Shown: positions 1 to 64,000 of the stretch, in pieces
How positions within the stretch are numbered: position 1 is the stretch's first letter
Layout of the letters: each line of letters starts with the position of its first letter
From: an uncultured Methylocystaceae bacterium
GTDB lineage: Bacteria > Pseudomonadota > Alphaproteobacteria > Rhizobiales > Beijerinckiaceae
Length of the DNA stretch: 64,000 nucleotides
Direction of reading: 5' to 3'
Assembly: GCA_903870245.1 (NCBI GenBank)
Contig: CAIQCB010000021.1
Coordinates: 38,088 to 102,087 of the forward strand
Notes under the pieces: generated by a model
The model's database searches: none
The model's input: only the letters and a program-made list of their open reading frames with translations
Told to the model about the DNA's origin: nothing
Made by a program: the position numbers and the translations under genes

Positions 1-237
1 GTCTCGGTTTCCGCCTTCAGACGACTGACGCGATCCTGGGCGTCGGCCGCCTCGTCGGCGATGGCGATCGCGGCCATCACAAGAATGCGCTGTTCGCCGA
101 TGTCGCCAAATCCGCCGCGCATGAATTCAATTTTCTCCTCGACCGACTTCGCCAGCGCTTCAAGGCGCGCCTCCTCGCCGTCGTCGCAGGACATGCGATA
201 GGTGCGTCCGGCGATGGTGACGATGGCCGTCGCCATG
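1..237 (-). CDS. zapA: Cell division protein ZapA (C-terminus runs off the left window edge)
   Basis: Minus-strand translation from the ATG at 237-235 reads MATAIVTIAGRTYRMSCDDGEEARLEALAKSVEEKIEFMRGGFGDIGEQRILVMAAIAIADE, typical of alphaproteobacterial ZapA. It stays in frame to base 1. Confidence 0.8.
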
Positions 238-240
238 CGT

Positions 241-534
241 CTAGTCTTTCCGCCGACCGAGAGCGGCGGCGACGCCCGCGCCGACGGTCTCAAGTCGACG
301 AAGCACCTCGTCGCGGGTTTTTTCAAGCGCGGCGGCTCGGGTCAGCGCGGCGTCGAGATCAAGCGCCAGACGGGCGCGATCATCCTGCATGATAGCGAGT
401 TCTTCCTCGATGTCGGCGTTGGCGATGTCGTTCTCGATGCGGGCGGCGACGGTGCGTTCGAGTTGATCGATGGCTGCGAGAAAGCGCGTCAAGGCTATCG
501 AGTAGGCGCTCCCCGGCCCGTCTTGCTCGCTCAT
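241..534 (-). CDS. Small coiled-coil protein, DUF4164-like, immediately upstream of zapA
   Basis: Part of ORF 241..756(-). The start was chosen at MSEQDGPGSAYS (ATG complement 534-532). The sequence is a heptad-like, Ala/Leu/Asp/Arg-rich coiled coil, and its position upstream of zapA is the usual alphaproteobacterial arrangement. An alternative in-frame ATG lies at 573. Confidence 0.6.
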   Translation of the reverse strand: MSEQDGPGSAYSIALTRFLAAIDQLERTVAARIENDIANADIEEELAIMQDDRARLALDLDAALTRAAALEKTRDEVLRRLETVGAGVAAALGRRKD

Positions 535-541
535 GCCAGAA

Positions 542-569
542 CCATTTCTGCTCCGCCATTTCTGCTCCG
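542..569. repeat. Perfect 14-bp tandem duplication (CCATTTCTGCTCCG x2)
   Basis: Read directly: 542-555 is identical to 556-569. On the minus strand the units read CGGAGCAGAAATGG, each carrying an ATG. They resemble the chosen start region of the downstream gene. Confidence 0.85.
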
Positions 570-670
570 CCATGCCGGAGAGAGGCGTCGATTCGACCCG
601 CCGGGCTTTGGTAACATGATTTCGGCGAATCCCAAGCCGCCGCAACGGCGAAAAGCGCCGCTTCGCCGCG

Positions 671-698
671 TTGACAGGGGGGCGCGAGGTGTTATCAC
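671..698 (+). promoter_or_regulatory. Candidate sigma70-type promoter for gap (TTGACA-N16-TATCAC)
   Basis: TTGACA at 671-676 and TATCAC at 693-698, about 100 nt upstream of the gap ATG. Pattern match only. Confidence 0.3.
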
Positions 699-794
699 AC
701 CCTCGCCTCCCGGCCGGACCTCCGGCGTCCGAACGCCGGGGGAAGAAGTCGCCCACCTTTTAGCCCGACGGGCGGCGCAAGGGAGTTTTGTCTC

Positions 795-1802
795 ATGACC
801 ACGAGAGTGGCGATCAACGGCTTCGGCCGCATTGGCCGTAACGTTTTGCGATATATTATTGAATCGGGCCGCAATGATCTTGACGTCGTCGCCATAAACG
901 ATCTCGGCTCGGTCGAGACCAACGCCCATCTGCTGCGCTACGATTCTGTTCACGGTCGTTTCCCGCAGGAAGTGAAGGTCGCTGGCGATACGATCGACGT
1001 TGGCCGTGGTCCCATCAAGGTGACCGCGATCAAGAATCCCGCCGAACTGCCTTACAAGGACATTGGCGTCGACATCGCGCTCGAATGCACGGGCCTTTTT
1101 ACCGCGCGCGACAAGGCGAAGCTGCTGCTGGACGCCGGCGCCAAGCGCGTGCTGGTTTCGGCTCCGGGCGATGGCGCCGACCTCACGGTCGTCTATGGCG
1201 TCAATCATCAGCTCATCGGCAAGGATCATCTGATCGTTTCGAACGCCTCCTGCACGACGAATTGTCTCGCGCCGGTGGCCAAGGTGCTGAACGACGCCAT
1301 CGGCATTGAGAAGGGGATCATGACGACGATCCACTCCTATACAGGCGATCAGCCGACCCTCGACACCTATCATAAGGATCTTTACCGCGCTCGCGCTGCA
1401 GCGCTATCGATGATTCCGACCTCGACGGGCGCCGCCAAGGCGGTCGGTCTGGTCCTGCCGGAACTCAACGGCAAACTCGACGGTTACGCCATTCGCGTGC
1501 CGACCCCGAACGTCTCCGCCGTCGATCTGAAATTCGTCGCCAGGCGATCAACCGGTGCGGACGAGATTCATGCGGCGATCAAGGCTGCGGCCGACGGTCC
1601 GCTCAAGGGCGTATTGGGGTATACGGCCGAGAAGCTGGTCTCGATCGACTTCAACCACAATCCCTTGTCGTCCTGCTTCCACCTCGATCAAACAAAGGTG
1701 ATTGATGGGACCCTGGTGTCGGTCCTGAGCTGGTACGACAACGAATGGGGTTTCTCCGCCCGGATGACCGACACCGCCGCGCAGATCGGCAAACTCCTGT
1801 AG
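795..1802 (+). CDS. gap: Glyceraldehyde-3-phosphate dehydrogenase, type I
   Basis: 335 aa. N-terminal [13 protein letters not shown] Rossmann motif, catalytic [12 protein letters not shown], and C-terminal WYDNEWGFS. Confidence 0.97.
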
Positions 1803-1859
1803 CGCCGGGCGCCGGGCGGCGGAACAGGCCGCCCTGCTCGCGTGTTGTGGGGGTGCTGC

Positions 1860-1897
1860 AAAACACAATCCCTGACTCAAAACACAATCCCTAACTG
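1860..1897 (+). repeat. 19-bp direct repeat x2 (AAAACACAATCCCTGACTC / AAAACACAATCCCTAACTG)
   Basis: Read directly, 17/19 identical and exactly adjacent. It ends 9 nt before the GGAGGGTGG ribosome-binding site of ORF 1907..2197. Confidence 0.85.
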
Positions 1898-1906
1898 GAG
1901 GGTGGA

Positions 1907-2197
1907 ATGAAAAAAATCCTTTTCTCGTCGCTTTTCGCCATTGCGCTGTCGCCGGCCGTCGCGCAAACACCCGCTCCGACGCTCCCCGATCCTGCATCGG
2001 CGGTCGAGTCGGTGGTGCGCGACGTGACCGGGACTGGAGCCGACGCCGTCGATGCGGCGAAGCCGGCGACGCCCGCCGCAACCGAAACGCACAAGAAGAC
2101 TGGCTGGCGCCAATGGTGGCGAAACCGCCAGATCGAGCGTGGTCCGCGCGCCCTGCGTCCGGGACATCACCGGCGTCTGCTGCGCACCACCAGGTAG
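1907..2197 (+). CDS. Small hypothetical exported protein (96 aa)
   Basis: Strong RBS (GGAGGGTGGA-ATG). Sec-type signal peptide [20 protein letters not shown], then a Pro/Ala-rich segment and a very basic Trp/Arg C-terminal tail. No family recognised. Confidence 0.45.
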
Positions 2198-2348
2198 GTC
2201 GGCGTTCGCGCGCCCTGCAATCACGGCCGGACGCAACGATGCGTCCGGCCTTTTCGTGATCGCCCCCCTGATCACGCCGATTTGCCAGGATCGTAAAGTT
2301 CCTCCTCGCGACGATATCCTTCCAAACAGCATTGCACCGGGACGCACC

Positions 2349-3542
2349 ATGACTGCTTTCAAGACCCTTGACGCTCTCGATCCCAAAGGCAAACGCGTCT
2401 TGTTGCGCGTCGATCTTAACGTGCCGATGGAGAACGGACGCGTCACCGACGCCACCCGTATCGACCGCGTGCTGCCGACCATCGAAGAGTTGTCGCGCAA
2501 GGGCGGTCGGGTCGTTCTGCTTGCGCATTTCGGTCGTCCGAAGGGACAACGGGTCGCCGGAGAGTCATTGGCAGGGGTTGTCGGCGCGCTCGAACAACAT
2601 CTCAAGCGCAAGATCGTCTTCGCCGACGATTGCATCGGTCCCGCCGCCGGCGCAGTTGTCTCGGCGATGCAGGACGGCGACGTCGTAATGCTGGAGAATA
2701 CGCGGTTCCATGCGGGCGAGGAGAAAAACGATTCCGCCTTCGCCGCAGAGCTTGCCAAAAATGGCGATGTCTTCATCAACGACGCCTTTTCCGCCGCCCA
2801 TCGCGCCCATGCGTCGACGGAGGGGCTGGCGCATGTCTTGCCCGCCTATGCGGGCCGCGCCATGCAGGCGGAACTCGAAGCCCTGTCCGCAGCGCTGACG
2901 GATCCGGCGCGGCCGGTGATGGCGGTGGTCGGCGGCGCCAAGGTCTCGACCAAGCTGGAGCTGCTCGGCAACCTTGTCGACAAAGCGCAATATCTGGTCA
3001 TCGGCGGCGGCATGGCCAACACCTTTCTGTTCGCGCAGGGTAAGGCGGTGGGCAAATCCCTTTGCGAACGCGATCTCGTCGACACGGCTTGCGCGATCAT
3101 GCGAAAGGCCGCGGACTCCGGCTGCGACATTGTTTTACCCCTCGACGCGGTTGTGGCGCAGAAGTTCGAAGCGCATGCGCCGTCGCATATCGTTACGGTC
3201 GATCATGTCGGCGGCGAGGACATGATCCTGGACGTCGGACCGAAAACCGTCGCCCATGTCGAGGCGCTGCTGGCGCGCTGCAAGACGCTTGTGTGGAACG
3301 GCCCCTTCGGCGCCTTCGAATTGCCGCCCTTCGACGCCGGCACCAACGCCATCGCCCGGGCGGCGGCGCGGCTTACGGCTGATGGGGAGTTGCTCAGCGT
3401 CGCCGGCGGCGGCGATACGGTCGCGGCGCTCAATCAGGCGCATGCGGCTCAGGCTTTTTCCTATGTCTCGACCGCCGGCGGCGCCTTCCTCGAATGGCTC
3501 GAGGGCAAGACTTTGCCGGGCGTTGCGGCGCTGCAGAAATAA
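2349..3542 (+). CDS. pgk: Phosphoglycerate kinase
   Basis: In ORF 2052..3542. The start is set at [27 protein letters not shown] (ATG 2349), the canonical PGK N-terminus. The upstream part of the ORF looks like non-coding read-through. Confidence 0.95.
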
Positions 3543-3620
3543 CCTGTCGCCGTTGACGACGGCCGCAGGGCTGCGCTACCAACGCCGGCTGAGGGAGCCA
3601 GACCTAAAGGCGTCGCAAGA

Positions 3621-3953
3621 ATGCCACGTGAAAGCATCGCCAAATTCGCGATCGGGCAGGTGGTCAAACACCGCCGCTATCCTTTTCGCGGCGTGATTTA
3701 CGACGTCGATCCGGAGTTCGCCAACACCGAGGAATGGTGGTTGTCGATCCCGGAGGAGCTGCGCCCACGCAAGGACCAGCCCTTTTATCATCTGTTCGCT
3801 GAAAACGCCGACACCGAATATGTCGCCTATGTGTCGGAGCAAAATCTGATGCCCGACACCTCGGGCGAGCCCGTGCGTCATCCGCAGGTCGAGGAGACGT
3901 TCGATCGCGATGAGGACGGCGTCTACCGGATACGCGTCGCAATCCGGCATTAG
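3621..3953 (+). CDS. hspQ: Heat-shock protein HspQ / hemimethylated-DNA-binding (YccV-like) domain protein
   Basis: 110 aa. FAIGQVVKHRRYPFRGVIYDVDPEF ... PFYHLFAEN ... YVSEQNL is the characteristic YccV/HspQ core. Confidence 0.8.
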   Translation: MPRESIAKFAIGQVVKHRRYPFRGVIYDVDPEFANTEEWWLSIPEELRPRKDQPFYHLFAENADTEYVAYVSEQNLMPDTSGEPVRHPQVEETFDRDEDGVYRIRVAIRH

Positions 3954-4020
3954 TCTCCCGCTTGCGAGCTGATCTCCTGCGAGACGATCCTCTGGTCGCC
4001 CGGGAGACTTTTTCGTCTCA

Positions 4021-4149
4021 GGCCCAGGAAATACCTGTCAGGCCCAAGAAAACCTGTCAGGCCCAAGAAAACCTGTCAGGCCCATGAAAACCTGTCAGGC
4101 CCATGAAAACCTGTCAGGCCCATGAAAACCTGTCAGGCCCATGAAAAAA
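4021..4149. repeat. Tandem array of a 19-bp unit, 6 full copies plus 1 partial (GGCCCA[A/T]GAAAACCTGTCA)
   Basis: Read directly. Copies lie at 4021-4040 (20 bp variant), 4041-4059, 4060-4078, 4079-4097, 4098-4116 and 4117-4135, with a partial copy at 4136-4149. Copies 2-3 and copies 4-6 are identical within each set, and the two sets differ at one base (A vs T). Each unit holds the short palindrome CCTG-T-CAGG. The array is intergenic between the convergent hspQ and IalB-like genes. Confidence 0.95.
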
Positions 4150-4171
4150 CCCGCGCGAAAAATCGCGCGGG
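4144..4171 (-). terminator. Rho-independent terminator of the IalB-like gene
   Basis: Stem CCCGCGCG (4150-4157) pairs with CGCGCGGG (4164-4171) around a 6-nt loop. On the minus strand it is followed by a T6 run (complement of A 4144-4149). It lies 45 nt downstream of the stop at 4216. Confidence 0.75.
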
Positions 4172-4215
4172 CTCCTGTTGTTTGATCAGGCGCTGAAGAT
4201 CGGCGCCGTGGAGGC

Positions 4216-4926
4216 TTACTTGCCCGCCGCCGCCGGCGCTGCGCCGCCCTTGCCCTCAAGGCGCTTGCGCTCTTCCTCGGCGCGCTTCTGCAGATCGGCG
4301 GCGAGTTTCTTCTGCTGTTCTTCAAGAACCTTCGGGTCGATCGGGGGGCCGTCGAAGGCTTTGCCGAAGTTGTTCAGCGGCAGATAGAAGGTCACTTCGG
4401 CGTTGCCCTGGTTCTTTACGACGACGGTCGCCTTCTCGGCCTTCTTCATGCTGTCCACGGTCGCCTTTTTAACGATGACCTGTGCGAAACAGCCATTCGG
4501 GAAGCAGATTTCGAAGGCGCCGGACTCGGCCGGGTTCTTGTCGACCGCGAAGCGGAAGCCCGGACGCAGCATCAGACCCGGCGGCAGCAGCAGGCGGATG
4601 ATCTTGTTATCGTCGCCCTTGGGGTCGTAGACGGCGAGCGCCATCAGCGGTTGCGGCGGATCCTCGGGCTTCGCGCCCGGCACACCGAAGTCGCGCGTGG
4701 TGTAGCAAAGTTCTTTTTTGGTCGCCGGATCGGACCCGCAGATCTTGGTCCAGTCGGGCTGAACGGGAGCCAGCGTGGCGGCGACCGGACCGCCAGGAGC
4801 GGCCCCTTGCGGCGCGCCGACCGGGGGGGCGCCCGGCGCGGGAGCCTGAGCCTGCGCCGTGACGCCGGCGAACAGGAATGCGCCCGCAACGGCGATCGCG
4901 ACGGACCGCGAAAAGTGGATGGACAT
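4216..4926 (-). CDS. Invasion-associated locus B (IalB) family exported protein
   Basis: 236 aa. Signal peptide ...AGVTAQAQA, then W.K.C, CYTTRDF, LLLPPGLMLRPGF and ICFPNGCFA motifs typical of IalB-family proteins, and a Lys/Glu-rich C-terminal tail. Confidence 0.8.
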   Translation of the reverse strand: MSIHFSRSVAIAVAGAFLFAGVTAQAQAPAPGAPPVGAPQGAAPGGPVAATLAPVQPDWTKICGSDPATKKELCYTTRDFGVPGAKPEDPPQPLMALAVYDPKGDDNKIIRLLLPPGLMLRPGFRFAVDKNPAESGAFEICFPNGCFAQVIVKKATVDSMKKAEKATVVVKNQGNAEVTFYLPLNNFGKAFDGPPIDPKVLEEQQKKLAADLQKRAEEERKRLEGKGGAAPAAAGK

Positions 4927-5231
4927 CTGAAATCCTTTCGATTTTCAGTTTTGCGGCGCTTTTGGCGCCGCGGGGAGGTTACATGCTTGGCCGGGCCAGG
5001 GACGGTCGCCCGTCGCGGGCAGATAGAAGACGCCGGTGTGGACCATCGATCCAGATCGCGGCTGCGCTTGCCCGCTTTCGACGCAGGCGCGCGCAATGCT
5101 CATACAGCTTTGTCGAGCCGAATTCCAGCCATTCAAGCGCGGGCCGCGCCCCGATGGCCATGCTCTCTGCAAAATCCATAATTTAGCTTGATTGCTAGCC
5201 TCGCCGGCAGTTAGTCCGATAGTGTGAGGGC

Positions 5232-7109
5232 ATGAAGATTTTTGCGAATCGCCCACCGTTGCGCCGGGCGTTGGTAGCCCTGATCGCGCTTCTCGGGTTT
5301 ATGTCCGGCGCGGGCCCCTGCGCGCCGCAGGTCCTGGCGGCCCCGCCGATGCATGGCCCGGCGATGCACGGCCCGGCGATGCATGGCTTGGCGATGCATG
5401 GCGACCCGGCCTTGCCGCCAGATTTCGATCATTTTCCCTACGCCAATCCGCAGGCCAGAAAAGGCGGTCGCCTGCGCGTCGGTCTGCCAGGGACCTACGA
5501 CAGCCTCAATCCCTTCAATCTCAAGTCGGGGTCGGCGGCGCAGGGGCTGGTCGGCAATATCTTTCAGGGTCTGATGGCGCGCTCCCAGGACGAGCCCTTC
5601 ACGCTCTATCCCTTGATTGCAAATTCGATAGAGATCGATCCGGCGCGAACCAGACTGACTTTTCACCTCGATCCGCGCGCTCATTTCTCCGACGGTCGGC
5701 CGATCACGGCCGAAGATGTGCTGTTCTCTTTCGATTTGTTGAAGACCAGGGGGCGCCCGCAACAACGCGGGGCCTACAAGCTGGTGAAATCAATCGCAGC
5801 GCCCGACCCGCGCACGGTTCGCCTTGACATCGGCGGCTCCGGCGATCGGGAGCTGCCGCTGATCCTTGCGATTATGCCAGTGCTGCCAAAGCATGCGGTC
5901 GACATCGAGCATTTCGACGACGCCAGTTTGAAATGGCCGGTCGGCTCCGGTCCCTATGTCGTCGCCGACGCCAGAGCCGGATCGCGGCTGCTGCTGCGGC
6001 GCGATCCCAATTACTGGGGCGTCGATGTTCCCAGCCAGCGCGGTCTCTATAATTTCGACGAGATCGACATCCAGTATTTCCGCGACGGCAACTCTCTGTT
6101 CGAGGCCTTCAAGGCCGGGCTGCTTGATTATCGCGATGAGACCAGCACGACGCGCTGGTCGACCGGCTATGATTTTCCCGCCGCACAGGACGGTCGCGTT
6201 CTTCGCGAAGCATTGAAGAACGAGTCGCCCAAAGGTCTCGAGGGATTTGTATTCAACACGCGCCGGTCGATGTTTCGCGACAAGCGACTGCGCGAGGCGC
6301 TCGGCATGATGTTCGATTTTGAATGGGTGAACGCCAATCTTTACTCCGGCCTCTACACGCGCACCCAAAGTTTTTTTGACGAGTCCGAACTTTCCTCGCA
6401 TGGCCGTCCTGCGAACGCCCGCGAACGCGCTTTGCTGGCGCCCTTTCCCGATGCGGTGCGCGCGGATATTCTCGACGGCAGCTGGAGCCCGCCTCAAAAT
6501 GACGGCAGCGGTCGCGATCGCGCGGTGGCGCGCCGAGCGCTGGATCTGCTTGCCGCCGCCGGTTATCGCCTCGAAGGCGACCGACTGATCAAGGACAGCG
6601 TCCCCGTCGCCTTCGAGATTATGGTCAAGGATCGTGCGCAGGAGCGCCTGGCGCTCAATTACGCAGCGTCTCTCCGGCGCATCGGCGTCGAGGCGGGCGT
6701 GCGGCTGGTCGACGAGGTCCAATATCAGCGTCGGCGCCAGAAATTCGATTTCGACATGATGATCGGCCTGTGGCTGGCCTCGGCCTCGCCGGGCAACGAA
6801 CAACGCAATCGCTGGGGTTCTGCGAGCGCCGATCAGGAAGCCTCCTTCAATCTCGCCGGCGCGGCGTCTCCGGCCATCGACGCGATGATCACGGCGCTGC
6901 TCGCCGCTGAAAGCCATGACGATTTCGTCGCCGCCGTGCGCGCCTTCGATCGCGTGCTACTGTCGGGCTTTTATGTCGTGCCGCTGTTCCACGCCTCCGA
7001 GCAATGGCTCGCGCATTCGAGGGACATTGCTCATCCGCAACGGCCGCCGCGCTTTTCTGCGCCAATGTTCAATCCGACGCTTGAGGCGTGGTGGTCGGTT
7101 TCGCCCTGA
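5232..7109 (+). CDS. ABC transporter substrate-binding protein, family 5 (YejA-like peptide/opine type)
   Basis: 625 aa with a signal peptide. HGLAMHGDPALPPDFDHFPYANPQARKGGRL is the typical mature N-terminus of YejA-like binding proteins, and length and composition fit SBP family 5. No cognate permease or ATPase genes are adjacent. Confidence 0.88.
   Translation: MKIFANRPPLRRALVALIALLGFMSGAGPCAPQVLAAPPMHGPAMHGPAMHGLAMHGDPALPPDFDHFPYANPQARKGGRLRVGLPGTYDSLNPFNLKSGSAAQGLVGNIFQGLMARSQDEPFTLYPLIANSIEIDPARTRLTFHLDPRAHFSDGRPITAEDVLFSFDLLKTRGRPQQRGAYKLVKSIAAPDPRTVRLDIGGSGDRELPLILAIMPVLPKHAVDIEHFDDASLKWPVGSGPYVVADARAGSRLLLRRDPNYWGVDVPSQRGLYNFDEIDIQYFRDGNSLFEAFKAGLLDYRDETSTTRWSTGYDFPAAQDGRVLREALKNESPKGLEGFVFNTRRSMFRDKRLREALGMMFDFEWVNANLYSGLYTRTQSFFDESELSSHGRPANARERALLAPFPDAVRADILDGSWSPPQNDGSGRDRAVARRALDLLAAAGYRLEGDRLIKDSVPVAFEIMVKDRAQERLALNYAASLRRIGVEAGVRLVDEVQYQRRRQKFDFDMMIGLWLASASPGNEQRNRWGSASADQEASFNLAGAASPAIDAMITALLAAESHDDFVAAVRAFDRVLLSGFYVVPLFHASEQWLAHSRDIAHPQRPPRFSAPMFNPTLEAWWSVSP
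5347..5402 (+). repeat. In-frame 15-bp tandem repeat (about 3.7 copies) encoding (P/L)AMHG units
   Basis: Read directly: CGATGCATGGCCCGG / CGATGCACGGCCCGG / CGATGCATGGCTTGG / CGATGCATGGC. It translates as PMHGPAMHGPAMHGLAMHG at the start of the mature binding protein. Confidence 0.9.
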
Positions 7110-8953
7110 TGCCCGTTCGTCGTCTCGATGCCGTTCTGGTCGATCGCATCGCCGCCGGCGAGGTCATCGAGCGTCCCGCCGCGGCCGTGAAAGAACTGGT
7201 CGAGAACGCCCTCGACGCTGGGGCGAGGCGCATCGACGTCGCGATCGAAGCGGGCGGGCGCAGGTTGATCCGCGTCGTCGACGACGGCTGCGGCATGGAC
7301 GAGAACGATCTCGCGCTCGCCGTGGAGCGTCACGCCACTTCGAAAATTCCTGACGGCGATCTGACGAACATCGCGACCCTTGGCTTTCGCGGCGAGGCGC
7401 TGCCCTCGATCGCCGCCGTCGCCGATCTCACCATCGACACGCGCGCTGCGCATGCGCCGCACGGTTTATCGATCCGGGTCGAGGCTGGCGAGAGGCGGGG
7501 GCTTGGGGCCAGCAACTGGCCGCGCGGAACTCGCATCGAGGCGCGTGATCTTTTTGCGGCGACGCCAGCGCGGCTGAAATTTCTCAAATCCGATCGTACG
7601 GAAACGGCAGCGGTGGTCGATGTCGTAAAAAGATTGGCGATGGCGCATCCGCAGACGCGATTTTCGCTTGCCGCCGATGATGGCGCGTTGATTGATTATC
7701 CGGCGTGCGGCGCCGATGCGGCGGCGCGCGCGCGACGCATTGCGCAGGTTCTCGGCGAGGAGTTTCGGATCAACGCCTTCGAGATTGCGGCGGAACGCGG
7801 CGACGCGCGCCTGAGCGGACTCGCTGGCCTGCCTACCTATCATCGCGGCAACGCCCAGTGGCAATATGTCTACGTCAATGGCCGGCCAGTGAAGGACAGG
7901 CTGTTCAGCGGCGCCATTCGCGCCGCCTACATGGATTTCCTCGCGCATGATCGTCATCCGGCGCTGGCGCTATTCATCGATTGCGCGCCGGGTAGCGTCG
8001 ATGTCAATGTTCATCCGGCCAAGGCGGAGGTCCGCTTCGCCGATCCTGGTCTGGTCCGCGGGCTGGTGGTCGGTGCGCTGAAACAGGCGCTTGCCGGGAC
8101 AAGCCATCGCAGTTCGAGCGCCAGCGCGCAGACGGCAATCGATATGCTGTCGCGATCCGCGCGCGCCTCCTCCTCTTCAAGCTATCGTGGTTCGCCGCCG
8201 GCGCATTGGGAACTGGGTCGATCGCCCGCCGCGCCCGCGGGATTTTCGGAGCGTGCGCAAGCGGCCTTCGATGTCGGAGCGCCGGCCGTCGATGCGCGCC
8301 CGCACGATACGGCTTTGTCGGTTGACGAGGGATGGCTGGACGCCGCCCCGACGCAGAGCGCCCCGCCAGAGTCCGCGCCGCTTGGCGCTGCGCGCGCGCA
8401 ACTGCACGAGACCTACATCATCGCCCAAACCCGCGATGGGCTTGTCATCGTCGATCAACACGCGGCGCATGAAAGACTCGTTTATGAAAAGCTCAAACGT
8501 CAGCGCGCCGAGCGTGGCGTCGCCCGGCAGTTGCTCTTGATCCCTATTGTCGTCGATCTCGACGACACGCGCATGAATGCGTTGACGCCGGCCATCGACG
8601 AACTGGCCAACCTGGGCCTTGTGCTGGAGTCCTTTGGTCCCGGCGCCGTGCTGGTGCGCGAAACGCCGTCGATTCTGGGTGAGATTGACCACAGGCGTCT
8701 CGTTGCCGATATCGCCGATCTCCTGGCCGAGGATGGCGACGCGCGCGGTCTTACGCGTCGTCTCGATCATGTGCTGGCGACTTGCGCCTGCCATCATTCG
8801 GTGCGCGCTGGCCGTCGCCTGAACGCCGCCGAAATGAACGCGCTGCTGCGCGAGATGGAAATAACGCCGGGCGCCGGTCAGTGCAATCATGGTCGGCCAA
8901 CCTATGTCGAGCTGAAACTTGCCGATATCGAGAAGCTATTCGGGCGTAAATAG
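7109..8953 (+). CDS. mutL: DNA mismatch repair endonuclease MutL
   Basis: The start MPVRRLDAVLVDRIAAGEVIERPAAAVKELVENALDAG (GHKL ATPase motif I) overlaps the upstream stop by 1 nt (TGATG). The C-terminus carries the endonuclease motifs (ACHHSVRAG, QCNHGRPT). Confidence 0.95.
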   Translation: MPVRRLDAVLVDRIAAGEVIERPAAAVKELVENALDAGARRIDVAIEAGGRRLIRVVDDGCGMDENDLALAVERHATSKIPDGDLTNIATLGFRGEALPSIAAVADLTIDTRAAHAPHGLSIRVEAGERRGLGASNWPRGTRIEARDLFAATPARLKFLKSDRTETAAVVDVVKRLAMAHPQTRFSLAADDGALIDYPACGADAAARARRIAQVLGEEFRINAFEIAAERGDARLSGLAGLPTYHRGNAQWQYVYVNGRPVKDRLFSGAIRAAYMDFLAHDRHPALALFIDCAPGSVDVNVHPAKAEVRFADPGLVRGLVVGALKQALAGTSHRSSSASAQTAIDMLSRSARASSSSSYRGSPPAHWELGRSPAAPAGFSERAQAAFDVGAPAVDARPHDTALSVDEGWLDAAPTQSAPPESAPLGAARAQLHETYIIAQTRDGLVIVDQHAAHERLVYEKLKRQRAERGVARQLLLIPIVVDLDDTRMNALTPAIDELANLGLVLESFGPGAVLVRETPSILGEIDHRRLVADIADLLAEDGDARGLTRRLDHVLATCACHHSVRAGRRLNAAEMNALLREMEITPGAGQCNHGRPTYVELKLADIEKLFGRK

Positions 8954-9043
8954 GTTTTACCTGCAAGCGCTGGGCCTGTCGTCGTCGGCGGGAATTGAAG
9001 GTCGGCGCGTCTCCGCTATGTCAATAGGAGAGGAAGGAAAGCC

Positions 9044-9592
9044 ATGACCAGAGGCGTATCCCGTCGCGCGCTTTTCATCGGCGGCGCTCTTTATGCGTGG
9101 CCCGTATCCAGCCTCCTTGCTTCAGCGCGCGTGTCGATCGAACAATTCGACGCCACAGGCGTCAGCACAGGCGTTGAAGGCGTCGACAAGATCGTCAAAA
9201 CCGATGCCGAGTGGCGCGCCGGCCTGTCTCCTCTCGCTTATGAGGTGACGCGTCGGGAGGGAACGGAACGCGCCTTCACCGGCCCTTTCTGGGACGACCA
9301 CGCCGACGGGCTCTATCGCTGTATCGGCTGCGGCACGGCGCTCTTCGACTCGAAAACGAAATTCGACTCCGGCACCGGTTGGCCGAGTTTCTTTGCGCCG
9401 ATCTCGAAACGCAACGTCGTTGAGAGCGACGATCGGTCGATGTGGATGCGCCGTACGGCGGTTTCCTGCGCCCGGTGCGACGCGCATTTGGGGCATGTCT
9501 TCTCCGATGGTCCCAGGCCCACCGGTTTGCGCTACTGCATCAATGGCGTCGCCCTGGCCTTCTCGCCGCGCGGCGGGAAGACCCAGCCGTGA
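9044..9592 (+). CDS. msrB: Peptide-methionine (R)-S-oxide reductase MsrB, exported (Tat-like signal)
   Basis: 182 aa. N-terminal SRRALFIGG twin-arginine-like motif followed by a hydrophobic stretch. Core motifs [30 protein letters not shown] and RYCINGVAL. Confidence 0.92.
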
Positions 9593-10299
9593 GGAAAACT
9601 CTTCTATTTCCCGTCTTTTTTTTCTTCCTGAGCGGAGTGGCTTGCGCCGAAACGCCGAAGTTTCTGCCGCCGCCGCGTTACGATCCGGTCCCGGCGACGC
9701 AAAAAACTCAAAAAATTGTTGTCGCCGGTGGTTGTTTCTGGGGCGTGCAGGGCGTGTTTCAACACATCGACGGCGTGTCGCGCGTCGTTTCAGGCTATGC
9801 GGGCGGCGACAAGTCGACGGCGCATTATCAACGGGTCGGAAAGGGCGATACGGGTCACGCCGAGTCGGTCGAAATCACCTACGATCCCCAGCGGGTCAGC
9901 CTTGGAACTCTGTTAAAGGTCTTTTTCTCGGTGGCGCATGATCCGACCCAGTTCAATCGTCAGGGGCCGGACACGGGAACCCAGTATCGCTCGGCGATTT
10001 TCGTTTCCGACCCGATGCAGGCGAAAGTCGCGCGGGAATACATCGCCCAACTTGAGGCGCGCAAGGTTTTCGCCCGGCCGATCGTGACGCGAATCGAGCC
10101 CCTGACGCATTTCTATCCGGCCGAGGCCTATCATCAGGATTATCTTATTCACCATCCTGATGAGGCGTATATCGTCATCAATGACCTCCCGAAGATCGAG
10201 AACCTGAAATCGACCTATCCGGCGTTGTGGCGGGACGTTCCGGCGGCGAGCGCTGAGAGCGGCGCGCCGGGCAGGGATTTTGTGGTCCCCGAGCCTTAA
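9589..10299 (+). CDS. msrA: Peptide-methionine (S)-S-oxide reductase MsrA, exported (Sec-type signal)
   Basis: GTG start at 9589 overlaps the msrB stop (GTGA), with a GGGAAG RBS upstream. Signal peptide [20 protein letters not shown], then AGGCFWGVQ (active-site Cys), [12 protein letters not shown] and YHQDY. Confidence 0.9.
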
Positions 10300-10303
10300 G
10301 TTG

Positions 10304-12304
10304 CTATCCGAACAGTCGTCGGAAGAAACCCTTGGGTTTCTCGGGCGGCGGGGCGAGCGCCGCAGCTTCCGCCCGGGCGCGGGCTTCGGCGCTCTCGTTC
10401 TCGGCGCGCGCGATCAACGCAGCGAGAACCGCTGCGTCTTCGGCCGGCAGCCAGTTGCCGGCCTCACGCCAGGCCAGATAATCGGCGAGCGCCGTCGCCG
10501 CTTCCTGGTCGCCATGTGCGGCGAAATGCGTTTGAGCGACGTCGATCACCGACCTGTCGCCCAGACGTCGCGCAGCCTTGACCGTTTCGTCCCAATGCGC
10601 GGTCCCGGCGGGCAGGCGAATATGCGCGTCGCGTAACGCTGCGGCGTCAGGGCTGCTTGTGGTCAGCTTTTGAAGAATTACAGATTGAGCCGCCGCGTCC
10701 ATGTCGTCGTTGGCGTCAATCGGGGCCATGCCGGACAATCCCAGAGCGGCGAACATCCGGTTCAGCAAAGATGGCGCGAAGCGGCTGTCGCGCGGCGACG
10801 GCGAGACTCCAGCAACGGACAAAGCCCCGGCCCGCGACAGGGCGATCGCGAGCGCAGGATCTGCGGCGTAGGCGGCGAAACCGCCGGGGACCGGACCCAT
10901 AGCGGCGCGGGCCGCGAAGCTTGTGAGCAGCAGAGGATCGAACAAATCCCATTTACCGGCGTTTTCGAAGCGTTCCATCGCACTGGCGCGCGTCAGCGTT
11001 GCATTCAGCGCGGCGACCAGCGTGTCGCGACGGCTGCGCTGGGCGCTGGCGCGTTCAGCGACGATGCGCGCTGCAGCGCCGCTTGGCGCCCGTGCGGCTC
11101 CTGTCGCGCGCCGTAGCATTTCGTCAAGGAGCGGATCGTCATCGTTAATTCGGCGCGGCACAAGGCCATCGACTTCGACTCGCAACAGTCGAAGGAAGGG
11201 CGATCCTCCCGGATCCGAGGGAACAACGCCAAGATCGCCCGCACTTGCCGACGGCGACACTAACCCGACATCATCGCCGAGCGACGCGCCGTAGAAATCG
11301 ATCTCGATGGTTTCGCCGCCGCCAGTCCCCCCGCGATTACCGCCGACGCGTCGGGCGGCCACGCCGCCCGGGCCGGCGATCATGTGATCGAGAATCAGAT
11401 TAAGGAGATTGACGACGACAACCGCCTCCCCGGCCTCCGCAGCGTCGGGATGTTCCGTCGGTTCGCCGGTCGCCTTTCGAATATCATCGAAGGTGAGCGG
11501 GTCGACGACCGGTTCCCCGGCCTGCCTCTGGACCTGAGTCCAGTTTGCGAGCCGCTGGCGCTGTCGCAAGGCCATAGCCACGGACGTCCGTCCGAGCAGG
11601 CTCGCGCTCTCTTCAAAAGACTCAGTCAGTCTTAATCTCAGGACGGCGTGCGGCGCGCCGTTTTCGGCAAGCCAGTGCTGCATGATCGCGAAGGGCGCTT
11701 CGCGCATGTCAGCGGCCGTTTCCAGGTCGTAGGGTTTGGCTTCGAAGGTTAGACGGTTGTGCTCGAGCGGGTAGACCTGGGTCGCCGGCGTCAGGCGGGC
11801 CAAAGACGCGTTCGCGTCGTCGTCGTCGGTGGTCACGGCGCGACGCTGGCCGATCGCCCAGACCAGACGCGCGCCCGCCGCAGCGATTTGCTCGCGCGCC
11901 AACTGATCGAGATCGCCGCGCGCCGACAACGCCGCGACGCGCAAGTCGATGGCGTCGCCGCCGCCCGGCTCCGGCGCGAGCAACATCAACAGTCGCCAGT
12001 CGTTCGCCTCCGGCAGATCGGACGCGCGACTGAGTTCGATAACAAGTCGTCCGCCATCCGGCGCTGTGAAGCGCACGAATCGATGATCGGCGGCAAGATC
12101 GACGAAAACGATGCGGCTACGCCAGCGCGCGGCATCGACGACATCGACCAGGGCGGGGCCATGAAGGAATGCTTCGTCGCGCGCCGAAACGATGGTGAGC
12201 TGCGGTTGGGGCGCAGTATCGCGCCCGCCGTCGTCGCCATCGAAAAAGCCAAGGGCGAGCCGACGCCCGCCATCCCAGAAAAAATCGAGTCGCTCCTGCC
12301 ACAT
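10304..12304 (-). CDS. Hypothetical protein, 666 aa, no recognised domain, with a MinD-like C-terminal amphipathic tail
   Basis: A long ORF with genome-typical codon bias and no signal peptide or TM segment. The extreme C-terminus is PPEKPKGFFRRLFG. It lies 33 bp downstream of the peroxidase gene on the same strand. Confidence 0.7.
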   Translation of the reverse strand: MWQERLDFFWDGGRRLALGFFDGDDGGRDTAPQPQLTIVSARDEAFLHGPALVDVVDAARWRSRIVFVDLAADHRFVRFTAPDGGRLVIELSRASDLPEANDWRLLMLLAPEPGGGDAIDLRVAALSARGDLDQLAREQIAAAGARLVWAIGQRRAVTTDDDDANASLARLTPATQVYPLEHNRLTFEAKPYDLETAADMREAPFAIMQHWLAENGAPHAVLRLRLTESFEESASLLGRTSVAMALRQRQRLANWTQVQRQAGEPVVDPLTFDDIRKATGEPTEHPDAAEAGEAVVVVNLLNLILDHMIAGPGGVAARRVGGNRGGTGGGETIEIDFYGASLGDDVGLVSPSASAGDLGVVPSDPGGSPFLRLLRVEVDGLVPRRINDDDPLLDEMLRRATGAARAPSGAAARIVAERASAQRSRRDTLVAALNATLTRASAMERFENAGKWDLFDPLLLTSFAARAAMGPVPGGFAAYAADPALAIALSRAGALSVAGVSPSPRDSRFAPSLLNRMFAALGLSGMAPIDANDDMDAAAQSVILQKLTTSSPDAAALRDAHIRLPAGTAHWDETVKAARRLGDRSVIDVAQTHFAAHGDQEAATALADYLAWREAGNWLPAEDAAVLAALIARAENESAEARARAEAAALAPPPEKPKGFFRRLFG

Positions 12305-12337
12305 CCGGCGGCGTCCGTGAGGGGATCGGCGTCGTGG

Positions 12338-13414
12338 TTAGTGACTGCGTGGCGGCAGGATCGGCAGCGTCACCTCAGGCTGGCGGCCGGTCAGCGATTT
12401 CAGAAAAGCGACCAGTTTGCGCGTTTCATCTTCCCCGAGTTTAACGCCCAGTTGCGTTTCGGCCATAACGGAGACCGCTTTGGAGAGCTCTAAAGTGGCG
12501 CCGCTGTGAAAATAGGGCGCCGTCAGTTCGACATTTCTCAACGATGGAACCTTGAAGGCGTATTTGTCGGAGACGTTTCTGGTGACCGCGAAACGGCCGA
12601 GATCGTCGGCGGGCAGATATTCAGGCGGCGGAGAAGCGACGACGCCGAATTTGGCGTAGCTGGCGCCTCCGACGTTCACGCCATTATGACAGCTTGCGCA
12701 GCCCTTATCGATAAAGAGTTTCAGCCCGTCTCTCTGATCGTCCGAGAGCGCGTTGGCGTCGCCCGTGAGCCAACGGTCGAAAGGCGCGTCCGGAGTGATC
12801 AGGGTCGCCTCGAAGAGGGCGATGGCGCGGCCCACGTTTTCGTAGTTGAGCGGATTGGCGTCTTCGGGAAAAGCTTTGTGGAACGCCTCGACATAGGCCG
12901 GCATTGATTTGAGCTCTTCGATGGCGCGTTGCTTTGTCGCCGAAAGTTCCACCGGATTGATCGCCATCGGACCGCCACGGGTCTTGAGCATCGCCTTTGG
13001 GTTGGCCATGACCGAGTTGACGACCTGATCCTTGAGGTCGCTGGTGCGCCCGTCCCAATATTGAGACTTGTTAAAGATGGCGTTGAGCACGGTCTGCACT
13101 TCGCGACCCGCCAGTTGCGCATTGTGCCCGCCCGACAGGGCGCCGCTGTCGACGCCGCCGAGACTCAGATTGTGGCAGCTGGCGCAGCTGATGTCGTGGT
13201 TGTCGGACAGGCGCGGTTCGAAAAACAGCATTCGACCCAGCGCGAGTTTGTCTTCCGTCGCGGGATCGCCCGGAATGGCCGGCGCAGTTTTGGGAATAGG
13301 CTCGAACGATTTTTTCGCCTGATCCCGCAGGAGGTCGTCGGCGCCGGCTGGCGTAACGCCTGCCGCCGTCGTCGCCAAGGCTGCTATTAGGGTAGGGATC
13401 GCCAAAAAACGCAT
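12338..13414 (-). CDS. Di-haem cytochrome c peroxidase (CcpA/MauG family)
   Basis: 358 aa with a signal peptide. Two CxxCH haem motifs (CASCHNL and CASCHNG), plus SLRNVELTAPYFHSG typical of bacterial CCPs. Confidence 0.9.
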   Translation of the reverse strand: MRFLAIPTLIAALATTAAGVTPAGADDLLRDQAKKSFEPIPKTAPAIPGDPATEDKLALGRMLFFEPRLSDNHDISCASCHNLSLGGVDSGALSGGHNAQLAGREVQTVLNAIFNKSQYWDGRTSDLKDQVVNSVMANPKAMLKTRGGPMAINPVELSATKQRAIEELKSMPAYVEAFHKAFPEDANPLNYENVGRAIALFEATLITPDAPFDRWLTGDANALSDDQRDGLKLFIDKGCASCHNGVNVGGASYAKFGVVASPPPEYLPADDLGRFAVTRNVSDKYAFKVPSLRNVELTAPYFHSGATLELSKAVSVMAETQLGVKLGEDETRKLVAFLKSLTGRQPEVTLPILPPRSH

Positions 13415-13506
13415 ATCGAAATCCTCGCTTGGCCAATGGGGGCGCAGATTTCGCTATAGCACATTTTGTTCCGTGCGGGCGCGCCGCTCGGTCGAATTTG
13501 TCGCTC

Positions 13507-14145
13507 CTACTGACTGGCCCAGAGAATTCGGGCGATCCAGCTCACCTCCTCGCTGGGCAGGATTCGGTCGGGCAGGGCCGTGTCGAAGGAGGCCAGTTCG
13601 ACGGTTCGCGTCGTTTGGCGTTTCAGTTCGCGGGCCATGACCTCGCCGGCCGTGGTGCGCACCACCACGCGGTCGCCGCGTCGCACTGGTGCGGAAGGGG
13701 AGACGACGACAATATCGCCGTCGCGATAGAGCGGCGCCATTGAGCCGCCGGAGATTTCCAGGGCGTAAGAATTTTCGTCGGCGTCGGCGAGAATGTCGAT
13801 CTCGTCCCAGCCGTCGCCGATGGCGTGTCCAGATTCGTCGAAATAGCCCTCGGCGCCGGCCTGGGACAAGCGTAAGAGGGGGCGCGTATGCCGCCGGCGC
13901 ATCCCGTTCGCCGAGGTCAGGCCGATAAATTCCTCCAGACTGGCGCCAGTGGCCTGCAGAACCTTGGCGATGGACTCCGTCGAGGGCCAACGTTCGCGTC
14001 CGGCCGACGTCTGCCGCTTCGAGCGATTAAAGGTGGTTGGATCAAGGCCGGCCTTGCGCGCCAGCGCCGAGGGAGTGAGTCCGTAGCGCGCGCCGAGGCC
14101 GTCGATCGCTTTCCAGACCTGTTCATGAGAGAGGACAGGCTTCAT
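13507..14145 (-). CDS. XRE-type HTH / S24 (LexA-like) peptidase family repressor
   Basis: N-terminal HTH (LTPSALARKAGLDPTTFNRSKR). C-terminal S24 fold with catalytic-type GGSMAPLYRDGDIVVV and ...ARELKR. The start is chosen at MKPVLSHEQ (GGAAG RBS 6 nt upstream); an alternative ATG lies at 14160. Confidence 0.8.
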   Translation of the reverse strand: MKPVLSHEQVWKAIDGLGARYGLTPSALARKAGLDPTTFNRSKRQTSAGRERWPSTESIAKVLQATGASLEEFIGLTSANGMRRRHTRPLLRLSQAGAEGYFDESGHAIGDGWDEIDILADADENSYALEISGGSMAPLYRDGDIVVVSPSAPVRRGDRVVVRTTAGEVMARELKRQTTRTVELASFDTALPDRILPSEEVSWIARILWASQ

Positions 14146-14171
14146 GAGACTTCCGGGCATATACGTTAATT

Positions 14172-14187
14172 TTCCTAAATGTAGGAA
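14172..14187. promoter_or_regulatory. Perfect inverted repeat TTCCTA-N4-TAGGAA, candidate operator of the S24 repressor gene
   Basis: Read directly, 27-42 nt upstream of the chosen start codon. An additional TAGGAA half-site lies at 14213-14218. Confidence 0.35.
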
Positions 14188-14220
14188 TACATCTTGTTTA
14201 GTCTTGAGGCAATAGGAAAT

Positions 14221-16083
14221 TTACGCGTGATCGCCCTCCGTAGTCTCTTCGGGCGACGTTTCGCCGCCGGAGATGCGCCGCCGCGCCTGTGCGCGCTTGA
14301 TTTGCAGCTTGTTGCGCCGCGCGTTCACCCGGGCCATCGCCGCCGCGCCTGTCGGTTGCAAAATCTTTCGGAACTCGTCGCGTTTTTCATGGATCGAGGC
14401 GATCACATACCCCATGGGCACGCCAATATCGACTAGCACGGTTTCGGCGAGCTGCAGGCTCGCCTCGATCGTTTCGGGAATCGCGTCGCTGGCGCCCAAA
14501 CGATAGAGCGATGTCGCATGATCGGCGTCGCGCGCCCGCGCGACGATCACCAGATCCTCCCGGATTTCATGGGCGATCCGGACAATTTCCTCCGCCGCCG
14601 TCGCCTTGTGGACGGTGACGACAAGCGCCCGCGCCTGCTCGACGCCGCAGCGCAGGAGAAAATCGCGCCGCGATGCGTTTCCCCAGTAGATTTCGACGCC
14701 TCTTTCACGTTCTTCGGCGACGATGGAGACGTTGTCATCGACGGCGACATAGGGGATGTCGTGACGCCTGAGCATGTCCCCGACCAGACCGCCGATTCGA
14801 CCAAAGCCGACGATCATGACCCGTCCACTGGCGACGCGCATTTCTGGAGCCAGATGCGCGTAAGCGGAGTCGTCGGCGTCGCGACGCGTCAGCTGAGCGC
14901 CGATCCGGCCAAATAATGGAATGAAGAAAATCGTCAGCGTGACGACGACCATGGCGTCGGCGCCAAAGTGTCCGGGCAAAACGCCGGCGCTCATCGCAGA
15001 GGTGAGCAAGGCAAAGGCGAATTCGCCTCCGGGCGCGAGCAAAAGCGCGGCCTCAATGGCGGCGGCGCGCTCGACGCCAAACAGCAGGGCGAGGGCGATA
15101 ATGATCGCCGTTTTTACGGCGATCAATCCGAGCGCGTTCATCGCCACCGGCGCAGGATCAGCGAAGAGCGCGCCAATATCGAGGCCGGCGCCAATCGAGA
15201 CGAAGAAGAGGCCAAGCAACAGACCCTTGAACGGTTCGATCGTCACCTCGATTTCGCGACGAAACTCGGTCTCCGCCAGCAGCAGTCCGGCAATGAAGGC
15301 GCCCAGACCCATCGACAGGCCGGCTGCGGCCGTCACCAGAGCCTCGCCCACGACGACCAGCAAACAGGCGGCCATGAAGAGTTCGGTGAGTTGCGCAGCG
15401 GCGACCAGTCGAAACATCGGCCGCAACAGCAGGCGACCGAAAATGATCAGTCCGGCGAGCGCCGCCAGCGCCGGCAAAAATGTCGAGAGCGCCGACTGAA
15501 GATCGAAGCCGGCGTCGTGCTGCGCCAGCACCGAGACAAAAAACAGCGCCGGCGCCACCATCAAATCCTGAAGCAGCAACACGGCGAAGGCGACGCGGCC
15601 GGGTGTTTTGTTCAGGCGGCGTTCTTCGGCGAGCACCGGCATAACGACCGCCGTCGATGACATCGCCAGCGCCACCCCCATCAAAATCGAGGGCGCGGCG
15701 GCGACGCCGAACCAGAAATGACCGATGCTCGCCAGCACTCCGCCGCAGACAAACACCTGTGCGAGACCCAGGCCGAAAACGAGATCGCGCATACGCCTCA
15801 GCCGCTCCCACGAGAGCTCCAGGCCGATCATGAACAACAGGAAGACGAGTCCGAATTCTGCGAGAGTCTTAACGCCCTCGATGTCGGCGATGGTGAACAG
15901 GGCGGCGATGTCGCTTTCCGCCGAATATTTGCCGAGTCCGGAAGGACCGAGCGCCGCTCCCGCGATGAGGAAGCCCAGCACGGGACTGATCCGCAGTCGA
16001 TGAAAGAGCGGCACGACAACGCCCGCAGTGGCCAGAAACACCAGCGCTTCGCGATAGGACTCGAGATGCAGGGCGTTCGTCAT
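14221..16083 (-). CDS. Monovalent cation:proton antiporter-2 (CPA2) family K+ efflux protein, KefB/KefC-like with an RCK/TrkA-N domain
   Basis: 620 aa with about 12 TM segments, then VMIVGFGRIGGLVGDML (Rossmann GxGxxG of TrkA-N) and a basic C-terminal tail. Confidence 0.9.
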   Translation of the reverse strand: MTNALHLESYREALVFLATAGVVVPLFHRLRISPVLGFLIAGAALGPSGLGKYSAESDIAALFTIADIEGVKTLAEFGLVFLLFMIGLELSWERLRRMRDLVFGLGLAQVFVCGGVLASIGHFWFGVAAAPSILMGVALAMSSTAVVMPVLAEERRLNKTPGRVAFAVLLLQDLMVAPALFFVSVLAQHDAGFDLQSALSTFLPALAALAGLIIFGRLLLRPMFRLVAAAQLTELFMAACLLVVVGEALVTAAAGLSMGLGAFIAGLLLAETEFRREIEVTIEPFKGLLLGLFFVSIGAGLDIGALFADPAPVAMNALGLIAVKTAIIIALALLFGVERAAAIEAALLLAPGGEFAFALLTSAMSAGVLPGHFGADAMVVVTLTIFFIPLFGRIGAQLTRRDADDSAYAHLAPEMRVASGRVMIVGFGRIGGLVGDMLRRHDIPYVAVDDNVSIVAEERERGVEIYWGNASRRDFLLRCGVEQARALVVTVHKATAAEEIVRIAHEIREDLVIVARARDADHATSLYRLGASDAIPETIEASLQLAETVLVDIGVPMGYVIASIHEKRDEFRKILQPTGAAAMARVNARRNKLQIKRAQARRRISGGETSPEETTEGDHA

Positions 16084-16128
16084 GCCGCGTTGTTCGATCT
16101 GACTCGATGAATCGACTCTTTATCGCAT

Positions 16129-16154
16129 AAAAAATCAGCGCGGACGATCCGCGC
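16129..16154 (-). terminator. Rho-independent terminator after the glycosyltransferase gene
   Basis: Stem GCGCGGA (16138-16144) pairs with TCCGCGC (16148-16154) around a 3-nt loop. On the minus strand it is followed by TGATTTTTT (A-run 16129-16134 on plus). Confidence 0.65.
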
Positions 16155-16173
16155 GATCAGGAGGCCCAAAGGA

Positions 16174-17433
16174 TCAGGGCGCACGCAACAGACGCTGATA
16201 CACATCGAGGGTTGCGCGTTGCATCTCCTCAATCGAGAAGCGCCGACGCGCATGTTCGCGCGCGCGAAGCGACAGCGCGTCGCGCGCTGAGGCTTTCAGG
16301 CCGAGCGCCTCCTCAATCGCCGTCGCGAGCGCCGCCGGCTCCCCGGCGGGCACTCGCCAGCCAGTAGCAAGGTGCTCGGGCAGATCTGGCGGCGCGAGAA
16401 CGATCTCGGCGGCGGCGCCAATGTCGGAGACAATCACCGGGGCTCCCATCGCCTGCGCTTCGACGCCGATGCGTCCAAAGGCTTCCGGCGTGGTCGCCGG
16501 GGCAATTACTGCGGCGGCGGCAAGATAGGCGGCGGGCATATCGTCGCAATGCCCGACGAGACGCATGAAGGGGCCCAGACCGTCGCGTGAAATTTGCGTC
16601 TCGACCGTTTTGCGAAAGGACTCGCTGTGCGCATCGCCGGCGAGGATCACAATGAAATGATCCCGAGCGCCTTGCGCCGTCAGCAGCTTGACGGCTTCTG
16701 CGACGACGGCGAATCCCTTGCGGGGGGACAGCCGCGCCGGCATCAGGACGATGCGTTCATGCGGCGCGACGCCCCATTGCGTTCGCAAACGTTCAACACG
16801 CGCGGGATCGATGGCGTCGGGCGCAAAGTGACGCAGATCCACGCCGCGCGGAATCACAAAAAGCCGGTCGGCGACCGAGGGGTCGAGTTCGAGGATGCGG
16901 CGCGCAGTGAACGCCGAATTGGCGATTACGGCTTGCCCGGAAGCCATGATTGCGTTGTAACGCAGCTTCATTGCCGAAGCGCCCGAATAGGCGCCATGGT
17001 AGGTGGTGACGAATTTTACGCTTGCCTGACGTGCGGCGAAATACGCGACCCATGCGGATGCGCGTGAGCGCGCATGCAATATGTCGACGCCCTCGTCGCG
17101 CAGTATGCGCGCCAGCCGCACGGAATTCATCATCATCTGCAAAGGATTTTTTGAGCCGGCCGGAAACGGCAGCCAGACGCCGCCCCTGGCCTGGAGTTCG
17201 CTCACCATGCGGCCGCCCTTCGCGGCGACAAGGCCGCGGGCGCCGACGCTGGCCAGCGCTTCGGCGACTTCGATAGCGGAGCGCTCTGCGCCGCCGGAAT
17301 TGAGTTCAGGGACGATCTGCAAAACCACGCGGCCGGAGAGCGATGGCTCGCCGGCGATCGACGTGTCGGAATACCGGGTCATTGGAGCGATGGAAGCCTG
17401 CATATGTGTCTTCATGCTCGCAGCTTCATTCAT
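16174..17433 (-). CDS. Glycosyltransferase family 4 (GT-B, group 1)
   Basis: 419 aa. N-terminal LNSGGAERSAIEVAEAL and C-terminal PEAFGRIGVEAQAMGAPVIVSDIGAAAE (E-x7-E type motif). The start is uncertain (alternative M at 17415). Confidence 0.85.
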   Translation of the reverse strand: MNEAASMKTHMQASIAPMTRYSDTSIAGEPSLSGRVVLQIVPELNSGGAERSAIEVAEALASVGARGLVAAKGGRMVSELQARGGVWLPFPAGSKNPLQMMMNSVRLARILRDEGVDILHARSRASAWVAYFAARQASVKFVTTYHGAYSGASAMKLRYNAIMASGQAVIANSAFTARRILELDPSVADRLFVIPRGVDLRHFAPDAIDPARVERLRTQWGVAPHERIVLMPARLSPRKGFAVVAEAVKLLTAQGARDHFIVILAGDAHSESFRKTVETQISRDGLGPFMRLVGHCDDMPAAYLAAAAVIAPATTPEAFGRIGVEAQAMGAPVIVSDIGAAAEIVLAPPDLPEHLATGWRVPAGEPAALATAIEEALGLKASARDALSLRAREHARRRFSIEEMQRATLDVYQRLLRAP

Positions 17434-17484
17434 TTTGGTTTATTTACTGTGATCAAATCTGATGTTTTGGATCGATCTCCAAAT

Positions 17485-18312
17485 ATGACCAATGACGCGA
17501 CGCCCGACTTTCTCGATGTCGTCGATCCCGCCGGCGGCCCAATGTGGCGGATCGCCCGGCGCCTGACGAAGCCGACGCGTTCCGATGCTGGTCCCGGACT
17601 GGTGTGGTTTGGCGGGTTCGCCTCGGACATGACCGGCGCCAAGGCGCAATTTCTCGCGGACCTTGCCGGCGCGCAGGGCCGCGCCTGTCTGCGGTTCGAT
17701 TATTCCGGTCATGGCGCCTCGGGCGGACGGTTCGTCGATGGCTGTATCGGCGACTGGCTGGCGCAGGGCGTCGGCGTTTTCGAGGCGTCGACTGAGGGAC
17801 CGCAAATCCTGATCGGCAGCTCAATGGGCGGCTGGCTGGCGCTGCTTCTTGCTCGTCATCTCGCGGCCGTCGGGGCGCTTTCTCGTCTTGCCGGTCTGGT
17901 TCTGCTCGCGCCGGCGGTCGATTTCACCGAAGACCTGTTGTGGGCGGGGTTGGACGCCGCCGCCCGGGCGGAAATCATGGATAAGGGCCTTTGGCTGCGG
18001 TCATCAGAATATTCGCCGGAACCGACGCCGATCACGCGCCGGCTCATCGAAGACGGACGCCATCATCTTCTGTTCGGCGGCCTGATCCGTACGCACGCCC
18101 CCACCCATATCCTCCAGGGCATGGCCGATCCGGATGTGCCTTGGCGCCATGCCGTCAAGCTCGTCGAGCATCTGAGCGCCGACCCGGTGACGCTCTCTCT
18201 GATCGCCGATGGCGACCATCGATTGTCGCGGCCCCAGGATTTGGCGCAACTGGCCGCCGCCGTCGAGCTTGTGAGCCGGCCGCCAGTTACGGCGCAGCAG
18301 TTATTCGCCTGA
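17485..18312 (+). CDS. Alpha/beta-fold hydrolase
   Basis: Start at MTNDATPDF. Motifs [11 protein letters not shown] and the nucleophile elbow GSSMGG, with C-terminal DGDHRL (catalytic His region). Confidence 0.8.
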
Positions 18313-18365
18313 GACGACAGGGCGTCTTTCAGACAAGAGGCTTGACAGCCTCGCCGGGCCCATCA

Positions 18366-19667
18366 ATGTTGCCGAACAAATCGTTCGTCTTAACGAACGC
18401 GGAACCCGCTCCGGCGTGGGCAGACAGGGCGCCACGGCTCCCCGCAGAGGTCGCATTGAGCAATAGTTCGCAGTCGCTGTCGCCGGGGCCCGTGGTCGAC
18501 GCCGCGCCTCCGGTCTGCCGGCCCGATGTTTTGGCCGCAGGGAAAATCGCGACATTTCCGCTGGATCGACCGCTCTTGACCGACGGCGGCGGATCGATCG
18601 CCCCCTTGACCATCGGCTACGAGACCTTCGGCGCGCTCAACGCCGACCGCAGCAACGCAATCCTGCTCTGTCATGCCCTCACCGGCGATCAATACGCCGC
18701 AGGCGTCAACCCGGTGACCGGAAAGCCGGGCTGGTGGGAGGCGATGGTCGGCCCGGGCAAACCCTTCGACACCGACCGCTATTTTCTGATCTGCTCCAAC
18801 GTCATCGGCGGCTGCATGGGATCGACGGGGCCCGCCTCTGTCAATCCCTCGACAGGCAGACCCTACGGTCTCGATTTTCCGGTCGTGACCATCCGCGACA
18901 TGGTTCGCGCGCAGGCGATGCTTGTCGATCATCTTGGAATCGATACGCTGTTTTGCGTTGCCGGCGGCTCTATGGGCGGCATGCAGGTGCTGCAATGGGC
19001 GGCGAGTTATCCCGACCGGGTATTCGCCGCCATGCCCATCGCCACGGCGGCGAAACATTCGGCGCAAAACATCGCTTTTCACGAGGTTGGGCGTCAGGCG
19101 GTGATGGCCGATCCCGACTGGCGCGGCGGCCGCTATCTTGAACAGGGCGTGCGCCCCGAGAAGGGCCTCGCCGTCGCGCGCATGTCCGCGCACATCACCT
19201 ATCTCTCGGAGGCGGCGCTGCAACGTAAATTCGGCCGCAAGCTTCAGGATCGCAGCGCCCCGACCTTTTCCTTCGATGCCGATTTTCAGGTCGAGAATTA
19301 TTTGCGCTATCAGGGGCTTGCCTTCGTCGAACGATTCGACGCCAACTCCTATCTATTCGTCACGCGCGCCTGTGATTATTTCGACCTCGGCGCCGATTAC
19401 GGCGGTTCGCTGGCGCGCGCCTTCAAGGACACGAAAACCCGATTCTGCGTCGTCGCCTTCGACTCGGACTGGCTTTATCCGACGTCAGACTCGCGCGCCA
19501 TCGTCCATGCGCTGAACGCTGGCGGCGCTTCGGTGTCATTCGTCGAAATCGACTCGGACAAGGGACACGACGCCTTCCTGTTGCATGAACCGATGTTCAT
19601 CGCCACGACGCGCGGTTTTCTCGAGTCCGCCGCCGCCGCGCGCGGCCTGAAAGAAGCGCGCGCATGA
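18366..19667 (+). CDS. metX: Homoserine O-acetyltransferase MetX
   Basis: Core motifs [13 protein letters not shown], the GGSMGGMQ nucleophile elbow, and DSDWLYP...GHDAFL. The start is uncertain: ATG 18366 gives about 60 low-complexity residues before the conserved core, and in-frame GTG 18492 would give a more typical length. Confidence 0.9.
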
Positions 19668-20296
19668 GCCTCGTCTCCGCTAAACCGCGCCGCGATCTCG
19701 CTCTGATCGCCGATCTTGTGGAGCCAGGGTCGCGCGTTCTCGATGTCGGCTGTGGCGACGGCGCATTGCTGCAATTGCTGGCCGAGCAAAAAAACGTCGA
19801 TGGCCGCGGTGTCGAGTTGTCGCAGCGCGGCGTTAATGAATGTGTGGCGAAAGGTCTGTCCGTCATCCAGGGCGACGCCGACGCCGACCTTGTGGATTAT
19901 CCTGACGATGGTTTCGATTATGTGATCCTGTCGCAGACTCTGCAGGCGACGCGCCAGCCGCAGGCGGTGTTGCGCAACATGCTGCGCATCGGCCGGCGCG
20001 CGATTGTGTCATTTCCGAATTTCGGCCATTGGCGCGTGCGTGCGCAACTTGCTTTTCTGGGGCGCATGCCGGTCACTGGAAATTTGTCCTACAGTTGGCA
20101 CGATACGCCCAATATTCATCTGTGCACGATCCGCGACTTCGTCGAACTTGTCGGGGCCCTCGACGCCTATATCGTCCGCGGCGCGGCGTTGGACCGCAAC
20201 GGTGCGCCGATCCGCGTGAATGCGCCCTGGTGGGTGTGGAATTTGATGGGCGAACAGGCTGTTTTTCTACTCGAACGATCCGCCGCCGGCCCATAA
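19664..20296 (+). CDS. metW: Methionine biosynthesis protein MetW
   Basis: 210 aa with an ATGA overlap on the metX stop. [15 protein letters not shown]-methyltransferase-like motif, QGDADADL, and [11 protein letters not shown] typical of MetW. Confidence 0.9.
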
Positions 20297-20503
20297 AGGG
20301 AATGGCCGGCCCCGCCATGCGACGGTTTGTCCCGCCGGGCCCGCTTTCACCATCCGCGCATTCGCGTTAGCGTGGATTCAGTCAAGTTATTTGCTTATCC
20401 CAGTTGCGCGTTCGCCTGCGAACATGATCGAACAGCCTTCTGGATTCATGACCCACCACATCAGTCCATGCCGGCAATGGCGCACTGAGGGAGGCGACGG
20501 ACA

Positions 20504-21313
20504 TTGCGTTCCGACCTGAACGATTTAACGATTGGCGCAGGACCGCGAAAGACGCGGTCGACCCGTCGCGGCGATCGTCTGAAGATCGCCGAGGCCTTTT
20601 CATTGCGTGATTTGCCCCTCTTCGCCAGCGTCGACGAAGAGACTCTCTCTGCTCTTGCGCTCGAAGCGAAAGTGGAGACCTGCGAGTCCGGAACCACGAT
20701 CTTTCGTCAGGGCGATCCAATCGCCTCCATTGTGGCGGTGATTAAAGGCTACGTGAAGCTTTTGCGGATTGCGCCGGGCGGCGACGAAACCCTGATCGCC
20801 ATACGAGCGAATGGCGAAACCATCGTCGATCCCGTTATGGGGCCGGAGGAGACATGCGGCGTCTCCGCCGAGACGATCGGCCCCGCCACCATCATCAAAG
20901 TGCCGGCGGCGCGTTTTGCGCGTCTTGCCCGCGAGTCGGCGGGTCTGGGCGCGGCGGTGGCGCTGGACGCCACCAGAAGGATCGCTGCTCTGGTCAGCGA
21001 GATCGAGGCGCTGAAATCCCAGAACGCCGATCTTCGGCTGGCGCATTTCATATTGTCACTCTGTCCTCCCGGCGAGGAACAATGTCGGTTTCGCCTGCCA
21101 TACGACAAGCGGCTGATCGCAGCCCTGCTGGGCGTCAAGCAGGAAACCCTCTCGCGAGCTTTCGCCAAATTGCGCGAACATGGCGTGCGCACGGAGACCC
21201 GTGACATTGTCGTCGATAGCGTGGCTCGTCTTGTCGTTCAGTGCGAACATCTCGGACGCGCGACCCCTCTGCCGGAGCGAACCGGCCGATTGACCCGCGA
21301 CGACGCAGCCTGA
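20504..21313 (+). CDS. Crp/Fnr family transcriptional regulator (FixK-like, no N-terminal Cys cluster)
   Basis: cNMP-binding-like beta-barrel (LFASVDEETL...IFRQGDP...VIKGYVKL) and a C-terminal HTH with QETLSRAFAKLREHGV (E--SR recognition-helix signature). The TTG start is taken from the ORF track and the N-terminus is uncertain. Confidence 0.8.
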   Translation: MRSDLNDLTIGAGPRKTRSTRRGDRLKIAEAFSLRDLPLFASVDEETLSALALEAKVETCESGTTIFRQGDPIASIVAVIKGYVKLLRIAPGGDETLIAIRANGETIVDPVMGPEETCGVSAETIGPATIIKVPAARFARLARESAGLGAAVALDATRRIAALVSEIEALKSQNADLRLAHFILSLCPPGEEQCRFRLPYDKRLIAALLGVKQETLSRAFAKLREHGVRTETRDIVVDSVARLVVQCEHLGRATPLPERTGRLTRDDAA

Positions 21314-21421
21314 CCTGTCGCGACGCCTGTGCGTTGCGGGCGACATGGACATCGCTTCATCAAGATCGTATGAGGCCGTCGCATCATTCCGGATGCGTTC
21401 GCGAATACGCAGGGATCGCCG

Positions 21422-21781
21422 ATGTCCGAGACAGCAATGACGATATTCGTCTGTGGTTCCTGCAAGTCGGGCGATGATGGCGACGCCCGACCAGGGCAGC
21501 GGCTGATCGAGGCGCTGTCATCGCGTCTCGCAGGACCGGGAAGCGGGATCGAACTGCGATCCGTCGATTGTCTGGCCGTGTGCAAGCGACCGGCGACGAT
21601 CTCCTTTGTCGCGCCGGGCAAATGGACTTATGTCATCGGCGACATCGACGTCGATGCGCATATCGACGATGTCATCTCCGCTGCGCGCGCCTACGCTGAA
21701 AGCGAGACGGGCGTAGTGGCGTGGAAGCAGCGGCCGATGTTTTTCCGCAAGGGCGTCATCGGCCGTGTGCCGCCGCTTTGA
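21422..21781 (+). CDS. DUF1636-like metal-binding (thioredoxin-like ferredoxin fold) protein
   Basis: 119 aa. IFVCGSCK ... VDCLAVCKRPATISF ... KWTYVIGD resembles the DUF1636 family Cys pattern. Confidence 0.65.
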   Translation: MSETAMTIFVCGSCKSGDDGDARPGQRLIEALSSRLAGPGSGIELRSVDCLAVCKRPATISFVAPGKWTYVIGDIDVDAHIDDVISAARAYAESETGVVAWKQRPMFFRKGVIGRVPPL

Positions 21782-21802
21782 ACCAGCAGCGAATGAAATC
21801 GT

Positions 21803-22336
21803 CTATTTGGCGTTTTTCGCGCGATCGATAGCTTCAGTGATCAGTTGGCGGGCGGCGGCGGCGTCGCCCCAGCCTGCGATCCTTGCCCATTTTTTGGGTT
21901 CGAGATCCTTGTAGTGCACAAAGAAATGCTCGATGCGCCGCCAGGTCATCTCCTGAAGATCGGTGTATTCGTGAACATCGACATATCGCGGCGTCAATCG
22001 TGATGAAGGCACGGCGATGATTTTCTCGTCGCCGCCCGCCTCGTCCTCCATGCGCAATACGCCAATCGGCCGCGCCGACATCACTGCGCCGGGCGCAATC
22101 GGACGCGTGTTGGCGATCAGGACGTCACAGGGATCGCCGTCATCGGAAAGCGTGTGGGGGATGAAGCCGTAATTTCCCGGATAGCGCATCGCGGTGTAGA
22201 GAAAACGGTCGACGAACAAAGTCCCGGACGCCTTGTCGAGTTCATATTTGATCGGTTCGCCGCCAAGCGGCACTTCGACCACCACATTGACTTCATGTGG
22301 CGGGTTATCCCCGATCGAGATGGCGTCGAGGCGCAT
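21803..22336 (-). CDS. ppa: Inorganic pyrophosphatase (family I)
   Basis: Start at [23 protein letters not shown]. Motifs [22 protein letters not shown] and DEKIIAVP. Confidence 0.95.
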
Positions 22337-22447
22337 GCTGGCCGCTCCTTTCGATTGTTCGGCGACGCGAGGCAGGACCCCGCCGCTCAATGACCTGCAT
22401 AACCGATTCGCATGGAAGGTCGGAAAGGCTTCTTGAACTCGCGCAGC

Positions 22448-23344
22448 TCAGGGCGTTGGCGCGGCGACTTGCGCCGCGACCTGCGCGGCGGCGCGTTCGG
22501 CGGCTTCTTGCATGGCGTCCGGCGGCAGCGGCCCAACCAGCACAAAGGCGAAATCCGCCGCCCGCCACTCGATCGCGGTAACGCCGAAGCCGCCTTTCGG
22601 CGCAGGCGGGGCAACAGCGAAGACGGCGCGCTCGAAATAAAGACCGATCCGCCCGCCATCGGCGCGCTCGTAAATCAGGAAACCCGCCGGCCCCGAGGCG
22701 CCGGGAACGATCCGTCCCCCGAGAAGATGGAGATTCAGCGTCGAGAGGTCGGGTATGCGCGAGAAGCCAACGCGGGTCTTGAGTCGGTCGGCAAGTTCGT
22801 CCCGACGAGCGGCGTCGAATTCAACCGGATGGGCGTCGACCGTATAGGTCGCGTAGGTTAGTCCGGCGCGCGACACATAGCCCTGCGTAAAAGCGCCGAC
22901 AACCGGCCCGGGCGGAGCCGCGCTGCGGCCGCTGGCGAAGACGAAAGCAGCCAGTCCCGCCAGCGCCAGGCCCGAAACAAGCAGCAGGGCTGAGATCAAC
23001 ATCGCCTGACGTCGTTGTCGGACCCGCAAGTCCTCAATGCGACGGGGACGCGGCGTCGCCCCCGGACGGCCCCAGTGAGTAGCCCCGGTTTCGATCGGTC
23101 CCGGCGTCTGGGTGGCTGCGCGAGTCGCGGCGGTTCTCAGGGAGAGCGGCGGCGTTTCGAGCGCAATCGGCTCGAAAGCGGCGCGCAAGGCGGCGTTCTG
23201 GCGCCGCCAGGTCTCGACCAGCATTGCGTCGGCCGGGTTGATCAAGAGATGATCCTCGACCCGACGACGATGATCTGGATCGAGTTCGCCGTCGACTAAC
23301 GCGTGCAAATCGGTTTCATCGATGTAGGTCGGGAGCGAGGTCAC
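22448..23344 (-). CDS. Anti-sigma factor (single-pass membrane, RskA/ChrR-like N-terminal anti-sigma domain)
   Basis: N-terminal DLHALVDGELDPDHRRRVEDHL...WRRQNAAL pattern, a central TM segment (MLISALLLVSGLALAGLAAFVFA), and a position 8 bp downstream of a sigma-factor gene. Confidence 0.7.
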   Translation of the reverse strand: MTSLPTYIDETDLHALVDGELDPDHRRRVEDHLLINPADAMLVETWRRQNAALRAAFEPIALETPPLSLRTAATRAATQTPGPIETGATHWGRPGATPRPRRIEDLRVRQRRQAMLISALLLVSGLALAGLAAFVFASGRSAAPPGPVVGAFTQGYVSRAGLTYATYTVDAHPVEFDAARRDELADRLKTRVGFSRIPDLSTLNLHLLGGRIVPGASGPAGFLIYERADGGRIGLYFERAVFAVAPPAPKGGFGVTAIEWRAADFAFVLVGPLPPDAMQEAAERAAAQVAAQVAAPTP

Positions 23345-23351
23345 GTAGCGC

Positions 23352-23855
23352 CTATTTCACAATGCGCAAATGCGGCGCTTGCGGGTGCGGACGCGGCGTA
23401 TCAGCCGACTGAGTCGCGGGGACGTCGCCCGACAGCGATCGTCGCGCACGCCGAAGCCATTCCATCACGTTGTCGCGCGGGGCGCCAACAATCCGGGCGA
23501 CGGCGTCATAGCCAAAACCTTCCAGCGAAATCAGCAACAGGACAGCGCGCTCCTCGAAGGGCAGTGCGGCGAGGCCATGAACGATCGGGGGATGGCGGGG
23601 GCCGGGGGGAGGCGCATCAAGGCTCTTTCGGGCCGCGAGAGCCGTCAGGGCGATGTAACTCTCAAGCCGCGCTTCCTCCGGACCGGCCGGCCGCAATTCT
23701 CGCGCGTATAGTCTCGCCCCGACGCTCTGCAACGCGCTTTGGACGAGGCCATCGGCCACGGCGGCCGCGGCTCCGGCGCCAATCGCCCGGGCGTAACGGC
23801 GCAGGCCGGGCGTCGCCTCCGATAAAGCGGCTAGAATTTCACTGTTGAGGCGCAT
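23352..23855 (-). CDS. ECF-type sigma-70 family sigma factor (short, divergent region 2)
   Basis: 167 aa. Region 4 HTH: LPFEERAVLLLISLEGFGYDAVARIVGAPRDNVMEWLRRARRSL. Paired with the downstream anti-sigma gene. Confidence 0.7.
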   Translation of the reverse strand: MRLNSEILAALSEATPGLRRYARAIGAGAAAAVADGLVQSALQSVGARLYARELRPAGPEEARLESYIALTALAARKSLDAPPPGPRHPPIVHGLAALPFEERAVLLLISLEGFGYDAVARIVGAPRDNVMEWLRRARRSLSGDVPATQSADTPRPHPQAPHLRIVK

Positions 23856-23886
23856 AGGCGGGAATACAGTCGATCGAGTGATAAAT

Positions 23887-23916
23887 ACTATAGCAATATA
23901 GGTAAAAGCGCTGCAA
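23887..23916 (-). promoter_or_regulatory. Candidate sigma70-type promoter of the sigma/anti-sigma operon (TTGCAG-N18-TATAGT on the minus strand)
   Basis: Complement of 23911-23916 is TTGCAG and complement of 23887-23892 is TATAGT, about 30 nt upstream of the ATG at 23855. Pattern match only. Confidence 0.25.
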
Positions 23917-24064
23917 CATCCAAGACCTTTCCGCTCCCACGCAGGCGGTTTTTACCCGCAGTCCGCGAGCGCTTCCGGCCCGGAGACGTGGCCTACGTGG
24001 GCCCTGGGAGGGTTTCAATCCGTAACAAACCGCGCTAAAGGGCCCGCAGCTTCGCTCTTGAGAT

Positions 24065-24940
24065 ATGGACACGCCCGAGATGACACAGCCTGCCGCGCCC
24101 GCCCCTTTCGCTGGAGTTCTTGCTGGCAAAAAAGGCCTCATCCTCGGCATCGCCAATAATCGCTCGATCGCCTGGGGGATTGCCAAGGCGGCCTCAGACG
24201 CCGGGGCAGAACTCGCGCTGACCTATCAGATCGATGCGCTGGAGAAGAGGATCAAGCCGCTGGCGGCGGAACTCGGCGCCCATGTCGTTGGTCGTTGCGA
24301 CGTTTCGGAGCCCGAGACCATCGACGCAATCTTCGCTGAGGTCGAGAAATTGTGGGGCAAGCTTGATTTCGTTGTGCACTGTCTCGCCTTCTCGGACAAG
24401 GATCAGCTTGACGGCCGTTACGTCGACACCACCGCCGAAAACTTCAGCCAGACGATGCTGGTGTCCTGCTTTTCCTTCACCGCGCTGGCGCAACGCGCCG
24501 AGAAGCTGATGACAGAAGGCGGCTCGCTGCTGACTCTCTCATATTACGGCGCCGAGAAATGGATGCCGCATTACAATGTCATGGGCGTCGCCAAGGCCGC
24601 TCTGGAGGCGTCGGTGCGTTATCTCGCCGCCGATCTCGGACAGAAGAACATTCGCGTCAACGCCATTTCAGCTGGCCCGATCAAGACTGTGGCGGCCTCG
24701 GGCATTGGCGATTTCCGCTATATTCTGCGCTGGAACGAATATAACGCGCCGCTGAGGCGCGTCGTCAGCATCGAAGAGGTCGGGGAAACGGCGGTTTATT
24801 TGTTGTCGTCGATGTCTCGCGGCGTTTCCGGCGAAATTCTTCATGTCGACGCCGGTTATCATGTCGTAGGCATGATGAACCCCGCCGCCGCGCCAAAGAT
24901 GGCTGATCTTCTGGCCTTGCTGCCGCAGGATCCGAAATAG
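24065..24940 (+). CDS. fabI: Enoyl-[acyl-carrier-protein] reductase (NADH) FabI
   Basis: GKKGLILGIANNRSIAWGIAKA, YNVMGVAKAALEASVRYLA (Y-x6-K), and RVNAISAGPIKT. The start may lie a few codons downstream. Confidence 0.93.
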   Translation: MDTPEMTQPAAPAPFAGVLAGKKGLILGIANNRSIAWGIAKAASDAGAELALTYQIDALEKRIKPLAAELGAHVVGRCDVSEPETIDAIFAEVEKLWGKLDFVVHCLAFSDKDQLDGRYVDTTAENFSQTMLVSCFSFTALAQRAEKLMTEGGSLLTLSYYGAEKWMPHYNVMGVAKAALEASVRYLAADLGQKNIRVNAISAGPIKTVAASGIGDFRYILRWNEYNAPLRRVVSIEEVGETAVYLLSSMSRGVSGEILHVDAGYHVVGMMNPAAAPKMADLLALLPQDPK

Positions 24941-24971
24941 GCCGCGCCGTCGTCGTCCTGCTCATTCGCAA

Positions 24972-26147
24972 ATGCGCGAGTCGCGTCGTCTTCAGGCCGT
25001 TCAGACGCCGATCATTCCGGTAATCGCGGAACTGATCCGCCAGAATCCGGGAACGATTTCGCTAGGTCAGGGCGTCGTCAATTATGCCCCGCCGCCGCAG
25101 GCGCTGGCGGCGATCGCATCTTTCGGGGCCGATTCCGCAAATCACAAATATCAGGCTGCGGCTGGCTCGTCGGCGTTGGTCGCGGCGCTGAGTCAAAAGC
25201 TCGCCGCCGAGAATGGCGTTGCCGTCGGGGCGGCGCATGGCAATCGTCTGATGGCGACGGCCGGCGGCAATCAGGCGTTTTTCAATGTCGCGCTGGCGAT
25301 CCTCGATCCCGGCGACGAGGTGATCCTGCCGACGCCGTATTACTTCAATCACGAAATGGCTATCGTCATGGCCAACGCCCGCGTCGTTCTGGCTCCGACG
25401 GACAAGAATTATCAGCTTGATCTTGAGGCGTTATGCGCGGCGATCACGCCGCGAACCCGCGCCATTGTGACGGTGTCGCCGAATAATCCTTCCGGCGCCG
25501 TCTATCCGGAAACCGATCTGCGCGCCGTCAACGAATTATGCGCCAAGCATGGCCTCTATCATATCAATGACGAGGCCTACGAATATTTCACCTATGATGG
25601 CGCGCGCCATTTCTCGCCGGCTTCGATCTCCGGCGCCGCCGCGCATACCATCACCCTGTATTCAATGTCCAAGGCCTATGGTTTCGCCAGTTGGCGCATC
25701 GGTTGGGCGGTGTATCCGGCGGCCCTCGAAGCCGCGATGACGAAAATTCAGGACACGATCGTCATCTGTCCGCCGGCGATTTCGCAAATGGCGGCGATCG
25801 GGGCGTTAACGGCCGGGCGTGAGTGGGTTTCTGCCCATGTTCGCTCGCTGGCGCAAACGCGTCTGATGGTCCGCGACGAACTCGCGACGCTGGCGCGCGA
25901 GGGACTCGCAGAATGTCCGCCAGCGCAAGGCGCGTTGTATTTTCTCCTGAGGCCGAGAACCGCGCTGGCGCCGCTCGATTATGTACGCCGGCTCATTGGT
26001 GAACATCGCGTCGCTGCGATCCCGGGAGACGCCTTTGGACTGACGCAGGGTTGCGCGCTGCGTGTCGCCTATGGCGCTCTGGACTCCACAACCGCTGCGG
26101 AGGGCGTCGGTCGGCTCGTCGCAGGCGTCAGGGCGTTAGCGCCCTGA
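24972..26147 (+). CDS. Pyridoxal-phosphate-dependent aminotransferase, class I/II
   Basis: 391 aa. SPNNPSGAVY, YSMSKAYGFASWRIG (PLP lysine), and LRVAYG at the C-terminus. Confidence 0.9.
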   Translation: MRESRRLQAVQTPIIPVIAELIRQNPGTISLGQGVVNYAPPPQALAAIASFGADSANHKYQAAAGSSALVAALSQKLAAENGVAVGAAHGNRLMATAGGNQAFFNVALAILDPGDEVILPTPYYFNHEMAIVMANARVVLAPTDKNYQLDLEALCAAITPRTRAIVTVSPNNPSGAVYPETDLRAVNELCAKHGLYHINDEAYEYFTYDGARHFSPASISGAAAHTITLYSMSKAYGFASWRIGWAVYPAALEAAMTKIQDTIVICPPAISQMAAIGALTAGREWVSAHVRSLAQTRLMVRDELATLAREGLAECPPAQGALYFLLRPRTALAPLDYVRRLIGEHRVAAIPGDAFGLTQGCALRVAYGALDSTTAAEGVGRLVAGVRALAP

Positions 26148-26216
26148 AAGGTCGGCGTCTGCATCGGCGCAAGATCGTCGTCCTGCGATGGTCAGGCGCT
26201 TGGCCCTGCCCCCCGC

Positions 26217-27494
26217 TCAGGCGGCTGTTGGCCGGCCAGCCATGGTTACCAGAAGCCCGCCATCGCCCAGAAGCTTTTTTGCCGCGCGTTTGCAGTCTTC
26301 AAGCCCGACGGCGGCGATGCGGCCATTGCGCTCGTCAAGATAGGAAGGCTCGAAACCGTCGAGTTGTAAATTAACCAGTTGACTGGCGATCTTTGTCGAT
26401 GTGTCGAAGCGCAGAGCATAGGAGCCGATCAGATATTTCTTCGCCTTGTCGAGTTCGTCTTCAGTCGGTCCTTGATTGGCGAAATCGCGCACCTGCTCTT
26501 CGATTACGGCGAGGGCTTCTGCGGCGCGCTCGTTGCGGGTGGCGGCCGCGCCGATCAGCATCGGACAATGATCATATTCGTTGAGTTGCGAGTACACGCT
26601 GTAGGCCATGCCGCGTTTTTCTCGCACCTCGCGAAACAATCGTGCGGTGAACGTCCCGCCGCCAAGAATATGATTGGCGACGACGACAGCGAAATAATCA
26701 GGGTCCTGTTTCGTGACGCCCGGTCGGCCGAAACGGATGGTCGTTTGCGGCACATCAAGATCGATCACCTTGCGCAGGCCGACATTAGACACCTCGATGG
26801 CGGGGACGGGCGCGAGATCATTGTCACGGGCGAAGGCGCCAAATGTAGCGTCGAGTTTTCTCGACAGCGTCTGCGCATCAATGGCGCCGACAACGGCGAT
26901 TTTTAAATCCTTTGTCGAGAACAATCGTTCGCGCAGGGCGATCAGATCCTCACGTGTCAGCGTGTCGATGCTGGCCAATGAACCGCGAACTGGACGGCCA
27001 TAGGGATGGTTCGGAAAGGCCGCTTCCCGAAAGGCTTTCGCCGCCATGGCGTCGGGATCGTTGAGGTCGCGCTTCAGTTCCGCAGCGAGCTGATTTCGGA
27101 TGCGCGCAACATCCGTCGCGTCGAGACGCGCGTCAGTCAATGCGAGTTTTAGCATATCGAAGGCTTTGTCGATGTGGCGCGACAATGTTTGCAGATGTCC
27201 CGAGAAGGAATCGCGATCGGCGCCGAAACCAAGATGTATGGCGTGCTCTTCGATTGCCTGGTGAAAACCGCGCGCATCATAGGGGCCGGCGCCCTCATCG
27301 AGCATGCCAGCCAGAAGTGCTGCGACGCCTGGCTTGTCTGCAGGATCCTGCGCGGCGCCGCCGCGCAAGGCGAATTCGACCGCCACCAGAGGGACGGCGT
27401 AGCTCTCGACCAGCCACGCTGTCAGCCCCGTCGGCGTAACGACGCGTTGCACGTTTTCGGCGCGGGAGGCCATGACGACGGCGGGTGCTGACAT
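26217..27494 (-). CDS. M16 family (pitrilysin/insulinase-like) peptidase, non-catalytic-type subunit
   Basis: Start chosen at MSAPAVVMASRAENVQ. It has the M16 two-domain architecture without a clear HxxEH, and is paired with the upstream M16 gene. Confidence 0.85.
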   Translation of the reverse strand: MSAPAVVMASRAENVQRVVTPTGLTAWLVESYAVPLVAVEFALRGGAAQDPADKPGVAALLAGMLDEGAGPYDARGFHQAIEEHAIHLGFGADRDSFSGHLQTLSRHIDKAFDMLKLALTDARLDATDVARIRNQLAAELKRDLNDPDAMAAKAFREAAFPNHPYGRPVRGSLASIDTLTREDLIALRERLFSTKDLKIAVVGAIDAQTLSRKLDATFGAFARDNDLAPVPAIEVSNVGLRKVIDLDVPQTTIRFGRPGVTKQDPDYFAVVVANHILGGGTFTARLFREVREKRGMAYSVYSQLNEYDHCPMLIGAAATRNERAAEALAVIEEQVRDFANQGPTEDELDKAKKYLIGSYALRFDTSTKIASQLVNLQLDGFEPSYLDERNGRIAAVGLEDCKRAAKKLLGDGGLLVTMAGRPTAA

Positions 27495-27538
27495 GTTTTT
27501 TCCAATCGGAGAGTAATGAGTGCGCGGGAAGGATTGCG

Positions 27539-28867
27539 TCAGAGCGGCTGCAGAAAGCCGGTGACGGCGCGTCGTTTGTCCAGCCATTGACGCGCTGCGG
27601 CGGCGACGGCGTCTGCGGTGACCGCTTCCATGCGCGCCGGCCAGGCCTCAACGTCGGCGACAGTGAGGCCGGTGGCCAGGGCCTCGCCATACCAGCGCGC
27701 CAGAGACGCCTGGGAATCCTGCGCATAAACAGCGTCGGCGACGAGCCGTGTCTTGGCGCGTTGCAGATGTGCGGCGTCGACTGGACGATCGACGAAATTC
27801 TGAAGCACATCGTCGATGGCTGCGTCGAGCTGATCAAGTGTCACGTCCGGCGCGGGCGTCGCGAAAACCCAGAAACGCGTATCGTCGACAGCCGATCCGG
27901 CGTAATAGGCGCCGGCGCTCACCGCCAATTTGCGCTCGACGACCAGCGCTTCGTAAAGGGCGCTTGTTGCGCCGCCGCCCAACATGCAGGCGAGCGTTTC
28001 GAGGGCTTCGGCCTCGCCCGGAGCCGCCGTGCGATAGGACGGAACCTTGAACACGCGCTCATGCGCGGGCTGTTCGACTTTTTCGTCGGCGAGCGTCACG
28101 AGACGATGGGCGCGATGCGGCGGCTCCTGCACCCGGCGGCGCTGCGGCGGTTGCGCCCGGGCCGGGATGCGCCCGTAGGTCTCCCTCGCAAGACGCGTGA
28201 CCGTTTCTTCGTCGATATCGCCGGCGACAATGAGTATGGCGTTCTCGGGGGTGTAGAAGCGATTGTAGTAATCGAGCGCATCTTCGCGGCCCAGGCTCTC
28301 GATCTCGTGATTCCAGCCAATGATCGGCGTGCCGTAAGGATGATGCGCATACAGGGCCGCCTGCACGGCTTCATCGAGCTGGGCGGCGGGGTCGCTGTCG
28401 GTGCGCATCCGACGCTCCTCGAGCACAACATCTCGTTCCGGGGTCACAACCTCGTCGGAGAGGAGCAGATTGCACATCCGGTCAGCCTCGAAGCGCATCA
28501 GCGTTTCAAGGTGCTCCTTGCCGATCCGCTGGAAATAGGCGGTATAATCATAACTGGTGAAGGCGTTTTCCTGTCCGCCAAGCTCTGCGACGAGATCGGA
28601 GAATTGGCCCTGCGGATGGTTTTTTGTTCCCTTGAACATCAGATGTTCGAGAAAATGCGCAATGCCCGACTTGCCCGGCGGGTCGTCGGCCGATCCGTTT
28701 TTATACCAAACCATATGCGTGACGACGGGCGTCCTGGCGTCGGGTATGACGACCACTTCGAGGCCATTCTCCAGGCGGCAGTGGGAGACTGCCGCGCCGC
28801 CGCGCGCCGAACCAGCGTCCACGCCGGGCGTGAGAGAAACAGCGGCGCAAGAGGCGGATAAGCGCAT
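27539..28867 (-). CDS. M16 family zinc peptidase (HxxEH inverted zincin motif)
   Basis: 442 aa. GIAHFLEHLMFKGT contains the HxxEH motif, followed by NAFTSYDYTAY. Confidence 0.9.
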   Translation of the reverse strand: MRLSASCAAVSLTPGVDAGSARGGAAVSHCRLENGLEVVVIPDARTPVVTHMVWYKNGSADDPPGKSGIAHFLEHLMFKGTKNHPQGQFSDLVAELGGQENAFTSYDYTAYFQRIGKEHLETLMRFEADRMCNLLLSDEVVTPERDVVLEERRMRTDSDPAAQLDEAVQAALYAHHPYGTPIIGWNHEIESLGREDALDYYNRFYTPENAILIVAGDIDEETVTRLARETYGRIPARAQPPQRRRVQEPPHRAHRLVTLADEKVEQPAHERVFKVPSYRTAAPGEAEALETLACMLGGGATSALYEALVVERKLAVSAGAYYAGSAVDDTRFWVFATPAPDVTLDQLDAAIDDVLQNFVDRPVDAAHLQRAKTRLVADAVYAQDSQASLARWYGEALATGLTVADVEAWPARMEAVTADAVAAAARQWLDKRRAVTGFLQPL

Positions 28868-28940
28868 CTACGACCTTTCTCGCGACCTGCGGCCGCGCAT
28901 CGATGAGAGTCCGAAACCAGAAGTTTATATAGGCCGGATT

Positions 28941-29663
28941 TCACTTATTGTCAGAACCTCGCAACAAGGAGGGGAGCATCCCGCCGATTTTGCCAAACAG
29001 CCCCCCTGTCTCGCTTGCGTCGGTCCCGTTTTTCGGGGCGGACGCCGCGCCCCGCGCCCCGTCCGTTTTGCCTAGCGCGCCGCCGCCGTTCCAGAGCGCG
29101 CCAATGGCCCCTAACAATCCCGGGGGTTTGCTGGTCTCATGGTCGACGGCGTCCGGCGACGCCTGTGTCTGACGTCGGTATCCGTCCGGGGGTTCTGCGA
29201 GCTCCTTCCGTCTCGGGTCATTGGGCTCGGACTCGAGCGTGCGGGTGCGCGCCCGGATCATGCGCTGGAAAAAATTTTGCTCCTCGGCTTCAGGGGGCGC
29301 TTCCGCAGACGGAGAAGCATTATTTTGTGGTTCCTGATCTTCGGCTTGTTCTGGCGGCGTGGCGGAGGATTGGGCGTCGCGAGGGGTTGTCGGCGAAGCG
29401 TCGCCGATAGGGGCGGCTGGCCAGCCCGCAGGATGCGCAAGACCGGGTTTAGTCGGCGGCAGGGGAACAAGAGCTTCGCCGGTTAGGGCCTTCGTCGGCT
29501 TTCGGCCGGCCTGCTCAGTTCCGACCCCGGCGGCCTTGCTCTTTTTGGCGGCGGCGGGGGAGGCGTCCAGGGCGCGCGCCGGGATCCCGCCCGGGCCAGT
29601 AGCCGCGGCGGCGATAAGGACGAGCGCGCAGACGGCGCGCAAACGCGCCGATGCGATGAACAT
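28941..29663 (-). CDS. Hypothetical exported Pro/Ala/Glu-rich low-complexity protein (possibly DUF3035-like)
   Basis: Start chosen at MFIASARLRAVCALVLIAAAA (signal peptide). The rest is low complexity. It sits between lspA and the M16 peptidase pair, an arrangement I recall in Hyphomicrobiales. Family membership is not verifiable here. Confidence 0.55.
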   Translation of the reverse strand: MFIASARLRAVCALVLIAAAATGPGGIPARALDASPAAAKKSKAAGVGTEQAGRKPTKALTGEALVPLPPTKPGLAHPAGWPAAPIGDASPTTPRDAQSSATPPEQAEDQEPQNNASPSAEAPPEAEEQNFFQRMIRARTRTLESEPNDPRRKELAEPPDGYRRQTQASPDAVDHETSKPPGLLGAIGALWNGGGALGKTDGARGAASAPKNGTDASETGGLFGKIGGMLPSLLRGSDNK

Positions 29664-29703
29664 GGGCTCCCCTCCATCGTGACCGACGGAGAGCGATAGC
29701 AGA

Positions 29704-30210
29704 TTATTGTCGATTTGAGAGCGGCCGGGGCGCTGCAAGGCTTTCATAGAGCAGTAGTGCCACACCGGCGGTAATCGCTATGTCGGCGGCGTTGAAAACG
29801 TAATTGGCCAGCGGACCCACTGGCAAGGTGGTGTGCAGGTAGAAAAAGTCGGCGACGGCTCCCCGCGCCAATCGATCGATCATATTGCCCAGCGCTCCGC
29901 CTATCACGAGTCCGAGCGCAAGACCGCTCAATCGATTTTCAGCAGACCGTAGCCAGGTCACGAGCCCGATTACGATTGCGGCCTGAATGGCGAGCATCAC
30001 GTAACGCGCCCATCTTTCGTGGGTGGCGAAGAGGGAATACGATATCCCGTAGTTCCAAGACAGCACGAGATCGAGAAACGGCGCGAGCGTCACGGGCGAA
30101 CGGGCGGCGACGTCGTAGACATTCAGCATCCAGTATTTATGCGCCTGATCCAGAGTCAGGGCGGCAAGGGCGGCGGCGACGCCTATGGCGCGGGGGGAAA
30201 GATGGCGCAA
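29704..30210 (-). CDS. lspA: Lipoprotein signal peptidase (signal peptidase II)
   Basis: 168 aa with four TM segments. Motifs NYGISYSLF, GGALGNMIDR and FNAADIAIT. Confidence 0.9.
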   Translation of the reverse strand: MRHLSPRAIGVAAALAALTLDQAHKYWMLNVYDVAARSPVTLAPFLDLVLSWNYGISYSLFATHERWARYVMLAIQAAIVIGLVTWLRSAENRLSGLALGLVIGGALGNMIDRLARGAVADFFYLHTTLPVGPLANYVFNAADIAITAGVALLLYESLAAPRPLSNRQ

Positions 30211-30504
30211 GCGCGGGCTCCGGGACCGCGTCTTAATGCCAGCGGGGACGCGATCGCGTCAATAATCAGCGTCGGACAGCCTTTGGGTTCAAAATACGAG
30301 ATTCTTCGGTGGCAGGGCCAGGGCCTTGAGCGCGTTGAGGAAAATTGAACATTCGGCAAGCCCGGGACGGATTGCGCGTCTGCAAGTTGGAAAATCTCTG
30401 GATTTGGCCTCAAAAGCCTTGCCTTAACAATAAATGATCCGTCTCTACCCGGCAAAATCGCAATTTTCTGCCCGCAAGAAGCGTCGACAGGCTGGGCGCC
30501 GATA

Positions 30505-30533
30505 CTTGACAGAAACAGAGCCATTACATATTT
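30505..30533 (+). promoter_or_regulatory. Candidate RpoH (sigma32)-type promoter of groESL (CTTG-N18-CATATTT)
   Basis: CTTG at 30505-30508 and CATATTT at 30527-30533, immediately upstream of CIRCE. It resembles the alphaproteobacterial sigma32 consensus CTTG-N17/18-CYTATNT. Confidence 0.4.
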
Positions 30534-30544
30534 CTCAACTGCTG

Positions 30545-30571
30545 CTAGCACTCGTTCTCAGAGAGTGCCAG
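30545..30571. promoter_or_regulatory. CIRCE operator (HrcA binding site): CTAGCACTC-N9-GAGTGCCAG
   Basis: Read directly, 15/18 match to TTAGCACTC-N9-GAGTGCTAA. The inverted repeat extends outward (TGCTG...CAGCA). It lies about 70 nt upstream of groES. Confidence 0.85.
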
Positions 30572-30640
30572 CAGCATTCGCTTAGTCATTCGCCGGTGGG
30601 GCGGTCCCCCGTCGCCGGCGCAGAAAAGGAAAAATTAACA

Positions 30641-30928
30641 ATGGCGTTTCGTCCCCTGCACGACCGGGTTGTGGTCAAGCGTCTTGAAGGCGAAGAGAAG
30701 ACCAAGGGCGGCATCATCATTCCCGACACCGCCAAGGAAAAGCCTCAGGAAGGCAAGGTGATCTCCGTCGGCCCCGGCGCCCGTGACGAGAGCGGCAAGC
30801 TGGTCCCCCTCGACGTGAAGGCCGGCGACCGCGTGCTGTTCGGCAAATGGTCGGGCACCGAGGTCAAGATCGACGGCGAAGATCTACTCATCATGAAGGA
30901 AAGCGACATTCTGGGCATCGTCGACTAA
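30641..30928 (+). CDS. groES: Co-chaperonin GroES
   Basis: [38 protein letters not shown]..., 95 aa. Confidence 0.97.
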
Positions 30929-30974
30929 CTCGGCCCCGCCTTCATCCGACTTTCCACACATTCAGGAGTTTTAA

Positions 30975-32615
<1,641 letters not shown>

Positions 32616-32641
32616 TCCCGCGCTCTGGCTGAAATTTGGCG

Positions 32642-32675
32642 AAGGCCCCGGCAACGGGGCCTTTTCCATTTTTAG
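32642..32675 (+). terminator. Rho-independent terminator after groEL
   Basis: Stem AAGGCCCCG (32642-32650) pairs with CGGGGCCTT (32655-32663) around a GCAA loop, followed by TTCCATTTTT. Confidence 0.75.
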
Positions 32676-32804
32676 CTGCTGCGCGCCGACGCAACCGCTC
32701 TCAAAATGTCCTCCCGGTGGTCGTTGCGGACGCCATCGGGCTCGTCTATCGTGGCCTTGCGTCGACCCGCAGTCGGCGCGGTCACGAGAGTCCGGGAGAT
32801 CAAT

Positions 32805-32951
32805 ATGGCGGGTAATATCGGGTCGGCGTCGGGCGGCGCGGACTGGGCCGAACATGTCAAAACCTACAATGGTTTTATCTGGCTGTTAAAATTCTCAGCC
32901 TCTCTGACGGCGATAACCCTCCTTCTTCTCTACCTGGTTTTCGCCAGATAA
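32805..32951 (+). CDS. Small single-TM protein resembling bacterial aa3-type cytochrome c oxidase subunit IV family
   Basis: 48 aa from ATG 32805: MAGNIGSASGGADWAEHVKTYNGFIWLLKFSASLTAITLLLLYLVFAR. The H-x3-Y/F-x-G-F motif followed by a TM helix matches my recollection of that family. It lies directly upstream of pntAA. Confidence 0.55.
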   Translation: MAGNIGSASGGADWAEHVKTYNGFIWLLKFSASLTAITLLLLYLVFAR

Positions 32952-33024
32952 TCACCGAGCCCCTCGCGCCACGCCGTTGGGGGCTCCTCCTGACGGGCGG
33001 CGGTTCCTCAAACCGGAGTTCGTC

Positions 33025-34155
33025 ATGCGAATCGCCGTATTGGCCGAAACGGACGCCGCCGAACCACGTGTGGCGGCGACCCCCGAGACCGTCAAAAAAT
33101 TTGTAAATCTCGGCGCCGAGGTTGCGGTTCAGGCCGGGGCTGGCGCAGCATCCAACATCTCCGACGCGGATTTCGCCGCCGCCGGCGCCATGATCGGCGC
33201 CGATTCAGCGCAGGCGCTTTCGGGCGCGGACGTCGCCCTGCGCGTGCGTCGGCCCACCGCCGCCGAATTGGCCGGGGCCAGGCCCAACCTTGCCGTGTTT
33301 GCGCTGATGGACCCCTACGGCAACGGCGCGGCGCTGGCCGATCTCGCCCGCAGCGGCGCCATCGCTTTCGCCATGGAGCTGATGCCGCGCATCACCCGCG
33401 CTCAATCGATGGACGTTTTGTCTTCGCAAGCCAATCTCGCCGGTTATCGCGCCGTGATCGACGGGGCGGCCGAATATGGTCGATCCTTCCCGATGATGAT
33501 GACTGCTGCGGGCACTGTGCCGGCGGCCAAGGCCTTTATCATGGGCGTCGGCGTCGCCGGCTTGCAGGCGATCGCCACGGCGCGGCGGCTCGGCGCCATT
33601 GTCACCGCTACCGACGTGCGGCCGGCCACCAAGGAGCAGGTCGAGTCGCTTGGAGCGAAATTTCTCGCCGTTGAGAATGAGGAGTTTCAGCAGGCGCAGA
33701 CCGCCGGCGGCTACGCCAAGGAAATGTCGCCCGAATATCAGCAGGCGCAAGCCGAACTCACGGCGTCACATATCGCCAAACAAGATGTGGTGATCACCAC
33801 CGCGTTGATCCCCGGACGCCCGGCGCCAAGACTGGTCTCCGCCGGCATGGTGCGCTCCATGCGTCCCGGTTCGGTGATTGTCGATCTTGCTGCGGAGCGC
33901 GGCGGCAATTGCGAATTGACGCGTCCAGGCGAGACCGTCGTCGAGAGTGGCGTCAGGATCGTCGGGGCGCTCAACCTCGCAGGCCGCATGGCGCCGACGG
34001 CGTCGAGCCTATACGCCAAGAATCTGCTCGCCTTCATTGAGACGATGATCGTCAAGGAGAGTAAGCAATTCCTGATCAACTGGGACGACGAGCTTGTGAA
34101 GGCGACGGCGCTGACGCGCGACGGCGCCGTGATCGATCAACGTTTCGCACAGTAA
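33025..34155 (+). CDS. pntAA: NAD(P) transhydrogenase subunit alpha part 1 (dI)
   Basis: Start at [25 protein letters not shown]. Motifs [18 protein letters not shown] (Rossmann) and LIPGRPAP. Confidence 0.93.
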
Positions 34156-34195
34156 TCAGCCCGAGCGACGTCCAGCCAAAGGGAAGGCGCCACAG

Positions 34196-34645
34196 ATGAC
34201 CGACTCCACCCAGCAATTGCTCGAACAGGCGCACAACGCCGCAGAGTCGACACGACGACTGGCCGAACAGGCGCAGCTTTATTCCGATCAGATTGCCCAT
34301 ACAGCCGCCGCGGCGACGGCGCACGGTCTGGGCGGCGGCGTTATTGATCCCTTCATTTTTCGCCTCGCGATTTTCGCGCTCGCCGTGTTTGTCGGATATT
34401 ACGTCGTGTGGTCGGTGACGCCGGCGTTGCACACGCCGCTGATGTCGGTGACGAACGCTATCTCCTCGGTGATTGTGGTCGGCGCGCTGTTGTCGACGGG
34501 CGTCGACGTCGCTACGGCGACGGACAGCGGCGCCGGCTGGGCGCGCTGGTTTGGGTTCATTGCGTTGATCCTCGCTTGTGTGAACATTTTCGGCGGCTTC
34601 CTCGTTACGCAACGGATGCTCGCCATGTATAAAAAGAAAGGCTGA
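34196..34645 (+). CDS. pntAB: NAD(P) transhydrogenase subunit alpha part 2 (membrane dII-a)
   Basis: 149 aa. [19 protein letters not shown] and [17 protein letters not shown] are typical motifs. It has an unusually long Ala/Gln-rich N-terminal extension. Confidence 0.9.
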
Positions 34646-34650
34646 TCGCC

Positions 34651-36048
34651 ATGAGCGCGAATTTCGCAGCCATTCTCTACCTCGCCGCCGGCGTTCTCTT
34701 TATTCTCGCCCTGCGCGGACTTTCCTCGCCGGCGACCTCGCGCGACGGTAACCGCTACGGCATGATCGGCATGGCTGTCGCCGTGGCGACCACACTGTTG
34801 TTGCATTTGCCGCCCGTGTTCGGCTTCGTGCTGATCGTGCTGGGCGTCGCCATTGGCGGCGGCGCCGGCGCTTTTCTCGCTCAGCGCATCGAAATGACCA
34901 AGATGCCTGAACTGGTGGCTTTCTTCCACTCGCTGGTCGGACTGGCCGCCGTGCTTGTGGCGTCGAGCGCCTTTTTCGCGCCGCAGGCCTTTGGCATTGG
35001 CGCGCCGGGCGAAATCGAGGGCGGCAGTCTGGTGGAGATGTCGTTGGGCGCGGCGATCGGGGCCATCACCTTCACCGGCTCGATCATCGCCTTCCTGAAA
35101 CTCTCCGAACGCATGAGCGGCAAGCCCATCCTTTTACCCGAGCGTCACAAGATCAACATTGCGCTCGGTGTCTCTCTTGCGCTGTTGATCATGCTTTTTG
35201 TCTCCAGCGAGAGCGGCTGGTGGCTGTTGCTGCTGATCCTCGTTTCCTTCGTGTTGGGCGTCACGCTGATCATTCCGATTGGCGGCGCGGACATGCCGGT
35301 CGTTGTGTCGATGCTCAACTCCTATTCGGGCTGGGCTGCGGCGGGCATCGGCTTCACGCTCGGCAATCTGGCGCTGATCATCACCGGCGCGCTGGTCGGC
35401 TCCTCGGGCGCGATCCTGTCCTATATCATGTGCAAGGGCATGAACCGCAGTTTCGTTTCGGTCATTCTCGGCGGATTCGGCGGCGAGACGGCCGCCGGCG
35501 GCGGCGAGAAGGAGACTCGCAACGTCAAACAGGGGTCGGCCGAAGACGCAGCCTATGTCATGCAGAACGCCGGTAAGGTGATTATCGTGCCGGGCTATGG
35601 CATGGCTGTGGCGCAGGCCCAGCATGCGCTGCGCGAAATGGCCGATCTGCTGAAAAAAGAGGGCGTCGAGGTCTCCTACGCCATTCATCCGGTCGCCGGC
35701 CGCATGCCCGGACACATGAACGTTCTGCTGGCCGAGGCCAATGTTCCCTATGACGAGGTGTTCGAACTGGAGGACATTAACTCCGAATTCGGCCAGGCGG
35801 ATGTCGCCTTTGTCATTGGCGCCAATGACGTTACAAATCCGGCGGCGAAGACCGACAAGAGTTCGGCCATCTACGGAATGCCGATCCTTGATGTCGAGAA
35901 AGCTAAAACGGTTCTCTTTCTCAAACGCGGCCTGGGCTCCGGCTACGCGGGCGTGGAGAATGAGCTGTTTTTTCGCCCCAACACCATGATGCTTTTCGGC
36001 GACGCCAAGAAAACTGTTGAGGCGATCGTGAAGGGCCTCTCGCATTAA
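34651..36048 (+). CDS. pntB: NAD(P) transhydrogenase subunit beta
   Basis: 465 aa. Membrane domain followed by dIII: PGYGMAVAQAQH...HPVAGRMPGHMNVLLAEA...GANDVTNPAA. Confidence 0.95.
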   Translation: MSANFAAILYLAAGVLFILALRGLSSPATSRDGNRYGMIGMAVAVATTLLLHLPPVFGFVLIVLGVAIGGGAGAFLAQRIEMTKMPELVAFFHSLVGLAAVLVASSAFFAPQAFGIGAPGEIEGGSLVEMSLGAAIGAITFTGSIIAFLKLSERMSGKPILLPERHKINIALGVSLALLIMLFVSSESGWWLLLLILVSFVLGVTLIIPIGGADMPVVVSMLNSYSGWAAAGIGFTLGNLALIITGALVGSSGAILSYIMCKGMNRSFVSVILGGFGGETAAGGGEKETRNVKQGSAEDAAYVMQNAGKVIIVPGYGMAVAQAQHALREMADLLKKEGVEVSYAIHPVAGRMPGHMNVLLAEANVPYDEVFELEDINSEFGQADVAFVIGANDVTNPAAKTDKSSAIYGMPILDVEKAKTVLFLKRGLGSGYAGVENELFFRPNTMMLFGDAKKTVEAIVKGLSH

Positions 36049-36090
36049 GATCGCCGCGACAGAGCCTCTCTGAATTGGCGCGCATTAAAC

Positions 36091-36125
36091 AAAAACGCCC
36101 GGGAGGAAACTCCCGGGCGTTTTTT
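36091..36125. terminator. Bidirectional rho-independent terminator between pntB and the TonB-dependent receptor gene
   Basis: An 11-bp stem, ACGCCCGGGAG (36095-36105) pairing with CTCCCGGGCGT (36110-36120), around a GAAA loop. It is flanked by AAAA (36091-36094) and TTTTT (36121-36125). Confidence 0.85.
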
Positions 36126-36132
36126 CGGATTG

Positions 36133-38907
36133 TCAATCGATCGAAAGTCCGACCGGTTGGACCCAGTTCGCCACATCCGGCGCGCCGCTCTCGCCGCCAG
36201 TGAACGCGCTGGCGAAGATTCCCGGGTCGCCCTTCTTGACCGCGCCCAGCTCATATTTGCCGGACATGTAAAAGGTGCGCTGCGGGAAGGGATGGAACAG
36301 CCAGTATTTCTGGTTATTCAGGTTGTCGACGCCGAAGTCGAAGGTGAGATGATCGTTGTATTTATAGGCTGTCTTGATGTCGACGACCGTGAAGCCGCTC
36401 CAGGCCTGATAGCCGAAGGCCCCGTAGTCGTTGTTGGAGAGCGTTGACCAGACTTTGCTCTGGTAACGCGCTGCAGCCGTGAACGCCCAGTGATCGTCCG
36501 GCCGCCATGTAGCAGTGACTGTGCCGCGCCATTCCGGCACATAAGGCATGTTTTTGCCTGCGATAGATAAGCACCAGGAATCATAGTTGCCGGATAGAAC
36601 GCTCGCCGGGCTGGCCGCCGTCGTTGTCGGCGCCCATGTCGGATCGGAGATGATCCGGGAATTCACCCATGTCGCGCTACCGGTCATTTCGAGGCCCTTC
36701 AGGAGAACATTGTTTTTTTGAAGGGCGACTTCGACGCCGCTGTTGCGGATGCGCTGAATATTAACGTTATTTGTGGTCGCAACGACAATAGGTCCGGGGT
36801 TCAGCGTGGTTTGTCCGACGATCGCGTCCCGAACTTCCTCGTCGAAGAGAGCGACCCTGGCGTTGCCTCCCTCATTGTCGAGCGTGCGCTGGAAGTTGAT
36901 TTCCTTGGTCAGGGCCACCTCCGGCCGGAGATAGGGATTCGGCTGAACATTGTTGCCCGAGGCGCTGTTGAAAGAAAGATTGTAAAGCTCCTTCACGGTT
37001 GGGAAACGGTTAGCCATGCCGATATTTCCATTGACCGTCCACTTTTCATCGATCTTGTATTCGAGCGATCCCTTCGGCGACCAGCGCGTGCTGTAGAGAT
37101 TAGGCTGATAGATTGGCATCATGAGCGCTGCGGCGTTTTTTGGCACGGAAGTGTAGCCAAACCCCGTCGCCGCCTGCGAGCCCGGTTGAGCCTGATTGAC
37201 GCCGTTCGACGCAATCCAGTTCTCGGCCCTCACGCCTGTGGTGAGCTTGAGGTCGGGAACGATGTCGAAAGCGTCCTGCATCCATAGCGCCTTGGTGCGT
37301 GTCGTGCCGCGCGAGATCGTTTGCGCAAATCCGTAGGCAGTCGACTCGCCGCCCGTCCAGCTATAGTTCCAGTAGGTCGGGTTGTTGAGATTGAACTGAT
37401 CGCCATGCAGGCCGAAACTTATGGCGTGGCCTTTGAACAAACCGCTATCCGGACGAAGAATTCCCTTTGCGTCAAGCAAGGTCCAGTAGGTGCCGCCGTT
37501 CTTGATGGTTCGTCCAAACTGCGTCCAGCCTCCATAGGGGAATGCGCCTGACCAGGGGCTGTTCTGGTTTGATTGAAGATAACTGAAGTTAGAGGCGGAG
37601 ATTTCGTAATCGAACAGGCCATTGGTGTTCGATTTGACGGCGCCGGAGTTGACCAGCATCTTTTCCTGCACGCGATAATAGCCGGCGCCGAATTGCTGTA
37701 GAGCGCTTGTGCCGAGCGCCGGCGCCGGCGTTGTGGCGAGCGTGCGTCCCGGCTTGCCGCCCCAATAAGGCCCACCGCCGTCAATCAGATAATTCTGGAT
37801 ATTCGAGGTGCCGTCGTTGGACCAGAACCCCAGCGTATAGGTGGCGCGCGTCGTAGCGTTGATGTCGTAGGCGCCCTTGAATTTGGCGTTGACCTGATCG
37901 TTGGCCAGATTGCCGGTCGCGCCGAGAACGGTCGTCGGTTGATTGAACTTGCCGGATTGATACCAGGCGCTCGGGTAGGGCTGAAAGACTCCTGATGTCG
38001 CGTTCGTGACGAATGTCAGTGGTTGTTGAGAGCCGCGTTGCCAGTTGCCGGAGACGTTCCAGCTGAAGTCGCCGACCTTGTCGCCCACGAAGATCTGGGT
38101 AACGTTGTTCACGAACAGGCGCTGCGTGCCGTATTGCGAGTAATCCTGATAACTGGTGATGTTCTTGGCGGTGACGGTCAATTTCTCCGGCATACGCGTC
38201 GTAATCTTCAATACGCCGCCCATTGAGTTGCCGGGATATTCAGCAGCGTAGGGACCATAAAGGAAGTCAACGCGCTCGATTTCCTCCGGCGCGACAAGAC
38301 CCCAGCGCGGCGCGCCCTGGGTGTTGTCGTTGGCGATCAGCGCCGTCAATAACAGGTCGTCAGCGTAGACAAGGCTGCGCGCCGAGGAGTTGACGCCCCA
38401 TGTGCGCGTTTGCAGCACCGCCTGGGTATCGCCATTGTTGCGTTTGCGCACGAACAGACTTGGCATGTATTTCACCGCGTCTTCCGTATCCACGATATTG
38501 ATCTTGGTCTCGATCTGTTTGCGCGTAATGCTGGCGACGGTGTTGGGCAGATGCCATTTCTCGACGAAAGCCGGCCGGCCATTCGGCAGCGTGGGCGACC
38601 AGATCGACTTCGGCGCATCGGGGTCGAGTTTCTCGCCCAGTGTTTCGCCGGGCGCCGATTGTGCGGTTTGGACGGAAGCCCCGCCGCCGCCCCCGCCAGG
38701 GGAGACCACACGGTTCGCGGTAGTTGCGCGGCCGGTTGCGGTTGGCTTGCCACGAGGCGCGCTGGCGATGCGCTGGGCTTTTTGCGATCCGCCAACATTA
38801 ATGGTCGGCAGGGACTGCTGGGCGCTGGCCGCTTGCGGCCACACTGCGAGACAAACGAGACTGATCGCGCCGGCGGAAACGCCGCGCAGGAGTTTTTTAC
38901 GATACAT
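36133..38907 (-). CDS. TonB-dependent outer-membrane receptor (924 aa) with an extended Gly/Ala-rich N-terminal linker
   Basis: Signal peptide ...WPQAASA. Plug-domain motifs (DTEDAVKYMPSLFVRKRNNGD, RVDFLYGPYAAEYPGNSMGGVLKITT), a long beta-barrel rich in aromatic/Gly/Asn, and a C-terminal aromatic-type end (...PVGLSID is atypical, penultimate region YMSGKYEL). Substrate unknown. Confidence 0.9.
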   Translation of the reverse strand: MYRKKLLRGVSAGAISLVCLAVWPQAASAQQSLPTINVGGSQKAQRIASAPRGKPTATGRATTANRVVSPGGGGGGASVQTAQSAPGETLGEKLDPDAPKSIWSPTLPNGRPAFVEKWHLPNTVASITRKQIETKINIVDTEDAVKYMPSLFVRKRNNGDTQAVLQTRTWGVNSSARSLVYADDLLLTALIANDNTQGAPRWGLVAPEEIERVDFLYGPYAAEYPGNSMGGVLKITTRMPEKLTVTAKNITSYQDYSQYGTQRLFVNNVTQIFVGDKVGDFSWNVSGNWQRGSQQPLTFVTNATSGVFQPYPSAWYQSGKFNQPTTVLGATGNLANDQVNAKFKGAYDINATTRATYTLGFWSNDGTSNIQNYLIDGGGPYWGGKPGRTLATTPAPALGTSALQQFGAGYYRVQEKMLVNSGAVKSNTNGLFDYEISASNFSYLQSNQNSPWSGAFPYGGWTQFGRTIKNGGTYWTLLDAKGILRPDSGLFKGHAISFGLHGDQFNLNNPTYWNYSWTGGESTAYGFAQTISRGTTRTKALWMQDAFDIVPDLKLTTGVRAENWIASNGVNQAQPGSQAATGFGYTSVPKNAAALMMPIYQPNLYSTRWSPKGSLEYKIDEKWTVNGNIGMANRFPTVKELYNLSFNSASGNNVQPNPYLRPEVALTKEINFQRTLDNEGGNARVALFDEEVRDAIVGQTTLNPGPIVVATTNNVNIQRIRNSGVEVALQKNNVLLKGLEMTGSATWVNSRIISDPTWAPTTTAASPASVLSGNYDSWCLSIAGKNMPYVPEWRGTVTATWRPDDHWAFTAAARYQSKVWSTLSNNDYGAFGYQAWSGFTVVDIKTAYKYNDHLTFDFGVDNLNNQKYWLFHPFPQRTFYMSGKYELGAVKKGDPGIFASAFTGGESGAPDVANWVQPVGLSID

Positions 38908-38982
38908 GTTCGTATTCCTTCATGCGCCGTCAGGCGCGACTGATCCATGCGCGGCATTGCGCGCGAATGTTTAGAGAGGGGA

Positions 38983-39414
38983 TCAGATGAAGGCGGGCGG
39001 TCCGCGCGCCGGCGCGCTGCGGTTGAGAGCGATCGCCGCAATCGTTTCGCGGGCGTGCTCGAAGGATAGCTTTTCGTATATCTCCACGATCCGCGCCTCT
39101 GGCGCCGCCCATCCGACGGGAGACGCATCGACGCTCGCCTCGCAGAATCCGCAGGAGGCGTGATCCTGTTGCGAGACGGGGAGTTCTTCTGAGGTCAGGT
39201 CTTTGGCGAATCCTCGTTTCGCGCCGTCCGGCCTTCTGGTCGTCAGGTTAGATCGAGGCTGACTCCAGCGTTGCGCCAGCAACGCTTGCGCCTTGCACCA
39301 CACGTCCATCGCCACCAACCCGCTACCGGTCGACGCCACCCCAGCCATGGGCGCGGCGACTTGCGTCAGCATCGTGACGCAAACGATCAGAGAGGCAAGT
39401 AATTTACGGCGCAT
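38983..39414 (-). CDS. Small exported CxxC protein, DUF2946-like, leader gene of the receptor operon
   Basis: Start chosen at MRRKLLASLIVCVTMLTQVAAPMAGVAS (signal/TM). Internal HASCGFCE motif and C-terminal ...APARGPPAFI. It lies 75 bp upstream of the receptor gene on the same strand. The family assignment is from memory of DUF2946 features and is not HMM-verified. Confidence 0.55.
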   Translation of the reverse strand: MRRKLLASLIVCVTMLTQVAAPMAGVASTGSGLVAMDVWCKAQALLAQRWSQPRSNLTTRRPDGAKRGFAKDLTSEELPVSQQDHASCGFCEASVDASPVGWAAPEARIVEIYEKLSFEHARETIAAIALNRSAPARGPPAFI

Positions 39415-39688
39415 GATCTCAGACGTGATTCGTTCTATGAAAACGCATGCAGAGTGTTCCCGGCGTCTCTGGCCGTAAAGCTCTCCATAGTTCGTAAGAC
39501 TTGAAAAACCCGTCATGCGTCTTTTCGGTCACACTGTGTAAGCCGCGCCTGCCCGTGGCCTTTCGCGCCGGCGACTGTTAACCATTTTTGCGAAATGACA
39601 GCCCATCATCTGACCGGCGCGGGCAGAATCGAAGCATTCCAATATGGCTTGCGTTGTCAGGCCGTAAAAATTCCGTTAAAGTTTATCT

Positions 39689-40093
39689 ATGTCACAAATT
39701 CGCGCCATTCTGTTCCGGTTACGTGCGGCGATTGTTCTCGTCGCCGTTACGGCGGTTTTTGGCGGCGCACTACTCACGACCCCGGCGGCGCGCGCGGCGT
39801 CCTTTTCCTCGGGCCTTTCCGCCCCCTGTGACCACCAACCGGCGAATCAAGCGGCGATAGACGGCAAGTCAGGCGCGCCGATTAAACGGGCGGGCTTTGC
39901 CGGTCATTGTCCGGATTGCTGCCTGTTCGGCGGCTTGGGCGTTCTGGCGCTTCAGGCCCGCGCGTCATTCTTGATCCAGCCGCCGGTCGAGACCGGCGGG
40001 AAGACCCTCTATTTTGTGAGTGGGGCCAATGCGCCGGAACTGCTGCTATCCGGGGCGGCAAACGGGGCCAGAGCGCCGCCCGGTGTGATCTAG
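39689..40093 (+). CDS. Small exported CxxC protein, DUF2946-like, leader gene of the exbBD-tonB operon
   Basis: 134 aa. N-terminal TM/signal (AAIVLVAVTAVFGGALL...ARAAS), GHCPDCCLFGG followed by a hydrophobic stretch, and C-terminal ...GARAPPGVI. It shares the CxxC plus R(A/G)PP-end pattern with 38983..39414. Confidence 0.6.
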   Translation: MSQIRAILFRLRAAIVLVAVTAVFGGALLTTPAARAASFSSGLSAPCDHQPANQAAIDGKSGAPIKRAGFAGHCPDCCLFGGLGVLALQARASFLIQPPVETGGKTLYFVSGANAPELLLSGAANGARAPPGVI

Positions 40094-40212
40094 GCGTCCG
40101 GGTCGGCTTTGGCGTCTCCCGGCAAAACCGGCATACGGCTTCATACAACAATCCACCAGTCACATCCTGCAGCGCCGTCACGCGCGCCTGCAATCAAAAA
40201 CGAGTTCATGTC

Positions 40213-40857
40213 ATGGATCACACGTCGCTTTCGCCTCTCGCCATGTTCATCAACGCCGGCCCGGTCGGCAAATTCGTCATGGCGCTTCTGCTTTTGGCCT
40301 CGGTCTGGACCTGGGTTTTGATCGTCGAGGGCGTCGTCGCCGTCAATCGTATCACCAAGGCGACGAGGTCGGCGCGCGCCGGCGGCCCCGTTGATGTTCT
40401 GGAGCCTGTGGCGGAGGCCGGTCGCGAAGCCTACGCCCTTGACCTTCCCGACGAGTCAAACGGCGAAAAACGCGAGCGTATCGCCGAATATATGAGCCGC
40501 ACGGCCCGCGAATTCCTGACGAAAGCCGAGGGCGGCCTGCCCAATCTCGCAGTCATTTCCTCGGTGGCCCCCTTCATCGGGCTCTTCGGCACGGTTTGGG
40601 GCATTATGACCAGCTTCGCCGGCATTGCCCAATCGCAGGACACCAGCCTCGCTGTCGTCGCGCCCGGCATCGCCGAAGCGCTCGCCGCCACGGCCTATGG
40701 CCTCGCCGCCGCTATTCCGGCGTCGATCGGCTATAACCGCATCGGCTCCTCCTTCGCCCGGCTTGGGCAGGAAGTTGCTCATTACATCGAGGACGAGGCC
40801 CTGCGTATGACCAGCGGCGCCGGCGCCAAGACCCGTTCGCAGAAGGAGGCCGCATAA
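40213..40857 (+). CDS. exbB: MotA/TolQ/ExbB proton-channel family protein
   Basis: Start at [12 protein letters not shown]. Three TM segments, with [19 protein letters not shown] and [22 protein letters not shown] signature motifs. Confidence 0.9.
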
Positions 40858-41315
40858 TGGCGCTTCCCGCACGCTTCAAAAAGAACAACGATCTCTACCA
40901 GCCGCTCGCCGACATCAACGTGACGCCGCTTGTCGACGTCATGCTGGTGTTGCTGATCATCTTTATGGTCACGGCGCCATTGCTGGCGAAGGGCGTCAAG
41001 GTCAACCTGCCGCAGGCCAGCGCTGCCGCGCCGATCAACCAGAAGGATCCGATCGTCGTCACCGTTGGCAAGGACGGCAAGGTTTCGCTTGGCGCCGACG
41101 AAGTGTCGCCGGAATCCCTGATCGATGGCATTCACGCCATGATGGGCGGCGACAACGCCCGGGTCGTTCATGTGCGCGGCGACACCGAAGCCGCCTATGG
41201 CGATGTGGTGGCGATGATGGACCGGCTCGCCACCAACGGCATCACCCATATCGCCATCATGACCAACTCCCGCAGTAAAACAGGCGGGCTGAAAGCAGGA
41301 GGAGGAGCGAAATGA
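40857..41315 (+). CDS. exbD: ExbD/TolR family biopolymer transport protein
   Basis: 152 aa with a TAATG overlap on exbB. Motif [23 protein letters not shown]. Confidence 0.9.
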
Positions 41316-42034
41316 CCGACTTCGCCGCGAATCCAGCCCTGTCCCGCGGCGTGACGCAACGACAGACCGAGCCTCCCGCCGGACCGCCGCCCATCGTCTC
41401 GGGGCGGCTGCGGGCGATCACCTATGCGCTCGTCGTCCTCGCGCATGTCGCCGTATTCGCCGCCTTCCTCACATGGGCAAAGCCCGATGTGATTTCGCTC
41501 GACTCTCTGACCATGGACCTTGTCCAGGAGGGGGATTTCTTCGAGGCCGAGGAGGTCGCCGCCGCCGAGGATACGCCGCCGCCGGAAGTCGTTGAGGAGC
41601 CGGAGCTGGCGCTGCCGCCGCCGGAAGTCATGTCTCCCGACGCGCCGCAATTGCCCTCCACACAAAAGAAAGAGCAGGTCAAGAAAAAGGAGGAGCGCAA
41701 GGAGGTCAAGAACGCACAGCAGGCTCGCGAGGCTCAGGCCAAACGGCATGCTGGCGCGCCCGATGGACGTTCGCAGGGCTCCGGGGTTTCGCAATCGGCC
41801 TGTCTGGCGCATGTCGCAGCCGATCTGCGCCGGCACACGCCGGGCTCGACAAATCTCGGCGCCGGTCGCGCGACCGTTTCGTTCCATGTGAACCCGGGCG
41901 GCGGACTCTCTGGCGTTTCGGCTTCGGGATCGACGCCGGCGCACGCCGCTTTGGCGCGCCGCATCGTGTCCTCGTCGCGCGGCACCGCCGGTTGCGGATC
42001 CGCCTTTGTGAGCCAGAGCTTCTCGTTTCACTGA
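41312..42034 (+). CDS. tonB: TonB-like energy transducer (TM anchor, Pro/Glu/Lys-rich spacer, divergent C-terminal domain)
   Basis: 240 aa with an ATGA overlap on exbD. TM segment [18 protein letters not shown], spacer [19 protein letters not shown]...[13 protein letters not shown], and C-terminal [16 protein letters not shown]...QSFSFH. Confidence 0.75.
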
Positions 42035-42106
42035 ATGCGCGCGCCGGCGATTGTGTTTATCCCCGGCGCGTTCTCCTCTCATGTCTTCAATCATGGAGAA
42101 GAGCGA

Positions 42107-42589
42107 ATGGCGCAGCCTTTGCGACAGGCGTTATGCTTTTTCTTTTTGGCCTTCACCGGCGTCGCTGTCGCCGAAAGTCGAGCCCCGACGTCTGCCAGCG
42201 CGACTCCTCCCGCTGCGCCGGTCATTTCAGAGAGCAAGTTTCTGGGCGCTCTCTACAGCGAAATCGAGAAACACACGCCAGCGGAGAACACGCTGGGCGA
42301 TGGTGAGGTGACGGCGAGTTTTCACGTTGACGCGGCTGGCCGGATCGACAAGGTGACGATAGAAAAAACTTCCAGCCCGGCTCACGCCAACGCCGTGAAG
42401 CAAATTCTTGGCGCAGTCGTCGCGCCGCCGCCGCCCGGCGGCTCGATGGACGTGGGGCAGACGTTCAAATTTCACAAGCCCGAGTCAGAGGAGTCCGTCG
42501 CCCCGTCAGCGCCGGCGCCTTCGATCGCAACATCGCCGGCCGCACCAGCCATGGCGCCAAGGGCTGCGCCACCCGCGCCGGCGCGATAA
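42107..42589 (+). CDS. Secreted stand-alone TonB-C-terminal-like domain protein with a Pro/Ala-rich tail
   Basis: Start chosen at MAQPLRQALCFFFLAFTGVAVA (signal peptide). The core EIEKHTPAENTLGDGEVTASFHVDAAGRIDKVTIEKTSSPAHANAVKQIL...GQTFKFH aligns by eye with the C-terminal domain of the preceding TonB-like protein. Confidence 0.55.
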   Translation: MAQPLRQALCFFFLAFTGVAVAESRAPTSASATPPAAPVISESKFLGALYSEIEKHTPAENTLGDGEVTASFHVDAAGRIDKVTIEKTSSPAHANAVKQILGAVVAPPPPGGSMDVGQTFKFHKPESEESVAPSAPAPSIATSPAAPAMAPRAAPPAPAR

Positions 42590-42624
42590 GTTCCGACACT
42601 ATCCTCCAGAGGGGAGCCGACGCC

Positions 42625-43911
42625 GTGAAACGCATCAGACGATCAGGAAAATCGCTTGTCGCCGCCCTGTTGATGTCGGTAACCGCCGCGTCCGCAGAGG
42701 AACATGCGGGGCCGACTTCGGGCAATGTTGAAAGCGGCCCAAAGCCTGCGATGAAACACACGGCTCCGGCCTGTTCCGACGCCCGGCCAGACTGCGCCAT
42801 GACGGTGTTTCCGGCTTTTGATCGAAAAGGGCGACTTTGGGTCGCTTTTTCTGTCGGCAAGACAGTCTACGCCGCCGCCTCCACAAACGGGGGCAAGAAC
42901 TTTGCGGCGCCGGTCGTCGTCGCGACCGTCGGCGAGACTGGCGTGATCGACTCGCATGGCGATGCGCGTCCGAAGATTGTCGCGATGAATGACGGCGGGC
43001 TGCTGGTCGCCTACACCACGCGCCCTGACAAGCAGATGATCGGCACGATCTTCACCGCACGGTCTACTGATGGCGGCAGGAGTTTCTCGACGCCGCAGGC
43101 GATGCTCGCGGAAGGCGGCCAGCGTTTCGACGCATGGGCGATTTCGCCCAAAGGTCGCATTTACGCAGGGTGGCTCGACAAGACCCATGCGCTGAAAGCC
43201 AAGGCCGAAGGCCGCGACTTCGCCGGCAGCGGCGTCGCATTCGGCTGGTCGGACGATGGCGGCGCGACATTCAATGGTAAGTCAATTCTGATGGACCACG
43301 CCTGCGAGTGCTGCAAAATGTCGGCGGCGCTGGATCGCGACGGTCTGCCCGTCTTTGCGTGGCGTCAGGTTTTCGAGGACGGCGTTCGCGATCATTATGC
43401 GGCGAAGCTGTCCGCCGACGGATCATCGCTCTCGGGCGGTCGCGTCAGCGATGACAACTGGGCGATCAACTCTTGCCCGCATCAGGGTCCGGCGCTCGCG
43501 ATTGATGGGGCCGGCGTCTGGCATGTCGCCTGGTTTACGAAGGGGAAGACCCGTCAGGGTTTATTCTACGCCGCGAGTCGCGATGGCGGCAAAAATTTTT
43601 CCCCGCCGGAGAAGATCGGCGACGAGGCTCACGCGCCCGCCTTTGCGGCCTTGCTCGCCGTAAAGGATCGACTGTATCGGGTCTGGAAGGAGTTTGATGG
43701 CAACGCCACCAGCATTCCGTTCCAGATGTCGCGCGATGGCGGTAAAACCTGGAGCGCGCCGCATGTGCTCGCGACCGCCGCAGACGCTTCCGACAATCCG
43801 CAGCTCGTCGCCAACAACAAGGGCGCAGGCTATCTCTCATGGGTCTCCCATAAGGAGGGATATCGGCTGATCCCTCTCCCTCGCGATGAAAAGAGCGCGT
43901 CAATAAGATGA
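42625..43911 (+). CDS. Exported BNR/Asp-box repeat beta-propeller (sialidase-fold) protein with conserved-looking Cys/His motifs
   Basis: 428 aa, GTG start with an AGAGGGGAG RBS, and a signal peptide. Four Asp-box motifs (STDGGRSF, SDDGGATF, SRDGGKNF, SRDGGKTW). Cys motifs APACSDARPDC, HACECCK and NSCPHQGP. Confidence 0.8.
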   Translation: MKRIRRSGKSLVAALLMSVTAASAEEHAGPTSGNVESGPKPAMKHTAPACSDARPDCAMTVFPAFDRKGRLWVAFSVGKTVYAAASTNGGKNFAAPVVVATVGETGVIDSHGDARPKIVAMNDGGLLVAYTTRPDKQMIGTIFTARSTDGGRSFSTPQAMLAEGGQRFDAWAISPKGRIYAGWLDKTHALKAKAEGRDFAGSGVAFGWSDDGGATFNGKSILMDHACECCKMSAALDRDGLPVFAWRQVFEDGVRDHYAAKLSADGSSLSGGRVSDDNWAINSCPHQGPALAIDGAGVWHVAWFTKGKTRQGLFYAASRDGGKNFSPPEKIGDEAHAPAFAALLAVKDRLYRVWKEFDGNATSIPFQMSRDGGKTWSAPHVLATAADASDNPQLVANNKGAGYLSWVSHKEGYRLIPLPRDEKSASIR

Positions 43912-44399
43912 AGGCTTTAACTGCATATACCGGCGCTGTGCTCGCCGCTGGTCTGCTGTTTTCCTCCGCCGCTCTGGCGCTGGACTTCAAGCCCTACGGA
44001 CGCGGCGATTACGAGACGCTCCTCAAGGCCCGCGCCGGGCGGCCGTTGATCGTGCATTTCTGGTCGGTGATCTGTCCGGCCTGTGTCGCGGAATTGCCGC
44101 AATGGGCGAAGCTGGCCGCGGCGCGCAAAGACGTCGATGTCATTTTCGTCGACACCGACGATGCGGAGGAGCGCGACCGCGCCGCAGGGCGTCTGGAGAA
44201 GGCGGGATTGGCCAGCGCTTCCCATTACGGCTTCGCCGACAATTTCGTCGAGAAGCTTTATTTCGAGGTTGATCGCAACTGGCGCGGCGAACTGCCGTTC
44301 ACCGTGCTGGTGACCCGGGATGGCGCCCGGACGACTCTCGCCGGTGGTCTTGACGATCCCGATCTGGTCAATTGGTTGAGCAGGAATGTCGGCAAATAG
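43908..44399 (+). CDS. TlpA/ResA-like periplasmic thioredoxin-fold thiol:disulfide oxidoreductase
   Basis: 163 aa with an ATGA overlap on the preceding gene and a signal peptide. Motif HFWSVICPACVAELPQW (CxxC). Confidence 0.8.
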   Translation: MKALTAYTGAVLAAGLLFSSAALALDFKPYGRGDYETLLKARAGRPLIVHFWSVICPACVAELPQWAKLAAARKDVDVIFVDTDDAEERDRAAGRLEKAGLASASHYGFADNFVEKLYFEVDRNWRGELPFTVLVTRDGARTTLAGGLDDPDLVNWLSRNVGK

Positions 44400-44459
44400 G
44401 TCGTTATGATTTAGGCGGTTATGTTGTTGTGACGGGGATTGGACCGAGAAAGTCCTCCA

Positions 44460-44807
44460 TCATGCCGCTTGTTCGCCGCCGACGTGAGCCGGGGAGACCG
44501 GGGTCTTGAAAGCGACGATGCGCTCGATTTTGGCGATATCGCATTCTCCGACGACAATGCCCAGCACCACAAGCAGATCTGCCGCCAGCGATTGAGACTG
44601 AACACGCGTGGCTTCTTCAATATCAAGTATTAAAATCTGGCACAGATCTTCCCGGGTGGCGCCACTGCAAGCGCGCATATAAGTGGCGTACAACATGTCA
44701 TGGCGGCGCGTTCGAGGCGGACGCTCGATGCCGGCCTTTGCGCCAAATTTCCCGATCGCACAACAACGAACAGAACAGTCATCGGCTTTCATGTCAGATA
44801 CGCCCAT
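44460..44807 (-). CDS. Hypothetical small protein with atypical codon usage (start uncertain)
   Basis: 115-aa ORF, with alternative starts at 44792 and 44696. It uses rare TTA/ATA codons in an AT-richer stretch and has an N-terminal CSVRCC. No family recognised. Confidence 0.35.
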   Translation of the reverse strand: MGVSDMKADDCSVRCCAIGKFGAKAGIERPPRTRRHDMLYATYMRACSGATREDLCQILILDIEEATRVQSQSLAADLLVVLGIVVGECDIAKIERIVAFKTPVSPAHVGGEQAA

Positions 44808-44927
44808 ACTTGGTATATTGAAAACAACAACCTTTCCTCATCAAAGGTCAGCGCTGCATCGACTTTTGTCCGGTCTCCGACAACACATTCCTGCGCCTTG
44901 CGACGAAGAAATCAGCCTAAGGCTAAA

Positions 44928-44941
44928 TTGATGAATATCAA
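44928..44941. promoter_or_regulatory. Perfect FNR/FixK-type box TTGAT-GAAT-ATCAA
   Basis: Read directly in the AT-rich gap, about 175 nt upstream of the hydrolase ATG (45110) and about 125 nt upstream of the minus-strand ORF start (44807). Confidence 0.5.
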
Positions 44942-45109
44942 TTTATCATTTGGCCGACACAATTACCCAAGCAACAAAGGCGCCAACTCTGCTAACCCTG
45001 AAGCCGTTACGCAAATTCCCCTGGCGTCTCCGCAGTCCCTGCCTCCTTGCAGGACACTCAAGGACCGGGGTCGGCAGATCAGCAATTCTCTTGCCCGGCG
45101 GAGACAATC

Positions 45110-46171
45110 ATGACGGATGATCTACTGGTCTGGCGGTGCGGAGGGCTTGGCCGTATCCGTTTAAATCGACCATCGGCCCTCAACGCCCTGACGCTCGACA
45201 TGTTGCGCGCCTTTGATCGGGCGCTGGATGTTTTCATCGCCGATCCGGGGATCGTCGCTGTCTTTGTCGATGGCGCTGGCGATCGCGGATTGTGCGCCGG
45301 TGGCGATATTCGAACCTTGTATGAAATGCGCGACAGCGCGCCGGATTATTACAAGCAGTTCTGGCGCGTCGAATATCCTCTAAACGCCCGAATTGCGGCT
45401 TTGTCGAAACCCTATGTTGTTTTGATGGATGGGCTCGTGATGGGCGGCGGCGTTGGCGTTTCAGCGCATGGAAACCGTCGTCTCGCTACGCCGCGCATGC
45501 GTTTTGCGATGCCGGAAACGCAAATCGGTTTCCTGCCCGATACGGGTGGCACCTGGCTGCTCGGGCGCCGCGGCGCCGCCGGCGCCTATCTCGCCCTGAC
45601 TGGCGCAGAAATCGGCGCGGGAGACGCGCTGCGCCTTGGACTCGCCGATATTTGCATCGATCCCGGTCAGATGGCGGATCTGGAACATCGCCTGTCCGAG
45701 GCGGCCGGCATGGACGAGGTCGATGCGATCCTCAACGCGTCGCGCATCACGCCGCCCGCTGAGACATTGAGCGCACAGGAGAGACTGCTGTCGCAGGTCT
45801 TTAAAGGCGATAGCATTGAGGATAGCATTCGTGCGCTGCAGGCGGAGGGCAGCGCTTTCGCCAAAGAGACTTGCGCCAGGCTCTTGCGCGCCTCGCCGAC
45901 CAGCCTGAAGCTGACGCGCCGTCTGCTGACCCTGGCTCGCGATGGGGCAAGTCTCGAAATCGCGCTGATCAACGAATACCGCGCCGCCTGCGGCCTTCTA
46001 AACAGCCACGATCTGTACGAAGGCATTCGCGCCGCAATTATCAATCGCGACAAAAATCCGCGGTGGTCGCCCGGCTCGCTGGAGGCGGTCGACGATGATG
46101 TCATCGAAGGATTGCTACGCGGCGCCAGCGACATGGAACTGGAGTTTAACCACACAAAAGACGCCGGGTAA
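45110..46171 (+). CDS. Enoyl-CoA hydratase/isomerase superfamily protein, 3-hydroxyisobutyryl-CoA hydrolase-like
   Basis: Start at MTDDLLVWRCGGLGRIRLNRPSALNAL. Motifs GAGDRGLCAGGDIR, MDGLVMGGGVGVS, and C-terminal DLYEGIRAAIINRDKNPRW. Confidence 0.85.
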   Translation: MTDDLLVWRCGGLGRIRLNRPSALNALTLDMLRAFDRALDVFIADPGIVAVFVDGAGDRGLCAGGDIRTLYEMRDSAPDYYKQFWRVEYPLNARIAALSKPYVVLMDGLVMGGGVGVSAHGNRRLATPRMRFAMPETQIGFLPDTGGTWLLGRRGAAGAYLALTGAEIGAGDALRLGLADICIDPGQMADLEHRLSEAAGMDEVDAILNASRITPPAETLSAQERLLSQVFKGDSIEDSIRALQAEGSAFAKETCARLLRASPTSLKLTRRLLTLARDGASLEIALINEYRAACGLLNSHDLYEGIRAAIINRDKNPRWSPGSLEAVDDDVIEGLLRGASDMELEFNHTKDAG

Positions 46172-46177
46172 CCGGCA

Positions 46178-48631
46178 TCAGGCGTCACGTTTAAGTCCCA
46201 GTTGGCGCTCCAGCGCGACAATGCGCGAGGTTGTGCGCAACACCGTATCGGGATTGAGGCTGATCGAGTCGATGCCAAGCCGCACGAGAAACTCGGCGAT
46301 CTCGGGATAATCAGAAGGCGCCTGTCCGCAAATGCCGATATGACGCCCATTGCGTTTCGCGCCTTCGATCGCGAGCCTGATCATGGTCTTCACGCCGTCG
46401 TCGCGCTCGTCGAAATCGAATGCGACGATTTCCGAGTCGCGGTCAACGCCGAGCGTTAATTGCGTCAGATCATTTGATCCGATCGAGAATCCGTCGAAAT
46501 GCTTGGCGAACTGGTCGATCAAAATAACATTGTTGGGTATCTCGCACATGACATAAATTTCAAGGCCGTTATCGCCACGTCTCAGGCCCTGCTCCTGCAT
46601 GAACGCGATCACGCGTTCAGCCTCCTCGATGCGGCGGCAAAAGGGAATCATTAATTTAACATTGGTCAGGCCCAGGTCGTCGCGCACCCGTCTCATCGCA
46701 GCGCATTCGAGCGCAAAGCCTTCGCGATAAGCAGGATGCGTATAACGCGACGCGCCCCGGAAACCGATCATCGGATTTTCCTCGTCGCTCTCGAAAACGC
46801 GTCCGCCCATCAAGCTCGCATATTCGTTGCTTTTGAAATCCGACATGCGGACAATGACCGGCCTCGGATAAAAAGCTGCAGCGATGGTGGCGACGCCTTC
46901 CGACAGTCGTTCGACAAAGAAATCGCTTGGGCTGTGATACTGCGCCGTCAGTTGCTCGATGGCGCTGCGCTCCGTTTCGTTCAGGCGTTCGGGATGCACA
47001 AGCGCCATCGGATGCGCCTTGATCGATCCGGCGATGATAAACTCCATGCGCGCCAGACCGACGCCGTCGCACGGCAGCGAGGCGAGACTGAAAGCCAGTT
47101 CGGGATTGCCTACGTTTATCATGACATGCGTGGCTGGCTTCGGCAGATCGGCGAGGCTGGTTTTCTCCACCTCGAAGTCGATATCGCCGGCGTAGACGCG
47201 TCCGATGTCGCCCTCGGCGCAACTGACCGAAATCATCTCGCCGGTTGCGATCTCACGGGTCGCCCGATCTGCTCCGACGATAGCTGGAATGCCGAGTTCG
47301 CGCGCGACGATGGCGGCGTGACAGGTGCGGCCGCCGCGATTTGTGACGATTGCGGCCGCAGCTTTCATGACCGTTCCCCAATCGGGGGAGGTGGCGTCGG
47401 CGACAAGAATTTCGCCCGGAACGAAGCTTGAAAGCTCGCAGAGATGTTCGATTACCCGGGCGCGACCGCTTACGACCTTTTCGCCCACGGCGCGCCCTTC
47501 GACCTTTATGGGCCCGTGTTTGCCGATCCGGTATTTCTCAATGACGTTTCGATCTCGACGGGAGGCGACGGTTTCCGGTCTCGCCTGCACGATATAGAGT
47601 TGGCCGTCGACGCCATCCTTGGCCCATTCGATGTCCATGGGGCGATGCATTCCCGCTTTAGCGCTGTAATGCTCCTCAATCGTAATCGCCTGCCCGGCGA
47701 GCGTCAGCGCTTCTTCGTCAGTAATGCAATATTTGTCCCGTTCTTTTTGATCGGTGGGAATATTGCGTGTCGTCTCTCGGCCCTTTTCGGCAAAGATCAT
47801 CTTGATTTTCTTGGCTCCGAGCGTTCGTTTCAGAACGCCGCGCTTGCCCTGCCGAAAGGTGGGTTTGAAAACATAGAATTCGTCCGGATCGACGGCGCCT
47901 TGCACGACATTCTCGCCCAGACCATAGGCGCCGGTCAGAAAGACGACATTCTCGAATCCGGTCTCGGTGTCGATGGTGAAAATTACGCCGGAAGCGGCGA
48001 GATCCGAGCGCGCCATCTTCATGACTGTGACGGAATTATACACCTTGAAATGATCGAAGCCGTTATCGATCCGATAGCGTATGGCGCGATCGGTGAAGAG
48101 GCTGGCGAAGCAGTGTCGCACAGCGTCGAGCACCGCCGCCTCGCCGCGAATGTTGAGATAGGTGTCGTGCTGTCCGGCGAAACTGGCGCTCGGCAAATCC
48201 TCGGCGGTCGCCGATGAGCGTACGGCGACGGTGAGCGCATCTCCATATTCAGCGTAGAGTTTGGCCAAAGCGACGCGGATATCGGCCTCGACAGCCGCCG
48301 GCGGCCTTGCCGCATAGACAATCTCGCGCGCCCGTGTAGCGCGTCGCGCAAGATCATCGATATTATCGGGATCGAGACCCTCCAGCGTCGCCTGGAGCGC
48401 GCTCCAGGCGCCGGCGTCATCGAGCGTATGACGATAGGCTTCGGCGGTTATGGCGAAGCCGTTCGGAACACGAATGCCCCGGGGGGTCAGTTCCTGATAC
48501 ATTTCGCCGAGCGAAGCGTTCTTGCCTCCCACCAGCGGCACGTCGCCTATCCCGACCTGTGAAAAGAAACGAATATAACGTCCGGCGGTCAGCTCATTCT
48601 GTTTTGCGGAGAAACTTTTTGCTTCAGTCAT
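46178..48631 (-). CDS. ppsA: Phosphoenolpyruvate synthase (pyruvate, water dikinase)
   Basis: 817 aa. VGGKNASLGEM, GGRTCHAAIVARELGIPA (phospho-His), and GICGQAPSD in the C-terminal PEP-utilizer domain. Confidence 0.95.
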   Translation of the reverse strand: MTEAKSFSAKQNELTAGRYIRFFSQVGIGDVPLVGGKNASLGEMYQELTPRGIRVPNGFAITAEAYRHTLDDAGAWSALQATLEGLDPDNIDDLARRATRAREIVYAARPPAAVEADIRVALAKLYAEYGDALTVAVRSSATAEDLPSASFAGQHDTYLNIRGEAAVLDAVRHCFASLFTDRAIRYRIDNGFDHFKVYNSVTVMKMARSDLAASGVIFTIDTETGFENVVFLTGAYGLGENVVQGAVDPDEFYVFKPTFRQGKRGVLKRTLGAKKIKMIFAEKGRETTRNIPTDQKERDKYCITDEEALTLAGQAITIEEHYSAKAGMHRPMDIEWAKDGVDGQLYIVQARPETVASRRDRNVIEKYRIGKHGPIKVEGRAVGEKVVSGRARVIEHLCELSSFVPGEILVADATSPDWGTVMKAAAAIVTNRGGRTCHAAIVARELGIPAIVGADRATREIATGEMISVSCAEGDIGRVYAGDIDFEVEKTSLADLPKPATHVMINVGNPELAFSLASLPCDGVGLARMEFIIAGSIKAHPMALVHPERLNETERSAIEQLTAQYHSPSDFFVERLSEGVATIAAAFYPRPVIVRMSDFKSNEYASLMGGRVFESDEENPMIGFRGASRYTHPAYREGFALECAAMRRVRDDLGLTNVKLMIPFCRRIEEAERVIAFMQEQGLRRGDNGLEIYVMCEIPNNVILIDQFAKHFDGFSIGSNDLTQLTLGVDRDSEIVAFDFDERDDGVKTMIRLAIEGAKRNGRHIGICGQAPSDYPEIAEFLVRLGIDSISLNPDTVLRTTSRIVALERQLGLKRDA

Positions 48632-48759
48632 GTCATTCCCCCGGTGATCTGATCATATTCGTCAGGGGAAACTTATAAAGCGACTTGCCTTAGCCCGGCT
48701 ATGCGAAAGTGACGGGGGCCGTTGTTTTGTACAAAGACCTCATGAGACATTTCGACGCG

Positions 48760-50367
48760 TTATGTCAGACAATCACTAGACAGGATAACCACGCCTTCAT
48801 CTCCGCGCAGGCTGACGGCGACGCCGGTTGTTTCATCCCTCCGGTCGCCCTGCGTCGAGACCAGGAGACGCCCGCTCGCCGGAAGCTGCACAAGGGCGGC
48901 GGCGGCGTCCAGATTTAACGCGACGAAAATCCGCTCGTCGCCGAAGTGACGCTCATAGGCCAGCGTCTTTTCAGGCGCAACGAGACGACGCCATGCGCCG
49001 GCGTGCAAGGCTGTGTGATCGCGCCGCAACGCCAGAAGATGTTTATACAGCGCCAGAATAGAGTCTTCATCGAAACGCATATTCTCTACGTTCCGACTTG
49101 CGTGATCCGCAGAGAGAGGCAGCCATGGTTCATGTCTCGAAAAGCCAGCGAAGTCTGTCCCATCCCATTGCATGGGCGTGCGTGCCGGATCGCGACCGAC
49201 GTTAAAGGCGGCTTCGTTGCGGCCCCAGGGATCGCGTTGTCTTTCTGGCGGTATGATAACCTTGCCGATGCCGATTTCATCTCCGTAATAGAGAGTCGGC
49301 GTGCCGCGCAGAGTCAGTTGCAACAGGGCGGCGATGCGCGCCTGCGCCTCGCCCAATCGATCTGCGACCCGGCGCTGATCGTGGTTGCCGAGCACCCAGT
49401 TTGGTTGTGCGCCCTGCGGCAGGGCGGCTTCATATCGGCTGATGAGGTCGCCCAGCGCCCCGGCGCGCCAGGGGGTCTGGAGCAGATGAAAATTAAACGG
49501 GAAATTCAGACCGTCATTATGCTCGCCATAATAGGCGACGATCTGATCGATGGGCAAATAGGCCTCGCCAATCAAAACGCGGTCCGGAAATTCGTCGACG
49601 ACGCTCCGTAGGCCGATGATAACCTCAGGCAACTCCGGACGATTGACAGAGTAAAATTGCGTCAAGCGTGTGATGTCCGGTCCCTTTCCGTCCCAGTCGG
49701 GATTGGGCGGGTTGTCTCGAAACAACGCGTCCTTGATCAGATGTGAGACGACATCGACGCGAAAACCATCGACGCCGCGACGCAACCAGAAACGCATGGC
49801 GTCATGTATCGCCTCGCGCACCTGTTTATTCCGCCAGTTTAGGTCGGGCTGTTCGCGCAAAAAGGCGTGGTAGTAATACTGGCCGGTTGTTTCGTCCAAT
49901 GTCCAGCCCGGACCGCCGAAATGGCTGAGCCAATTGTTGGGCGGTCCGCCATCCGGCGCCGGGTCGCGCCAGAGATACCAGTCTCTTTTGGGATCGTTGA
50001 GACTTCGACGGCTGGCGAGGAACCACGGATGTCGATCTGAAGTGTGATTGGGCACCAGATCGACGACAACCTTCAATCCGCGCGCATGCGCCTCGGCCAG
50101 CAGGCGGTCAAAATCCGCCAGCGATCCAAACAGTGGATCGACATCGCAATAATCGGCGACATCGTAACCGAAATCCTTCATTGGCGAAGGATAGAAAGGC
50201 GATAGCCACAGGGCGTCGACGCCGAGCCAGACGAGATAATCGAGCCGCCGCCGCACGCCCTCAAGATCGCCAACGCCATCGCCGCTGGCGTCCTGAAAAG
50301 AGCGCGGGTATATCTGGTAGATTACGCCGCTCCGCCACCAGTTCTCCGGCATAACTTTCTCCGTCAT
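48760..50367 (-). CDS. GH13 alpha-glucosidase / oligo-1,6-glucosidase family protein
   Basis: Start at MTEKVMPENWWRSGVIYQIYPRSFQD. Motifs DLVPNHTS, GVDGFRVDV, LIGEAY and VLGNHD (GH13 regions I-IV). Confidence 0.9.
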   Translation of the reverse strand: MTEKVMPENWWRSGVIYQIYPRSFQDASGDGVGDLEGVRRRLDYLVWLGVDALWLSPFYPSPMKDFGYDVADYCDVDPLFGSLADFDRLLAEAHARGLKVVVDLVPNHTSDRHPWFLASRRSLNDPKRDWYLWRDPAPDGGPPNNWLSHFGGPGWTLDETTGQYYYHAFLREQPDLNWRNKQVREAIHDAMRFWLRRGVDGFRVDVVSHLIKDALFRDNPPNPDWDGKGPDITRLTQFYSVNRPELPEVIIGLRSVVDEFPDRVLIGEAYLPIDQIVAYYGEHNDGLNFPFNFHLLQTPWRAGALGDLISRYEAALPQGAQPNWVLGNHDQRRVADRLGEAQARIAALLQLTLRGTPTLYYGDEIGIGKVIIPPERQRDPWGRNEAAFNVGRDPARTPMQWDGTDFAGFSRHEPWLPLSADHASRNVENMRFDEDSILALYKHLLALRRDHTALHAGAWRRLVAPEKTLAYERHFGDERIFVALNLDAAAALVQLPASGRLLVSTQGDRRDETTGVAVSLRGDEGVVILSSDCLT

Positions 50368-50398
50368 CCTTTGCGGCGCGCGGTTCGATCCGCCGCCT

Positions 50399-52540
50399 TC
50401 ATGCGGCGTCCGGACGCGCGAGAAGGCTAAAGCTGGCGCGCAACAATGTCTCAGGCGCGGCGCTGAAACCGACAAACAGGTCGAAGGCGCCGGGCTCCAC
50501 GATCGGTCGCAACTCGACGCCAGGAAAGACGAGATCCTCAATTCCAAGCGTCAGGCTAACGGTCATGCGTTCCCCCGGGGCAAGATCAATTTGACGCCAG
50601 CGTTTCAACTCCATGATTGGCCGCGCAACGCTGGCGACGCGATCATGGAGGAAAAAGAACACGGTTTCACGACGGGCGCACTCTTCCGAGCAAATCACAT
50701 CGACAGAAACGCCGATGTCTTCGCCAGTAAAATACCTCTCCCTGTCGAGGCGCAAATTCTCCAGCGACGCCTGCCCGTAGGACAGCCCGTGTCCAAAGGG
50801 AAACAGCGGCGTCACTGCAACATCCAGATATTTGCTTGTAAACGGATTTGCTTCGTCCGTCGGACGTCCCGACGCACGCTGCGCATAGAAAATCGGGATC
50901 TGTCCCGTCACGCGCGGCCAGGTGATCGGGAGCCGGGCGCAGGGGTTGAAGGCGCCAGTGAGCACATCCGCGATGGCGTGGCCGGCCATCGCGCCGGGAA
51001 ACCATGTCGCGACAATGGCGCCGGCGCTTTCGGCGAGATCGCCGATCATCAATGGACGACCGGAGACGAGCAGAAGCGCGTTGGGCGTTCCCGTTGCGAT
51101 GACGGCTTGCGCAAGCTGTTGTTGCGCGCCCGGTAAATCGGGTGTGGCGCGACAGGCGGCCTCGCCGCTCATGTAAGCGGCCTCGCCCATGCACAACACC
51201 GTCAAGTCGGCACGGCGCGCCAGTTCGCAGGCCCCGGCGACGCCGCAATCATCGTCCCGGTCAAGGCCGACGCCCTCGGCATGAACGACCTCGCAGTCCG
51301 GCAACGCTGCTTTTAGTCCCTCAAGAATTGTGACGCAGGTTTCCGGACGACCGGCGGCGGACCATGGACCCTGCATCTCCATGCGCGCATCGGCGAGCGG
51401 ACCGATGACCGCCAGACGGCGAAGATTTTTGTCGATTGGCAGAATCCGGCGATTGGTCAGCAACACAATCGAACGACGGGCGCAGTCGCGCGCCAGCTCT
51501 TGCGCCGCCTCAGTTCTGGCGGCGCAGGATACAACCAGCCGGACAGGATCATCGAAGAGGCCCAGGCGCTCCTTCAGCGCCAGAACGCGCCGCACCGCAG
51601 CGTCTATAATATCTTCTCTCACCAGACCGCGCGCCAGCGCCTCGGGCAAATGCTCCAGGAAGACGCCGCTGACCATATCCATATCGACGCCAGCATTGAG
51701 GGCCAGCGCCGCCGCCTCTGTCCGGTCTCCGGCGACGCCATGCTCGATCAATTCTCCGATTGCCGTGTAATCGCTCAACACAACGCCGTCGAAACCCAGT
51801 TCCTCGCGCAAATAATGTCGTAACAATTCGACATGCGCGGTCATCGGCGCGCCGTCGATACAATTAAACGCCGGCATGATCGCCGCGCAGCCCGCGAGAA
51901 CGGCGGCGCGAAACGGCGGCAGATAGATCTCGCGTAATTGACGCGGCGAGATATCCGCTGAGGCGTAGTCGCGTCCGGCTGTAGCGGCGCCGCCGCCGCA
52001 GAAATGCTTCGCGGTGGCGGCAATCGCGGCGGGACTCCTCAGATCGTCGCCCTGAAATCCATGAATTTTCGCCCTGGCGAAAATTGAGGCCGTCAGCGGA
52101 TCCTCGCCGGGGCCTTCGACAATGCGTCCCCACCGCGGATCGCGCGATACGTCGAGCATGGGCGCAAAGGTCAGGTTAACGCCGTCTTCCGCAGCCTCCA
52201 GCGCCGCGACACGGGCGGTGCGCATCCACAGGTCGGGGTCGAAGGCGCCGGCTTCGGCAAGGGGGACGGGAAAGATCGTGCGATGTCCGTGCAACACGTC
52301 GAGACCAAACAACAGCGGTATTCGGAGCCGGCTTTCCTCCCGGGCGAGTCGTTGCGTCGCCGAAATCGCCTCTCGTCCCCAGAGATTGAACACGCCGCCG
52401 ACCTTGCCGGCGCGGATGGCGGCGTCGATATCCGCGTCGGTGGCCGGACCGGTGATCGCCCGATCCGCTGTCACAAGGTTGAGCTGGCCGAGTTTCTCGG
52501 TCAGCGTCATCGTCCGCAGCAATTCGTCGATATGACTCAT
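50399..52540 (-). CDS. bglX: GH3 beta-glucosidase (BglX-like)
   Basis: 713 aa. Motifs MTLTEKLGQL, KHFCGGG, GFDGVVLSDY (nucleophile Asp region), and a C-terminal Fn3-like domain. Confidence 0.9.
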   Translation of the reverse strand: MSHIDELLRTMTLTEKLGQLNLVTADRAITGPATDADIDAAIRAGKVGGVFNLWGREAISATQRLAREESRLRIPLLFGLDVLHGHRTIFPVPLAEAGAFDPDLWMRTARVAALEAAEDGVNLTFAPMLDVSRDPRWGRIVEGPGEDPLTASIFARAKIHGFQGDDLRSPAAIAATAKHFCGGGAATAGRDYASADISPRQLREIYLPPFRAAVLAGCAAIMPAFNCIDGAPMTAHVELLRHYLREELGFDGVVLSDYTAIGELIEHGVAGDRTEAAALALNAGVDMDMVSGVFLEHLPEALARGLVREDIIDAAVRRVLALKERLGLFDDPVRLVVSCAARTEAAQELARDCARRSIVLLTNRRILPIDKNLRRLAVIGPLADARMEMQGPWSAAGRPETCVTILEGLKAALPDCEVVHAEGVGLDRDDDCGVAGACELARRADLTVLCMGEAAYMSGEAACRATPDLPGAQQQLAQAVIATGTPNALLLVSGRPLMIGDLAESAGAIVATWFPGAMAGHAIADVLTGAFNPCARLPITWPRVTGQIPIFYAQRASGRPTDEANPFTSKYLDVAVTPLFPFGHGLSYGQASLENLRLDRERYFTGEDIGVSVDVICSEECARRETVFFFLHDRVASVARPIMELKRWRQIDLAPGERMTVSLTLGIEDLVFPGVELRPIVEPGAFDLFVGFSAAPETLLRASFSLLARPDAA

Positions 52541-52637
52541 CTTGCAAGACTAGCGCGCTTTTGCATCGCATGAAATGATAAGGGGCTGGCGACATTCTCC
52601 GGCGCTGCCGATACAAGGCCTTCTGAGCGAGAACGAC

Positions 52638-54392
52638 ATGGATCGCGACGCCACGCCCCGGTCGGGGGAAGAGAGTTTCATGTCATTGGCTGGGGTTGTT
52701 CTCGCCGCCCTGCGCACGTCGCCGCAACGTCTGACGCTGGTCTTGCTCGGCGTCGCGCTGGTGCTCGTTATTGCGGCGACGGCCTGGGGGCAAATTCGTC
52801 TCAACGCCTGGAACCAGCCCTTTTACGATGCGCTGGCGCAGAAAGATCATCCGGGCGTTTACGCGCAAGTCAAAGTCTATGTCATGCTCGCCGCTGGTCT
52901 GCTCATATTAAATGTTTCGCAGACATGGCTGGCGCAAATGATGAAGTTGAGACTGCGTGAGGCGCTCACGCGCTCTCTATTTCACCAATGGCTGGCTCCT
53001 AAACGCGCTGTTTTGCTGGCGCAAACCGGCGAAATTGGCGTTAATCCCGATCAACGCATTCACGCTGACGCCCAGCATTTGGCTGATCTTTCCACCGATC
53101 TGTGCGTCGGCCTTGCACAGGCGAGCCTACTGCTGGCGAGTTTTATCGGCGTGTTGTGGGTGTTATCAGCTGGCGTCGCTTTCGATCTCGCTGATCAGCA
53201 TATCGCTATTCCGGGTTATATGGTTTGGTGTGCATTGCTTTATGCGCTGATTGGTTCGTTGGCGAGCTGGTGGGTGGGGCTGCCTCTGATGGCGCTCGGG
53301 AGTGAGCGCTATGCGCGCGAGTCCGAAGTGCGTTTCGCACTGGTCGATGTCAGCGAACATAGCGAGCCAATTGCCCTGATGGGCGCCGAAGCGCGCGAGG
53401 AACAACGATTATCTCAAGCTTTCGACGCGCTTGTCGCGATCCTGCGCAGGCTCGTCGGCGCCACGACGCGTCTGACATGGGTAACCGCGGGTTATGGCTG
53501 GTTCGCCATAATCGCGCCGGTAATCGTCGCGTCGCCGGCCTATTTTTCGGGTCAGTTGAGCTTCGGCGGCCTGCTCATGGCGGCGGCCGCCTTCACGCAG
53601 GTGCAGCAATCGCTTCGCTGGTTCGTCGATAACGCCGGCGTCATCGCCGACTGGCGCGCCACGTTGTCGCGTGTTGGACTCTTCCGTCGCGCGCTGCTGG
53701 AGCAGGCGACCCTTGAAAGCACCCTGGAGGCGCCGGCAGCCGAGCGATCCGGCATCGTGCGTGTTGTTGAAGAAAGAGAAAGTTTCCTGCTGGAGAATGT
53801 CGTGCTGGCCCTGCCGTCTCGCCAGACGCGATTGAACGAGCCGCTGATCGAAATCGGGCCGGGCGCGAGAGTTCATATCGTTGGCGAGCATGGCTGCGGT
53901 AAGACGCTGCTGTTTCGTGCGCTTGCGGGTCTCTGGCGCCTCGGCGGCGGGCGTATTCTGGCTCCGCCGGAGACGCACATCGCCTTTATGCCCAAGCGCG
54001 CCTTTATTCCCGATCTGACTCTGCGCGAAATCCTTTCTTACCCCGCACCGGCGTCGATTTACAGTGATGAACAGACCATCGCCGCGCTGGCGCGCCTCAA
54101 TCTGGGTTATCTTGTCGCCGCGCTGGATCGCGTCGGGGCGTGGGATCGCGAGCTTGCCGATCCTGAGCGGCAGGCCGTGGCTTTCGCAAGGCTTTTGTTG
54201 CACTGCCCTGATTTTGTGGTGATTGACGAAGCGCTCGACGCCCTCTCGTCTGAAGTCAAAGCGATTGTCGCGGATATTTTCGATCGCGAATTGAAATCCT
54301 CTGCGCTGATTTACATCTCCGGGCCGCGCGACGTCGATCCGCTGTTCACGCGCGGCTATCGTCTGGAAACGATCACGATCGCAGAAAGCTAG
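52638..54392 (+). CDS. ABC transporter fused permease/ATPase with an SbmA/BacA-like membrane domain (YddA-type)
   Basis: Start chosen at MDRDATPRS. N-terminal TM domain with WNQPFYDAL, NPDQRIHADAQ and SFGGLLMAAAAF (SbmA_BacA-like). C-terminal Walker A GEHGCGKT, then signature and Walker B (VVIDEAL). Confidence 0.85.
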   Translation: MDRDATPRSGEESFMSLAGVVLAALRTSPQRLTLVLLGVALVLVIAATAWGQIRLNAWNQPFYDALAQKDHPGVYAQVKVYVMLAAGLLILNVSQTWLAQMMKLRLREALTRSLFHQWLAPKRAVLLAQTGEIGVNPDQRIHADAQHLADLSTDLCVGLAQASLLLASFIGVLWVLSAGVAFDLADQHIAIPGYMVWCALLYALIGSLASWWVGLPLMALGSERYARESEVRFALVDVSEHSEPIALMGAEAREEQRLSQAFDALVAILRRLVGATTRLTWVTAGYGWFAIIAPVIVASPAYFSGQLSFGGLLMAAAAFTQVQQSLRWFVDNAGVIADWRATLSRVGLFRRALLEQATLESTLEAPAAERSGIVRVVEERESFLLENVVLALPSRQTRLNEPLIEIGPGARVHIVGEHGCGKTLLFRALAGLWRLGGGRILAPPETHIAFMPKRAFIPDLTLREILSYPAPASIYSDEQTIAALARLNLGYLVAALDRVGAWDRELADPERQAVAFARLLLHCPDFVVIDEALDALSSEVKAIVADIFDRELKSSALIYISGPRDVDPLFTRGYRLETITIAES

Positions 54393-54425
54393 AGCCACGG
54401 TCTGAATGAGTCAGGCCGTGGCTCT
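54391..54425 (+). terminator. Long hairpin (15-bp stem, one mismatch, 5-nt loop) at the end of the ABC gene, a likely terminator for the convergent pair
   Basis: AGAGCCACGGTCTGA-ATGAG-TCAGGCCGTGGCTCT, followed by TGTTATATGTCTT. It overlaps the TAG stop at 54390-54392. Confidence 0.6.
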
Positions 54426-54613
54426 TGTTATATGTCTTGTCGCGATTTCTTTCGCCAAACCGAGTTCCGCTTCGGCGTTAAGCGCTCTCGTATTTAATTG
54501 TCCCGGGCGCCGCGAAATAGCTCTGGAAGTCGCAACCGTTCTTTGAACGAAGGACCCAGGGGGCGTTTTCGCGTTCCGCACGCTCCAAAGACTTGTTTGA
54601 GGTCCTCGCTGTC

Positions 54614-56185
54614 CTAAACCGCTTGCATGGCTTCTGGCTTGCCGCGACCTCGTTTGGCGATCAGCTTGTTCAGCGCCGACACATAGGCGCGCGCCGAGGC
54701 CACCAACGTATCGGGATCGGCGCCTCGACCGGTGACGGATTTACCGTCTTCGCTCAACCGCACGGAGACTTCAGCCTGTGCATCGGTGCCTTCTGTCACG
54801 GCGTGAACTTGAAACAGTTCAAGCGTCGCCTCGTGCGGAGCCAGCGCCTTGATCGCGTTGAAAATAGCGTCGACCGGGCCGTTGCCGGTCGCCTGATGCG
54901 TCACTTTCTCGCCGTCGATGTCGAGCGTCAGCGCTGCAGATTGCGGCCCCTGCGTGCCGGCCATCACCATCAGCGCCAGCACCTTGATATGATCGTGAGC
55001 GGTTACGATTTCGGCGTCGACAAGCGCAGCCAGATCTTCGTCGTAAACGAATTTCTTGCGGTCGGCCAAATCCTTGAAACGGTTAAAAGCGTCCTCCAGC
55101 GCGTTTTCGCCGAGATCGTAGCCCAACTCCTTGAGTTTTTCACGGAAGGCGTGGCGCCCGGAATGCTTGCCCATCACCAGCGAGGTCTTCGAGACGCCAA
55201 CGCTCTCAGGCGTCATGATCTCGTAGGTGAACGCGTTCTTCAGCATGCCGTCCTGATGAATGCCGCTCTCATGCGCGAAGGCGTTACGGCCGACAATCGC
55301 CTTGTTGTATTGCACCGGGAAGGAGGTCACCGCCGAGACGAGCCTGGAGGCGCGCGTCAGCAGTTTGGCGTCGATATCGGTGTAATAGGGCAGCGCGTCA
55401 TGGCGGGTTTTCATCGCCATAACGACCTCTTCCAGCGAGGCGTTGCCGGCGCGCTCGCCAATGCCGTTAATGGTGCATTCGATCTGCCGCGCGCCGCCGC
55501 GCACGCCGGCCAGCGAATTCGCCGCCGCGAGCCCGAGATCGTCGTGACAATGGACCGAGAAGATCGCCTTGTCGGCGTTCGGCACGCGTTCGCGCACGGC
55601 GCGAAACAGCGCTTCGTATTCCGCCGGTGTGATATAACCGACTGTGTCGGGAATGTTGATCGTTGTAGCCCCGGCCCTGATCGCGATCTCGACGCAACGG
55701 CACAGAAAATCAATTTCCGTTCGCGTACCGTCTTCCGCCGACCATTCCACGTCAGCGACGTGATTGCGCGCCCGGGCGACAGAGGACGCGATCAACTCCA
55801 GCACCCGTTCGGGCTCCATCTGGAGCTTGTATTTCATATGGACCGGCGAGGTCGAAATGAAGGTGTGGATGCGCGGCCGCTGCGCCTCCCGCAGCGCCTC
55901 GGCGCAGCGGTCGATATCTTTCTCGGAGGCGCGGGCGAGGCCGGCCACCGAGGCTTTCTTCACCCGCCGCGCCACTTCGCTCACGCTCTCGAAATCGCCG
56001 ATGCTGGCGATCGGGAAGCCGGCTTCGATGATGTCGACGCCCAGATGATCGAGCAGATCGGCGACTTCGAGCTTTTCCTCGAAAGTCATCGAGGCGCCGG
56101 GCGATTGTTCGCCATCGCGCAGGGTGGTGTCGAAAATCAGAACGCGCTCGCCGGTCTGCGCGTGGGTTGAAGTCTCTTTTGTCAT
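54614..56185 (-). CDS. leuA: 2-isopropylmalate synthase
   Basis: 523 aa. IFDTTLRDGEQSPG, HCHDDLGLAAANSLAG, and the C-terminal LeuA dimerisation/regulatory domain. Confidence 0.96.
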   Translation of the reverse strand: MTKETSTHAQTGERVLIFDTTLRDGEQSPGASMTFEEKLEVADLLDHLGVDIIEAGFPIASIGDFESVSEVARRVKKASVAGLARASEKDIDRCAEALREAQRPRIHTFISTSPVHMKYKLQMEPERVLELIASSVARARNHVADVEWSAEDGTRTEIDFLCRCVEIAIRAGATTINIPDTVGYITPAEYEALFRAVRERVPNADKAIFSVHCHDDLGLAAANSLAGVRGGARQIECTINGIGERAGNASLEEVVMAMKTRHDALPYYTDIDAKLLTRASRLVSAVTSFPVQYNKAIVGRNAFAHESGIHQDGMLKNAFTYEIMTPESVGVSKTSLVMGKHSGRHAFREKLKELGYDLGENALEDAFNRFKDLADRKKFVYDEDLAALVDAEIVTAHDHIKVLALMVMAGTQGPQSAALTLDIDGEKVTHQATGNGPVDAIFNAIKALAPHEATLELFQVHAVTEGTDAQAEVSVRLSEDGKSVTGRGADPDTLVASARAYVSALNKLIAKRGRGKPEAMQAV

Positions 56186-56417
56186 GTCGAGTTCCCGAAA
56201 TCCGCCGCCCCTGCCCGGGGCTTGTTTCCGCCTGCGTTTAACCCCTGACGGCCTGGGCGCAAGCCCGGCGGGCGATCAGGGGCGGGGAAGCAGCGGTAGG
56301 CGTGCAGGGGACCGGCGGCGGGCAAGGCGCCGGTGCGGCTTCCCCGTCGAGGTCGATGTGTGGAAAATGGCGCTATTAGCCAAGATCGTCGCCTGCATGA
56401 ACGGCCAGAAGGCCAGA

Positions 56418-56431
56418 TTGATGAAAATCAT
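56418..56431. promoter_or_regulatory. Near-consensus FNR/FixK-type box TTGAT-GAAA-ATCAT (9/10)
   Basis: Read directly, about 235 nt upstream of the leuA start on the opposite strand orientation. Pattern match only. Confidence 0.25.
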
Positions 56432-57212
56432 AGGCAAACCGGCCGCCGCTGGCAAGCGAGACGGCGGCAGAGATCGTCCGGGGCTGGCTTGCGGATCTGG
56501 CAAGAGAGCAAGAGAGGAGGCATTGAGCGGGTTAAAATTGATGGAGATGCCTTGTGGTTATGGATCTGATCGGACGGGCAGTGGAATGCCCGGATTGGCA
56601 ATACAAAAATTCCTTGATCGCAACAATTCTGCTTAGTTGTTGCCAGCTAAAACTTTATGTCTGGGAATAAAGCATAATCATGCATCGCATTCGTTTTTCG
56701 TCCAGGTTTTTTTTGTGACAGCGCCCGCAAAATACAACGCGCATGATTGGGAATTTAAGTCCCAAATCCTCCAGGTCCCTTAACTTTCCCAATCTCAATG
56801 CCTGGAAAAAGATGTCCGCGAGGAATGCGCTAACGTTGAGGGCGCACTGCGAGGAAATGGCGGCGTCTACTCATTGCTTGTCGTCGCGGACCATCAAATC
56901 AAGCGATCCTTGCATTGGCTGTCAGGATGTCCACAGACTTCGCATCAATTCAAACATTCCATTTGTGACATCAAGATTTAAATCGCCAATGCAACGCGGT
57001 AAAGCCGAGTGGCGATAACGACAAGCCCGCAACAATCAAAACCCATTAGACGTTGCTCCGGATGCTTCTCCCGCCGATGCGGCCGGTTCGAGGCTATTAT
57101 TCCTTGCATCCTGGCGAAACCGGCGCAACGCCGCTCCGGAAAATGTTCGCCGGAAACGCCCAGTGCGAAACCCTCTTGCCGAAACAGCGCCAAGCGCCCT
57201 AACATCCATTCC

Positions 57213-57734
57213 ATGGTCAAGAGCGCCGTCTCCATCCGTCATGCGTCGCCCGGCGACGCGGAGGACATCGCCATCGTCCACGATCTTTCGTGGCGCGACG
57301 CCTATCGCGGCGTCATTCCGGGCGTGGAGCTGGAGCGGATGATCGCCCGGCGCGGGCCAAACTGGTGGCGCGCCGCCATTTTGCGCGGCACTGGCCTGCT
57401 TGCGCTCGAATTCGACTCAAGAATCGTCGGCTATGCGACCTTCGGCCGGAACCGCGTGCCGTCCATGCCCTATTCCGGGGAGATTTTTGAGCTTTACCTG
57501 CTGCCCGAGCATCAGGGGCTGGGCCTGGGCCGCCGGCTGTTCAACGTCGCTCGCCGCGAGCTGGCCGAACACGGCTATCTCTCGACCATTGTCTGGGCGC
57601 TGGCCGATAACGACAAGGCGCTCGCTTTCTACGGCCATCTCGGTGGGCAGACGGTGCGCCGCGCCGAAGAGCGTTTCGGCGCCAATGTTCTGACCCGGGT
57701 CGCCTTCGGATTTATATCCGCGCCGGCCATCTGA
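57213..57734 (+). CDS. GNAT family N-acetyltransferase
   Basis: Start at MVKSAVSIRHASPGDAEDIAIV. Acetyl-CoA motif LYLLPEHQGLGLGRRLF. Confidence 0.85.
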   Translation: MVKSAVSIRHASPGDAEDIAIVHDLSWRDAYRGVIPGVELERMIARRGPNWWRAAILRGTGLLALEFDSRIVGYATFGRNRVPSMPYSGEIFELYLLPEHQGLGLGRRLFNVARRELAEHGYLSTIVWALADNDKALAFYGHLGGQTVRRAEERFGANVLTRVAFGFISAPAI

Positions 57735-57743
57735 GCGCCTCGT

Positions 57744-58958
57744 TCAGTCCCCCCTAAGCCGCGCCAACAAGGCCTTGCTGGCGTAACCATCGGCCGGCTG
57801 CACGCCAGCGGCGAGTTGCCAGGCGTGAATGGCGTTGCGGCTGGAGCGGCCGAGCTTGCCGTCGATCGTTCCACGATAAACGCCCGCGCGCGCAAGCTGC
57901 TGTTGCATCTCCTTCACCTCAACTGTGGAAAGCGGCGCGGTTTTGGGCCATGGCGCGAGGGGAATATCGCGGCCGGCGATCCGCTCCGCCAGTACGGCGA
58001 CCGACATCGCATAGGCGTCGGACGTATTATATTGCCGGATAACTTCGAAATTGTCGCCGATCAGAAACGTCGGCCCCTGCGCGCCGGTCGGCATGTAAAG
58101 GCTGGCGGCGCCGCTTGCCGGCAAATCGCCGCCATCGGCGCGAAGCGCGCCCAGCGCCCGCCAGCGCCCGAAATCCAGATCGTAGTCGGCGTAATCGTAG
58201 TTTTCCGGCAGGCGTATTTCGACGACTGCGGGAAGGCCGGCGACCCAGCCGGATTTTTCGAGGAAGTTGCCAATCGAGGCGATGGCGTCGGGCGTCGAGC
58301 GCCAGATGTCCGCCGCCCCTGCGCCGTTGTCGCTCTCGGCGTATTTCAGATAGGCCGAGGGCATGAACTGGGGTTGACCCATCGCTCCCGCCCAGGAGCC
58401 GCGCAACTGCCCGCGCGCAGCATAGCGCTTCTCCAACAGGACAAGCGCATCGACGAATTCGCCGATGAAGGTTTCGGCGCGATGTCCTCTCCACGCCAGC
58501 GTGGCGAGCACAGCCAAGACGTCGCTGCCGCCGGTCGCGACGCCAAAATTGCTCTCGACGCCGAGGATGGCGACCATAATCTCGTGGGGAACGCCATGCC
58601 GTTGGGCGGCGCGGGCGAGCGGCCTTTCATACTGCGCGGCCAAGGCTCGGCCACGCGCGACGCGGCTATTGGTCACGGCGCTGGCAAGATAGGCGGGGAT
58701 TGAAATTGTGAACTCCGCCTGTGTTTTGGGTTTGGCGAGCACCGCCTGTTCTGGCTTGAGCCCCGCGACGGCGGTCTCGAACGTCTCGCGCGACACCCCG
58801 GCCGCCTGCGCCTGCGGCCATAGACCCTGCACGAAGGCGGCGAAATCGTCAGCTCTGGCCTTTCCAGCAGGCATGAGGAGCGCCAGTGTCGCGAGCGAGA
58901 GCAGACGCAGCGCCGCGCGGCGATCGTCGAAGCGGGAGGACGAGAGGAGGCGGGGCAT
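57744..58958 (-). CDS. Lytic murein transglycosylase (MltB/SLT_2 family) with a C-terminal peptidoglycan-binding domain
   Basis: Start chosen at MPRLLSSSRF. Motifs ILGVESNFG (catalytic Glu), GAMGQPQFMPSAY, and C-terminal LARAGVYRGTIDGKLGRSSRNAIHAWQ (PG_binding_1). Confidence 0.88.
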   Translation of the reverse strand: MPRLLSSSRFDDRRAALRLLSLATLALLMPAGKARADDFAAFVQGLWPQAQAAGVSRETFETAVAGLKPEQAVLAKPKTQAEFTISIPAYLASAVTNSRVARGRALAAQYERPLARAAQRHGVPHEIMVAILGVESNFGVATGGSDVLAVLATLAWRGHRAETFIGEFVDALVLLEKRYAARGQLRGSWAGAMGQPQFMPSAYLKYAESDNGAGAADIWRSTPDAIASIGNFLEKSGWVAGLPAVVEIRLPENYDYADYDLDFGRWRALGALRADGGDLPASGAASLYMPTGAQGPTFLIGDNFEVIRQYNTSDAYAMSVAVLAERIAGRDIPLAPWPKTAPLSTVEVKEMQQQLARAGVYRGTIDGKLGRSSRNAIHAWQLAAGVQPADGYASKALLARLRGD

Positions 58959-59101
58959 CGGGGGCGAATCTCCGGGAACGGTCTTGTTTGGAAAGTTTAC
59001 ACCTTCCGCCATTTTGTTTGACAGGGGCGGGGCGCTGCCGTCTACTGCCTAGACGCATCTCTATGATTTTCAGGGGGCGAGCGCGCTCGCCAACGGTAAT
59101 T

Positions 59102-59578
59102 ATGAGCAATCATCCTGTCACCATGATCCCGGCCTCCGCCGTTCGGCCGCGTGAGGCTCAGTCGGACGCCAGGGGGGGCGACCTCAAGGCGAAACTGCGC
59201 AACGCCGGTCTGCGTCCGACCGTCCAGCGGCTGTCGCTGAGCCGCTTGCTGTTTGGCAAGGGCGATCGCCATGTCAGCGCCGAGGCGCTACACGCGGAAG
59301 CGCGCGAGGCTGGCCTCTCCATGTCTTTGTCCACAGTCTACAATACCCTGAACCAATTCGCCGGCGCCGGCCTGTTGCGCGAAATCGCGGTTCAGGGCCC
59401 TCGCACCTATTTCCACACCCGCACCTCGCCGCATCACCACTTCATGGACGAGTCGACCGGCAGAATGTTTGACGCCGCCGACGGCTCGGTTGAGTTCTCA
59501 AGGCTTCCAGCTCCGCCGGAGGGGATGGAGATCGTCGGCTGCGATGTGATCATCCGCATCCGTCCCAAAAAGGGGTGA
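59102..59578 (+). CDS. irr: Fur-family iron response regulator Irr
   Basis: Start at MSNHPVTM. Motifs LRPTVQRLSLSRLLFGKGDRHVSAEAL, LSTVYNTLNQF, and the HHH motif (TSPHHHF) characteristic of Irr. It lacks the C-terminal CxxC pairs of classical Fur. Confidence 0.8.
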   Translation: MSNHPVTMIPASAVRPREAQSDARGGDLKAKLRNAGLRPTVQRLSLSRLLFGKGDRHVSAEALHAEAREAGLSMSLSTVYNTLNQFAGAGLLREIAVQGPRTYFHTRTSPHHHFMDESTGRMFDAADGSVEFSRLPAPPEGMEIVGCDVIIRIRPKKG

Positions 59579-59738
59579 TGGGGCTTCAGGTCGCTCTTCC
59601 CCTCGTCCGGAGAGTCGCGCTCAGTTACCTCGGGGTGAGTTTTATCTTTTCCCGTTGGAATCTTTCCCATTGGAATAAAGCCGCCTCGCCCAGCGAGGTC
59701 GGTTGAGAGATGACGGCGGGCAAGCGGACGTCGACCCC

Positions 59739-60104
59739 ATGTCGCAAAAATCCCGGCGCGTCCATGATCTCTGGCTCGCCTATGCCGCATTGGCGATGGT
59801 TGTCGCCCTTTTCGCATTAACTCATTACGTCAACCTTTATGACGACTACGATATCTCCCCGCGTCTGGACGCCGCCGGCGTTGCTTTGCGCCGGGCGATG
59901 AACGTCGTTTCCTTTCCGCTGGGTCAGATTTTTGGATTCGCCCTCGACGACGCGCTGGAGCGATCCTTCGCCTGCGATGGCGTCGCAACCCATCCCTGCG
60001 CCGTGTTCATCCACTGGTGGACGCATCTCGCCGCCATCGTTGCGCAAATTCTGCTGCTCTATTGGGGCATACGGCGCCTGACGAGCGCTCGGCGTCGGGA
60101 TTAG
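59739..60104 (+). CDS. Hypothetical membrane protein
   Basis: Start chosen at [27 protein letters not shown]. Two or three hydrophobic segments, and its stop overlaps the convergent galU stop. No family recognised. Confidence 0.4.
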
Positions 60105-60985
60105 CCCAGAAGCTTCGCCAACTCAGCGCGCAGCCCCTCCGCCACGTCCGGCCGGGCCAGGCCGAAGGCGACGTTGGCGGCGAGGAAGCCCAGCTTCGAG
60201 CCGGTGTCGTATGTTCGGCCATCGAAGCGAACGCCATGAAATGGACGCTGCTTCGCAAGATGGATCATCGCATCGGTGAGCTGAATTTCGCCGCCCGCGC
60301 CTTTCTCGCCCTTTTCGAGAAGCGCGAAAATCTGCGGTTCCAGAATATAACGGCCGGAGATAATGAAATTGCTTGGCGCAGTTCCCTGCGGCGGCTTTTC
60401 GATCATGCCGGTGATTTCGAAACTCTCGCCGAACTCCTTGCCTTTGGCGACGACGCCATATTGATGCGTCTCTTCCGGCTTCACTTCCTCGACGGCGATG
60501 ATGTTGCCGCCGTGTTTTTCGTAAGCCGCCACCGCCTGCGCCAGACAGCGTGCGGTCTTGCCCGGCGCCGGCAGGGTGATCATATCGGGCAGCAGCACGG
60601 CGAAAGGTTCGTCGCCAATCAATTCGCGCGCGCACCAGACCGCATGGCCAAGTCCGAGCGGAGCCTGCTGGCGGGTGAAGCTGACGGCGCCCGCCGCAGG
60701 CAGATCGGCCATCAGCGCGTCATATTCCCGGGTCTTGTTGCGACGTCGCAGCGTGTCCTCAAGTTCATAGGCCATGTCGAAATGGTCTTCGATCACCGCC
60801 TTGCCGCGTCCGGTGACGAACACGAAATGCTCAATCCCCGCCTCGCGCGCCTCGTCGACCACATGCTGAACGACGGGTCGATCGACGACCGTCAGCATCT
60901 CCTTGGGGATCGCCTTGGTGGCCGGCAGGAAGCGGGTGCCGAGGCCGGCGACAGGAAAAACGGCTTTGCGAATGCGTTGGGTCAT
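60101..60985 (-). CDS. galU: UTP--glucose-1-phosphate uridylyltransferase
   Basis: 294 aa. [29 protein letters not shown] and GRYIL motifs. Confidence 0.93.
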
Positions 60986-61102
60986 GAGGCGTCCATAGTA
61001 TCGGAACGGGCCTCGACGGCCCGGCAGTTATTTGGGCTGTGAGGGGCGCTTACGCAACTGTTTTAACGCCGCCGTCCATGGCAAGCCTAAATGACGTCGG
61101 CG

Positions 61103-62599
61103 TCAGGCCTCAAGCCGTTCAAGAATGGTTCGCAACACTTTCAGGCGCGCGAATTTTTTGTCGTTCGCCTCAATCAGGGTCCAGGGCGCGAAGCGGGTGC
61201 TGGTGCGGTCGATCATCTCGGTCATCGCCGCCTCGTAGAGCGGCCATTTGTCACGATTGCGCCAATCCTCTGGAGTGATCTTGTGTCGTTTGATCGCCGA
61301 CGTCTCCCGAGCTTCGAAACGACGCAGTTGTTCGTCCGGCGAGATCGCCAGCCATAGTTTGACGACGCAATAATGGGCATCGACGAGTTGACGCTCGAAA
61401 TCGTTGATCTCCTGATAGGCGCGACGCCAGTCGTCCTCCGCGGCGAAACCCTCGACCCGCTCGACCAGCACGCGCCCATACCAGCTGCGGTCGAAGATCG
61501 TTATGTCGCCGCGCCGCGGAATGTTGCGCCAGAAGCGCCAGAGGTAGGGGCGGGCGCGCTCTTCGTCGGTCGGCGCGGCGACGCCATGAACGCGAAACCG
61601 TCGGGGATCGAGGGCGGCGCGCACGCGCCGGATGGCGCCGCCCTTGCCAGCGGCGTCATTGCCCTCGAACGCCAGCACCAGTCCGCGCACGCGAAACGCT
61701 TTCGACGTCGTCGCCTCGGTCAGACGGCGCTGCAAATCACTCAAGTCGCGCGCATAGTCGTCGGCGTCGGCTTTTCGGCTCAGGTCCAGCCCCGTCGCGA
61801 GGTTCACGGCGGGCGCGGCAGGGGACGCCGAGACAATTTCCGGCCGACCCGGCGACTCGGCCGCGCCAGTGTTGGCGCGGCGCAAGAGCTGCAATAACAG
61901 ATCGCCAATGGCGGCGTCGCGATAATGATGATCTTCGCCCGGCACGATCGACCATGGCGCGTCGCCGGTCGAGGTGATTTCGATCATCTCCAACGCGGCG
62001 GCGTTGAGCCGTTCGCGCTCCTTGCGACGATTGATCTCCGACCATTCGATCACCGCCGGTCGTCGCAGCGCGCCATTGCTCTCGCGCAGGCGGGCGAGCC
62101 GACGGCGGGCGAGGCGGTCGTCCATCGACAGCCAGATTTTCAGCAGGAAGACGCCCTCCTTGCGCAGCATCTCCTCGCTGCGGTTGATCTCCGCCAGCGC
62201 CAGGGCGAAAGCGGCGCGATCAAGCCGGCGTTGCGCCCTGCCCAGCAGCAGATGATGATGCCAGGAGCCCAGCACGACGCCGATGCGGCCTTTGGCCGGC
62301 ATGTCGCGCCAGTAGCGCCAGGCGCGTGGCCGGGCGCGCTCCTCGTCGGTCGGCGGCCCGTAGGTGAGAGTCTCCATGTAATGATCGTCGAGCCATTCGT
62401 AGAGACGGTCGACAACCTCGCCCTTGCCGGCGCCATCGGAGCCGTTGACCAGCACCAGCACGCTGGCGCTTTTGCGCTCGGCCAGTTCGAACTGCGCATC
62501 GAGCAGACGCTCGTGCAGGTTCTCCTCGAAAGCCGCGTAGTCCTGCGCGGTCATGACATGCGGCAGGCGGCTGGAGTCGAACATGAGTGCGCCCTTCAT
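61103..62599 (-). CDS. Two-domain polyphosphate kinase 2 family protein (polyphosphate:AMP phosphotransferase-like)
   Basis: 498 aa with two PPK2 modules. Each has a Walker-A-like motif (GSDGAGKGE / GNDAAGKGG) and the WRFWRxxP plus FDRSWY-type motifs. Confidence 0.88.
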   Translation of the reverse strand: MKGALMFDSSRLPHVMTAQDYAAFEENLHERLLDAQFELAERKSASVLVLVNGSDGAGKGEVVDRLYEWLDDHYMETLTYGPPTDEERARPRAWRYWRDMPAKGRIGVVLGSWHHHLLLGRAQRRLDRAAFALALAEINRSEEMLRKEGVFLLKIWLSMDDRLARRRLARLRESNGALRRPAVIEWSEINRRKERERLNAAALEMIEITSTGDAPWSIVPGEDHHYRDAAIGDLLLQLLRRANTGAAESPGRPEIVSASPAAPAVNLATGLDLSRKADADDYARDLSDLQRRLTEATTSKAFRVRGLVLAFEGNDAAGKGGAIRRVRAALDPRRFRVHGVAAPTDEERARPYLWRFWRNIPRRGDITIFDRSWYGRVLVERVEGFAAEDDWRRAYQEINDFERQLVDAHYCVVKLWLAISPDEQLRRFEARETSAIKRHKITPEDWRNRDKWPLYEAAMTEMIDRTSTRFAPWTLIEANDKKFARLKVLRTILERLEA

Positions 62600-62687
62600 C
62601 GGTTCGAGACGATTATGCCAGAAGCGGCGCGCCGGCCAAAACGCCGGCTTTTCAAAAACGCCGGCTGTGGTAGAGGTGGCGACGCGC

Positions 62688-62764
62688 GGTCCCGTAGCTC
62701 AGCAGGATAGAGCAGCGGTTTCCTAAACCGAAGGTCAGGGGTTCGAATCCCTTCGGGACCGCCA
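62688..62764 (+). tRNA. tRNA-Arg (anticodon CCU), CCA encoded
   Basis: Manual cloverleaf. Acceptor GGTCCCG/CGGGACC, D arm GCTC-AGCAGGATA-GAGC, anticodon stem-loop GCGGT-TTCCTAA-ACCGA (one G-A at the stem end), T arm AGGGG-TTCGAAT-CCCTT, discriminator G then CCA. Confidence 0.92.
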
Positions 62765-62819
62765 CTCAATATGCTGAATTTATTTGGCATTTCGTGATGG
62801 ACCTTTTCGTGGCCGGCAA

Positions 62820-62855
62820 GGTTTGACAGTTTTCCGATTACGGTTTGACAGTTTT
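62820..62855. repeat. 14-bp direct repeat GGTTTGACAGTTTT x2 (22-bp period) straddling the integrase stop codon
   Basis: Read directly: 62820-62833 is identical to 62842-62855. Confidence 0.8.
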
Positions 62856-63908
62856 TGTTCGCCTTTTGCTCAATTCATCGTCGAAGGATTTAACGACGCC
62901 CTGCATCTTTGGACGCAAGTCCGCGCCTTTCGCATAACGACGAGCCATCTCGATTGTTTTCTGTCCAAGAGCGTCGGCAATGGTGCGCTCATCGTGTCCA
63001 GCTTCGCGCAAGATAACTGCGACCGTGTGGCGCAATCCGTAAAGGGTAAGACCGGGCCCGATAGCACCAGCTTGTTCAAGATCATTCCGGAGTCGCGACC
63101 ATGAGGCGCGGAAGCCGTCCAGTGTCCACGGCCTGCCTCGTGATGATGCGCATAGAGTAAGTGCAGAATGATCCGGAGCGTTCGTCAATATTTCAACTAA
63201 CGGTGTCGGAACGGGCCAGAAAACCGGCTCACCTGTTTTTGACCTTTTCGTCGCAATCTCGCCGTTGCGATAATGATTCCTCTGCAAACACAAAGCATCT
63301 TTCGGCCCGAGACCCGTCATCATCATCAAGGCCAGCGCTGGGCGTATGTGCGCTGGCGCCGCGTCTAGAACGGCGTGACGTTCGGCGTCGGACCATGGCC
63401 GGTTTGCCTCTGGCAATCCTTTTGGGCGTCTAATGCTCTTGATGTTCGATGCCGGGTTGTTGGAAATAAATCCGCGTTCCGCGCCCCATGAAAAAATGAC
63501 GCTCATGGTGGCTTTAATGTAGTTTCCAAATCTTCGGCCATGCTTCTCTGCTGCGTGGTCCCTGATTCTCACAACTAAAGGGCGATCAATTTTCGCAAGT
63601 GGCGTGTCGTCTATTGGTTTCAAATAATTAAAATGAGACTGATAATCCCTTTGCGTTCGAGGGGATAAGTCAAGAAAAGCCGGAGACTTTCTGTATTCGC
63701 TTATCAACAGCCCAAGCGTTCCAGGCTTTTCTTTTGGAATTATCTTATTTGAAATAGCAGCAATGCGCTCGCACTCAGCGAAAAACTCCGCAGATCCAAT
63801 AGGAAATTTTGAAACATCAATCGGGGTTTGTGTCTTCCGATGATAAACCCGCAATTTCCCGTGACGGTCAGCGAATATCTGAAAGCCTTTAACCTTGACC
63901 CAAGTCAT
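62838..63908 (-). CDS. Tyrosine-type site-specific recombinase (phage integrase family)
   Basis: 356 aa. N-terminal arm/SAM-like domain. C-terminal catalytic residues sit in ...LALMMMTGLGPKDAL (Arg region absent by eye), HGLRHTVAVILREAG (H-x-x-R) and RRYAKG (Tyr). It is adjacent to a tRNA gene. Confidence 0.9.
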   Translation of the reverse strand: MTWVKVKGFQIFADRHGKLRVYHRKTQTPIDVSKFPIGSAEFFAECERIAAISNKIIPKEKPGTLGLLISEYRKSPAFLDLSPRTQRDYQSHFNYLKPIDDTPLAKIDRPLVVRIRDHAAEKHGRRFGNYIKATMSVIFSWGAERGFISNNPASNIKSIRRPKGLPEANRPWSDAERHAVLDAAPAHIRPALALMMMTGLGPKDALCLQRNHYRNGEIATKRSKTGEPVFWPVPTPLVEILTNAPDHSALTLCASSRGRPWTLDGFRASWSRLRNDLEQAGAIGPGLTLYGLRHTVAVILREAGHDERTIADALGQKTIEMARRYAKGADLRPKMQGVVKSFDDELSKRRTKTVKP

Positions 63909-64000
63909 TTGAGCCGCGCCACAATGTCATCGGCTTCGGTGGTGCTCCCATCTTTTATTCTATCAATCCAAGCGTCGAGGTCTTTTACATCATACCGGAT
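63905..64000 (-). CDS. C-terminal fragment of an excisionase/AlpA-like small DNA-binding protein (N-terminus outside the window)
   Basis: The minus strand reads ...IRYDVKDLDAWIDRIKDGSTTEADDIVARLK-stop, in frame to the window edge. Its stop overlaps the integrase ATG (ATGA). The R-x-x-x-x-DL-x-AW pattern is typical of excisionase-family HTH C-termini. Confidence 0.45.
   Translation of the reverse strand: MRYDVKDLDAWIDRIKDGSTTEADDIVARLK

Follow-up and report, generated by a model that had tools for sequence, protein, structure and literature searches.

A conserved divergent locus of a Methylocystis-like methanotroph joins CruR/CutF-type leader ORFs, a TonB-dependent receptor and a Cys/His beta-propeller in a candidate copper-acquisition system

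What does a TonB-dependent receptor (TBDR) import when it is encoded back to back with an ExbB-ExbD-TonB motor, two small exported CxxC proteins, a beta-propeller and a thioredoxin-like protein? The question is raised by a locus of a Methylocystis-like methanotroph, which we analyzed within a 64,000-nucleotide stretch of its DNA (hereafter, the window). A first-pass annotation had described nine ORFs in two divergent operons and had proposed soft-metal import coupled to periplasmic thiol/redox handling. All nine ORFs, their overlaps and the divergent control region were recovered as described (Table 1). The left operon consists of a leader ORF followed by the outer-membrane receptor, and the right operon of a second leader ORF, the motor and three exported accessories: a free TonB-C domain, the propeller and a TlpA-like protein (Tlp). 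Direct reading of the junctions reveals a TAATG overlap between exbB and exbD, ATGA overlaps at exbD/tonB and propeller/Tlp, and an ATG directly 3' of the tonB stop; the exbB start (ATGGAT) is conserved across loci. The genes flanking the two operons are housekeeping genes. No inner-membrane transporter gene was found in the locus or its flanks, nor were metallophore biosynthesis genes found within or adjoining it. The mbn genes and FecIR-type sigma/anti-sigma pairs are likewise absent, and neither CcdA nor DsbD was found in the annotated parts of the window.

Table 1. Features of the divergent locus, in window coordinates
Feature	Coordinates	Strand	Description
TonB-dependent receptor	36133..38907	-	924 aa; Pfam Plug + TonB_dep_Rec_b-barrel
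Spacer, left leader-TBDR	38908..38982	-	75 nt; candidate attenuator region
Left leader ORF	38983..39414	-	143 aa; export signal; CGFC 88-91; RGPP 137-140, three residues before C-terminus
Divergent control region	39415..39688	.	274 bp; conserved blocks
Right leader ORF	39689..40093	+	134 aa; export signal; CPDCC 74-78; RAPP 128-131, three residues before C-terminus
Spacer, right leader-exbB	40094..40209	+	116 nt; candidate attenuator; A/C-rich, G-poor tract
ExbB	40210..40857	+	Pfam MotA_ExbB, 107 bits
ExbD	40857..41315	+	Pfam ExbD, 103 bits
TonB	41312..42034	+	His-containing TM anchor; Pro/Glu/Lys-rich spacer; divergent C-terminal domain
Free TonB-C paralogue	42107..42589	+	exported, stand-alone; Pro/Ala-rich tails; ORF open from 42035
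Cys/His beta-propeller	42625..43911	+	428 aa; exported; Pfam BNR_2
TlpA-like thioredoxin-fold protein	43908..44399	+	exported; motifs WSVICPAC, WRGELPFT

Each of the two small CxxC ORFs is the first gene of its operon. Members of the CruR family are defined by an export signal, a CxxC motif and a RAPP-type arrest motif that leaves about three residues to the C-terminus (PMC9426467), and RAPP and RGPP are named as the strongest arrest motifs in PMC12992588. By inspection of the sequences, both ORFs present a basic n-region, a hydrophobic h-region and an AxA-like site. The spacing from CxxC to RGPP is 45 residues in the left leader, and that from CxxC to RAPP is 48-50 residues in the right leader and its orthologues (49-50 here), for a family criterion of 45 +/- 1-2. 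Matches to DUF2946 (PF11162) are weak, at 19.4 bits for the left ORF and 22.8 bits for the right, both below the Pfam gathering score of 23.7, while the leader orthologue of a related locus (L064) reaches 49 bits. The first-pass annotation was right about the CxxC motifs and export signals of these proteins, which are nonetheless best read, from these motifs, as putative cis-acting, copper-sensing leader peptides of the CruR/CutF type rather than as periplasmic or structural parts.

A regular expression for this arrangement (CxxC-x38-56-R[AG]PP-x0-8-end) matched 85 of 14,833 ORF segments of related loci, every match falling at one of the two expected positions, and within the window it matched only the two leader ORFs. 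The gene arrangement is therefore not due to chance. The CxxC and R(A/G)PP motifs of the left leader are kept ahead of the TBDR gene in some 33 loci, and the NGARAPP tail of the right leader in about 50; the DNA alignment also shows a boundary of conservation that supports the left leader start at 39414. In Terasakiella and in L064 a leader of this type likewise stands before the TBDR-propeller-Tlp-TonB-ExbBD cluster, and a recognizable leader is absent from most gammaproteobacterial loci. The spacer between left leader and TBDR measures about 65-100 nt across 33 loci, and that between right leader and exbB has a median of 154 nt (range 111-177) across 48 loci, the Bordetella cruR-crtA spacer being 162 nt long (PMC9426467). 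No covariation-supported hairpin was found in the right spacer, and neither conserved RNA structure nor C>G skew was found in the leader spacers. In the control region, about 70 nt ahead of the right leader ATG are almost invariant among close relatives, and a single promoter-like site (TTGTCA-17-TAAAGT) lies at 39654-39682; no Zur-type or Irr ICE-type box was found in the region.

Gene order across the whole cluster is unchanged in about 55 Methylocystaceae and Beijerinckiaceae genomes, and a core TBDR-propeller-Tlp module, again close to TonB/ExbBD, is found in Methylococcales, Terasakiella, sulfur oxidisers and others, some of these modules carrying a DUF2946 leader. The accessory genes, which the first-pass annotation had grouped with the receptor, are not scattered: at least 65 of 76 loci have Tlp as the next gene 3' of the propeller. 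A TBDR is encoded within 8 kb in 49 of 57 loci, and ExbB/ExbD are present in 52 of the 57.

The receptor is composed of a low-complexity N-terminal extension of about 110 aa, a plug and a 22-strand barrel, and all NCBIfam subfamily models score far under their cut-offs on it. The haem/haemoglobin model (TIGR01785) reaches 118 bits against a cut-off of 317, and an OprC/NosA assignment (TIGR01778) is ruled out at 26.6 bits against 472. A profile search of the PDB is led by PhuR (8THE, 5e-50), PqqU and YncD. CrtA-Bp (9RVQ) appears far behind PhuR in that search, at an E-value of 1e-16 over the last 145 positions only, and is not found in a single-sequence search. The receptor does not belong to the CrtA clade in this sequence-cluster test. 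It also has no PepSY_TM partner, no PepSY domain being present among the nine genes or their flanks. The cargo of the nearest solved relatives is haem, PQQ or unknown. Within the receptor clade H494, H501 and H872 are kept, and no conserved Cys or Met was found.

In the motor, NF008082 matches TonB only in its N-terminal and Pro-rich part, and Pfam TonB_C gives no match. The TonB C-terminus is instead recovered with the HMM of the free TonB-C family (E-value 9e-42), which further recovers the C-terminal domains of canonical TonB proteins (9e-13 and 5e-9). The free TonB-C gene does encode the exported stand-alone domain described in the first-pass annotation, although its start is likelier at 42107, where a GGAGAAG Shine-Dalgarno sequence precedes it and a signal peptide results. 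The encoded protein has weak Pfam TonB_2/TonB_C matches just under the gathering scores; the core of its AF2 model (pLDDT 78-90) has the C-terminal domains of TonB, HasB, FusB and TolA as best Foldseek matches. Its signal peptide is of the cleavable type and it has no N-terminal TM anchor that would couple it to ExbBD; it is therefore not an energy transducer in its own right. The family numbers 218 proteins, all from Methylocystaceae, and occurs in one to three tandem copies. The domain is an addition peculiar to this lineage and probably modulates how the TonB box is engaged.

The propeller belongs to an uncharacterised family of 1,279 representative clusters (50% identity, E<=1e-30), with strong representation among methanotrophs of the Alphaproteobacteria as well as the Gammaproteobacteria. 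Its invariant residues are C50, C57, H225, C227-E-C229-C230, R255-D-H257, C284-P-H286 and H300, so that all six cysteines, those of CxCC and CPH included, are invariant, and these Cys/His motifs hold down to 32-44% identity. The CxCC and CPH motifs had been correctly noted, whereas the N-terminal pair (C50, C57) is C-x6-C and not C-x7-C; the four Asp boxes reported previously are the strict ones, and a fifth appears once S-x-N-x-G is allowed. A His/Met-rich patch lies just after the signal peptide. Foldseek with the AF2 model (pLDDT 88.6) returned only generic sialidase and lectin propellers, at TM ~0.5. The protein resembles GH33 sialidases and other BNR propellers in its six- or seven-bladed fold with four or five Asp boxes and in its BNR_2 match. 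Unlike GH33 sialidases, with which it shares 12-17% identity, it lacks the FRIP motif that carries the first catalytic Arg (none of 56 family members matches [FYW]R[IVL]P), and its invariant Cys/His set has no sialidase counterpart.

Its constant partner, Tlp, matches Redoxin at 27.6 bits versus 26.6, carries its CxxC as CPAC and has a signal peptide by inspection. Both its motifs are conserved in all lineages. It scores 23.3 bits against the cut-off of 230 of the TlpA equivalog (NF047696), which is rejected, and forms a subfamily of its own. Furthermore, 22 of 149 representatives of the propeller family are propeller-Tlp fusions.

Taken together, these data lead us to favor, on balance, a copper-limitation regulon for TonB-dependent copper acquisition, in which the propeller would act as a periplasmic acceptor kept reduced by the TlpA-like reductase. 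By analogy with Bordetella CruR, the leader CxxC would sample copper during leader translation and export. When copper is scarce, the ribosome would stall on the C-terminal R(A/G)PP and the downstream genes would be expressed; when copper is bound, the stall would be relieved and expression attenuated within the long spacer. The left operon would then supply the outer-membrane receptor, and the right operon a dedicated ExbB-ExbD-TonB motor with three periplasmic accessories. Among these, the Cys/His propeller may accept or process the imported copper species, and the co-translated reductase may maintain its CxCC/CPH site in the reduced state despite the oxidising conditions of the periplasm, a task that TlpA performs for ScoI and CoxB. 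Since the locus has no gene for an inner-membrane importer, the periplasm would be where the copper is used, for instance by pMMO or haem-copper oxidases. Weighing against copper are a receptor outside the CrtA and OprC clades with solved relatives of other or unknown cargo, DUF2946 scores below gathering, the wider CxxC-RAPP spacing of the right leader, the missing leader in most gammaproteobacterial loci, spacers in which neither conserved RNA structure nor C>G skew was found, ABC-2 genes after the Methylobacter propeller that are similar to ZnuGHI, and the fact that DUF2946-like genes also head Zn/Cd/Co efflux operons. The proposal of soft-metal import with thiol/redox handling is thus borne out in part, with a stronger lead towards copper from the CruR hallmarks and from a PCuAC copper chaperone gene (E-value 9e-39) that follows Tlp on the same strand, after a gap of 35 nt, in one distant locus (L068) only. 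Gene content, motifs, synteny, fusions and folds are established directly here; which metal is imported, which way regulation runs and what the propeller does are inferred, and zinc remains a rival.

The same architecture could import zinc, or thiophilic Ni, Co or Cd, with the leader CxxC sensing that metal and three or four Cys of the propeller forming a zinc site with His. DUF2946 genes, of which CzcI is a family member, do lie upstream of Caulobacter czrCBA with a Zur box, Methylobacter has, after the propeller, ABC-2 genes similar to the Zur-regulated znuGHI found beside the TBDR gene znuK, and His-rich patches (HAHHH) of the propellers in Methylococcales are no less typical of Zn or Ni than of Cu. 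However, CzcI-type proteins lack a C-terminal Pro arrest motif, whereas both leaders here end in RAPP or RGPP plus three residues, as does the copper-responsive CruR, and neither the control region nor the surroundings of the Methylobacter receptors yielded a Zur-type box. With the PCuAC gene adjoining Tlp in L068 and a dedicated reductase that suits redox-sensitive Cu(I) thiolate chemistry, we consider another metal improbable.

It is also unlikely, in our assessment, that propeller and Tlp form a redox enzyme acting on an imported organic or metallophore cargo, such as one that opens a disulfide chalkophore or reduces chelated Cu(II) and so frees copper in the periplasm. Conserved charged or polar residues (D224, E228, R231, R255-D-H257 and E/D113-x-R115-x-K117) are placed in the inter-blade loops as they would be in an active site, coupling of the propeller to a thioredoxin-fold domain is obligatory and at times takes the form of a fusion, and CrtA-type receptors import chelated rather than free copper. 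Against such an enzyme, the locus and its surroundings contain no metallophore biosynthesis genes, Foldseek gave no redox-enzyme match for the propeller, and the six cysteines may be mere metal ligands or disulfides.

There is little to recommend the propeller as a cargo-capturing partner docked on the receptor, rather than a downstream periplasmic acceptor, even though BtuG and XusB, lipoproteins of Bacteroidota, are seven-bladed propeller lids of TBDTs encoded beside them and handle their cargo. In 15 distant loci the propeller gene does follow a TBDR gene directly on the same strand, and in Methylococcales both a lipobox and a position beside the TBDR are seen. In the window, however, the propeller has a signal-peptidase-I type signal without lipobox and is encoded in the other operon, and its constant partner is an exported thioredoxin-like protein that works in the periplasm. 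BtuG and XusB are absent from its top 50 Foldseek matches and, being surface-exposed lids, have neither a Cys cluster nor a thioredoxin partner; the Bacteroidota lipoprotein export signal is not known from Proteobacteria. Finally, an ordinary iron or haem receptor lying by chance beside an unrelated operon is hardly credible even with TIGR01785 and PhuR as best NCBIfam and PDB matches, given scores far under the family cut-offs, no His (read from the sequence) between the FRAP-like and NPNL-like boxes, no Irr ICE box, and a gene order that both operons, with a CxxC leader in each, keep across families.

Under the favored copper reading, a conserved two-operon system with putatively copper-sensing leaders and a Cys-rich propeller/thioredoxin pair makes the locus a good candidate for a methanobactin-free copper supply. 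Tentatively, the CxCC/CPH propeller and the TlpA-like reductase could constitute a new, widespread module that takes or strips copper from TonB-imported complexes and, in methanotrophs, provides the main methanobactin-independent copper supply to pMMO, switched on by twin arrest peptides. If this possibility is true, copper acquisition would be completed wholly in the periplasm by the propeller-Tlp module.

Known copper systems share single elements with this locus. OprC/NosA and MbnT likewise mediate TonB-dependent copper import across the outer membrane; the receptor here differs from them in that it scores far below the TIGR01778 cut-off and has no conserved Cys/Met binding motif. In Bradyrhizobium, TlpA reduces the copper-site cysteines of ScoI and CoxB ahead of metallation (reviewed in PMC7558416), a pairing of an exported thioredoxin-fold CxxC protein with a Cys copper-site protein that resembles the one proposed here, although Tlp belongs to a separate subfamily and is coupled to a propeller instead of a Sco or CuA domain. 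The CxCC motif of CopG binds a tetranuclear copper cluster (PMC7558416), and in the Rhodobacter CutF-CutO-CutG system the DUF2946-like leader CutF controls the downstream genes; CopG, however, has a thioredoxin-like fold and serves copper resistance, whereas here CxCC lies in a beta-propeller in an uptake context. The cruR-crtA(bfrG)-crpH operon of Bordetella pertussis (PMC9426467; PMC12914433) also has a long spacer after the leader, followed by a TonB-dependent transporter, and some crtA loci carry exbBD-tonB as well. AhpC_TSA genes have already been noted in cruR operons by survey (Roy et al. 2022, PMC9426467; Hachmi et al. 2026, PMC12914433). The receptor described here, in contrast, falls outside the CrtA sequence cluster and lacks the PepSY_TM (CrpH) partner found downstream in >75% of CrtA loci, two leaders serve two divergent operons, and the accessories are a Cys/His propeller, a TlpA-like protein and free TonB C-terminal domains. 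The locus is thus a fresh variation on CruR-TBDT systems, to which it adds the propeller-Tlp set.

A check of the sequence recovered all nine ORFs of the first-pass annotation, with the database assignments listed in the table below. The right-operon genes meet at TAATG, ATGA, TGA with ATG directly after, and ATGA junctions, as read from the DNA. Some details of that annotation were revised: the free TonB-C ORF probably starts at 42107, where a good Shine-Dalgarno sequence is found and a signal peptide results, and the N-terminal cysteine pair of the propeller is C-x6-C, not C-x7-C. The count of four Asp boxes holds for a strict pattern and rises to five with a looser one. The flanking genes are of a housekeeping nature (pntAA/AB/B, an ECH_2 hydratase, PEP synthase, GroEL, FabI and LeuA), and a MAG locus (L003) with a propeller 93% identical to that of the window has flanks identical in kind. 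Judged by its homologues, the host is predicted to be a Methylocystis-like methanotroph. The gap between the convergent pntB and receptor genes (36049-36132) presents several sub-threshold Rfam matches on both strands (His_leader, STnc310), which most likely reflect a bidirectional terminator hairpin.

Assignment of the genes at the divergent locus (window positions)
Feature	Position	Strand	Basis
TonB-dependent receptor (TBDR), plug and barrel	36133-38907	-	Pfam/NCBIfam
DUF2946-like left ORF	38983-39414	-	Weak Pfam match, 19.4 bits (gathering score 23.7)
DUF2946-like right ORF	39689-40093	+	Weak Pfam match, 22.8 bits (gathering score 23.7)
ExbB, ExbD	Right operon	+	Clear Pfam/NCBIfam assignments
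TonB	Right operon	+	Pfam/NCBIfam match in N-terminal and Pro-rich part only
Free TonB-C, 184-aa ORF	Right operon	+	Weak TonB_C/TonB_2 matches
BNR_2 propeller	42625-43911	+	Pfam
Redoxin-fold protein (Tlp)	43908-44399	+	Pfam

The Bordetella DUF2946 protein CruR is an upstream ORF whose nascent peptide senses copper via its CxxC motif; copper relieves a translational arrest at the RAPP motif near the C-terminus, leading to Rho-dependent termination ahead of a TonB-dependent transporter gene (Roy et al., PMC9426467). The family definition (PMC9426467) comprises an export signal, a CxxC motif and, some 45 residues further on, a RAPP motif followed by three final residues, with a long spacer after the ORF. 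A relative of this family, Rhodobacter CutF, is likewise an exported peptide that senses copper while nascent. The left ORF of the locus carries CGFC (88-91), followed by 45 residues, RGPP (137-140) and three more residues, while the right ORF carries CPDCC (74-78), followed by 49-50 residues, RAPP (128-131) and three more residues. Both small CxxC ORFs are thus predicted, from their sequences, to be leader peptides fitting the CruR family definition. A regular expression for this architecture matched 85 of 14,833 ORF segments (81 related loci), all of them just upstream of exbB or of the receptor gene, and in the 64-kb window it matched these two ORFs only. Both leaders occur together in ~33 Methylocystaceae loci.

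The spacer between leader and exbB has a median length of 154 nt (range 111-177), the Bordetella counterpart being 162 nt (PMC9426467), and that between leader and TBDR gene is ~75 nt long. In the window, the spacers are rich in C and poor in G, and an A/C-rich, G-poor tract is visible. In a check for Rho-site composition across loci, no conserved C>G skew emerged, and RNAalifold revealed no covariation-supported hairpin in them, so that no particular mode of attenuation is supported. The ~70 nt preceding the right leader ATG (39620-39688) are almost invariant among close relatives, and a promoter-like TTGTCA-17-TAAAGT element ends 7 nt before this ATG, indicating that the right leader mRNA may be nearly leaderless. 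A cobalamin reading of the locus was set aside, since neither the window nor any of 8 distant loci yielded a riboswitch.

For the conservation survey, a propeller profile was run against a single genome of each species, and the window proteins were then mapped onto the matches. The full cluster, usually beside pntB, is present in the same order in ~55 genomes from Methylocystis, Methylosinus, Methylocapsa and other Beijerinckiaceae. The first-pass annotation had left the co-occurrence of the accessory genes to such a survey, and they do co-occur: Tlp directly follows the propeller gene in at least 65 of 76 loci, a TBDR gene is found no more than 8 kb away in 49 of 57 loci, and 52 of 57 contain ExbB and ExbD. 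An adjacent Tlp is missing in Methylosinus and Methylocapsa aurea. Eight Methylocystaceae loci (L004, L009, L010, L013, L021, L038, L044 and L056) have lost the left operon and keep the right one, from leader through Tlp, with no adjoining receptor or left leader; pntB abuts the right leader directly in several of them.

More distant propellers (32-44% identity) come from Methylococcales, Terasakiella, Thiohalomonadaceae, Thiotrichaceae, Oleiphilaceae and other bins. Their loci have the order [DUF2946]-TBDR-propeller-Tlp-TonB-ExbB-ExbD, with all genes on one strand; the leader is clear in L064 (49 bits) as well as three Terasakiella genomes. In most of these distant loci, the receptor shares 14-17% identity with that of the window and falls in another TBDR subfamily, indicating that the constant unit is TBDR, propeller and Tlp and not one receptor clade. 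A Thiohalomonadaceae MAG locus (L068) encodes a PCuAC copper chaperone (E 9e-39; L068 11753-12244) 35 nt after Tlp, its sole occurrence in a search of all 85 loci; this protein has a His/Met-rich tail. Three Methylococcales loci, L082 (4859-17886 of a Methylobacter tundripaludum metagenome contig), L070 and L065, present two TBDR genes ahead of a lipoprotein propeller with no adjoining Tlp, followed by an ABC ATPase and two ABC-2/DUF3526 permeases and then DedA, TonB, ExbB and ExbD. Their ABC ATPase and permease genes resemble the Zur-regulated ZnuGHI of Caulobacter, and L082 contains a Fur-box-like site (15344-15362; 16/19 matches, 0 in 100 shuffles) inside the DedA-like gene, ~500 nt upstream of tonB.

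The AF2 model of the propeller is confident (pLDDT 88.6, pTM 0.86). Foldseek returned only generic sialidase and lectin propellers (TM ~0.5, 12-17% identity), the PDB sequence search likewise yielded generic propellers only, and the sialidase FRIP motif was found in none of 56 aligned family members. The window propeller contains exactly six cysteines, all invariant (C50, C57, C227, C229, C230 and C284). H225, E228, R231, R255-D-H257, P285-H286, H300, GExRPKI and W(K/Q)EFDG are also conserved, although two conserved motifs served as scan patterns and their conservation, though not that of the others, is partly forced. Strand order in the model suggests that the conserved residues lie on one face, in inter-blade and B-C loops. 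The region ahead of the first cysteine is rich in His and Met (10% versus 4%), and the protein carries a lipobox in Methylococcales and a signal-peptidase-I type signal in Methylocystaceae.

The propeller family encompasses 1,279 representative clusters at E<=1e-30, and our literature search found no paper describing it. Natural fusion proteins, in which a Tlp-like domain follows the propeller at the C-terminal end (E 1e-10 to 4e-50), account for 22 of the 149 best representatives. CxCC is present in 119 of 127 full-length representatives. The Tlp partners make up a subfamily of their own, marked by WS-x-x-C-x-x-C and W-x-GELP motifs. In an Acidobacteria MAG locus (L080 7445-11119), a 1,224-aa ORF places the propeller behind a long unannotated N-terminal region, retaining DHACECCR and CPHHGP and lacking the N-terminal cysteine pair.

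By profile searches, the receptor falls outside the known copper receptor clades: it scored 26.6 bits against the OprC/NosA-type model (TIGR01778; cut-off 472), and the CrtA structure 9RVQ reached only 1e-16 in a search led by PhuR, PqqU and YncD. Three of its histidines are kept, with no conserved Cys or Met. The locus encodes no PepSY_TM partner, whereas crtA operons mostly do. A lanthanide receptor was also rejected, as the LutH-like gene of M. trichosporium OB3b (CQW49_RS02145) is located in another genomic setting and LanA is seldom found in Methylocystaceae.

The TonB-C-like identity proposed for the free domain was borne out by profile and structural matches. An HMM of its homologues matches the C-terminus of the window TonB (9e-42) and canonical TonB C-terminal domains (9e-13, 5e-9), and its AF2 core (alpha-beta-beta-alpha-beta, pLDDT 78-90) best matches the C-terminal domains of TonB, HasB, FusB and TolA. 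The family comprises 218 proteins, exclusively from Methylocystaceae, in one to three tandem copies. Having a signal peptide and no TM anchor, the domain is not an energy transducer; as a guess, it might modulate TonB-box engagement.

Taken together, we lean towards the locus being a TonB-dependent system for copper acquisition that is induced by copper limitation. Each of the two operons would be gated by one of the twin CruR-type leaders, and the receptor and its dedicated ExbBD-TonB would carry a copper species into the periplasm. There, copper would be taken up or extracted by the propeller Cys/His site, which the Tlp-like reductase may hold reduced by analogy with the TlpA-ScoI/CoxB paradigm. 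CopG shows that CxCC is able to hold a copper cluster (PMC7558416), and the lack of an encoded inner-membrane step fits periplasmic use of copper. The system could alternatively serve another thiophilic metal, chiefly zinc. The propeller might also be a redox enzyme working on an imported chelate, or a docking partner like BtuG/XusB. An unrelated iron or haem receptor is disfavored. The control region contains neither a Zur-type box nor an Irr ICE box.

Among the rows covered of the OB3b copper transcriptome (PMC12811070, supplement 3), an orthologue of the window cluster was not located, and two other clusters are of note. CQW49_RS04905-RS04920 encodes a sialidase family protein, a redoxin, a second sialidase family protein and a DsbD-family reductase, with TPM values ~2.5-4-fold lower with 1 uM Cu on methane and methanol alike; this possibly related cluster might represent a propeller/redoxin paralogue together with its electron donor. 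CQW49_RS01925-RS01940 groups PepSY_TM, two hypothetical genes and a TBDR in one operon, which shows ~50-fold changes across the copper and carbon-source conditions and looks like a CrtA/CrpH-type operon distinct from the window locus.

Methanotrophs that make no methanobactin also need copper in large amounts for particulate methane monooxygenase (pMMO). The locus defines a testable candidate route for its supply, combining a receptor and dedicated TonB motor with a conserved periplasmic Cys/His propeller, a reductase private to the propeller, and two leader peptides expected to signal copper status. If copper acquisition is its function, the recently discovered CruR arrest-peptide mechanism would also cover a second clade of receptors and a layout of divergent twin operons, and a large uncharacterized group of "sialidase family proteins", mislabeled as glycosidases in genome annotation, would gain its first functional context.

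The locus shares with CruR-type systems their regulatory logic and the leader-TBDT pairing, and the "AhpC_TSA" genes listed in cruR operons by the Bordetella survey (PMC9426467) may belong to the same Tlp family. Relative to those systems, the new elements are a receptor from another clade, twin leaders in a divergent layout, the lack of PepSY_TM, the propeller-Tlp module (fused in some cases) and the free TonB C-terminal domains.

Follow-up and report, generated by a model that had tools for sequence, protein, structure and literature searches.

What is the role of two small open reading frames that stand back to back in the DNA of an uncultured Methylocystaceae bacterium, one heading the operon of a TonB-dependent receptor and the other that of an ExbB-ExbD-TonB-like energising system? 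Which methane monooxygenase a methanotroph uses is set by its copper supply, and to our knowledge copper uptake routes besides methanobactin are poorly known. The original prediction for this locus saw in the two frames, here called ORF A (before the receptor gene) and ORF B (before exbB), leaders of the DUF2946 type, and pointed to a frame of this kind in Bordetella pertussis. The precedent is correct: CruR (Bp2923, a DUF2946 protein) is encoded at the head of the bfrG operon, whose copper-dependent post-transcriptional control runs through the CXXC and RAPP motifs of CruR (Roy et al. 2022, PMC9426467). Having analysed the whole surrounding stretch of 64,000 nucleotides (the window) together with related loci, we propose, as a reasonably likely reading, that ORF A and ORF B are regulatory leaders of the DUF2946 (CruR/CutF) class, built from an export signal, a cysteine metal site and an R(G/A)PP arrest motif. 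From the computed motifs, spacing, synteny, RNA structure and covariation we infer that ribosomes arrest, which metal is sensed, in which direction the response goes and any effect on expression, with each leader probably acting as a metal-sensing ribosome-stalling switch.

The two frames are divergent and lie at the coordinates first given for them (Table 1). The N-terminal hydrophobic signal, Cys motif and R(A/G)PP end ascribed to them are all present, each ORF having an export signal, a CxxC and R(G/A)PP three residues before the stop. Each is also, as proposed, the first cistron of its operon, followed by the receptor gene after 75 nt in the case of ORF A and by exbB after 119 nt in the case of ORF B; within the exbB operon start and stop codons overlap or abut. 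The mechanical ORF of ORF A extends over 38983-39516 (177 aa), and the start MRRKLL, found in homologues and public gene calls, reduces it to 143 aa; these homologues are 62-76% identical and have the start in common. Its N terminus displays a basic n-region and then a hydrophobic stretch (residues 3-26, by hydropathy), while the signal peptide of ORF B contains an ARA-AS site. Could such frames arise by chance? GC-rich genomes make many spurious ORFs, 81 of at least 40 aa occur in 8 kb here, and RAPP is encoded by GC-only codons. However, when stop-to-stop segments of at least 60 aa were collected from all six frames of the window, only 2 of 599 ended in R[AG]PP plus 0-8 residues; these are ORF A and ORF B, and both have a CxxC 40-55 residues upstream of that motif. 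The B-type family comprises 179 clusters, and more than 40 syntenic loci retain frame, motifs and length. This conservation refutes a chance origin, to which we give virtually no credence.

Table 1. Coordinates of the features discussed, in window positions.
Feature	Position	Strand	Description
Receptor gene	36133..38907	-	924-aa TonB-dependent receptor; follows ORF A after 75 nt as second cistron of that operon
Four-helix RNA element (P1-P4)	38902..39006	-	RGPP codons to receptor start codon; RNAalifold, covariance model R1
P1 3' strand	38917..38923	-	AUGAAGG, with receptor Shine-Dalgarno (SD); receptor ATG at 38907
P2 5' strand	38980..38986	-	CUGAUCC, including ORF A stop UGA; partner GGAUCAG at 38940-38946
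ORF A	38983..39414	-	143-aa DUF2946-type leader ORF: signal peptide, CGFC, RGPP-AFI-stop; receptor gene next
P1 5' strand	38987..38993	-	anti-SD CCUUCAU, made by Ala-Phe-Ile tail codons of ORF A
RGPP codons of ORF A	38995..39006	-	residues 137-140; predicted ribosome-arrest site
CGFC of ORF A	39142..39153	-	residues 88-91; putative metal-binding motif; context HASCGFCE
ORF B promoter	39654..39682	+	sigma-70-like: TTGTCA, 17 nt, TAAAGT; ends 6 nt before ATG
ORF B	39689..40093	+	134-aa DUF2946-type leader ORF: signal peptide, PCDH, HCPDCC, ANGARAPP-GVI-stop; exbB next
CPDCC of ORF B	39908..39922	+	residues 74-78; putative metal-binding motif
RAPP codons of ORF B	40070..40081	+	residues 128-131; predicted ribosome-arrest site
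ORF B-exbB intergenic region	40094..40212	+	119 nt; A/C-rich tract, GC hairpin, weak SD
G-poor A/C-rich tract	40139-40168	+	position conserved, 40-59 nt before exbB ATG
GC hairpin	40167-40192	+	in the ORF B-exbB gap
exbB SD	40200-40205	+	ACGAGU, weak
Operon behind ORF B	40213..44399	+	exbB, exbD, two TonB-like genes, BNR-repeat gene, TlpA-like redoxin gene
exbB	40213-40857	+	E 6e-31
exbD	40857-41315	+	E 2e-29
Two TonB-like genes	41312-42034, 42035-42589	+	weakly TonB-like by domain matches
BNR-repeat gene	42625-43911	+
TlpA-like redoxin gene	43908-44399	+

How closely do the two ORFs resemble known DUF2946 leaders, and each other? The predicted family membership holds for coverage and falls short in score: both align with PF11162 over its whole length (profile positions 3-117 of 117 for ORF A, 1-117 of 117 for ORF B), but their scores of 19.4 bits (E 1.8e-3) and 22.8 bits (E 1.6e-4), respectively, narrowly miss the gathering score of 23.7. 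Many homologues do reach it, and many have PF11162 matches or the DUF2946 name in NCBI/UniRef. A precomputed match is present in 8 of 15 close ORF A homologues as well as in the distant A-type homologue L042, and 29 of 36 diverse B-type members match at E<0.01, the best at 1.7e-7. Judged by its sequence, ORF A agrees with the DUF2946/CruR type in its CXXC, RAPP-like end, spacing of about 45 residues, export signal and position as first gene. The distance from CGFC to RGPP is 45 residues, with three residues after RGPP; nine other loci have 44-45 residues between the motifs, and one has 48. In alignment A2 no sequence departs from C88, F90 or C91; the motif reads CALC or CRHC in distant homologues, and in more distant A-type homologues RAPP takes the place of RGPP. 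ORF B likewise possesses the CXXC and RAPP of the type, but its CPDCC lies 50 residues from RAPP (again with three residues after it), outside a spacing of about 45 held to within one or two. This longer spacing is itself a family trait: both motifs are found in 146 of 147 B-type proteins at 48-52 residues (mode 50), C74, C77 and C78 are invariant in 36 diverse members, and RAPP occurs in 145 of 146. The published DUF2946 spacing is 45 +/- 2, and a +5 change in CruR impaired the copper response (PMC9426467). As the spacing of ORF B is conserved but about +5 off the CruR type, we assign ORF B to a distinct subfamily. Neither ORF is CutF proper, since they combine CxxC with R(G/A)PP and not CxxxC with PPP. 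The two frames had been called paralogous, a claim that the comparisons do not bear out: BLASTP gives E 1.3 and profile-profile alignment (hhalign) 30% probability over 18 columns around the CxxC. On these grounds close paralogy was dropped and ORF A and ORF B are treated as two subfamilies. Of the idea that one device has been duplicated, the common DUF2946-type leader nature survives; the arrest motif (RGPP versus RAPP) and the spacing (45 versus 50) differ, and the constraint on the tail and the design of the downstream intergenic region are also unlike. As far as their sequences tell, the two represent diverged subfamilies, one with RGPP and 45-residue spacing, the other with CPDCC, RAPP and 50-residue spacing.

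Conservation in related genomes, on which the idea depended, is extensive. The module formed by receptor, ORF A, ORF B and exbB-exbD-tonB-like-BNR-redoxin is found in more than 40 loci of Methylocystis and related Alphaproteobacteria, with both ORFs in place and an identical operon gene order in all related loci. ORF A directly precedes the TonB-dependent receptor gene in every locus with a receptor, with no PepSY_TM gene, and ORF B precedes exbB in essentially every locus whose sequence continues downstream; distant family members and Methylocystis sp. SC2 are no exception. Both ORFs might instead be stable exported copper-binding proteins, that is chaperones or accessory subunits of the receptor or ExbBD-TonB, without any cis role. 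Cofitness with a copper receptor first led to the proposal that DUF2946 proteins serve copper homeostasis; a length of 134-143 aa is great for a leader peptide, and both ORFs have signal peptides and conserved Cys and His. Yet outside the motifs the leaders diverge much faster than the neighbouring genes: across loci they are 29-63% identical where ExbB is 64-97%, while CxxC(C), R(A/G)PP and the spacing nonetheless remain fixed. RGPP and RAPP are demonstrated arrest motifs, on which the ribosome halts with its P and A sites at the two Pro codons, and RGPP is the strongest reported; their arrest is reported to be EF-P-resistant and such motifs are otherwise purged from proteomes (PMC12992588). 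Here 146 of 147 B-type proteins and every A-type protein retain the arrest motif at a distance of 1-7 residues from the stop, which argues against stable proteins, as does the tail of ORF A, conserved as RNA and not as peptide. CruR and CutF, moreover, are unstable proteins that act in cis (PMC9426467, PMC9973294). We therefore regard stable copper-binding proteins as quite improbable and continue with the regulatory leaders.

What would an arrested ribosome do to the downstream gene? Behind ORF A a four-helix RNA element (P1-P4) reaches from the RGPP codons to the receptor start codon; its covariance model R1 has a single match in the window (97.9 bits), and the element has no Rfam match. When the intergenic regions behind ORF A from all 19 loci were aligned by MAFFT for RNAalifold, misaligned SD columns hid P1, and the helix was recovered by a subset alignment and covariance model; searches with the model at E<=1 drew spurious GC-rich matches, and E<=0.02 was used. 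All 21 independent single-sequence folds pair the SD core with the tail of ORF A. In a structural alignment of 17 loci, itself fitted to the covariance model, pairing holds in 94.2% of cells versus 85.5% in shuffles (0 of 500 as high), double changes occur at 9 pairs (a count reached by 1 of 500 shuffles) and slid-partner controls are 24-45% paired. Across loci, cognate tail:SD duplexes are better than permuted pairings (P=0.00035); the 7-bp duplex of the window, taken alone, is not significantly better than shuffled tails. The tail of ORF A varies as peptide (AFI, SHA, SLV, SRV and others), all versions retaining CCUUC, and across loci all 11 Ser-type tails encode the second Pro by CCU, a codon with 9.7% usage in window genes. 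P2 has compensatory variants in other clades, GUCUGA/UCAGAC and a UAA stop with GUUU. In a ribosome arrested on RGPP, the 5' strand of P1 would lie 7-13 nt 3' of the first P-site nucleotide. Blocking nt 1-21 in the folding model raises the unpaired probability of the SD core from 0.11 to 0.76 in the window, and the mean accessibility of that core from 0.03 to 0.53; the coarse accessibility over -15..+3 does not change for ORF A, and the change appears on the SD core itself. Because the codons after RGPP pair with the receptor SD, a ribosome arrested on RGPP should unmask it. A conserved SD-sequestering structure that overlaps the arrested-ribosome footprint is thus found for ORF A and the receptor only, and not for ORF B and exbB in the clade of the window; for the receptor, structure and covariation suggest translational control, with the regulation itself a prediction.

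We envisage the following cycle for ORF A. A ribosome halted at RGPP, its P and A sites occupied by the Pro codons, would cover the next 13-15 nt or so. The covered stretch would be CCUUCAU, the 5' strand of the helix whose 3' strand holds the receptor SD, so that the SD would be unmasked and the receptor translated. Once the arrest is released, most likely when the nascent CxxC binds copper in the manner of CruR, translation would terminate, the helix would re-form and receptor synthesis would stop; Rho-dependent polarity may add to the shut-off. This scheme joins elements of several known systems. As with CruR of B. pertussis (cruR-bfrG(crtA)-bp2921), ORF A is an exported protein of about 140 aa with CXXC and R-x-P-P three residues before the stop, shares exactly the 45-residue spacing, is the first cistron before a TonB-dependent receptor gene and has C>G-skewed RNA near its 3' end; an uptake system switched off by metal is the expected common outcome. 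Unlike CruR, ORF A has RGPP in place of RAPP, an intergenic region of 75 nt versus 162 nt, no PepSY_TM gene after it and a covarying SD-sequestering helix, whereas CruR has been shown to act via Rho-dependent termination. ORF B departs further from CruR with its CPDCC, 50-residue spacing, variable tails and exbB-exbD-tonB as next genes in place of a receptor, and the locus differs again in having two leaders back to back. From CutF of Rhodobacter capsulatus, a DUF2946-like leader (cutFOG; Öztürk et al. 2023, PMC9973294; bioRxiv 2025.02.05.636593) comes the principle of an RBS-shielding structure melted by a stalled ribosome, which is predicted here for ORF A and the receptor. CutF, however, has CxxxC and PPP, controls a copper-detoxifying oxidase and is induced to stall by copper; its stem-loop is a local intergenic hairpin, whereas the anti-SD strand of ORF A is made by the last codons of the leader, and the RGPP/RAPP arrest is, unlike that of CutF, reported to be EF-P-resistant. 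In this way the covarying anti-SD helix might connect the RBS unmasking of the CutF type with the CruR type, in which metal switches uptake off. SecM, MifM, VemP and ApdA/ApdP/ApcA (PMC12992588, PMC10987492) also combine a RAPP-like C-terminal arrest core with an N-terminal localisation signal, and their stalled ribosomes open structures hiding the downstream initiation region. They sense protein export and regulate sec/yidC genes, whereas the leaders considered here have a putative Cys metal site at a fixed distance from the arrest motif and TonB-system targets.

The organisation around ORF B is different. Across 16 distinct loci the spacer of its promoter stays at 17 nt and the ATG follows the promoter after 6 nt, the -35 hexamer being invariant, and no SD sequence is present at the ORF B start. 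A promoter ending 6 nt before the ATG implies a leaderless mRNA, which the sequence makes probable. The invariant blocks upstream of ORF B (TCCAA, GCGTTGTCA) exceed the needs of a promoter, and most known copper systems are transcriptionally controlled (PMC9426467); control might then be essentially transcriptional, by a metal-responsive regulator on the shared divergent promoter region, with the ORFs and the RNA in a minor role. Such control would leave the arrest motifs, the fixed spacing and the covarying anti-SD:SD helix unexplained, the conserved module is without a regulator gene in the related loci, and both modes can coexist. We judge essentially transcriptional control very improbable. 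Gating by ORF B, which we favour, would extend to exbB-exbD-tonB-BNR-redoxin in the same general way as for ORF A, with another read-out. Two candidates exist for it: Rho might load on the C-rich, G-poor stretch between ORF B and exbB, where a C-G skew of +11 to +14 ranks at the 99th percentile for the window, or a weak helix might act over a long range. The helix suggested by RNAalifold within clades pairs the RAPP codons with a GC segment lying 22-45 nt upstream of exbB. The partners of the RAPP codons are inconsistent in single-sequence folds, with long-range pairing in 16 of 33 only; RNAalifold across clades yields no common ORF B-exbB intergenic fold, and the fold in the window is not better than shuffles (z -0.34). 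Blocking of the arrest site in the clade of the window leaves the predicted accessibility of the exbB initiation region essentially as it was (0.51 to 0.52). The linkage of ORF B to exbB is strictly conserved, and no coupling structure was found in this clade. In the window the tail of ORF B (GUGUGAUC) and the start of exbB (GAUCACAC) contain an 8-bp complement, which is absent from other loci and for this reason was taken as chance.

Which signal would release the arrest? Copper dependence of both leaders would follow from their likeness to CruR, but the leaders could also be arrest peptides that respond to another metal (Ni, Co, Zn, Fe, lanthanide), to the periplasmic thiol-disulfide state or to Sec-translocation load, the signal altering nascent-chain folding or pulling force and so releasing the arrest. 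The receptor lends some weight to such a signal. It has Plug and barrel domains (E 3e-13 and 6e-37), its best family matches are haem-type, weakly so, and it does not resemble known copper receptors; it is not of the OprC type (TIGR01778, 26.6 bits versus a cutoff of 472), has no equivalog match, and its closest solved structure is PhuR at E 2e-14 only. The operon behind ORF B ends in a TlpA-like thiol-disulfide oxidoreductase. On the other hand, CxxC or CxxCC with an adjacent His is a classic Cu(I) site, and the host, as a methanotroph, needs much copper, which counts against a signal other than copper. Disulfide formation has been proposed to relieve CutF stalling (PMC9973294; bioRxiv 2025.02.05.636593), and thioredoxin-domain proteins are enriched downstream of RAPP/RGPP uORFs (PMC12992588). 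CxxC is, nevertheless, the motif shown to mediate the copper response of CruR, and AhpC/TSA-type redoxin genes already figure among the copper-linked cruR operons in the accessible part of that study (PMC9426467). Overall, we consider a signal other than copper unlikely, and retain copper as the presumed ligand. Our search of the methanotroph literature, copper transcriptomes included, found no expression, ribosome-profiling or metal data on the genes of the module.

What are the implications of two such leaders in one locus? The gene families listed for cruR operons, as far as the published list is accessible, are receptor, PepSY_TM, ScoC, PCuAC, YcnI, CopC, MbnPH and AhpC_TSA (PMC9426467); exbB and exbD stand outside that list, and the ORF B operon is closed by an AhpC/TSA-like redoxin gene. 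The crtA loci (JBC 2026, PMC12914433) come closest, with a copper-responsive receptor gene, cruR first and sometimes exbBD/tonB in the locus, as is remarked there for some of them; in the accessible text, however, no second leader heading exbBD-tonB is described, the CrtA orthologues are mostly beta- or gammaproteobacterial and PepSY_TM genes follow. The original view of exbB as a new context for such a leader is upheld to this extent: within the accessible parts of the published lists a CruR/CutF-type switch before ExbB-ExbD-TonB genes is not described. ORF B, a probable leaderless arrest-peptide uORF, would extend the target list of RAPP-type uORFs to exbB-exbD-tonB. More tentatively, we suggest that Methylocystis and its relatives possess a self-contained import module whose two halves are gated by their own metal-sensing arrest peptides with different read-outs, SD unmasking by the leader tail in one and, in the other, a leaderless uORF with an undescribed Rho- or structure-based mechanism. 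If this is true, it would be the first TonB energising machinery under nascent-chain metal sensing, and it could mark a methanobactin-independent copper uptake route in methanotrophs. A receptor and a dedicated TonB system, both under putative nascent-peptide control, make the module a candidate for such a route, and for the arrest-peptide field it offers a natural side-by-side pair of DUF2946 subfamilies with different read-outs. In Methylocystis sp. SC2 the module is located at HE956757.1 1,401,787-1,414,215.

The two small ORFs, ORF A ahead of the TonB-dependent receptor gene and ORF B ahead of the exbB-exbD-TonB-like operon, are read here as leader ORFs of the CruR/CutF class, an assignment that is partly supported, and we infer that their control is copper dependent. 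They are divergent, with a gap of 274 nt, and both display the features of the original prediction: a hydrophobic N terminus, a Cys motif and an R(A/G)PP end (CGFC/RGPP in ORF A; CPDCC/RAPP in ORF B). Each was also correctly placed as the first cistron, because the receptor gene starts 75 nt after ORF A and exbB 119 nt after ORF B. The N terminus of ORF A, whose mechanical start at 39516 (-) lies upstream of the MRRKLL start at 39414, is basic and hydrophobic; 45 residues separate CGFC (88-91) from RGPP (137-140), which is followed by AFI and the stop. ORF B has a signal peptide with the end ARA-AS, a semi-conserved PCDH, HCPDCC at residues 73-78 and, with 50 residues between the motifs, a C-terminal ANGARAPP-GVI-stop. 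The six frames of the window hold 599 stop-to-stop segments with a length of 60 aa or more, of which only 2, ORF A and ORF B themselves, end in R[AG]PP plus 0-8 residues, so that the motif pair is no by-product of GC-rich DNA; in both, CxxC lies 40-55 residues before R[AG]PP.

Features of the leader module in the window
Feature	Position	Strand	Description
ORF A	38983-39414	-	143 aa; start MRRKLL per all homologues and public gene calls on an identical contig
ORF B	39689-40093	+	134 aa
Promoter of ORF B	39654-39682	+	TTGTCA, 17 nt, TAAAGT; ends 6 nt before ATG
Four-helix RNA	38902-39006	-	RGPP codons to receptor start; predicted folding
P1	38987-38993 with 38917-38923	-	CCUUCAU (Ala-Phe-Ile tail codons) with AUGAAGG (receptor SD); folding
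Receptor gene	36133-38907	-	924 aa, TonB-dependent; Plug and barrel domains
TonB-like genes	41312-42589	+	C-terminal parts alike, ~33% identity over 84 aa
BNR/Asp-box and redoxin genes	42625-44399	+	428 aa; TlpA/ResA-like CxxC redoxin, 163 aa

Membership of DUF2946 (PF11162) was borne out in part: the model spans both ORFs end to end and homologues pass the threshold, but ORF A and ORF B themselves score 19.4 and 22.8 bits, under the gathering score of 23.7. Precomputed matches exist for 8 of 15 ORF A relatives, and 29 of 36 diverse ORF B relatives match at E<0.01 (best 1.7e-7); several of the latter, from cultured Methylocystis strains, bear the NCBI/UniRef name 'DUF2946 family protein'. Close paralogy, which had been claimed, is not demonstrable (BLASTP E 1.3; profile-profile probability 30% over 18 columns around CxxC), and we therefore treat the ORFs as two putative diverged subfamilies of one superfamily. 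Of the supposed duplication of one device, what stands is the shared CruR/CutF class; the subfamilies are distinct and no simple duplication is seen.

The background given in the original prediction on copper control of bfrG is right. CruR (Bp2923, DUF2946) is encoded by the first gene of cruR-bfrG-bp2921, and copper at its CXXC relieves arrest and permits Rho-dependent termination; in its family the 45-residue spacing is conserved and functionally important, and more than 95% of members have an export signal (PMC9426467). CutF, another DUF2946 member, acts in the opposite way, copper-induced stalling melting a stem-loop that masks the cutO ribosome-binding site. RAPP and RGPP are versatile, EF-P-resistant arrest cores whose Pro-Pro codon pair occupies the P and A sites at arrest, and CruR arrest has been seen in the PURE system (PMC12992588).

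How could ORF A control the receptor? A predicted structure through which the receptor SD would be unmasked is well supported. P2 pairs CUGAUCC, containing the UGA stop of ORF A, with GGAUCAG; P3 and P4 are local hairpins, and the window fold has z -2.2. Folded independently, each of 21 distinct loci (21/21) pairs its SD core with the tail of ORF A. The P1 partners co-vary by clade (CCUUCAU/AUGAAGG, CCUUCCC/GGGAAGG, CCUUCCCUGG/CCAGGGAAGG), and P2 also has variants, GUCUGA/UCAGAC or a UAA stop that has GUUU as its partner. The covariance model R1 finds a single match in the window; in its alignment of 17 loci, which is fitted to the model itself, 94.2% of cells are paired against 85.5% in shuffles (0/500 reach this), nine pairs have double-sided changes (1/500) and a covariation score of 0.219 compares with 0.094 (0/500); slid-partner controls give 24-45% paired. 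Cognate tail:SD duplexes exceed permuted pairings in stability (P=0.00035 for n=19; P=0.011 when each clade is represented once). CCUUC stays constant though the tail peptide changes (AFI, AFA, SHA, SFV, SLV, SRV, SRA, SSLA), and the distinct sequences that have Ser directly after Pro-Pro use CCU for the second Pro without exception (11/11), CCU being 9.7% of Pro codons in the window genes.

The best-supported reading of these predictions is that arrest of ORF A at RGPP unmasks the receptor SD, since the P1 5' strand lies 7-13 nt 3' of the first P-site nucleotide, within the arrested ribosome, and with nt 1-21 blocked the SD core is predicted to open, its probability of being unpaired rising from a mean of 0.03 to 0.53 (0.11 to 0.76 in the window). 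Such a read-out would be of the same type as in CutF and SecM. The metal response would follow CruR logic, natural for an uptake system: without metal ORF A would arrest and the receptor be made, and with metal release would shut it off. The C>G-skewed stretch at the ORF A 3' end (39035-38946, -; C-G +12 to +14, 99th percentile of the window) would permit a contribution of Rho as well.

Ahead of exbBD-tonB, ORF B stands in a new context and represents a subfamily of its own, marked by 50-residue spacing, CPDCC and a probably leaderless mRNA. The promoter hexamers, 17-nt spacer and 6-nt gap are kept in 16 distinct loci across clades (window 39654-39691 and related loci L001, L003, L006, L008-L014, L016, L031, L032, L041 and L042), with TTGTCA invariant and a TAAGAT-like -10. 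Because the promoter ends 6 nt before ATG and no SD precedes ORF B in these 16 loci, the mRNA is probably leaderless. An invariant TCCAA ~15 nt 5' of the -35 hexamer might be a regulator site. The ORF B-exbB intergenic length is 114-186 nt across loci, that downstream of CruR being 162 nt. At 40-59 nt from exbB lies a conserved tract that is poor in G and rich in A and C (window 40139-40168, where 30 nt include 12 C and a single G); a GC hairpin comes next, then an SD that is weak. None of the tests for a structure coupling ORF B to exbB in the window's clade gave clear support: in the window the intergenic fold is not better than shuffles, the exbB initiation region is predicted open whether or not the ribosome is stalled, and a helix suggested to join the RAPP codons to a GC segment 5' of exbB was recovered inconsistently. 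The last ORF B codons (GUGUGAUC, 40082-40090) and the first exbB codons (GAUCACAC, 40213-40223) show a perfect complementarity of 8 nt, which is absent in relatives and, being window-only, probably due to chance. For ORF B of the window our first choice, made with little confidence, is a read-out of the Rho or polarity type.

One clade (L017, 4397-4592; L026, L032, L041, L042) has an ORF B tail of 6 residues, ARLSLS-like. Its tail codons contain CUCUCCCUUUCC, which pairs with AAGGAAGAG, a strong exbB SD ~150 nt downstream, so that SD masking is predicted to exist within the ORF B family. Compensatory variants of this pairing occur in L042. A ribosome arrested at RAPP would leave part or most of the anti-SD outside its footprint, and the logic may thus be unlike that of ORF A.

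Within the texts and tables covered, the exbBD-tonB context appears to be new. In its text on genomic context the CruR paper names receptor, PepSY_TM, ScoC, PCuAC, YcnI, CopC, MbnPH and AhpC_TSA genes, without ExbB/ExbD, and its supplements hold no ExbB, ExbD, MotA or TonB entries (PMC9426467); nor do those of the CutF paper. Genome-wide tables of genes 3' of RAPP/RGPP uORFs, which cover 52,895 genomes, are likewise free of ExbB, ExbD, MotA or 'biopolymer' products. Some crtA loci include ExbBD and TonB genes, a second leader being unmentioned (2026 CrtA paper, PMC12914433). We did not find the module described in the methanotroph literature searched; Methylocystis is represented by two DUF2946 proteins in the CruR paper's Table S1 (PMC9426467).

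Among the receptor models scored no equivalog family was matched, an OprC-type is ruled out (TIGR01778 gives 26.6 bits where its cutoff is 472), and PhuR is the nearest solved relative at only E 2e-14. The receptor is without a close characterised relative, and within its N-terminal ~110 residues a long Gly/Ala/Pro-rich linker lies between the signal peptide and Plug, which starts at ~residue 120. After exbB (PF01618, 6e-31) and exbD (PF02472, 2e-29) come two genes whose products match TonB models weakly (NF008082 E 1e-5; TonB_C/TIGR01352 slightly under cutoff), so the 'tonB' label is a weak one; the first product has no recognisable TonB_C Pfam match. On ExbB and ExbD, TolQ/TolR models score as high as ExbB/ExbD models, all under cutoff. 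In the comparison with L009-L015 and L041-L045, other clades have three TonB-like genes. The BNR-repeat protein and redoxin genes form the invariant operon end in all loci, and start and stop codons in the operon abut or overlap.

The expected conservation in related genomes was found: the module (receptor, ORF A; divergent ORF B, exbB, exbD, TonB-like genes, BNR, redoxin) is present in 10 genome loci, 25 metagenome loci, four contigs that carry distant relatives of ORF B within other chromosomal neighbourhoods, and the complete genome of Methylocystis sp. SC2. It is directly testable in a cultured strain. Wherever downstream DNA suffices, exbB lies 3' of ORF B relatives, with the exception of L035, where a TonB-like gene follows directly and exbB is absent by tblastn; tblastn also gave no match on the short contig L033, where an exbB-type start was located later. 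Leader identity is 29-63% where that of ExbB is 64-97%, with motifs and spacing constant; selection confined to motifs, spacing and operon position fits a cis-acting sensor peptide, not a folded protein. ORF A-type spacing is 44-45 (48 in one locus) with tails of 3 residues (4 in one). Both motifs occur in 146 of 147 ORF B-type proteins (RAPP in 145, CxxCC in 128; spacing 48-52, mode 50; tails 1-7 residues), and when 1.84 billion representative proteins were searched with a profile, only 39 clusters of this type came out, by which the subfamily is judged small and limited to one lineage. Two Methylocystis MAG loci, L008 (2860-4968) and L006 (4222-6001), keep the ORF B-exbB operon and miss the receptor gene; L008 misses ORF A as well, with pntB adjoining ORF B, and in L006 ORF A persists in truncated form, together with the RNA element (covariance-model match 5213-5317, 77.9 bits). 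Distant ORF A homologues (L009:5499-5873, L010-L014; minus strand) carry a second, internal RAPP/RGPP ~19 residues before the terminal RGPP, as in ...APRAPPAQ...TRGPPSHA, a double arrest-type motif of which ORF A of the window has the terminal one alone.
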